Shown: in pieces, positions 1 through 22,968 of the stretch
How positions within the stretch are numbered: the first letter of the stretch is position 1
Layout: each line of letters opens with the position of its first letter
UHGV virus genome: UHGV-0310418
Length of the DNA: 22,968 bases
Direction: 5' to 3' (one strand)
From: a virus
Notes under the pieces: model-generated
What the model saw: only the letters and a program-made list of their open reading frames with translations
The model's database searches: none
Told to the model about the DNA's origin: nothing
Made by a program: the position numbers and the translations under genes

Positions 1-30
1 GGTTTTCAGGAACATCGCTGACTCTCCGGA

Positions 31-771
31 TTAACTGGCGGTGACGGTGATTTCTGCAACCGCAGCAAACTCACCATTACCGGATACAACCGGAATGTTG
101 ACCTTGCCTGCAGCAACGCCGTTCACGGTGATGGTCATACCGCTGACCGACACGGTGGCTTTTGTTTTATCCGCAGACACCGCACGGAAGCTCTTGTCGG
201 TTGCGCCCTCCGGCTGGAATGCCACGGTCAGCGTAGTGCTCTGCCCTTTCACTACGGAAGCACTGGCGGGTGTCACCGTCATGCCGGTTGTCGCCGTCAC
301 CGTGCTGCGATCTTCTGCCATCGACGGACGTCCCACGTTGGTGACCTTCACCGTGCGGGTGATCACTTCCTTCGCCGTCACCGCTTTACCGATACTGCTG
401 ACCCAGCCACGGAACACATCGACCGTGCCGTTCGGGAAGCGGATTTTATAGGCACGGGTATCACCTTCATTAAACCACGCCAGCAGCGCCTGCTGCCCCT
501 GCTCTCCGGGCATCCACGCCAGCGTGAAGCTGGTATCTCCGGCTGATTTCTGCCCCTGCCCGGTCGCAGTCCAGTCCGCATCTTCATCATCGAGATAGCT
601 GTCGTCATAGGACTCAGCGGTCAGTTCGCCGGGCGTCAGGTCTTTAACTTTTGCCAGACGCGACCAGTCAACGTCTGAAAGCGGGTTCGCATAAGGGTCA
701 CCGTTCCCCTTATAAACCCACAGTGTGGTCCCGGCACCTTTCACCGGCATTGTAGGATTTGGTACAGGCAT
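31..771 (-). CDS. V: Major tail protein V (lambda gpV-like, with C-terminal Ig-like domain)
   Basis: ORF 31..801 translation is near-identical to lambda gpV from [22 protein letters not shown] onward. Start placed at the internal ATG (residue 11 of the track ORF), preceded by GAGGA, giving 246 aa as in lambda. Confidence 0.93.
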
Positions 772-778
772 AGCGTCC

Positions 779-1174
779 TCACATTTCATAGGTAATGACA
801 TACGTCAGATCGGCTGAACTCCACAGGCCCGCATCATCGTCGCGTCGGTAGTCATAGCCACTGGCCACCATACTGGTGATCAAATCTGACAGTGCCGGGA
901 TATCGCTCATCACCGGATAAATCCGGGACTCCATCCACGAATCCAGCTCTGAATCCGGCACCTGAGCAGGCAGGAAAACTTCAATATGCAGCTCCGCCTG
1001 CCAGGTATCGCTGTCCAGCTCTTCGCCCGTGTATTCAGCGCCGGTGAGATAAACGGCAATTGCCGGAAAATCTTCCTCATCAAAAACAGCGGGGCGACCA
1101 TCAAAAAGCGTCGCCCCGGTGTCATGCTTCTCCAGTGCATCCAGTACGGCTGCTCGGAGTTCAGTATGTTTCAT
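779..1174 (-). CDS. U: Tail tube terminator protein U
   Basis: 131 aa, same length as lambda gpU and strongly similar as recalled; lies directly upstream of V on the same strand as in lambda. Confidence 0.9.
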
Positions 1175-1749
1175 CGCTTTATTACCATTCTCAGTTGATG
1201 CTGCAGCGCATAGCCCAGCTCTTTCGGAAGACGTTCACGCCGTATCCGCTCAATATTCTGTTTAAACGCCGTGGTCAGCGGCACTGCCATCGGGATTTTC
1301 ACCACATCAATGGGGTAACGGTTTTTCCCGGCCACACGCTGCATGACATGCCACCGGCCATTTTTCAGTTGCTGAATAAACGCGCCGGGAATACGACGGT
1401 TTCCCACCACAAGCACGCTGTCGCCACCTTTCAGGGATGAACGCTGCCCCTTTTTACGACGCCTGCGTCGGGACAGGACAACCCGCGCGTTACCCAGCCT
1501 GATTACGGGCAAATCCCCCCGGTTAACCTTGATTCTGGCCTGCGGATTTTTGACCGTGGCCCTTTTCAGCCTGGCCCTTTCCTTTACCAGTTTCCGGCGT
1601 ACCTTTGTCTCACGGGCAACCTGTGACGCAGACTGCGATATCGCGGATGAAGCAACGCGGTTAATGGCCATTGCGGAGGCACCGGGCACCGCCGTTCTGC
1701 TGATACGGCTGAGGTTTTCAACGGCCTGCTCAAGACCCTGTATGGCCAT
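1171..1749 (-). CDS. Z: Tail completion protein Z
   Basis: Translation from MAIQGLEQAVENLSRIS is near-identical to lambda gpZ (192 aa). Start moved to the internal ATG (residue 23 of track ORF 1171..1815), preceded by AGGGGGA. Confidence 0.9.
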   Translation of the reverse strand: MAIQGLEQAVENLSRISRTAVPGASAMAINRVASSAISQSASQVARETKVRRKLVKERARLKRATVKNPQARIKVNRGDLPVIRLGNARVVLSRRRRRKKGQRSSLKGGDSVLVVGNRRIPGAFIQQLKNGRWHVMQRVAGKNRYPIDVVKIPMAVPLTTAFKQNIERIRRERLPKELGYALQHQLRMVIKR

Positions 1750-1760
1750 ACATCCCCCTT

Positions 1761-2114
1761 TCAGCGACGACGGCTGGCGGCAGGTGGTTGCCCCCGGTTG
1801 AGCCAGAGATAACAACTCCCTCCGTCATCCGGAGAAACACGGTCCACCCAGAACATCTCGCCGTTAATGGTCAGCGTGTCACCACGCCGTACAGCACAAA
1901 CCGTATCCGTAAGCACAAATAATGACGGGTTACTTCCTTCAATACGGATCCCACTACTGGCAAAACCCAGCGACTCCGGATCGTCAAAAACGCCATAAAC
2001 CTCGCCGCCACGCTGTGCACCGGAGGTGAACTGCGCACTGATGCCCATCACTTCAACAATCGTACTGTCCACCCCGGCAAGGGCGGCATCAAAGGCATTC
2101 TGAAAATCACGCAT
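1761..2114 (-). CDS. FII: Head-tail joining protein FII
   Basis: Similar to lambda gpFII (shared motifs GVFDDPE, RGDTLTI, FWVDRVSPDDGGSC, PPA..RRR). Start at the third in-frame ATG of track ORF 1761..2150 gives 117 aa as in lambda. Confidence 0.85.
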   Translation of the reverse strand: MRDFQNAFDAALAGVDSTIVEVMGISAQFTSGAQRGGEVYGVFDDPESLGFASSGIRIEGSNPSLFVLTDTVCAVRRGDTLTINGEMFWVDRVSPDDGGSCYLWLNRGQPPAASRRR

Positions 2115-2481
2115 AAACAGCCATTCCACCATCAACGTGTGTTTTTGCATCTGAGGACATAATCAGAATCACCCGACCAACATCCGCAAGCTCAACGGAT
2201 TCCCCCGTTTCACCATCAACGCCACAGAGATGGAGGCAGGTCAGAACTCTGATGCGCGTTAACGCGCCGGATGTTTCCTCACGAACATCATGAGCCGCGG
2301 TTTCACGCTCCCGGATATCCATATTCATAACCTGTACATCATCGCCGGATGACTGCATTTCCTCTTCCCATTCTGCCACCCGCTGCGCTATCTCTGCGGC
2401 ACTCCCGGATATATCCGGCTCACGCCCCAGAATCAGGGCCAGTTCATCAAGCCGTTTCAGATTTTGCTCTTTCGTTGCCAT
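2107..2481 (-). CDS. FI: Head assembly / DNA packaging protein FI-like
   Basis: Occupies the FI position between E and FII; acidic protein of about 124 aa starting MATKEQNLKRLDELA, with GGGGG Shine-Dalgarno just upstream. Diverged from lambda FI, so assignment is by position and composition. Confidence 0.7.
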   Translation of the reverse strand: MATKEQNLKRLDELALILGREPDISGSAAEIAQRVAEWEEEMQSSGDDVQVMNMDIRERETAAHDVREETSGALTRIRVLTCLHLCGVDGETGESVELADVGRVILIMSSDAKTHVDGGMAVYA

Positions 2482-2495
2482 ATCAGCCCCCTGTG

Positions 2496-2524
2496 AAAAA
2501 AGACACGGGGGCATTTCGCCCCCG
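2496..2524 (-). terminator. Candidate intrinsic terminator or stabilising stem-loop between E and FI
   Basis: On the minus strand: CGGGGGC-gaaat-GCCCCCG (7-bp GC stem) followed 4 nt later by TTTTTT, sitting between the E stop (2533) and FI start (2481). Confidence 0.45.
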
Positions 2525-2532
2525 CTCACGGA

Positions 2533-3561
2533 TTATTTCACCTGTACCACCACAAACTCATCCGGGTCCGGCAACACCATCAGCGGCGCGGACTGCGTCA
2601 TGGTAAATTCACGGGCGGGATCCCCTACCGTCAGCCAGTGTTTCGGATAACGGGAAGAGGCCACCACACCTTCGGACAACGCCTGAGCATCCTGAATGGC
2701 ACCGTAACAACGGATCCCATCTGCAGCAGTATTCCCCAGAACCAGCATGCCATCTGGAAGATAACGTTTTTCGATACCGTCTTCTGCTATATAAGACGTT
2801 TTCGCCACCACAATGGCCAGATCGCCGTAATACCCCTTGAAGGACACCACTGCGCCCAGATCTTTCACTGCCGTTTCGAGTTGAGAATTTGAACCGCGAC
2901 GGGTATCCAGTTTTTCGCGGAACAGCTTAAAACCATTCAGAAGACGCCAGACGGTACCGTCCATAATGGCAATATTCACAAGACCGCTGGCCTGGTCGCA
3001 GTAGAGGTCAATATCATGTGTAGGATCGAACGTGTCACGATCCTGTTTTGACCACTCCTTACCACTACCCTGAGTGATGTTATTCTTCGTCGACCTGCCA
3101 AAATCGACCTCAATTTTCTCGAACTGGTCTCCTTCCATGGTGTATTTGCCATACAACACAGCATTTACCGCCTGCATTTCTTCCACCTGGACAATCGCGT
3201 GCTCTTCCTGTTTGAGGTTATCGGTAATGATACGCAGACGGCGGTAAGCCGGATCGTTCAGTTGAGATGGATCTTCACCAGGAAGGCGCTCAACCGCCTG
3301 CTGGTAATTAAATTCGTGTTTCGGCTTGACGTAGCCCGGACGCAACACGCGGGTTTCACCACCACGATGACGCAGCACTTTTCCTTCAACAACCGGGGAG
3401 ACATAGGCCGCCACCGGCGTTTTTCCGGTAATTTTGTCCAGCATCACCTCTTCGGTATGGAAATTCACCGTACGGCGGAAAAACAGCTCCAGAAACAGCG
3501 CACGAAATTTAACTTTTTGTTCGGTATAACCGAGTAACTGGCGGGTCGTAAACAATCCCAT
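2533..3561 (-). CDS. E: Major capsid protein E (HK97-fold, lambda gpE-like)
   Basis: 342 aa; long collinear similarity to lambda gpE (e.g. PGYVKPKHE, DPAYRR.RII, EEMQAV.AVL.GKYTM, KLDTRRGSNS.LETAVKDLG, TGDPAREFTM.QSAPLM). Confidence 0.93.
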   Translation of the reverse strand: MGLFTTRQLLGYTEQKVKFRALFLELFFRRTVNFHTEEVMLDKITGKTPVAAYVSPVVEGKVLRHRGGETRVLRPGYVKPKHEFNYQQAVERLPGEDPSQLNDPAYRRLRIITDNLKQEEHAIVQVEEMQAVNAVLYGKYTMEGDQFEKIEVDFGRSTKNNITQGSGKEWSKQDRDTFDPTHDIDLYCDQASGLVNIAIMDGTVWRLLNGFKLFREKLDTRRGSNSQLETAVKDLGAVVSFKGYYGDLAIVVAKTSYIAEDGIEKRYLPDGMLVLGNTAADGIRCYGAIQDAQALSEGVVASSRYPKHWLTVGDPAREFTMTQSAPLMVLPDPDEFVVVQVK

Positions 3562-3590
3562 AAATCAGTTCCTTTCATTCAGAAATCAGT

Positions 3591-3610
3591 CAGGCCACCG
3601 CGGTGGCCTG
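3591..3610. repeat. Perfect 20-bp palindrome CAGGCCACCGCGGTGGCCTG in the D-E intergenic region
   Basis: Read directly from the sequence; begins 8 nt downstream of the D stop and lies about 30 nt upstream of the E start. Confidence 0.8.
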
Positions 3611-3618
3611 ATAACGTG

Positions 3619-3966
3619 TTACGGCAGCGCCGCGTGACTCAGGGCACTGCCGGCAAAGGCGTTGGCCTTTTTGTGTTCATCCACACTTTCAGGCCAGTGG
3701 ATTGCCTCCGTCGCAAAGGTTCCCGACTTGTAATACGTCAGCGCCGTCTCTGTACCTTTAAGCGGCAGTACCAGTATGCCAACCGCACTACCGGCTTTCT
3801 GTCCGTCCCAGACCACCAGTTTCCCGGTGGCTTCATCCAGCATCAGGGGCGTCAGTGCCGGTGTTGGCGAGGAAATCCCGCTGCTGCCTGTGGCGGTATG
3901 AGCCGGATCATTACCGGCAAAAATACGTACTTCCGCACGCTGTTCAGTGATGGTTTTCGTCACCAT
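3619..3966 (-). CDS. D: Head decoration protein D
   Basis: 115 aa; similar to lambda gpD (DPAHTAT, TPLMLD, KLV.WDG, GIL, YKSGTF, AFAG). Confidence 0.9.
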   Translation of the reverse strand: MVTKTITEQRAEVRIFAGNDPAHTATGSSGISSPTPALTPLMLDEATGKLVVWDGQKAGSAVGILVLPLKGTETALTYYKSGTFATEAIHWPESVDEHKKANAFAGSALSHAALP

Positions 3967-4002
3967 ATTGTAAAAACCTCCTATTGATGGTCAGCACTGA
4001 CT

Positions 4003-5508
4003 TCATGGCATGGCCATGAGCATTTTCACGTCCGCATCACCGTCTGCTGACGTCTGTGGCACGCCACCCTGTACCGCTGCCGGTGAATGGTTCGCCATGA
4101 AATGTTCAAACATGGCGGTTGTGGATGCAGAGACCGGTTCTGCCTTACCTGATCCCGCAGCCAGCACAGCCCGGGCGCTCTCCACTGTCATTCCCGGGCA
4201 GGCAGCCAGCTGTTCAGCCTGCGCCTCAGCCCCTTTTGCCTCATCCAGTGCCATGATCTGATCACGGAGTGATGGTCCGGCATCCGCCTGCGGTGAAGCA
4301 GCCAGGATCGGGCGGGCTTTTTCCACCGTCATCTCCGGCATCGCCGCCAGCGTTGCCGCCAGTTGTTCACGACCGTTCGCTTCTTCACACGCCATAATGC
4401 GATCGGCTTCACTCTGCGTGGATGCCACCGGCTGCTGCGGTGCCGCCGCGGCCAGAATCGCCCGGGCCTGTTCAACGCTCATGCCCTGTTGTCCTGCCAG
4501 CATCGTGGCAAGCTGTTCACGTCCTTTCGCTTCCTGGCATGTCAGGATCCCCATCACTCGCTGGTTCTCCTGCGCGGCGGCTTCCGTTGCAGTTAATTGC
4601 GGCATAGTGCCTCCTCTGACATTACTGTTCAGCGCCGTGGCCATCACACTGATGGCATCCGACGCATTGATTAATTCATCCGCCAGCCCGGCCTCAATGC
4701 CGGACTGACCTTCAAAAACGGCAGCCTCTGTTCCCGTGACGGCATCAACAGACAGACCGGTATACATCGCCACTTTTTCGGCAAACATCCGGCGCGCCGC
4801 ATCAATCCGCTGCTGCATGTCCTGGCGAACCTCTGCCGGCAACGCTTCAAACTGATTGCCATCCACCTTGTGCGCACCTGAGTAAATCAGCGTGATATCC
4901 ACACCGGCCTGCGCCAGATGACCGGCATAGCTGACATGGCTCATCATCACGCCAATGGAGCCGATACGGGATGTCTGGGTAACCAGCCGTCGGGAGCAGG
5001 CCGACGCCAGCAGCATGGCTGCAGAACAGGCCGTGTCATTGCACAGTGCCCAGACCGGCTTCTGCTGACGGAGGCGGTAAATCATGTCAGCGCAGTCAAA
5101 CGCGCCGGCGGCCTGCCCGCCCGGACTGTCAATGTCCAGCAGTACGCCCCGCACCTGGCTATCCGCCATTGCCTGCTGAAGACAGGCGACAATGCCGTCA
5201 TAGCCTGTCATTCCGGAAAATGGCCGCATACCACCCAGCCGGTGCACCAGCGTGCCGGTCACCGGCAGTACAGCAATACCGTTCACCACCCGGTAAACAC
5301 GGGCCGGTCGTTTACCTCCGGCCATATACTCGTCCGTTTCAGCCAGCATTCCGGGAGCATCAAGCTGTACCTGTTGTTGTGGTACCGAAAGACTTGCTGC
5401 CCCCATCTCGCGCCCGAGCGCGCAAAAGAAAACCCGCGCATAGGCGGGCTCCAGAAGCAGCGGTTCATTGAATGCTGCGGCAATAATGTGTGAAAGATTA
5501 CGTCTCAC
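4003..5508 (-). CDS. C: Prohead protease / scaffold protein C (S49/ClpP-like), with in-frame nested scaffold Nu3 expected in its 3' part
   Basis: N-terminal two-thirds collinear with lambda gpC (NEPLLLEPAYARVFFCAL, SGMTGY.GI, KPVWAL.ND, SRRLVTQT, IGVMM, ITLIYSG.HKVDGN). C-terminal part carries three tandem copies of a roughly 45-50 aa module, making it 501 aa versus about 439 in lambda. Confidence 0.9.
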   Translation of the reverse strand: MRRNLSHIIAAAFNEPLLLEPAYARVFFCALGREMGAASLSVPQQQVQLDAPGMLAETDEYMAGGKRPARVYRVVNGIAVLPVTGTLVHRLGGMRPFSGMTGYDGIVACLQQAMADSQVRGVLLDIDSPGGQAAGAFDCADMIYRLRQQKPVWALCNDTACSAAMLLASACSRRLVTQTSRIGSIGVMMSHVSYAGHLAQAGVDITLIYSGAHKVDGNQFEALPAEVRQDMQQRIDAARRMFAEKVAMYTGLSVDAVTGTEAAVFEGQSGIEAGLADELINASDAISVMATALNSNVRGGTMPQLTATEAAAQENQRVMGILTCQEAKGREQLATMLAGQQGMSVEQARAILAAAAPQQPVASTQSEADRIMACEEANGREQLAATLAAMPEMTVEKARPILAASPQADAGPSLRDQIMALDEAKGAEAQAEQLAACPGMTVESARAVLAAGSGKAEPVSASTTAMFEHFMANHSPAAVQGGVPQTSADGDADVKMLMAMP

Positions 5509-7090
5509 GTGGTGTTGTCTCCTCTTCCGGCCTGCGACTCTCCGCTATCTGCTGCTGATACGCCTGCGATATCCACACCGGACGTGAGAGTCCGGCTTTT
5601 TGCCGCTCTGCAGATTCCCTGACCTGCTGGCGGAAAATGTCCTGATAATCCTCGCCCATCAGCGCCAGCTCTTTCTCATACGTGCTCAGTCCGGCCTCAA
5701 TGCGCATCACTGATTCCTGGACTTCCTTGAGCCCGTCAATGGCCATTCTTCCGGCACCAATCCACTCTGCCCGTGACCAGGCTGATCGCGCCTGATAAAA
5801 ATCAAAACGTGCCCGTGGCGGACGAATAATCCCCCGAAGAAGTGCCTCTTCCAGCCAGCAGGAAAACATCTGCGTGGCCAGCCGGGCCGCAATAAATTTT
5901 CGCCGCCCCATAAAATAGCGCCACGACTCATTGGCGGAGGCGCGGGCACTTGAGTAACTGACCTTCGAGTAATCACGGGACAACTGTTCGTAGGAAACGC
6001 CAAGACCGGCGGCGATATACCGCAGCAGCGCCTGTTCAAGTGCAGAAAATCCATTGTCTGAATCCTGCGCAGTCTGTAGTTTCAGATCATCACCAGGGAA
6101 AAGGTGCGGAATTTTGACTCCGCCCAGTGTCACGTTATTCGTGTCATACCAGCTGGAGAACTTCTCCAGAATATTAATAAGCGGATTATCCTTCTGCTCC
6201 TGTGGCGCGCCGGCGATATATTCAAAGGCCTTTTCGGTATCAAGTTCACTTTCAATCGTCGCTGCATACATCGCCTTCACTATGGCCGACTGAAGCTGTG
6301 TTGCCTGCAGGGAATCGAGCATCTTCAGCCGTTCCATGACGCTGTAAAACTGATTAGCCCCACGGGTCTGCCCGTCCTCCACCGGCTCGAAAATATGCAG
6401 CATGGCCGGACGCCCGGTGGGAAGTTCACGCGGGATCCGTTCCCATCGTCCACTACCAGAGAACGGAAAATCATCCTCACAGATATGGTACGCGACGGCA
6501 CGGCCATATCGATCGACCTCCACACCGGCCCGCAGAAAACGGTTCCCCATACCGTGTCCAGGCGTGTCCACTCGTTTCGGACTCACAGCTTTAAAACGCG
6601 TACGGAATAACTGCGTGGTTTCCGTATCCCAGACCGGCTGCACAAAGATTTCGCCGTTAAACGCATGAACGCCCACACCTTCACGGATAAATTCCGTGAA
6701 CGTGCGTTTTCCTTCCACGTCGATCTCGCCAAACATCCCTTCGGCGTATTCCGACCAGGCCGCCTCCACCTCATCGACAAAGCTTTTTGCTGCGGTCTCC
6801 CGCATCCCCAGCCAGCGCCAGTTCGGACGGTAGCTGATCAGAAACATATGCCCGACAATGTGATCCTTATGCAGGGCAACCGCATTAGCCGCTATTCCGT
6901 TATTGCGCACTAGATCATCTGCCCGGGCATTCCCCAGACGCAACGCGGGCAGCAGGGCCGCATCGGCACTCTGCGCCGGTGGCAACCACTCCGCCATTTG
7001 CCCGCCAAATCCTGCGCCGCCACCGTTGTAGCTGAGACTCTCACGAAGCGGAACACCGTTCACATCAATCAGGACAGGCGTTCGTTTCAT
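5498..7090 (-). CDS. B: Portal protein B
   Basis: 530 aa; strong similarity to lambda gpB (GNARADDLVRNNG, VEDGQTRGAN.FYSVME, LQSAIVKAMYAATIESELDT, LLRYIAAGLGVSYEQLSR, GRMAIDGLKEVQE). Confidence 0.95.
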   Translation of the reverse strand: MKRTPVLIDVNGVPLRESLSYNGGGAGFGGQMAEWLPPAQSADAALLPALRLGNARADDLVRNNGIAANAVALHKDHIVGHMFLISYRPNWRWLGMRETAAKSFVDEVEAAWSEYAEGMFGEIDVEGKRTFTEFIREGVGVHAFNGEIFVQPVWDTETTQLFRTRFKAVSPKRVDTPGHGMGNRFLRAGVEVDRYGRAVAYHICEDDFPFSGSGRWERIPRELPTGRPAMLHIFEPVEDGQTRGANQFYSVMERLKMLDSLQATQLQSAIVKAMYAATIESELDTEKAFEYIAGAPQEQKDNPLINILEKFSSWYDTNNVTLGGVKIPHLFPGDDLKLQTAQDSDNGFSALEQALLRYIAAGLGVSYEQLSRDYSKVSYSSARASANESWRYFMGRRKFIAARLATQMFSCWLEEALLRGIIRPPRARFDFYQARSAWSRAEWIGAGRMAIDGLKEVQESVMRIEAGLSTYEKELALMGEDYQDIFRQQVRESAERQKAGLSRPVWISQAYQQQIAESRRPEEETTPRET

Positions 7091-7293
7091 AACCTCACTC
7101 CCAGCGGACGACGGCGACGTCGGGTTGTCCCCAGTACCGACTCCGCATCATTGATCGCCCGGTTAAGCTCATCCAGAGAAGCCGCCGTATATTCAATTCT
7201 GCGACCATCTTTCTGGACAGACACCACCCGTTTACCGGTTAATAAATCAAGGCGCGCCTGACGCAGCGCCTGCAGTTCAGCGACTGTAACCAT
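7087..7293 (-). CDS. W: Head-tail joining protein W
   Basis: 68 aa, same length as lambda gpW with shared motifs (LTGKRV, VQKDGRR.E.TA); between A and B as in lambda. Confidence 0.88.
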   Translation of the reverse strand: MVTVAELQALRQARLDLLTGKRVVSVQKDGRRIEYTAASLDELNRAINDAESVLGTTRRRRRPLGVRL

Positions 7294-9205
7294 TCACTCC
7301 TCCGGACAGCTTCGCTGCCAGTTCTTTAAGGGTTGGCCGGGTCGTCTCTTCTTCCCGGGATTTTGCCAGTACAGCCAGATCAAGCTGCCAGCGTTGCACG
7401 GACACACGTAATGCCGCGTAGGCATACACCAGGCAGTCCAGCGCTTCGTTACGCCGCTTTTTGTTATCCCACAGCAGACGCATCTTTCCTTTTTCCCACT
7501 TCTCCACAAGCTCTTCCGCGACCAGTTGCTGCGCCTCTGTCTGCGAAAAAATCTCCGGATCATCAGGAAAACGGATGGCATACGACGTGGATTCATCCGC
7601 AGGCGTGGGCTCGGCTTTCATACGGGCATAGAGAATTTCTTTTGCGGTGTCTGTCCCCACTTCACACAGATACACGCCCCGCTGATTGCGGGTTTTTGGC
7701 ATGGTGATCACCGGCTTGCCATAGACAGATGCGCCTTTTACCGGCAGCACCCGGAAAACACCGTGTTTTTTTGACCTCTGATAAACGATTTCGCCATCGA
7801 TACCCCCGATGTCCCAGCAGACACGGGAAATGGTCATTTCGGTTCCGTCTGCATGGCGGTATTTTTTGTTGATCGCCGCATCCACACGTAACAGCGTCTC
7901 TTCCTCATCGGGACGTCCCATAATGATGATTTTATCCACCAGAAAGGCTTCCTCTCCCGGAGCCCATCCCCAGACATACATCTCAAAACGGTTTCGCTGC
8001 GAGTCAATGCCCGCCGTCAGATAAACCACCCGGGCTGGCACCGCCGCCGTGTAATGCACGACCTTATCAATCAGTACCTGGTGATCGAGTTTTTCGCCCA
8101 CGGCCTCTTCGTAGGTCTCGCCCAGCGTGGTGTTCACAAAGGTTTTCAGGCCGTTGGGATCTTTCAGTGCATCCAGCCAGTCATAGACTATCTGTACCCA
8201 GGTGGTGAACGGACTGTACGCCGTCCAGATATGGAAAGTGATGGAGCGCGGCGGCGGAATTTCATCACCCCGGGCGCTGAAAAACATCAGGCCGTCACGG
8301 GTCCACATGCCCGTGTTTTCACAGATCCACCGCCCGTTGCTCTGGTCAAGCTCAGACTGATGGATCACGCAGCCATGATGTTCACAGAGGTAGAAAACGC
8401 TTTCGGGGCTGTCCTTCTCCCATTTAAGGCCAAAAGGCGTGGATTCATCGCCAAATTTCAGATACTGCGCCTCCCCACAGTGCGGGCAGGGCACATAAAA
8501 ACGCATGAAATGTGCCGACTCGTTAGCGGCTTTTTCGATCTGGCAGGAGCCTTTGATTTTAGGCGTCGAGCCGCGAATGGATTTTGGCCATACAGAGCCC
8601 TCAATACGTTTATCCCCCAGCAGGGTTGGCGAACCCTCTTTTTCAACATCCGGTTCGAACGAGGAAAGTTCGTCATAGCAGACCACATCCACGGATTTTT
8701 CACGGTAGTTTTTGGCGGCAGCGCCGCCCAGGCACCAGAAACCGACGCCCGATGAAAAGCGTTTCAGCGTGAGGGTATTATCACGATGTTTACGACCCAG
8801 CCATGGGGAAAGGTCTTTCAGGCATGGCACGTCCCTAATCGTCGTCTCCACGTGAGACTTCATAAAATCTTCAGCGGCAGAATCCGTGGGCTGAAAAAGC
8901 AGACTGTTTCGGGATTTATGCTCAATAAAATACCCGACCACCCCCAGCAACATCTTTGTATAGCCAACACGGGCAGATTTAATCAGATTAACAGTGCGGA
9001 CCTGATCATTCCCCATACTGTTCATGATGGCGATCTGGAACGGCAGCGTTTTCCATTCGCCGTCACCGTATGAGGATTCTTTCGGCAGATAATAATACTG
9101 GTCAGCCCATTCAACTGCCGTCATCGGTACAACCCTGACCAGAGGCTGCAGCGCAACCGAAACGGCAGCCATCAGATTATTCAGTTGTTGCTCTGATATA
9201 TTCAT
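7277..9205 (-). CDS. A: Terminase large subunit A
   Basis: Strong collinear similarity to lambda gpA (TAVEWAD..YYLPKES, KSARVGY.KMLLGV, GSVWPKSIRGSTPK, WTAYSPFTTWVQIV, TAGIDSQ, RNEALDC). Track ORF starts at an upstream TTG; start placed at internal ATG (MNISEQQL), which overlaps the Nu1 3' end as in lambda. Confidence 0.93.
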   Translation of the reverse strand: MNISEQQLNNLMAAVSVALQPLVRVVPMTAVEWADQYYYLPKESSYGDGEWKTLPFQIAIMNSMGNDQVRTVNLIKSARVGYTKMLLGVVGYFIEHKSRNSLLFQPTDSAAEDFMKSHVETTIRDVPCLKDLSPWLGRKHRDNTLTLKRFSSGVGFWCLGGAAAKNYREKSVDVVCYDELSSFEPDVEKEGSPTLLGDKRIEGSVWPKSIRGSTPKIKGSCQIEKAANESAHFMRFYVPCPHCGEAQYLKFGDESTPFGLKWEKDSPESVFYLCEHHGCVIHQSELDQSNGRWICENTGMWTRDGLMFFSARGDEIPPPRSITFHIWTAYSPFTTWVQIVYDWLDALKDPNGLKTFVNTTLGETYEEAVGEKLDHQVLIDKVVHYTAAVPARVVYLTAGIDSQRNRFEMYVWGWAPGEEAFLVDKIIIMGRPDEEETLLRVDAAINKKYRHADGTEMTISRVCWDIGGIDGEIVYQRSKKHGVFRVLPVKGASVYGKPVITMPKTRNQRGVYLCEVGTDTAKEILYARMKAEPTPADESTSYAIRFPDDPEIFSQTEAQQLVAEELVEKWEKGKMRLLWDNKKRRNEALDCLVYAYAALRVSVQRWQLDLAVLAKSREEETTRPTLKELAAKLSGGVNGYSR

Positions 9206-9683
9206 CCAGCAAATCCGGTAATTTATCCCCTGCCCGCGCACACTGATTTGCGCCCTTCGCAATAAGGGTTTTCAGATGGTCAAGATGACGTGGCGTTAAA
9301 TCCGGGAACTGTCGCTGCATGGATAACGGAATAGAATCAAGCGTACTGGACAATGCCATCGCCAGCTTGCTGAGGGCGAAAACGCAGAAGTCTGAATCGA
9401 TGAGCTTACCTTCGGTTACCTGATTTTTAAGTTTTTGAGCTACGGCCTGTTCTTCTGTCAGTTCAGCTCTGGCCCGAAGCAGCCTTTCCTCCAGATCGCC
9501 CCCGTCATCAGGTGTTCTATGATTGTGTTGTCGCCGCTCGCGATCTATCTCCAGTACAGTTTTAACGTCATAAAAAACTTCCCTCCCCCGACGCTCGACA
9601 GGAGGAACGCCCCATTTATCAAATGCCTGAACAGAGATACCGATGGAGGAGGCCATATCACTTTTATTCAATAAAAAGGCCAT
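9177..9683 (-). CDS. Nu1: Terminase small subunit Nu1
   Basis: C-terminal half similar to lambda Nu1 (SKLAMALSSTLDSIPLSMQRQFPDL, HLDHLK, LLDEYI). Start taken at ATG preceded by GGAGAGGAG; an ATG 18 nt upstream (9701) is an alternative. Confidence 0.8.
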   Translation of the reverse strand: MAFLLNKSDMASSIGISVQAFDKWGVPPVERRGREVFYDVKTVLEIDRERRQHNHRTPDDGGDLEERLLRARAELTEEQAVAQKLKNQVTEGKLIDSDFCVFALSKLAMALSSTLDSIPLSMQRQFPDLTPRHLDHLKTLIAKGANQCARAGDKLPDLLDEYIRATTE

Positions 9684-9899
9684 CTCCTCTCCATAAGTCA
9701 TCGATAAAAAGCGATACAACAACCATGTGTTTTTACAAAACCATTTGATATCATTTAATTTTTTCACATTAATGACATCAAAGCACATCGTAAGGTTGTT
9801 GTATTTATTTTATTTTCACCTTACTTATCAATTAGATATACCAAACAATTAAACAACAACCACCCCCTCAAAAAATCTCATAAATAGCGAAAAACCGCG

Positions 9900-9911
9900 A
9901 GGTCGCCGCCC
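9900..9911. other. cos: cosN cohesive-end site (12-nt overhang, lambda-identical), with flanking cosQ-like and cosB-like sequence
   Basis: Plus strand reads GCGAAAAACCGCG-AGGTCGCCGCCC-CGTAACCTGTCGGATCGCCGGAAAGGACCC. AGGTCGCCGCCC is the reverse complement of lambda GGGCGGCGACCT, and the flanks match the lambda left and right ends as recalled. Confidence 0.85.
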
Positions 9912-10110
9912 CGTAACCTGTCGGATCGCCGGAAAGGACCCACAAAATGATAATAATTATCATCTACATATCACAACGTGCGTGTACGCCATCAAACCAC
10001 GTCAAATAATCAATTATGACGCAGGTATCGTATTAATTGATCCGCATCAACTTAACGTAAAAACAACTTCAGACAATACAAATCAGCGACACAGAATACG
10101 GGACAACCTC

Positions 10111-10302
10111 ATGTCAACGAAGAACAGAACCCGCAGAACAACAACCCGCAACATCCGCTTTCCTAACCAAATGATTGAACAAATTAACATCGCTCTTGAT
10201 CAAAAAGGGTCCGGGAATTTCTCAGCCTGGGTCATTGAAGCCTGCCGTCGGAGACTAACGTCAGAAAAGAGAGCATCTACATCAATCAAAAGTGATGAAT
10301 AA
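10111..10302 (+). CDS. Small ribbon-helix-helix (Arc/MetJ/CopG-like) DNA-binding protein, putative
   Basis: 63 aa from the internal ATG of track ORF 9982..10302; RNIRFPNQMIEQINIALDQKGSGNFSAWVIEACRRRL fits a beta-alpha-alpha RHH pattern. Shine-Dalgarno is weak, so the start is uncertain. Confidence 0.5.
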   Translation: MSTKNRTRRTTTRNIRFPNQMIEQINIALDQKGSGNFSAWVIEACRRRLTSEKRASTSIKSDE

Positions 10303-10555
10303 TGAATATCCCGGTTTCTTTACCTCCCCTCCCACCCCGCACAGGACTGGCGAACGTGTGGGACAAATATGTGAGTCATAAACGCCTTATCTTCAGAAAT
10401 GCAGTTGGCATCCGAACAGGACGATATTGTAACTTCACCTAATTACGAGGCATTGCAGTAGTTGAATTGTAGTTCTGTATTAGCCTGACAGTGACAGAAT
10501 GCGATATTGACTCTGTCACAGGTGAAATAGTTTGAATGGTTAGCAGTTATGGCGA

Positions 10556-10762
10556 TCAGTCAACCACCAGGGAATAATCCTTCGAATTCTTATCGTGCTT
10601 CACCAACGCTGCCTCAATTGCCCTGAATGCTTCCAGAGACACTTGATGTTCTATACATGCAATTACAACATCCGGATAACTCATAGAAATGGTGCTAGTG
10701 AGCATAGTTTTTACACGGACCTGATCCAAGGATGAGTCATCAGTGTATGGATCTTTATGCAT
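10556..10762 (-). CDS. Hypothetical protein (68 aa)
   Basis: Track ORF with ATG start preceded by GGAG at appropriate spacing. No recognisable family. Confidence 0.5.
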
Positions 10763-10972
10763 TTTGTCGCTCCATGCGTTTGCTCTTCACTTGCGGCTAA
10801 AAATATAACGTCAAATCACTCAGCATGAAAGTGTGAAAGTTTCAGCGCGTTTCCCTTACATAATCTGTCGTTTGTATTCTCTCCAGGCATACCGGAAAGA
10901 CTAGGTATTGTCACACAACCAATACCACCGACTATCGAGATTTATATCTATTCGGTAATGTTTAAATATAAC

Positions 10973-10995
10973 AAAACCCCGTAAAAACGAGGTTT
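10973..10995 (-). terminator. Possible imperfect stem-loop terminator downstream of the GnsB-like gene
   Basis: AAAACCCCGT-aaaa-ACGAGGTTT (9-bp stem, one mismatch), followed on the minus strand by T-rich TTGTTATATTT. Coordinates approximate. Confidence 0.25.
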
Positions 10996-11057
10996 ATGGG
11001 TAAATTGTATTGTTGAATAGCATCTGATAAGAAATTGATGCTAATACTATAAACATA

Positions 11058-11234
11058 CTAGATTAAATCAATCTTGATATCATAGCTTTCAAGACCAGTC
11101 ATTTTTTCCCGTGCAGTAAACTGGATACTGGTAACTTCTTTCCCGGTCTTTTTCTTAAGCTCAATAATTTTTTTTGTTATATATTCAGAAATATCTGCTT
11201 CTGTTTTTGTTTTTAACTCTTCAATGTTCATCAT
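11058..11234 (-). CDS. gnsB: GnsA/GnsB family protein
   Basis: 58 aa beginning MMNIEELK...KKTGKEV..I.FTAREKMTGLESYD.KI, closely matching E. coli GnsB as recalled; AGAGGAA Shine-Dalgarno before the ATG. Track ORF 11058..11324 starts further upstream. Confidence 0.75.
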   Translation of the reverse strand: MMNIEELKTKTEADISEYITKKIIELKKKTGKEVTSIQFTAREKMTGLESYDIKIDLI

Positions 11235-11403
11235 TTCCTCTTTTAGTCTGTTATGACTTTCCTGGTACACAGTAGTGTCAATTATATGGAGCAAACGTAT
11301 AAAAGATAAGATGAAACATCGCAATAATCAACATACGACAGTCTAAATTTCGCACAAACAGATAAAGATGATTATCCTTTATTATCAAGGCATTAGAATG
11401 AAA

Positions 11404-11634
11404 TCAATTCAAGAGTCTCATTGCTGCTTCCAGAATTTCTTCTGAAGTTACATGTCGATCCGCTGCTACATAAATGACTTTATGATCTCCGGTCAGAGAT
11501 GGAAACCCTGCAGCCATTACAGTGAGATGTGTTGTTTCGCCATTTGGATATTCACGCATGATGGTGTTAACTCCGGTCATCACTGGCACTACCATTGCTG
11601 GTTCAGAGTTAAAAAAAACTATTATTTTTTTCAT
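11404..11634 (-). CDS. Hypothetical small protein (YnfN-like by position in Qin-type prophages)
   Basis: Internal ATG start (MKKIIVFFNSEP...) chosen because the track's upstream GTG start sits directly against a terminator hairpin; 76 aa. Family assignment is positional only. Confidence 0.5.
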   Translation of the reverse strand: MKKIIVFFNSEPAMVVPVMTGVNTIMREYPNGETTHLTVMAAGFPSLTGDHKVIYVAADRHVTSEEILEAAMRLLN

Positions 11635-11678
11635 GATGTTACCGTAATATGTGAGTATCCATCGACTAGACACTAAGC

Positions 11679-11698
11679 AAAAAAGCTCCCGAAGGAGC
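11679..11698 (-). terminator. Intrinsic terminator (GCTCC-ttcg-GGAGC plus T6 on minus strand)
   Basis: Plus strand reads AAAAAA-GCTCC-CGAA-GGAGC; on the minus strand the hairpin is followed by TTTTTTG. About 200 nt downstream of the cspI-like gene. Confidence 0.55.
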
Positions 11699-11905
11699 CT
11701 TCATTTTCACTTTCTTAAATCTAACGACAGACGGCTAACATTTAAGTATTGTGAAATATTATCAAATGTAATCATCATTGATTTACAAAAGATACATTTT
11801 GCCCCGAAAGGATTCCTGTCAGAAACATCAAAAGATGATGTTCTATACTGAGAACCATGGCAACACGGGCATCTAAAGTGAATATGGTTTGTAATATTTT
11901 CTACC

Positions 11906-12121
11906 TCAAAGTGCCACTACATGAACAGCCGCGGGGCCTTTAGGTCCGTTCTCAATACCAAATTCGACTTGCTGATTCTCAGTTAACGTTTTGAAATCGT
12001 TGCTCTGAATAGCTGAGAAATGGACAAACACATCTTTGCTACCATCTTTCGGCGTGATGAAACCAAAACCTTTTTCAGGGTTAAACCATTTCACTAAACC
12101 AGTCATTTTGTTAGACATCAT
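11906..12121 (-). CDS. cspI: Cold shock protein, CspA family (CspI-like)
   Basis: [35 protein letters not shown] contains both RNP motifs (KGFGFI, VFVHF). Near-identical to E. coli Qin CspI as recalled. Start may be the second ATG (12118). Confidence 0.85.
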
Positions 12122-12486
12122 TATTACCTTTTGAAGAAGTTAGCCCTTGGGCAGAATGGTCCGAAAAAAATATCAGAGAGAAAAACCAACAAGGAAATCT
12201 CAAGAGGTACAAATAATAAAATTATAACAATGACTGCTTCAGATAATTTTGTAACAAACCAGAACACCATTAACGCATGATTAACCAACCATAGCAAGGA
12301 TTACTTTTGTAAAGAAAAACACACGAATGAAACAATAGCTTTATTTATTAATAAAACGTGTCATTCTGTCTAATGACCTTTTATCTTACCCTTAAGATTT
12401 CAAGGATTTTGACTCATGGAAGAGTCCTTTTTATTTAAATTTCACATTCAGCACTAAAAATAATCCGATTTAATGTTAATCTACAT

Positions 12487-13508
<1,022 letters not shown>

Positions 13509-13613
13509 GGATATTTATCAGGATTTATCGGTTTCTGAACCCTGGATATGTTTATCTGTCCCGGCCTGTTGAATCAGGCGGGGAAAAGGTAAAGACAATC
13601 AAGAGGATTATTT

Positions 13614-13886
13614 ATGGACAATAACACCATTTCTCTACAGGAGTTGCTCGACTGCATTTCAAAGCTTCGGGATGATGTAAATGCCCTCACTGTTGCATTT
13701 TCATATTTGGCCTTATCAATTCCCAGAGAACAAATGCAACCAACACTGGCATCGCTCCTGCTTGAATCACGCAACCCCAAATGGTCCCAGGAACAACAAA
13801 ATTCTTTCAAGTGGCTGGCGGCATTACTGGAAGAAAAATATGCTGGTAAAATTACCATTTCGGTGGAGTCTTCAGAGAATCAGTAA
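13614..13886 (+). CDS. Hypothetical protein (90 aa) on the opposite strand inside the lysis cassette
   Basis: ATG with AAGAGGA Shine-Dalgarno 6 nt upstream; protein-like composition; the overlapping minus-strand ORF 13574..13858 is Cys/Ser-rich and looks spurious. 3' end overlaps the YdfR-like gene convergently by about 35 nt. Confidence 0.55.
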   Translation: MDNNTISLQELLDCISKLRDDVNALTVAFSYLALSIPREQMQPTLASLLLESRNPKWSQEQQNSFKWLAALLEEKYAGKITISVESSENQ

Positions 13887-14196
13887 TTCTTCCTGGTGGC
13901 TTTCCTTTGTAGGTTATCCACACATTCTGCGCCTCTAAAATTATGGGGCGCTTTTCCGGCGACTGCTCATCCCCTACACATAACCCGGCAGCAACATCCA
14001 GGAATACCTGTCTGATTCTCATTCTGGCTGCTGCCTCATAAAACTCCAGCGCGGCACCTTCAACACGGTCCAGCGAGATGTCCAGGTCAAAAATTTCACC
14101 GTCAAAGCGTTTTTTGTCCCGTAAGGCTACAGTTACCGCCACTTTATTCTCAAAATTGCGGACTCCTTTCACAACCAGTTCATAGTCTTGTGTCAT
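13852..14196 (-). CDS. Hypothetical protein between holin and endolysin (YdfR-like position)
   Basis: 114 aa from internal ATG (MTQDYELVVKG...) with GAGAG-type Shine-Dalgarno; track ORF 13852..14217 would otherwise overlap the holin 3' end. Family assignment is positional. Confidence 0.55.
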   Translation of the reverse strand: MTQDYELVVKGVRNFENKVAVTVALRDKKRFDGEIFDLDISLDRVEGAALEFYEAAARMRIRQVFLDVAAGLCVGDEQSPEKRPIILEAQNVWITYKGKPPGRITDSLKTPPKW

Positions 14197-14200
14197 TGGA

Positions 14201-14416
14201 TTACTCTCTTCTCGCAACCTTACGCCTGTCTTCTTTAATCTTGAAATAAAGGTTTGTCAGATACGTCAGCAGGCCAAAAACCAGACTACCCAGCACACCG
14301 ATTGCAGCCCACTGTGACGGAGTTACTTTATCGAGTAACTGCAATGCCCAGAAACCAGCATTACCAGCCGATGTGCCATAGGCGATACCTGTTGTTAACT
14401 TATCCATTGATTTCAT
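14201..14416 (-). CDS. S: Class II holin / pinholin (phage 21 S-like) with dual-start motif
   Basis: 71 aa [26 protein letters not shown]...[32 protein letters not shown], very close to P21 S as recalled. M1-K-S-M4 gives the antiholin/holin dual start. Confidence 0.9.
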
Positions 14417-14634
14417 ATCCTCACCCCGATGTACACAGATGGTGCAATATGTTTGAAAAGATCGGAGTCTATGGGGTAGTTTTTATAGCAAACGTTGTTC
14501 TCAACGGCGCTAAAAAACAGACACATTAAAAATGTGGGTAATTATTTTAAAAGAAAATCATATATTAAATAATAATACGAGATATGTTTTCATATTTAGT
14601 GTACTGTATACGGCCATTTATACAGGAAAAGCCT

Positions 14635-14805
14635 ATGTCAGAACGTAAAGACTCAAAATCACGCCGTAATTATCTCGTTAAATGTTCCTGCCCAAACTGC
14701 ACCCAAGAGTCAGAACACAGTTTTTCAAGAGTACAAAAAGGTGCCCTTTTGATCTGCCCTCATTGCAACAAAGTATTCCAGACAAATCTTAAAGCTGTAG
14801 CTTGA
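14635..14805 (+). CDS. Small Cys4 zinc-ribbon protein, putative
   Basis: 56 aa from internal ATG with AGGAAAA Shine-Dalgarno; CxxC...19 aa...CxxC (CPNC, CPHC). Followed 60 nt downstream by a strong terminator. Track ORF 14584..14805 starts upstream. Confidence 0.55.
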   Translation: MSERKDSKSRRNYLVKCSCPNCTQESEHSFSRVQKGALLICPHCNKVFQTNLKAVA

Positions 14806-14864
14806 TTGATTTTATTCGTAACAAGTATTTTTTATATTTTAATAACATATTTAAAGCAGATAAT

Positions 14865-14887
14865 AAAAAACCCGCCTGAGCGGGTTT
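14865..14887. terminator. Bidirectional intrinsic terminator (A6-CCCGC-ctga-GCGGG-TTT)
   Basis: GC hairpin flanked by A6 on one side and TTTAAT on the other; serves the plus-strand zinc-ribbon gene and, on the minus strand (hairpin then TTTTTT), the cspB-like transcript. Confidence 0.7.
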
Positions 14888-15168
14888 AATATTGTGGTAC
14901 TTTTTGTGGGAGTCATCCACTTACGCACTTTGTTTTGCTATGCCAGCAGTTAGCTTCTGCTGTAAAACTATTCATGCAGCAAACCTGCACTTCACCACAA
15001 TGGTTAGCATACTTTTCCTGATTAAGTTATTGCCAAATATGCTGGCCATTGTTTCATGTATTGGACCTCCTTACTATTTATTAAAGAGATCCAATATTCA
15101 CCACTCTGTCTGTATCTCCACTCAGGCATCAGCCTTCTTCGTTATCGTATACAGACAAACTATGAATT

Positions 15169-15384
15169 TTAATCAGTAATTATGACATTTGCTGCTGCAG
15201 GACCTTTAGCACCACTCTCTACAGAGAAGGTAACCTTTTGACCTTCAAATAAGGTTCGATAATTATCATTCTGAATCGCAGAAAAATGCACAAACACATC
15301 TTTACTACCATCAACAGGAGAAATAAAGCCAAAACCTTTATCAGCGTTAAACCATTTTACTAAACCAGTCATTTTATTTGACAT
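15169..15384 (-). CDS. cspB: Cold shock protein, CspA family (CspB-like)
   Basis: [66 protein letters not shown] with both RNP motifs; near-identical to E. coli CspB as recalled; AAGGAA Shine-Dalgarno. Confidence 0.85.
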
Positions 15385-15684
15385 TCTACATTCCTTAACT
15401 TGAGCCTTTCGGCATAAATGGCTTGTATAACAGAAACGACTTCGTACTTAATTGGAGAGACTCAAAGAAGGAATAAGTGAATAACACCTGAAATGAGAAC
15501 TGCTTTAGTAAACTACTTCGTATATCGTCTGTTCTTCAAACCGACGCAATCATTAACGCATAGTTGAACATATGAAGCAATGTTTATTTTAGACATCCAG
15601 CCATCTTCAACCCCATCAAAAAACTATAGCTTTCTTCAGGAACGTGTGTATAGTGCGCCAAGTTATCAGTATTAAGGAATTTTT

Positions 15685-15897
15685 TTGTCCCGTAAAATGA
15701 CAGGAATTCTCAAAACCTTTGACGGCAAAAGCGGCAAAGGTCTTATAACCCCATCCGATGGTCGTATCGATGTCCAGCTTCATGTTTCAGCGCTCAATCT
15801 CCGCGATGCAGAAGAAATTACCACCGGATTACGCGTGGAATTTTGCCGGATAAATGGTCTGCGTGGACCATCAGCTGCCAATGTTTACCTTTCATGA
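15685..15897 (+). CDS. cspF: Cold-shock-domain protein lacking canonical RNP motifs (CspF/CspH-like)
   Basis: [37 protein letters not shown]...[13 protein letters not shown], matching E. coli CspF as recalled. Apparent TTG start 6 nt after AAGGAA; an in-frame ATG lies 12 nt downstream. Confidence 0.8.
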
Positions 15898-15950
15898 GCT
15901 ATATTAAAGCTTTAACTTCAAGCCCCATCGAATCAAACATGGAGAGTTTT

Positions 15951-16040
15951 CATGAATAAACCCGTCTGTCTTGATGACTGGTTGATTGGCTTTAAAAGCT
16001 TATGCTGTACTTTGACCTTAATAGCTCTGCTAATAATGTA
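15951..16040 (+). CDS. Candidate small hydrophobic peptide (29 aa: [29 protein letters not shown])
   Basis: ATG preceded by GGAGAG with a 5-nt spacer; short polar N-terminus followed by a roughly 19-residue hydrophobic stretch. Below the ORF-track length cutoff; found by reading the sequence. Confidence 0.3.
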
Positions 16041-16180
16041 ATAAGCAGACTCATTGTATCTATGGACATTGTACTGGAAGAAAACATTTTAAACATCAGG
16101 CAAAAAACAAAGTCACCCGATAAATAATAAGTAAACTAACATGAATCCCGTAATGAGATTCAACATCTCTATTACCCTAT

Positions 16181-16210
16181 TTAAAGCACAAAAACCCGCT
16201 CATCAGCGGG
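16181..16210 (-). terminator. tR'-like intrinsic terminator (bidirectional) just downstream of the late promoter
   Basis: CCCGCT-catc-AGCGGG hairpin; on the minus strand it is followed by TTTTTGTGCTTT, on the plus strand by TTTTCTACTTTTTC. Confidence 0.75.
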
Positions 16211-16259
16211 TTTTCTACTTTTTCTTAACTTCGGGTATACAAAGCCCATCGTTGAAAAA

Positions 16260-16288
16260 ATTTTATCCATATTTTTTGAAAAATGCAA
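16260..16288 (-). promoter_or_regulatory. Late promoter (pR'-like): -35 TTGCAT, 17-bp spacer, -10 TAAAAT
   Basis: Minus strand reads TTGCAT-ttttcaaaaaatatgga-TAAAAT, beginning about 32 nt after the Q stop; predicted transcript start is roughly 45-65 nt upstream of the terminator at 16181..16210. Confidence 0.7.
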
Positions 16289-16319
16289 GCATCACGTCGC
16301 CATCTTCGGCGAAAATCAC

Positions 16320-17072
16320 TTATCTCGTCACCTTTCTCAATTGTGCTTCAGCGTAAGATTCCTCCTGCCAGCACTTTGTAACCAGTTTATCAATGACATT
16401 TGCATATCCTTTATACCACTGATAATCACTCAGGTCCGGTACCAGCTTCTGGACATGATGCCGCGCCAGTGTGGTTGGTAAACGACTAAACCGTTTTCCA
16501 TTGCAACGCCCACAAATCTTATAAACAGGTGTGCCATGAAGCCGGGTCCTTTTTTCATCCAGGACAATACCTTTACCCTTACACCCTCTGCACGCTGTGC
16601 TGACTTCTCCCTTACCATGGCAATGCTGACATAGTTCCTTCACCCACTCTTCTTTGATAACAGATTCCCCGCTTCTGGAGTGTTTCACCACTTCGCGCAA
16701 TACATTATGAAATCCAGTACCAGCACAATGCTCACAACGAGCCTTACTTGCCGCAGACCTGGAATAATCAGCAAAGGCAAAATTCACAAGGTAAGGAATA
16801 ATCTGTAGCCGGGTTTCTTCACTCAATTTATTCAATGTCGGGTTATCCAGTGCCATCGCGTAATTGAGCAGACCTTCAATCGCAAACTGAGGATCCTGAA
16901 CACCAACTTTTGCCAGGAATAAGGCAAACCCAAGCGGTGCTTTCGACTGCACCATCCCCTGCGCAGCCATCACATCCGTAATCGTTAAACCACCAGAGCC
17001 TGTCGCCGGTGCGTCATCACTCAATTTTGGAGATTTTGGGGAGTAATATTTTGGTAAGGCTTCAAGGTTCAT
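16320..17072 (-). CDS. Q: Late-gene antiterminator Q (QuuQ / Q82-like family)
   Basis: 250 aa with Cys/His zinc-binding motifs (CEHCAGTG, CQHCHGKG, CRGCKGKG, CGRCNG); lies immediately upstream of the late promoter and terminator; same length and neighbourhood as E. coli Qin QuuQ as recalled. Confidence 0.8.
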   Translation of the reverse strand: MNLEALPKYYSPKSPKLSDDAPATGSGGLTITDVMAAQGMVQSKAPLGFALFLAKVGVQDPQFAIEGLLNYAMALDNPTLNKLSEETRLQIIPYLVNFAFADYSRSAASKARCEHCAGTGFHNVLREVVKHSRSGESVIKEEWVKELCQHCHGKGEVSTACRGCKGKGIVLDEKRTRLHGTPVYKICGRCNGKRFSRLPTTLARHHVQKLVPDLSDYQWYKGYANVIDKLVTKCWQEESYAEAQLRKVTR

Positions 17073-17085
17073 GCTCGTTCTCCAC

Positions 17086-18081
17086 TTACGCCAGTACGCC
17101 TATTGCCAGCGCACGATCGATAAAACGAAATATCAGCTCCAGCTGGGAGCCATACTTCTCTTCAAATGCCACGGTATCCGCATGCAGCTCGTCGTGATGC
17201 TTTCTGCACAAAGGCAACACAAAAAGGTCATGCGCTTTTGTACCCATTCCCCCCTGACCGTGGCCTATCAGGTGGTGGGGATCATCAGCAGGTTTTCCAC
17301 AACATGCGCACGGCTGCGTCTTAACCCAGCGCGTGTACTTTTCATTAACCCAGCGGTGACGTTTTGGGCGTAACATAAAAGACTCCGGCGACTCCGGATC
17401 CACTTTCAGCGCCAGCACCTTTTTCGCCTTATCCTGGATGATGCTGGTGGCAGGAACCGAAGGCACAAGGTCACTTTCCCGGGTAACAGACGGCACAACA
17501 GGCTTCGGTAATCTCAGTGCCTTACGGGCTGCACTTTCCGGTAAGGCATCCGCCAGATCATTACGAATCAGCCACCAGCACAGTTCCGGCATTGTCACAA
17601 CATGACTGTCATCAAAACCGAGATCCCGACGCACAACAGACAACACCCAGCGGGCACAGTTATCCGTTGCCATTGATTCCAGCCGTTCCGTGAACTGATC
17701 GCGCAGCTGGTTATCGCAGTGCCAGCACAGACGGATTGCGCCCGGAGCGTGTCGCATTGTTGTCATGTTCTCGCTGTGCCAGTCGGAATGAGGCCACTGG
17801 CAGCCTTTTTCACGAAGTAACCAGCTTTCAAGACATTCCACGCCACCAGCACGACGGATCACTGCCTCATTGCGGAACACGGCCCGAACGGCAGGATCAT
17901 CCGCCAGCGGTTGTGATGCCGCCGGAACGGCACCACTGGCGAAAGATGAATAACGTTCCGGCTCAGGCTCCAGCAGGACACGCCCCTGCATAAACAAGGG
18001 CATCAGCTCTGAACCTGGTCTGAACAATACGATCCCCATACGCGGGGCAATTTCAGGGGTCAGTAGTGCTCTCACGGTCAC
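17086..18081 (-). CDS. DUF968-family protein (YdfU-like), HNH-like C-terminal motif
   Basis: 331 aa; C-terminal CACCGK...HHLIGHGQGG...CRKHHDELH resembles the DUF968 / HNH-like region of YdfU-type prophage proteins; directly upstream of Q as in Qin. Confidence 0.65.
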   Translation of the reverse strand: MTVRALLTPEIAPRMGIVLFRPGSELMPLFMQGRVLLEPEPERYSSFASGAVPAASQPLADDPAVRAVFRNEAVIRRAGGVECLESWLLREKGCQWPHSDWHSENMTTMRHAPGAIRLCWHCDNQLRDQFTERLESMATDNCARWVLSVVRRDLGFDDSHVVTMPELCWWLIRNDLADALPESAARKALRLPKPVVPSVTRESDLVPSVPATSIIQDKAKKVLALKVDPESPESFMLRPKRHRWVNEKYTRWVKTQPCACCGKPADDPHHLIGHGQGGMGTKAHDLFVLPLCRKHHDELHADTVAFEEKYGSQLELIFRFIDRALAIGVLA

Positions 18082-18082
18082 C

Positions 18083-22968: not shown

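Follow-up and report, generated by a model that had tools for sequence, protein, structure and literature searches.

Among the questions raised by the lysis genes of Escherichia coli prophages, an apparently simple one concerns why a gene pointing against the late operon should be kept between the genes for the holin (S) and the endolysin (R). The case considered here comes from the virus genome UHGV-0310418, a stretch of 22,968 nucleotides to which we refer as the window. There, S (stop at 14201) and R (start at 13508), both on the minus strand and corresponding to essQ and rrrQ, are separated by a 692-bp interval (13509-14200), which contains a minus-strand gene of 114 aa and a plus-strand gene of 90 aa. 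A preliminary description of this interval, made from the letters alone, had the coordinates exactly right: the 692 bp, the genes at 13852..14196 and 13614..13886, the AAGAGGA motif and the overlap of about 35 nt are all confirmed. It was also right that the plus-strand gene lies antisense to late transcription and overlaps the 3′ end of its minus-strand neighbor. Its view of what is unusual in the locus, and of what the overlap might do, has changed considerably. The features on which the argument rests are the following.

12487..12978, minus strand: rzpQ, an Rz-like i-spanin of the DUF2514 type (PF10721, E=2e-38)
12975..13508, minus strand: R, an rrrQ-type lysozyme, the endolysin (PF00959, E=8e-25)
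13509..13552, minus strand: region upstream of R, the rrrQ translation initiation region, where homology with K-12, PhiR63_1, 733R4 and Stx2-86 resumes
13553..13859: variable segment, the cassette with the plus-strand gene (pairwise blastn break-points, junction sequences and alignment with K-12)
13559..13584: GC-rich hairpin at the R-proximal edge of the cassette (RNA fold of 13545-13625, plus strand, -25.3 kcal/mol, z = -4.0)
13601..13607, plus strand: Shine-Dalgarno AAGAGGA, 6 nt before the ATG of the plus-strand gene
13614..13886, plus strand: 90-aa opposite-strand gene, WP_001315200.1, PHROG 2411 (PGAP annotation as a hypothetical protein, and profile match)
13852..13886: 35-nt convergent overlap of the 3′ ends of the plus-strand gene and ydfR
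13852..14196, minus strand: ydfR (DUF1327), 114 aa (PF07041, E=6.1e-42; PHROG 406 over the full length)
14201..14416, minus strand: S, an essQ-type class II (phage 21 S) pinholin (PF04971 Phage_holin_2_1, E=7e-34)

The lysis cassette and its middle gene

By its gene content, the locus is a pinholin/SAR-endolysin cassette of the phage 21 type, with the PF04971 pinholin, the PF00959 lysozyme preceded by a SAR-like segment, and the PF10721 spanin with its Rz/Rz1 arrangement. The SAR-like segment is a hydrophobic stretch rich in Ala and Gly at the N-terminus of rrrQ, read directly from the translated ORF, which we read as a putative SAR-type signal; among Stx phages, R21-like SAR endolysins are the rule (PMC8136144). 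An Rz1-like ORF with the lipobox LTSC, taken from the ORF list and comparable with the rzpQ/rzoQ annotation of K-12, is embedded in rzpQ (12531-12827). The cassette opens with essQ, which bears the same name in an identical RefSeq locus. RefSeq already carries annotations for the whole arrangement, a very common layout among E. coli prophages. Other small passenger genes (cspB, cspF, cspI, gnsB and ynfN) occur in the same late region, and IraM is present in related phages.

To judge from its sequence, the minus-strand ORF is ydfR, a real gene and the usual occupant of the space between S and R. The PF07041 match reaches 142 bits against a cut-off of 25 and covers model positions 1-92 of 93; a TTG at 14217 offers an alternative start that would give 121 aa instead of the 114 aa read from the ATG. 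Of 5426 complete E. coli genomes, 4297 contain DNA for the N-terminal domain of ydfR, at 8277 places in all, and the same DNA appears in 101 phage records, many of them from Stx phages. With such a frequency, the order S-ydfR-R, rather than the adjacency of S and R from which the preliminary description had started, is the norm for E. coli cassettes with an S21-type holin. The same order, essQ-ydfR-rrrQ, is found in the Qin prophage of K-12 and in many phages. What had been taken for two extra genes is consequently one standard gene, known from Qin and the Stx phages, plus a plus-strand cassette of about 0.3 kb, the only part inserted relative to close relatives. The late operon must read S-ydfR-R-Rz, and the plus-strand gene is antisense to it.

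YdfR proteins share their first 72-86 residues and differ greatly in their C-terminal parts, with total lengths from 72 to 330 aa. The protein of the window combines the conserved N-terminal domain with a C-terminal part of the 114/116-aa type; along aa 1-113 it shares 90% identity with YdfR of phage vB_EcoS-733R4, a 116-aa protein whose gene has no plus-strand ORF beside it. The Qin protein (P76160, DUF1327) resembles it in its position between essQ and rrrQ and is nearly identical in the N-terminal domain (~86 aa), but the C-terminal 30 residues are unrelated. Moreover, ydfR of Qin overlaps rrrQ by 4 nt, with neither spacer nor opposite-strand gene, whereas the window has both. The functional data found are confined to the K-12 protein, whose residues 1-72 have been reported to bind the catalytic N-terminal half of RNase E; it co-purifies with RNA, and few transcripts are altered upon its overexpression (PMC13232886). 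Residues 1-72 are conserved in sequence in the protein of the window, which may bind RNase E as well. In short, ydfR is a known gene, the study of whose function is only beginning.

A real gene on the opposite strand

The second ORF of the interval raised a more basic doubt, namely whether it is a gene at all. An ORF of this size could arise by chance, or as the shadow of a minus-strand coding region, either a 94-aa antisense ORF that fully overlaps it (13574-13858) or the remains of a once-longer YdfR C-terminus. The first candidate draws some strength from the pN/pS ratios, which are 0.37 for the plus frame and an even lower 0.27 for the antisense ORF on nearly the same DNA; since the two frames share their third codon positions, this measure cannot tell one from the other. 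The coding strand is settled instead by the integrity of the ORFs and by deep homologues. Across 79 related loci from IMG/VR or phage records (40 haplotypes), the plus-strand ORF is intact in 77, with 89-90 aa, and disrupted in two, while the GAGG core of its Shine-Dalgarno is unchanged in all 79. The 94-aa antisense ORF, on the contrary, is interrupted in several haplotypes that keep the plus-strand ORF intact, and is truncated in a paralogue carried by plasmids. In all six genera or contexts compared, the plus frame is the only one always open, and homologues down to ~30% identity retain it in every genus examined. As for the second candidate, YdfR proteins of 169-330 aa do exist in other phages, but their long C-termini are unrelated in sequence to the segment of the window. 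The coherent core that the family conserves and the confidence of the helical model, both described below, also speak for a protein, and we regard a chance or shadow ORF as extremely improbable, a reading effectively refuted by ORF integrity, by the family searches and by the open frame across genera.

By homology and frame conservation, then, the plus-strand ORF is a real gene, as the preliminary description had supposed for both ORFs of the interval; the frame that it had proposed to look for in related prophages, and whose absence would have told against it, is conserved there. The protein matches PHROG 2411 from residue 1 to 90 of 90 (E=4.9e-57), so that, with DUF1327 for the minus-strand product, both proteins fall in recognised families, contrary to the first impression. 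Among 5426 complete E. coli genomes, ~1053 (about 19%) carry its DNA, at 86-100% identity, and the exact 90-aa sequence is found in at least 1000 contigs. One UniRef name for the protein is ‘Ybl58’.

An exhaustive HMMER search over 1.84 billion representatives, which found 20 clusters, together with a profile search, defines a family of unnamed Enterobacterales proteins of 81-106 aa with a conserved core and a variable tail. Family alignments give the core, matched by the 90-aa protein, as ELL..I..L...VN.L..AFSYLAFS...E......L.FES.N.....Q..F..LA..LE. The product is predicted from its sequence to be acidic (pI 4.6) and soluble, and the AlphaFold2 model, built on a 53-sequence alignment, has three helices (aa 8-34, 38-52 and 59-77; mean pLDDT 81), followed by a tail at residues 80-90 that is predicted to be disordered (pLDDT below 50). 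Scans of the protein against Pfam, NCBIfam and PADLOC gave no match, and the PADLOC defence models gave none at E<=1 for YdfR or for the other ORFs found in this slot either. The family profile found nothing below E=0.1 among PDB sequences, and fold searches with the predicted structure returned no significant match. A search of the literature by accession, by the names ‘ybl58’ and DUF1327, and for lysis cassettes with opposite-strand genes turned up nothing on the plus-strand gene. The family is uncharacterised, with no Pfam entry and no literature found, and would merit a family entry of its own, as it is without a Pfam or NCBIfam model despite its presence in ~19% of complete E. coli genomes.

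The family outside the lysis cassette

Homologues of the plus-strand gene are also found far from any lysis gene. In Serratia marcescens, S. rubidaea and Chimaeribacter a stand-alone chromosomal homologue keeps the same syntenic position, in the order rne-ABM-pyrC-dinI-X-bssS-solA, where X is the homologue, whereas in Sodalis and in metagenome contigs it lies in unrelated neighbourhoods; in these places it is monocistronic and flanked by wide intergenic spaces. Plasmids of E. coli carry a 56%-identical paralogue (WP_000976359.1), which was found on 75 of them, including 70 that are conjugative. Two of these plasmids were examined, and in both the paralogue follows an autotransporter adhesin gene, accompanied in one of them by its heptosyltransferase gene, with no phage genes nearby. 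Among prophages, Citrobacter freundii carries a 60%-identical copy across the holin, again opposed to the late genes and again overlapping a convergent small gene, and in phiSTEC1575-Stx2k a block of S, ydfR and the plus-strand gene is followed by a different lysis set with another holin and an M15 peptidase. From these stand-alone, plasmid, Citrobacter and phiSTEC1575-Stx2k contexts it follows that the plus-strand gene is not tied to S, to R or to YdfR.

This distribution bears directly on the idea that YdfR has in the 90-aa protein a partner of its own, whether regulator, inhibitor or cofactor, the two convergent genes forming a module; such a reading takes YdfR as the reported RNase E binder, and possibly as an RNA binder. 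In every E. coli or Shigella prophage copy seen, the plus-strand gene adjoins the 114-aa type of ydfR, the minus-strand neighbor in Citrobacter ends with a YdfR-like ‘...KITGSLRAP’ C-terminus, and the Serratia homologue lies 2 kb from rne, the last probably a coincidence. Yet about three quarters of the genomes with ydfR, including some with a 114-116-aa type, are without the plus-strand gene, the family occurs with no DUF1327 gene on plasmids, in Serratia, in Sodalis and in metagenome contigs, and the other occupants of the slot are unrelated proteins. We therefore see a partnership with YdfR as quite improbable. A toxin-antitoxin arrangement was also considered and dropped, because the plus-strand gene stands alone elsewhere and because, among the genes overexpressed in the RNase E study, growth arrest was obtained only with yegJ (PMC13232886).

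An inserted cassette and the origin of the overlap

Comparison with collinear relatives delimits what has been inserted. With respect to vB_EcoS-733R4, where R starts 63 nt after ydfR, the window carries ~13565-13856 as an extra segment at a point where that phage has 19 bp; with respect to PhiR63_1 and Stx2-phage 86, the variable segment spans 13553-13859 and other cassettes occupy its place. The cassette is absent from K-12 Qin, 733R4 and mEp460. The plus-strand gene is thus present or absent in otherwise collinear relatives, with break-points at ~13553/13565 and 13856/13859. Upstream of R, the stretch 13509..13552 is common to all variants of the slot and shows the lowest variability of the interval. 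Base composition differs little, the plus-strand segment having 43% GC versus 48% for ydfR, 51% for rrrQ and 45% for essQ.

The same break-points offer an explanation for the overlap, which codes for the final 10-11 residues of the plus-strand protein and for the C-terminal ‘TDSLKTPPKW’ of YdfR. The plus-strand gene can be aligned at the nucleotide level with its plasmid paralogue between 13601 and 13853 but not beyond, the conserved core of the protein ends at about aa 77-80, and the tail is unconserved in the family; the overlap is the least conserved part of the gene. Since homology stops at 13853 and the core at about residue 77, the last ten codons lie outside the transferable gene, and past its core the ORF simply reads the antisense of the ydfR 3′ end until a stop appears. 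The exchange goes both ways, as the final codon and the stop of ydfR are supplied by the inserted segment. Judged from these junctions, the 35-nt overlap is a by-product of joining and not a conserved device. The preliminary description had suggested that it could let the expression of one gene interfere with the other. As a designed device this loses its ground, with homology ending at 13853, a disordered and unconserved tail, and homologues with neither ydfR nor lysis genes nearby.

A hot spot upstream of the endolysin gene

Is the plus-strand gene the only one to have settled here? We classified 243 intervals from ydfR to R, drawn from IMG/VR and phage records in a sample biased towards the three queries used. 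The gaps after ydfR fall into two groups: those of -1 to 63 nt hold no extra gene, and the others measure 296-511 nt. With the exception of Stx1_499, whose 511-nt gap holds no clear gene, the long gaps carry an opposite-strand ORF of 86-104 aa that belongs to one of five mutually unalignable kinds.

Kind 1, opposite strand: PHROG 2411, in the window
Kind 2, opposite strand: PHROG 1853, in Stx2-phage 86 (gp06)
Kind 3, opposite strand: PHROG 2572, 86 aa, in PhiR63_1 and PhiR12_2_star
Kind 4, opposite strand: 98-aa ORF, in phage Evi
Kind 5, opposite strand: 87-aa ORF, in the L137 type

No additional gene on the same strand as the late operon was found in any class of the 243 intervals. The survey thus marks out a hot spot, in the few hundred bases that precede the SAR endolysin gene, where small opposite-strand genes have settled repeatedly. 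The other four ORFs share with the 90-aa gene the slot, the orientation, a similar size and, often, a convergent overlap with ydfR, whose 3′ end is overlapped by three of the five kinds (35, 53 and 68 nt). They differ in that BLASTP and hhalign detect no similarity to the 90-aa protein, and in that the YdfR C-terminus that accompanies them differs from one kind to the next. For the 86-aa type, the homologues found are shallow and confined to E. coli. A motif ‘hh(L/I/V)P’ after the first helix in all of them had prompted the idea of distant homology, which neither BLASTP nor hhalign supported; the shared motif is probably due to chance.

A further common trait is found at the R-proximal edge of the cassette, where the GC-rich hairpin falls in the 5′ region of the plus-strand gene and, on the late transcript, upstream of R. 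Its inner stem is retained in all haplotypes, and analogous GC-rich hairpins stand at that edge in L087, L089 and L092, the other three of the four variants examined. No Rfam family was found in the interval between S and R. Consensus scans, which weak or non-consensus signals can escape, revealed no sigma-70-like promoter for the plus-strand gene in 13509-13613, and no intrinsic terminator on the plus strand after 13886, across ydfR and essQ up to 14900. Two candidate promoter elements read by hand, TATGTT (13547-13552) and TTGAAT (13569-13574), are too weak to be claimed. A LexA box (CTG-N10-CAG) upstream of the gene was absent in six contexts, despite the dinI neighbourhood in Serratia.

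What the opposite-strand gene may do

Taken together, we consider it fairly likely that the plus-strand gene is a moron, expressed in the lysogen and acting on host physiology, and not a component of lysis. Under this proposal, ydfR would be an ordinary member of a late operon S-ydfR-R-Rz of the Qin/Stx type, co-transcribed with the lysis genes, and the ~0.3-kb cassette between ydfR and R would carry an autonomous gene on the opposite strand. Its product, predicted as a small acidic cytoplasmic protein of three helices, would be made from signals of its own in the lysogen and may act on the host through protein binding. SAR endolysins are exported by the Sec system and are able to lyse the cell once released. 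The simplest account of the uniform orientation is that a sense orientation would be counter-selected, since a promoter active in the lysogen would then drive R and Rz; directed at ydfR and S from the opposite strand, such a promoter would presumably be harmless. The opposite orientation may thus be what selection leaves for a lysogen-active gene just upstream of a SAR endolysin.

Support for a moron comes from the presence/absence polymorphism against 733R4, PhiR63_1, Stx2-86 and K-12, from the stand-alone homologues, and from the five unrelated ORFs in one orientation. Isolated phages with the same cassette type but without the plus-strand gene bear indirectly on its possible dispensability for lytic growth. 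Against it, the consensus scans yield neither promoter nor terminator, so that the transcriptional autonomy of the gene is a supposition; its constant company with the 114-aa ydfR type in E. coli prophages might reflect a functional link with YdfR; and no fold or family match provides a functional handle.

The uniform orientation of the five cassettes, three of which overlap ydfR, could also reflect selection for antisense transcription itself. On that account the protein would be secondary, and the main role of the cassette would be its transcription, which in the lysogen would run antisense through ydfR and S and be complementary to the ydfR-R junction of a leaky late transcript, with less accidental expression of pinholin and SAR endolysin, or a tuned timing of lysis after induction, as the outcome. 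The position of the gene agrees with it, as the late transcript, in its stretch from ydfR to R, is precisely complementary to the gene's own; so do the plus strand free of detected terminators up to 14900, the recurrence of unrelated cassettes in one orientation and the conserved hairpin at the R-proximal edge. However, the protein is conserved down to ~30% identity also at loci that offer no target for an antisense transcript, the overlap is the least conserved segment of the gene, no promoter was detected for the transcript, and S-ydfR-R occurs with no such insert in many viable phages and in the majority of E. coli prophages. Counter-selection of sense promoters ahead of R accounts equally well for the orientation bias. 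As a main role, we regard antisense control as unlikely; as a secondary effect of a moron, interference with S, ydfR or R is possible, and the recurrence of unrelated opposite-strand ORFs at the slot keeps it alive.

A bolder proposal joins two separate ideas. In the first, the slot between ydfR and R would be an orientation-locked docking site, where at least five unrelated genes may have been captured because transcription against the late operon, and not the proteins alone, is useful, either as an antisense or collision brake on leaky expression of pinholin and SAR endolysin in lysogens, or as a modulator of lysis timing. In the second, the 90-aa family could be a new small ‘connector’ protein of stress responses, shared by chromosomes, plasmids and prophages. 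Put forward together, they are speculative and distinctly unlikely.

Comparison with known systems

Morons, a concept of Hendrix, Juhala and Casjens, are known from the late regions of lambdoid phages, with bor and lom of lambda as examples, and bor points against late transcription just as the plus-strand gene does. The likeness extends to an extra gene in the late operon, absent from some collinear relatives, with homologues outside phages, and perhaps to a slightly different base composition; a definition of the moron is quoted in PMC2629481. The differences are that the plus-strand gene is flanked by ydfR and the endolysin gene, within the lysis cassette, instead of lying after Rz or among tail genes; that consensus scans detected neither promoter nor terminator for it; and that its predicted product is a soluble, acidic, helical protein and not an envelope protein of the bor/lom type.

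The cis-antisense RNAs of phages offer a second comparison. P22 sar, lambda oop and the anti-Q RNA are short and non-coding, with mapped promoters and demonstrated targets. The plus-strand element would share with them transcription opposed to an operon and a potential for pairing with its mRNA, but it encodes a conserved protein, matches no Rfam family and showed no promoter in the scans. The paper that quotes the moron definition also refers to P22 sar and to an antisense RNA of Q (PMC2629481).

Significance

The value of this analysis lies mostly in clarification. A cassette that seemed odd turns out to have a common E. coli prophage layout, with ydfR as its normal third gene, and the opposite-strand arrangement, real and widespread as it is, probably represents a moron in a lambdoid late region and not a new kind of system. 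Of mild interest is the regularity it reveals, in that the SAR endolysin gene is preceded by an orientation-locked hot spot. If this orientation reflects the control of lethal lysis genes in the lysogen, it would bear on the stability of prophages and on their spontaneous induction, those of the Stx phages included.

Opposite-strand genes of the ydfR-R slot

The slot between ydfR and the endolysin gene R, which in the window holds the 90-aa gene, is occupied in other phages by four more opposite-strand ORFs (86-104 aa), all unrelated, that of PhiR63_1 being without annotation in its GenBank record. No homology was detectable among the five slot ORFs, and an 'hh(L/I/V)P' motif closes the first predicted helix in all five, the window's included.

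Opposite-strand slot ORFs in other phages
L087 3000-3260, minus
L101 2258-2518, minus
L089 3317-3631, minus
L103 2044-2340, minus
L137-type interval 464-727, opposite strand

The 90-aa gene is itself shadowed almost exactly by a 94-aa antisense ORF (window 13574-13858, minus strand), whose pN/pS of 0.27 is deceptively low because its third codon positions are in register with those of the 90-aa gene. This antisense ORF is interrupted in several haplotypes and shows no conservation across genera.

Homologues outside phages

In Serratia and Chimaeribacter, the chromosomal position of the 90-aa gene's homologue is conserved: dinI and bssS are its neighbours, and rne is about 2 kb away. In E. coli K-12, dinI adjoins bssS directly, with no gene known between them. 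No LexA box was found upstream of the homologue. A plasmid paralogue (56% identity) is carried by 75 E. coli plasmids, of which 70 are conjugative; in both plasmids examined, an autotransporter adhesin gene lies immediately upstream of it. Plasmid L090 also carries an autotransporter O-heptosyltransferase gene, adhesin and transferase forming an AIDA/TibA-like pair.

Homologues of the 90-aa gene
L091 5001-5282, chromosomal
L104/L105 3001-3279, chromosomal
L106/L107 3001-3270, chromosomal
L090 6001-6270, plasmid
L082 4014-4283, plasmid

Passengers and insertions of the late region

Three cold-shock genes flank the lysis cassette as passengers, and two full-length cspA thermoregulator 5′ UTRs (Rfam; 157 and 114 bits) are found upstream of cspI- and cspB-like genes. 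A ynfU-like zinc-ribbon small ORF (CPNC...CPHC), just upstream of essQ, adds one more opposite-strand passenger to the late region. In one IMG/VR relative (L011), ydfR is interrupted by a ~1.3-kb insertion (~2924-4232, equivalent to window ~14036). Transposase-like ORFs and a 3-bp duplication accompany this insertion, which resembles an IS3-family element.

Passenger features in the window
11860-12275, minus, cspA thermoregulator 5′ UTR
15106-15545, minus, cspA thermoregulator 5′ UTR
11906-12121, minus, csp gene
15169-15384, minus, csp gene
15685-15897, plus, csp gene
14584-14805, plus, ynfU-like ORF

Edges of the cassettes

In a Citrobacter prophage (L092), the homologue of the 90-aa gene is convergent with a 63-aa gene (5239-5430, minus strand), whose product has an N-terminus unrelated to DUF1327 and a C-terminus, '...KITGSLRAPIKL', resembling that of the 114/116-aa YdfR ('...RITGSLKTPP'). 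The junction sequence seems to move together with the opposite-strand gene. Each of the four opposite-strand cassettes examined has a GC-rich hairpin at one edge, R-proximal in the window, L087 and L089 and holin-proximal in Citrobacter (L092).

GC-rich edge hairpins
window 13559-13584
L087 ~3296-3320
L089 ~3683-3712
L092 ~4905-4930

The hairpin sequence is almost identical in Stx2-86 and Citrobacter despite the different adjoining genes. Read in the plus orientation, the Stx2-86 hairpin leads into a T-run. This edge hairpin might mark the boundary of a cassette or serve as an insulating terminator.

Follow-up and report, generated by a model that had tools for sequence, protein, structure and literature searches.

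A lambda-like late-gene switch and its cold-shock cargo in a Qin-type prophage

How does late transcription reach the lysis genes of a lambdoid prophage in which terminators and cold-shock genes lie between the antiterminator gene Q and the holin gene S? We addressed this in a window of 22,968 nt (the whole stretch of DNA analysed, virus genome UHGV-0310418), a lambdoid prophage of the Qin type. It shows 100% identity to the E. coli Z247 prophage and 95% to Qin of K-12. All three carry ydfT/quuQ, ynfS, cspF, cspB, ynfU and essQ, and the gene complement of the Z247 prophage is full, covering immunity, replication, lysis, terminase, head and tail, with its late genes all on one strand. Qin-type prophages are very common, occurring in about 30% of complete E. 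coli genomes. The layout studied here is present in approximately 1,600 complete E. coli genomes and in the viable phages 2H10, PhiR63_1, PhiR42_1, HannyBb and Tritos, the last aligning without the 248-nt ynfS spacer. A literature search on quuQ/ydfT together with cspB found no study of Qin late transcription. The region is a standard lambda-like late-gene switch, as annotated in Qin, with a swappable cold-shock cargo; it is real and ordinary. All the features named in an initial annotation were found in the sequence where it had placed them, and two more that it had overlooked, a hairpin at 15096..15059 on the minus strand and the small ynfS gene, are added below.

The switch itself consists of four elements, all on the strand of the late genes:

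16320..17072, minus strand: Q antiterminator gene, ydfT/quuQ homologue of 250 aa, lambda Q family (Pfam PF03589, 1.5e-53)
16260..16288, minus strand: predicted late promoter pR' (-35 TTGCAT at 16288-16283, 17-nt spacer, -10 TAAAAT at 16265-16260)
16245..16253, minus strand: predicted start site (16253) and sigma-dependent pause element AACGAT(GGG), equal to lambda +1 to +9
16183..16214, minus strand: intrinsic terminator tR' (stem 16214..16191, U tract to about 16183), from scan and fold

The Q gene, annotated as ydfT in both Z247 and K-12, is full-length in the window. Its product aligns with lambda Q (PDB 7ubm, 1.1e-37) in two blocks, and has an additional zinc-finger insertion (CXXCXGXG) of 39 aa at about residues 121-159.

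The predicted pR' had been described as near-consensus, a description that does not hold: the -35 hexamer matches at 3/6 positions and the -10 at 5/6, and in a consensus scan of the region the site fell below threshold and so was absent from the list. Promoter-like sites in that scan were at chance level (7 found, 8.6 expected). With so poor a -35, pR' was identified from homology rather than consensus. It begins 31 nt past the Q stop codon on the same strand and is in register with lambda pR' (TTGACT-17-TAAATT), sharing 11 of 17 spacer positions; the spacer, where the Q binding element presumably sits, is near-invariant among relatives. The pause element AACGATGGG is identical to that of lambda and lies at the same distance (6 nt) from the -10, with AACGAT as predicted +1 to +6. 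It occurs once in the whole window and is invariant or nearly so across 32 unique relatives. In IMG/VR, 80 loci encode a Q of 97% identity or more; every one (80/80) has the promoter 31 nt after Q, with the pause element likewise in place. The 44-nt block of promoter and pause element is 100% identical in K-12, 2H10 and PhiR63_1, while its flanks are 63-94% identical and the adjoining 3' end of Q 63-89%. For K-12, the supplement text of the Cappable-seq and SMRT-Cappable-seq start-site studies has no entries near 1642422, the approximate MG1655 equivalent (minus strand) of 16253, or near 1640446. Judged from sequence, pR' is probably active.

The terminator tR', at about +63 to +67, would end a predicted 67-nt RNA comprising a 5' stem, an A-rich linker and the terminator. 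Folding of the surrounding region gives -27.1 kcal/mol (z -3.75), and the site is also terminator-like on the plus strand. A hairpin with a U tract is found at +40 to +65 in the 80 IMG/VR loci, in several distinct sequence versions, and compensatory changes affect 5 stem pairs in 24 relatives. Published K-12 Term-seq data place a dominant 3' end at 1642356 (minus strand) that coincides with tR' in all three growth conditions (PMC7815308, supplementary file 1); this could in principle be the end of the ydfT mRNA instead. The region as a whole holds 9 terminator-like sites, against 3.9 (sd 2.5) expected from shuffles. Rfam matches on tR' and on the second terminator described below (Phe leader, Trp leader, isrK and others) had E values of 0.14-0.89, far under gathering scores, and were rejected as chance since they are terminator-shaped. 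The proposed pR'/tR' architecture is thus borne out by a lambda-family Q, a lambda-identical pause element, the 11/17 spacer match, a covarying terminator and the use of tR' in K-12.

Beyond tR', the stretch leading to S is occupied by the following features:

14429..16190, no strand: AT-rich cargo (moron) cassette of about 1.76 kb, from tR' to the S ribosome-binding site
15952..16041, plus strand: small ynfS-like ORF (29 aa) in antisense to late transcription; the K-12 (as ynfS) and Z247 annotations both have it
15685..15897, plus strand: cspF, antisense to the late transcript (Pfam CSD 8.4e-21, and annotation)
15385..15545, minus strand: cspB 5'UTR of the cspA-thermoregulator type, the gene's own regulatory leader (Rfam RF01766)
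15169..15384, minus strand: cspB, sense with the late transcript (Pfam CSD 1.1e-31, and annotation)
15059..15096, minus strand: 15-bp hairpin without a U tract, roughly 75-110 nt beyond the stop codon of cspB (fold z -3.34)
14860..14887, both strands: T2, intrinsic bidirectional terminator (stem 14887..14868, then a T tract), from scan and fold (z -5.95)
14635..14805, plus strand: zinc-ribbon gene ynfU, in antisense to late transcription (Pfam PF23499 YnfU 4.7e-31, and annotation)
14201..14416, minus strand: class II holin gene essQ (phage 21 S type), first gene of the lysis cassette (Pfam PF04971 7.3e-34)

This interval had been taken for a late leader of about 1.8 kb; its alternative cargos and sharp homology limits instead mark it as a swappable moron slot. 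On the Q side, homology to Q-sharing phages ends at 16190 or 16237 of the window, and on the S side, homology to S-sharing phages begins at 14428, 12 nt before the S ATG. Relatives fill the slot in at least five alternative ways; among those with the same Q, some have it nearly empty and others carry a methylase, a lipoprotein, stx2c or a second Q gene. The Q-to-S distance in relatives ranges from 0.67 to 3.9 kb and exceeds 4.5 kb in Stx2c phages. The cassette has a GC content of 33-42%, compared with 46-58% in its flanks. It combines sharp joints and divergent base composition with a leader and terminators of its own. On these sequence features it is a moron with its own regulatory signals, one of several alternative cargos in the slot.

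The autonomy of the cargo is clearest for cspB. Its leader matches RF01766 at 156.7 bits (gathering score 78) over 15106..15545, and the hairpin at 15059..15096 is likely the 3' end of its mRNA; the strongest 3' end of the region in K-12 Term-seq, 1641224-6 (minus strand), corresponds to this hairpin, and a Rho-sensitive 3' end lies within the K-12 cspB 5'UTR (PMC7815308). An 11-codon ORF at 15057..15022 with a perfect Shine-Dalgarno sequence (TAAGGAGGT) was not called a gene, because that Shine-Dalgarno is the 3' arm of the same hairpin. A published study of the close relative Tritos describes both cspB and cspI as morons that are expressed while its prophage is repressed (PMC9928086), with cspB expression 59-fold over prophage background (Table 1 of that paper). 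By analogy with Tritos and with the strong cspB 3' ends of K-12, cspB here would be expressed from the repressed prophage independently of Q. Outside the Qin-type csp group, csp genes are rare in coliphages.

The initial annotation was right that a second strong terminator is present, but T2 makes more sense as a bidirectional terminator belonging to the cargo, with use from the ynfU side in K-12. There, a plus-strand 3' end at 1641060 falls at the T2 hairpin, so that T2 is used by ynfU (PMC7815308). The same Term-seq data list no minus-strand 3' end at T2, and termination toward S, although predicted to be strong, is therefore a prediction. The element is 100% conserved in four relatives, and T2 may insulate the lysis genes from the cspB promoter.

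From the predicted start site at 16253 to the holin ATG at 14416 is 1,838 nt, and ydfR, lysozyme and Rz follow essQ on the same strand. Upstream of S there is no conserved region specific to the gene: in mEp460, which has the same Q, S lies 4 nt after the cargo, and in SfV, again with the same Q, 38 nt after a terminator. Together with S homology that starts so close to the ATG, this makes Q-modified readthrough to S, as originally proposed, the best explanation. Most likely, then, Q-modified polymerase reads through to S and so also transcribes cspB. The further suggestions of the initial annotation, that an RNA chaperone is thereby tied to late expression and that convergent cspF and zinc-ribbon transcription could modulate it, are speculative. 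Q-loaded polymerase is known to pass terminators across thousands of bp (PMC9388147), and stx genes are transcribed from pR' by the same route (PMC7547250).

Alongside the demonstrated anatomy, homology, conservation and terminator use in K-12, the best explanation of the region as a whole, which we consider very probable, is the start of a Qin-type late operon with Q readthrough from pR' across an insulated moron cassette. The lambda-family Q gene would be followed 31 nt on by its cognate pR', with the Q site in the spacer and a sigma-70-dependent pause at AACGAT (+1 to +6). Without Q, polymerase would halt at tR' (about +63 to +67) and release an RNA of about 67 nt. With Q loaded at the pause, it would pass tR', the cspB 3' hairpin and T2, and would then reach the holin, the remaining lysis genes and the morphogenesis genes. 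The ynfS-cspF-cspB-ynfU cassette would work from its own promoters, cold-shock leader and terminators. T2 would end transcription from the cspB side and from ynfU, and would prevent holin expression in the lysogen by polymerase from the strong, cold-inducible cspB promoter, which would be without Q because it never passed pR'. With autonomous cassette signals and late readthrough combined, cspB would therefore have two sources of mRNA: its own transcription in the lysogen and, as a passenger, the late transcript.

If S and the lysis genes had a promoter of their own in the ynfU-S intergenic region (14417..14634), pR' transcripts would not have to traverse the cassette. That region is 94-99% conserved among close relatives and contains a weak minus-strand match (TTAATA-16-AATAAT, 14568..14541, 9/12), but such matches are at chance level in AT-rich DNA (the 7 against 8.6 already given), and homology to S of other phages begins just 12 nt before the ATG. 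With S abutting the cargo in mEp460 and SfV, there is no room for a promoter under the same Q; no second pause-element motif occurs from tR' to S, and a constitutive holin/endolysin promoter would damage the lysogen. We regard a separate S promoter as very unlikely. Still less credible is that the locus is a decaying remnant, with pR' or Q inactive and the terminators merely ending cargo transcripts. The best-studied close copy, K-12 Qin, is indeed cryptic, and the -35 hexamer is weak; against this, Q is full-length, the flanks of promoter and pause element drift but the two elements themselves do not vary, the Z247 prophage has its full gene set from immunity to tail, and near-identical modules are found in plaque-forming phages.

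It is also conceivable that cspB, with cspI after Rz, is adaptive in the late programme, a chaperone or antiterminator aiding late transcription, translation or lysis, for example in the cold, and that cspF, ynfS and ynfU would be silenced by polymerase crossing them in antisense. CspE is reported to interfere with Q antitermination (Hanna and Liu 1998), which carries no weight in this assessment. Both cspB and cspI lie in sense with the late operon, one on either side of the lysis cassette, and the layout is as widespread, in genomes and viable phages, as noted above. Proteins of the CspA family act both as chaperones of RNA and as antiterminators of transcription (Bae et al. 2000, cited in PMC7858274). 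However, one closely related cassette is common to all carriers, so the csp orientation represents one event and not repeated selection; relatives sharing both Q and holin manage without the cassette, and cspB retains a cold-shock leader and, in close relatives, is expressed while the prophage is repressed. Taken with its antisense component, this adaptive role seems improbable to us. We are similarly doubtful of the combined proposal that the cold-shock cargo is more than a passenger (CspB and CspI as late proteins aiding the long late transcript or lysis in the cold) and that the 67-nt RNA is an Hfq-type regulator in the lysogen, like StxS.

Under the favoured reading of Q readthrough across an insulated cassette, the main yield is correct annotation: the late promoter, pause element and tR' of Qin-type prophages at single-base resolution, with tR' accounting for an 'orphan' K-12 Term-seq 3' end. 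The Q-to-S interval is a cargo slot in which cold-shock genes, a methylase, a lipoprotein, Shiga toxin or a second Q would come under Q control through position alone, if readthrough operates as we infer. Such positional control is the known logic of Stx phages.

Compared with known systems, K-12 Qin is closest. Its gene order and orientation (ydfT/quuQ, ynfS, cspF, cspB, ynfU, essQ, ydfR, rrrQ, rzpQ, cspI) are identical to those of the window, with 95% nucleotide identity across the 3-kb Q-to-S region and 100% in each of promoter, pause element and T2. There are slight differences in ydfR and the following segment, and Qin is truncated and cryptic, whereas the window's prophage looks complete from terminase to tail. 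Lambda shares the Q family, a promoter directly after Q, the -10-to-pause spacing, AACGATGGG and a terminator before the lysis genes (PMC9388147). It differs in the position of tR' (about +194, against about +63 in the window) and in the distance to S (about 0.6 kb, against 1.84 kb); the window's Q has the 39-aa zinc-finger insertion, its holin is class II (phage 21 type) and its -35 is weaker.

In Stx phages, slot cargo is co-transcribed with the late genes by Q-modified polymerase across several terminators, and a short pR'-tR' RNA is constitutive and gives the StxS small RNA (PMC7547250), whose precursor is 258 nt, compared with 67 nt predicted here. Stx2c phages carry the same Q-pR'-tR' block as the window at 96% identity, and the Stx cargo comprises toxin, tRNAs, methylase and lipoprotein, with more than 4.5 kb to S. 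The Shigella phage SfV has the block at 95% identity, and its authors annotated two terminators, one following Q and one immediately ahead of S, on either side of the cargo; that cargo, unlike the window's, is orf47 and a 350-aa methylase-like gene, all sense, and the holin is of a different type. The arrangement is thus already known from Qin, SfV and Stx phages.

Over the 3-kb stretch from the antiterminator gene Q to the holin gene S, the window matched E. coli Z247 at 100% identity and the K-12 Qin prophage at 95%; approximately 1,600 of 5,426 complete E. coli genomes contained at least 80% of this stretch. Both annotations, K-12 and Z247, give the gene order ydfU, ydfT (Q), ynfS, cspF, cspB, ynfU, essQ (S), ydfR, rrrQ, rzpQ, cspI. 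The Z247 prophage is seemingly complete: it has genes for immunity, replication, lysis, terminase, portal, capsid and tail, and every late gene shares the strand of Q. Five phages deposited as viable isolates (2H10, PhiR63_1, PhiR42_1, HannyBb and Tritos) have this Q-to-S layout too, at 94–98% identity. Minus-strand reading and the ORF list placed every feature named in the initial annotation where it had been reported; two further features, ynfS and a U-less hairpin, are included below:

16320..17072, minus: Q (ORF list, strand reading)
16288-16283 and 16265-16260, minus: promoter TTGCAT / 17-nt spacer / TAAAAT, first base 31 nt past the Q stop
16214..16191, minus: first terminator (tR'), GC-rich hairpin then U tract (terminator scan, fold)
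15952..16041, plus: small gene ynfS (K-12 and Z247 annotation, translation)
15685..15897, plus, opposite to Q: cspF (ORF list)
15169..15384, minus, strand of Q: cspB (ORF list)
15096..15059, minus: 15-bp hairpin without U tract (fold)
14887..14868, minus: second terminator (T2), hairpin then T tract (terminator scan, fold)
14635..14805, plus, opposite to Q: zinc-ribbon ORF YnfU (Pfam 4.7e-31)
14416, minus: holin ATG (ORF list)

The late path had been described as crossing cspF, cspB, the terminators and the zinc-ribbon gene; these stand, and ynfS and the U-less hairpin have to be added. The promoter had been called near-consensus, which was too generous: its -35 matches at three of six positions, and it is therefore absent from the promoter-scan list. 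Promoter-like matches in the region were at chance level (7 v 8.6 expected).

Homology with lambda identifies the promoter better than the scan. Lambda pR' reads TTGACT-TATTGAATAAAATTGGG-TAAATT-TGACTC-AACGATGGG and the window's TTGCAT-TTTTCAAAAAATATGGA-TAAAAT-TTTTTC-AACGATGGG, in the same register, with 11 of 17 spacer identities and an identical -10-like pause element plus next three bases. Lambda homology places the start site at 16253; counted from there, the predicted tR' stem occupies +40 to +63, and termination would release an RNA of approximately 67 nt. This predicted RNA (16184..16253, minus) begins with a conserved stem (+1..+27, one compensatory change), continues through an A-rich linker (AAGAAAAAGUAGAAAA) and closes with a U-tailed terminator, a layout resembling that of Hfq-type small RNAs; in K-12 Term-seq it is abundant, entered there only as an orphan 3' end. 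Q itself is a member of the lambda Q family (PF03589, 1.5e-53) and aligned to the lambda Q chains of 7ubm (1.1e-37) in two blocks, leaving out residues 121-159, a zinc-finger segment (CXXCXGXG) additional to lambda Q. Because this 39-aa insertion (16596..16712, minus) adds a CXXCXGXG motif, the counterpart of the lambda Q 'arm', which contacts DNA and sigma region 4, may be longer here. The resulting four motifs form a DnaJ-like arrangement (Pfam DnaJ_CXXCXGXG 2.6e-07, below cut-off).

Close relatives were 100% identical in the 44-nt promoter-plus-pause block and in T2; in the same relatives, identity was 63–89% in the adjoining Q 3' end and 74–94% in the Q-to-promoter spacer. We also examined conservation in 80 IMG/VR loci with Q protein identity of at least 97%. 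All 48 distinct post-Q sequences from these loci had the promoter and AACGATGGG, the latter with some single-base variants, in the same position, with a hairpin and U tract at +40..+65. The tR' hairpin exists in several distinct sequence versions, with both-sided, pair-keeping changes at five of eight pairs (24-sequence alignment), which on alignment evidence places tR' under selection as a structure.

Some related loci depart from this arrangement. In L067 (7820-7895) the tR' stem is broken (ACCCGCCATCAAGTAGGTATTTT) and the promoter and pause element are intact; this single locus may be a naturally terminator-less late promoter. L041 carries tandem antiterminators of two unrelated families: a second Q gene (7835-8569, plus; PF06323, 3.4e-80) directly follows the lambda-type Q, pR' and tR', with a LydA-type holin behind it (9460-9873; PF16083). 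Approximately 25 of the 80 loci have the L041 post-Q sequence type, the second Q being confirmed in L041 only, and in these loci nothing matched our holin queries. In L008 (phage PhiR63_1; 1081-2900), the pR'-like copy next to Q is degenerate (-10 AAAGAG, pause element AATGAT). Beyond it come 1.7 kb of small ORFs, a Q 3'-end remnant (2718-2790, 75% over 73 nt), an intact pR'-tR' with the sequence found in the window, and then the csp cassette (in the window ynfS, cspF, cspB, ynfU). Since the Q-adjacent copy is degenerate and the distal one intact, the working late promoter seems to lie 1.7 kb from Q.

Terminator use was assessed in the K-12 Term-seq table of Adams et al. (PMC7815308, supplementary file 1; approximately 1,000 dominant 3' ends per condition; window to MG1655 offset 1,626,169). 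A minus-strand 3' end at 1642356 lay inside the tR' U tract in all three conditions, with scores (55,000–123,000) above those of the hokD 3' end. Directly past the hairpin 3' of cspB, at 1641224-6, lay a very strong minus-strand end, and within the cspB 5'UTR a Rho-sensitive end (1641634). At T2 the table held a plus-strand end (1641060), consistent with ynfU, and no minus-strand end. These data show that tR' and T2 function as terminators in K-12, T2 on the plus strand, and that most cspB transcripts in uninduced K-12 stop before T2. The tR' end alone does not prove that RNA starts at pR', because ydfT mRNA would also end there.

The U-less hairpin (within 15022..15096, minus) coincides with the region's strongest K-12 3' end. 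A perfect Shine-Dalgarno (TAAGGAGGT) makes up the 3' arm of this hairpin, 7 nt ahead of an 11-codon ORF (MKQWPAYLAIT) that is probably fortuitous. The table also lists a stationary-phase 3' end at 1642188 (minus; window ~16019), 168 nt beyond tR' and antisense to ynfS, and a Rho termination region at 1643015 (plus; window ~16846) for transcripts running antisense into ydfT.

The interval from tR' to S is a cargo slot. In phages with the same Q, homology ends at 16190, right after tR', or at 16237; in phages with the same holin it begins at 14428, 12 nt ahead of the ATG. The 1.76 kb between has 33–42% GC v 46–58% in the flanks, and the cspB leader is a full cspA-type thermoregulator (Rfam, 156.7 bits).

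Slot contents in the 80 related loci (IMG/VR, Q identity at least 97%), with Q-to-S distance
csp cassette: 13 loci, about 1.9 kb
cspB and ynfU only: 1 locus, 1.2 kb
SfV-type orf47 and methylase: 17 loci, 1.72 kb
lipoprotein, orf47 and methylase: 7 loci, 2.34 kb
nothing recognisable: 8 loci, 669 nt
nothing recognisable: 3 loci, about 1,078 nt
longer, uncharacterised cargo: 2 loci, 2.5 and 3.9 kb

Stx2c phages with this Q hold a lipoprotein gene, methylase, two tRNAs and stx2AB, each separated by terminators, and S lies over 4.5 kb away; SfV was annotated by its authors with a terminator following Q and a further one 38 nt ahead of S; and in mEp460, 4 nt separate the cargo from S. In this phage group, then, S as a rule lies far from Q, behind several terminators.

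A second AT-rich cargo block lies 3' of Rz (~11860..12300, minus, and downstream). Its genes share the orientation of the late operon: first cspI, which has a cspA-thermoregulator match of its own (113.7 bits), and in Z247 then ynfQ, ynfN and gnsB. Nearly every E. coli carries a chromosomal cspH-cspG pair, to which the divergent genes cspF and cspB, together with the DNA between them (15270..15890), show ~78% identity; this suggests that one locus derived from the other.

From the anatomy, homology and terminator use shown above we infer a switch that, as a whole, we consider very probable. pR' would fire constitutively, and without Q its transcript would stop at tR'. Q loaded at the AACGAT pause would carry polymerase past tR', the cspB 3' hairpin and T2 into the holin, other lysis genes, second cargo block and morphogenesis genes, with cspB in sense and cspF, ynfS and ynfU crossed antisense. 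T2 is best read as the csp cassette's own bidirectional terminator; polymerase from the cold-inducible cspB promoter would be halted there ahead of the holin, because it never passed the Q loading site.

A separate promoter serving S is most improbable: the sole candidate in the scan is a chance-level match, S has no conserved upstream DNA, and SfV and mEp460 leave no room for one. Still harder to credit is a dead module, given an invariant promoter and a complete prophage. That coupling CspB to Q is adaptive appears somewhat less remote, though unlikely, as a single cassette is common to all carriers, relatives that share both Q and holin do not have it, and other coliphages seldom carry csp genes.

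The published definition of a Q cassette takes in the Q gene, pR', a pause element, a terminator and the genes downstream, and Q-loaded polymerase ignores terminators over thousands of base pairs (PMC9388147). The locus is already annotated in K-12 and its cargo genes are already published as morons: an LF82 study listed Tritos cspB and cspI, expressed in the lysogen 59-fold and 93-fold over prophage background (PMC9928086). The finding holds and helps annotation, but its kind, and for the most part this very instance, were known before. The switch is simply homologous to that of lambda, and cargo under Q is textbook logic for Stx phages, where cargo transcription from pR' is established (PMC7547250).

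Follow-up and report, generated by a model that had tools for sequence, protein, structure and literature searches.

The prophage gene ynfS downstream of cspF: conservation, genomic context and possible role of a 29-residue peptide

Identity of the ORF

The 29-codon open reading frame (ORF) downstream of cspF in the virus genome UHGV-0310418 is, with high confidence, the prophage gene ynfS and a real translated gene. The stretch of DNA analysed here, called the window, is 22,968 nucleotides long. Comparison with related prophages showed that the reading frame, start codon, Shine-Dalgarno (SD) sequence and length of ynfS are under purifying selection across the prophages of E. coli, Shigella and Citrobacter. 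The gene is already known and is not new, and no evidence contradicting its identity was met. The features of the locus are listed in Table 1.

Table 1. Features of the ynfS locus in the window
Feature	Position	Strand	Evidence
ynfS CDS (29 codons + TAA)	15952..16041	+	ORF list, Pfam PF23697
Shine-Dalgarno GGAGAG of ynfS	15941..15946	+	Sequence; TTTTC then ATG, 5 nt
cspF, 70-aa cold-shock-domain protein	15685..15897	+	PF00313 CSD, E = 8e-21
cspF-ynfS spacer, 54 nt	15898..15951	+	Terminator scan, alignment
3' untranslated region from ynfS to the terminator, E. coli-type specific	16042..16190	+	Alignment; no Rfam match
Bidirectional intrinsic terminator, stem AAAACCCGC/GCGGGTTTT	16191..16224	both	Terminator scan, sequence
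Q antiterminator gene, ydfT/quuQ type, 250 aa	16320..17072	-	PF03589 Antiterm, E = 1.5e-53
Candidate late promoter pR', 3' of Q	16260..16288	-	By eye: TTGCAT, 17-nt spacer, TAAAAT
cspB with cspA-type 5' leader, divergent from cspF	15106..15545	-	Rfam RF01766, 156.7 bits; CSD domain
YnfU, 56-aa zinc-ribbon protein	14635..14805	+	PF23499, E = 2.5e-31
Second cspA-type thermoregulator leader	11860..12275	-	RF01766, 113.7 bits; cspI-like gene 11906-12121

The initial annotation, made from the sequence alone, had placed the ORF at 15951-16040. The ORF exists, and both of these ends are one base too low: the ATG occupies 15952-15954, and the last base of the stop codon is 16041. The translation given there agrees with the ORF list, and the sequence bears out the GGAGAG at 5-nt spacing. 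The description of the ORF as unannotated does not hold. The peptide matched the Pfam family PF23697 (YnfS) with 70.1 bits (cut-off 27, E = 1.2e-19), and the match ran from end to end, with residues 1-29 aligned to all 29 positions of the model. A 100%-identical sequence in E. coli strain PAR, where the gene order is the same, bears the CDS WP_122632654.1, which RefSeq labels as a hypothetical protein. The orthologue in K-12 MG1655 is WP_120795389.1, located in the Qin prophage between cspF and ydfT (quuQ), and the entry name of the K-12 form is "Protein YnfS, YNFS_ECOLI".

The K-12 protein and the window peptide are both 29 aa long and agree at 25 of 29 residues (86%). The two genes also share the SD, a Qin-type prophage as their location, and the same slot, 54 nt after cspF and ahead of a terminator and the Q gene. 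The window allele differs from K-12 YnfS by four substitutions (N3K, A22T, V23L, and I29M). The exact window peptide was found in at least 999 contigs in public protein databases. Megablast of positions 15600-16320 against complete E. coli genomes gave a match in 1,996 of 5,426, with a query cover of at least 80% in 1,410. The plasmid collection yielded only 4 incidental records.

Two other gene names were ruled out for this ORF. According to the literature, ynfQ is a different small protein of Qin and a paralogue of YnaM, and ymcF adjoins cspG in the K-12 annotation. The YnfS peptide had no family match in NCBIfam or PHROGs, a search against the PADLOC-DB defence profiles returned nothing at E <= 10, and a sequence-profile search of the PDB gave no match. 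No lipoprotein signature ([LVI][ASTVI][GAS]C) was present in the peptide, where K-P-V precedes C6 and K-S-L precedes C18, and no signal peptide was seen ahead of either cysteine. In the protein collection, a 291-aa "octaprenyl-diphosphate synthase" (P0019) was clustered with the 29-aa YnfS, which looks like a clustering artefact.

Translation of ynfS in K-12

The initial annotation had proposed start-site ribosome profiling and epitope tagging as checks, and both have already been published for the K-12 orthologue. A chromosomal SPA tag on ynfS gave an immunoblot band in K-12 (VanOrsdel 2018, PMC6001520). The same study lists ynfS with the neighbours cspF/ydfT (> > <) at 1642122-1642211 with 29 aa, and reports a positive signal for it in ribosome profiling with tetracycline as well (PMC6001520). 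Strong start peaks of ynfS were observed in K-12 by Ribo-seq with both retapamulin and Onc112 (Weaver 2019, bioRxiv 10.1101/511675). This evidence belongs to the K-12 orthologue, and the window allele has the same SD and start codon.

The gene is one of the uncharacterised genes in the E. coli "y-ome", and a 2024 survey still counts it among the uncharacterised genes of Qin (PMC11551758). In the literature searched, we found no localisation, interaction or phenotype data for YnfS, and no report of growth arrest or membrane damage on its overexpression. In K-12 transcriptomes, cspF expression was raised in long-term stationary phase (PMC7406224) and by treatment with AZT (PMC11228462); ynfS is mentioned in neither.

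Conservation and selection

The copies of ynfS came from three sources: a CspF-based scan with one genome per species, a degenerate DNA pattern of the peptide core run over the viral contigs of IMG/VR, and phage records. Copies cut by a contig end were left out. The remaining 132 complete copies from E. coli, Shigella and Citrobacter prophages represented 11 peptide variants and 15 nucleotide variants, and all of them had the ATG, the GGAGAG and exactly 29 codons. The core pattern demanded intact codons 9-18 and left the start, the stop position and the remaining frame free to vary, so that disruptions within the core would escape detection. With the core preselected in this way, the frame was intact in 132/132 copies from related prophages, where frame-disrupting substitutions had been named as a possible refutation. 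The GGAGAG was present in 6/6 upstream sequence variants, Citrobacter included, at a spacing of 5-6 nt.

The Citrobacter proteins, such as MYPKIYLNDWLTGLKSSCCTLIATILLFI and MNQTVYLSDWLTGLKSLCSTIAMTILLFI, showed 45-59% protein identity. The dN/dS of ynfS was 0.23-0.26 (Nei-Gojobori, pairs with unsaturated dS), and that of cspF was 0.07-0.13. The window and K-12 alleles differ by 4 non-synonymous and 0 synonymous changes, and every substitution seen within E. coli is non-synonymous; these numbers are too small to interpret. The alignment of the variants showed eight invariant residues (M1, L7, W10, G13, K15, S16, T20, and L26) and five that are nearly invariant (D9, L11, C18, L21, and L27). The frame, SD and length kept in all copies, the dN/dS, and the tag and Ribo-seq results for the K-12 orthologue together confirm the proposal that this is a genuine translated small-protein gene.

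Only the ynfS frame was open in all variants. An antisense ORF of 34 aa (15992-16096, - strand) was rejected because stop codons break it up in the Citrobacter homologues. A 41-aa ORF (16002-16127, + strand) lies mostly past the ynfS stop codon, where the homology between E. coli and Citrobacter ends, and was set aside because this homology is gone over most of its length.

Five deposited phage records, which come from four named Escherichia phages, contain ynfS. In a tblastn search of phages, the alignment stopped at residues 1-16, since low-complexity filtering hides the tail, and the search was rerun without the filter. The gene is unannotated in Escherichia phage PhiR63_1 (L005, 2501-2587) and in phage 2H10 (L004). 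In PhiR63_1, the annotation instead shows a 41-codon ORF at 2551-2676 that overlaps ynfS, and the larger part of this ORF falls in DNA without conservation in the Citrobacter prophages.

Genomic context and the cspF-ynfS module

The placement of the ORF between cspF and a bidirectional terminator, as first described, was confirmed. The terminator scan showed a hairpin of 10 pairs at 16191-16214, followed by a T-run on the + strand. The - strand of the terminator reads GCGGGTTTTTGTGCTTT, with TTTTTGTGCTTT as its U-tract, so that U-tracts are present on both strands. From its position, this terminator would end the cspF-ynfS RNA and also serve as tR' for the convergent late-leader RNA. The antisense orientation towards the late leader also stands. 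The Q gene, annotated as the antitermination protein ydfT in matching E. coli genomes, is on the - strand; late transcription runs leftward on this strand, and cspF and ynfS are therefore antisense to the late transcript. The candidate pR' was missed by the promoter scan because its -35 hexamer matches at only 3/6 positions. A transcript from it would yield a leader RNA of about 68 nt that stops at the bidirectional terminator.

The gene cspF is annotated in matching E. coli genomes, and its product gave only a generic cold-shock-domain match in PADLOC (CSD_V, E = 7e-5). With cspB and the cspI-like gene, the prophage carries three cold-shock-domain genes. YnfU is another known small protein of Qin; its gene, too, opposes late transcription, and it is likewise conserved in the cassette of Citrobacter.

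The association of ynfS with cspF was nearly complete. In 124/126 copies, ynfS was preceded by a cspF of the same orientation, with 54-65 nt between the two genes, and a divergent cspB lay upstream in all 112 copies with enough upstream sequence. No terminator-like site was found by the terminator scan in the 54-nt spacer of the window, where the SD block is the sole part conserved across genera. Because ynfS nearly always follows cspF at this distance, the two genes look like one operon, and the close linkage together with the terminator-free spacer suggests a bicistronic transcript. Co-transcription of cspF and ynfS is thus probable on the grounds of spacing and linkage.

The DNA downstream of ynfS is more variable. 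The Q gene was of the 250-aa type in 88/117 copies and of a type of about 150 aa in 10/117; the latter type occupies this slot in Citrobacter prophages. E. coli and Citrobacter share nucleotide homology in the leader and coding sequence of cspF, in the SD and throughout ynfS as far as its stop codon. Past this codon, the 3' untranslated region, the terminator and the Q gene are unrelated between the two. The putative operon looks like an insertion antisense within the late leader. Lambdoid prophages are known to carry "morons", additional genes that occupy the interval from Q/pR' to the lysis cassette. The putative cspF-ynfS operon resembles these late-leader morons in being an autonomous unit between Q and the holin that is kept while the flanking Q type changes. 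It differs from them in that it opposes late transcription and consists of a non-canonical cold-shock-domain gene and a 29-codon ORF.

Deletions in decaying prophages point the same way, towards loss of the cspF-ynfS module as a unit. In E. ruysiae (L014, at 2203) and in E. coli ECGI0523 (L018, at 2190), a 258-bp deletion, equivalent to positions 3289-3546 of L001, has taken the whole of ynfS together with the final codons of cspF and the greater part of the 3' untranslated region. The cspF of E. ruysiae has an additional 1-nt frameshift. In C. meridianamericanus (L016, 904-1330), cspB and cspF have lost their promoters and 5' halves to a deletion, and two C-terminal fragments are left. The ynfS of this genome is intact and adjoins an integrase fragment; of all variants found, it has the tail with the lowest hydrophobicity (TTLSVI). 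The contig JAGZPX010000007.1 (L015, "MAG: Veillonella parvula") carries part of a Qin-like prophage of the E. coli type, in which the 258-bp deletion of E. ruysiae recurs; its Veillonella label is probably due to a binning contaminant in a metagenome-assembled genome. The chromosome also encodes a cspF paralogue, cspH, and no ynfS-like ORF follows it in K-12 or E. whittamii.

Architecture of the peptide

The peptide comprises three parts. The head (residues 1-9) is short and polar and contains D8 and D9, the centre is conserved and amphipathic (L-x-D-W-L-x-G-[FL]-K-S-x-C), and the tail consists of 13 uninterrupted hydrophobic residues (17-29) up to the C-terminus. The earlier description of a polar head is correct, but the tail was overstated as being of membrane-helix length. 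Any 19-residue window of the peptide must take in the invariant G13, K15 and S16. On an approximate insertion scale, the best 19-residue window (11-29) gave a borderline -0.3 kcal/mol in the window allele and -1.0 kcal/mol in K-12, and the Citrobacter variants gave +1.5 to +3.8 kcal/mol. With a hydrophobic run of 13 residues and a best window that scores between borderline and unfavourable, the latter above all in the Citrobacter variants, a full membrane span is not assured. It is plausible that YnfS is a small membrane protein or associates with the membrane.

The strongest selection acts on the centre; the tail is free to change provided that it remains hydrophobic. G13, S16 and T20 may share one helical face. 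AcrZ and MgtS of E. coli are small proteins that cross the inner membrane once and modulate larger proteins in it. Like YnfS, proteins of this type have fewer than 50 aa, one hydrophobic region of helix length, a strong SD and detectable expression from the native locus. YnfS differs in that its clean hydrophobic run is much shorter (13 aa), lies at the extreme C-terminus and is followed by no positive charges.

Alternative explanations

Short ORFs are plentiful here. The window contains 184 ATG ORFs of 25-60 aa, 10 of which have an SD core 5-10 nt upstream, and ynfS is the only one of these 10 with a hydrophobic 19-residue stretch. A single window is therefore weak evidence beyond chance, and the 58 ORFs of at least 20 aa within the surrounding 3 kb would suit a chance ORF in a non-coding 3' region. 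The conservation of ynfS across copies settles this question; the kept frame, SD and residues, the Pfam family and the published detection of the protein in K-12 effectively refute the chance reading. It is also conceivable that the act of translation matters and not the peptide. Ribosomes on ynfS would then shield the 3' region of cspF from Rho or RNases, or modulate collisions with late transcription. A short second cistron that follows another gene, precedes a bidirectional terminator, runs antisense to the late leader and has a strictly conserved SD would fit such a role. However, the dN/dS of about 0.24 shows that the amino-acid sequence itself is selected, 8 residues are invariant among variants that are about 50% diverged, and the length is fixed at 29 codons in 132/132 copies despite unrelated downstream DNA. 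We regard both forms of this explanation as very improbable.

The initial annotation had likened the peptide to type I toxins. YnfS would then depolarise the membrane; an antisense RNA or the fold of its mRNA would keep it silent, and stress or prophage loss would release it. It is indeed small with a hydrophobic C-terminal half, the Qin prophage encodes the type I toxin HokD elsewhere, and read-through of tR' would presumably give an RNA antisense to ynfS. With Hok/Gef, Ldr, TisB, Ibs and ShoB it shares the small size, the hydrophobic segment and the prophage-borne location. It differs from them in having no cognate antisense RNA, translationally locked mRNA or family match, and in its constitutive native translation. 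The search for an antitoxin gave nothing: Rfam was empty over the locus even at E <= 1, a scan of the - strand showed no promoter-like site inside or just downstream of the ORF, and the antisense 34-aa ORF is not conserved. Because E. coli and Citrobacter differ entirely past the ynfS stop codon, there is no conserved antitoxin gene in this DNA. The SD is not sequestered, since the local fold was no better than that of shuffled sequences (z = 0.24). The native locus is strongly translated, and K-12 cells remain viable while the tagged protein accumulates in them. The residues with the strongest conservation are polar or amphipathic and lie outside the hydrophobic tail, and Pfam assigns the peptide to YnfS alone and to no Hok or other toxin family. 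The missing antitoxin RNA, the unmasked SD and the native translation in K-12 leave the toxin-like suggestion unsupported, the hydrophobic run of 13 residues is borderline for a transmembrane helix, and we consider this reading unlikely.

Proposed mode of action

We propose that ynfS is the second cistron of a cspF-ynfS operon, separated from cspF by a 54-nt gap that has no terminator. The cspF promoter would give a cspF-ynfS transcript ending at the bidirectional terminator. The cassette ynfU-cspB-cspF-ynfS would form an accessory block, or moron, between Q/pR' and the lysis genes. Because its orientation runs against late transcription, cspF-ynfS may be active in the lysogen, and in the lytic phase read-through antiterminated by Q would work against it. 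YnfS may associate with the inner membrane via its C-terminal hydrophobic segment and act by binding a specific partner. Judged from the sequence features, we give such an inner-membrane-associated binder of a specific partner, as opposed to an agent of general membrane damage, even or slightly better chances. Partner binding is favoured because the invariant residues cluster in the amphipathic centre, while the tail needs only hydrophobicity.

An obligate functional unit of lambdoid prophages formed by cspF and ynfS together is a less likely prospect, to which we give a low probability. In one version, CspF would use its nucleic-acid-binding cold-shock domain as a sensor or regulator and be coupled to a membrane-acting 29-residue effector; if this were true, the lysogen would gain a phage exclusion or stress phenotype. 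In another version, YnfS would tether or modulate CspF at the membrane. Such a unit is compatible with the data because of the near-perfect linkage, the common module boundary and the joint loss of the two genes. Simple co-transcription of unrelated cargo fits the same three observations equally well.

Significance

The gene, its translation and its family are already recorded, with the tag and Ribo-seq studies on K-12 published in 2018-2019, and the discovery value of the ORF itself is little. The present analysis adds that ynfS is under purifying selection across genera, that the invariant residues of its product are central and amphipathic and not in the hydrophobic tail, and that the gene travels strictly with cspF as one module. 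The default view that a small hydrophobic prophage peptide is a toxin is disfavoured here because of this selection, the central invariant residues and the coupling to cspF. These features of YnfS point towards a specific partner and a functional link with CspF.
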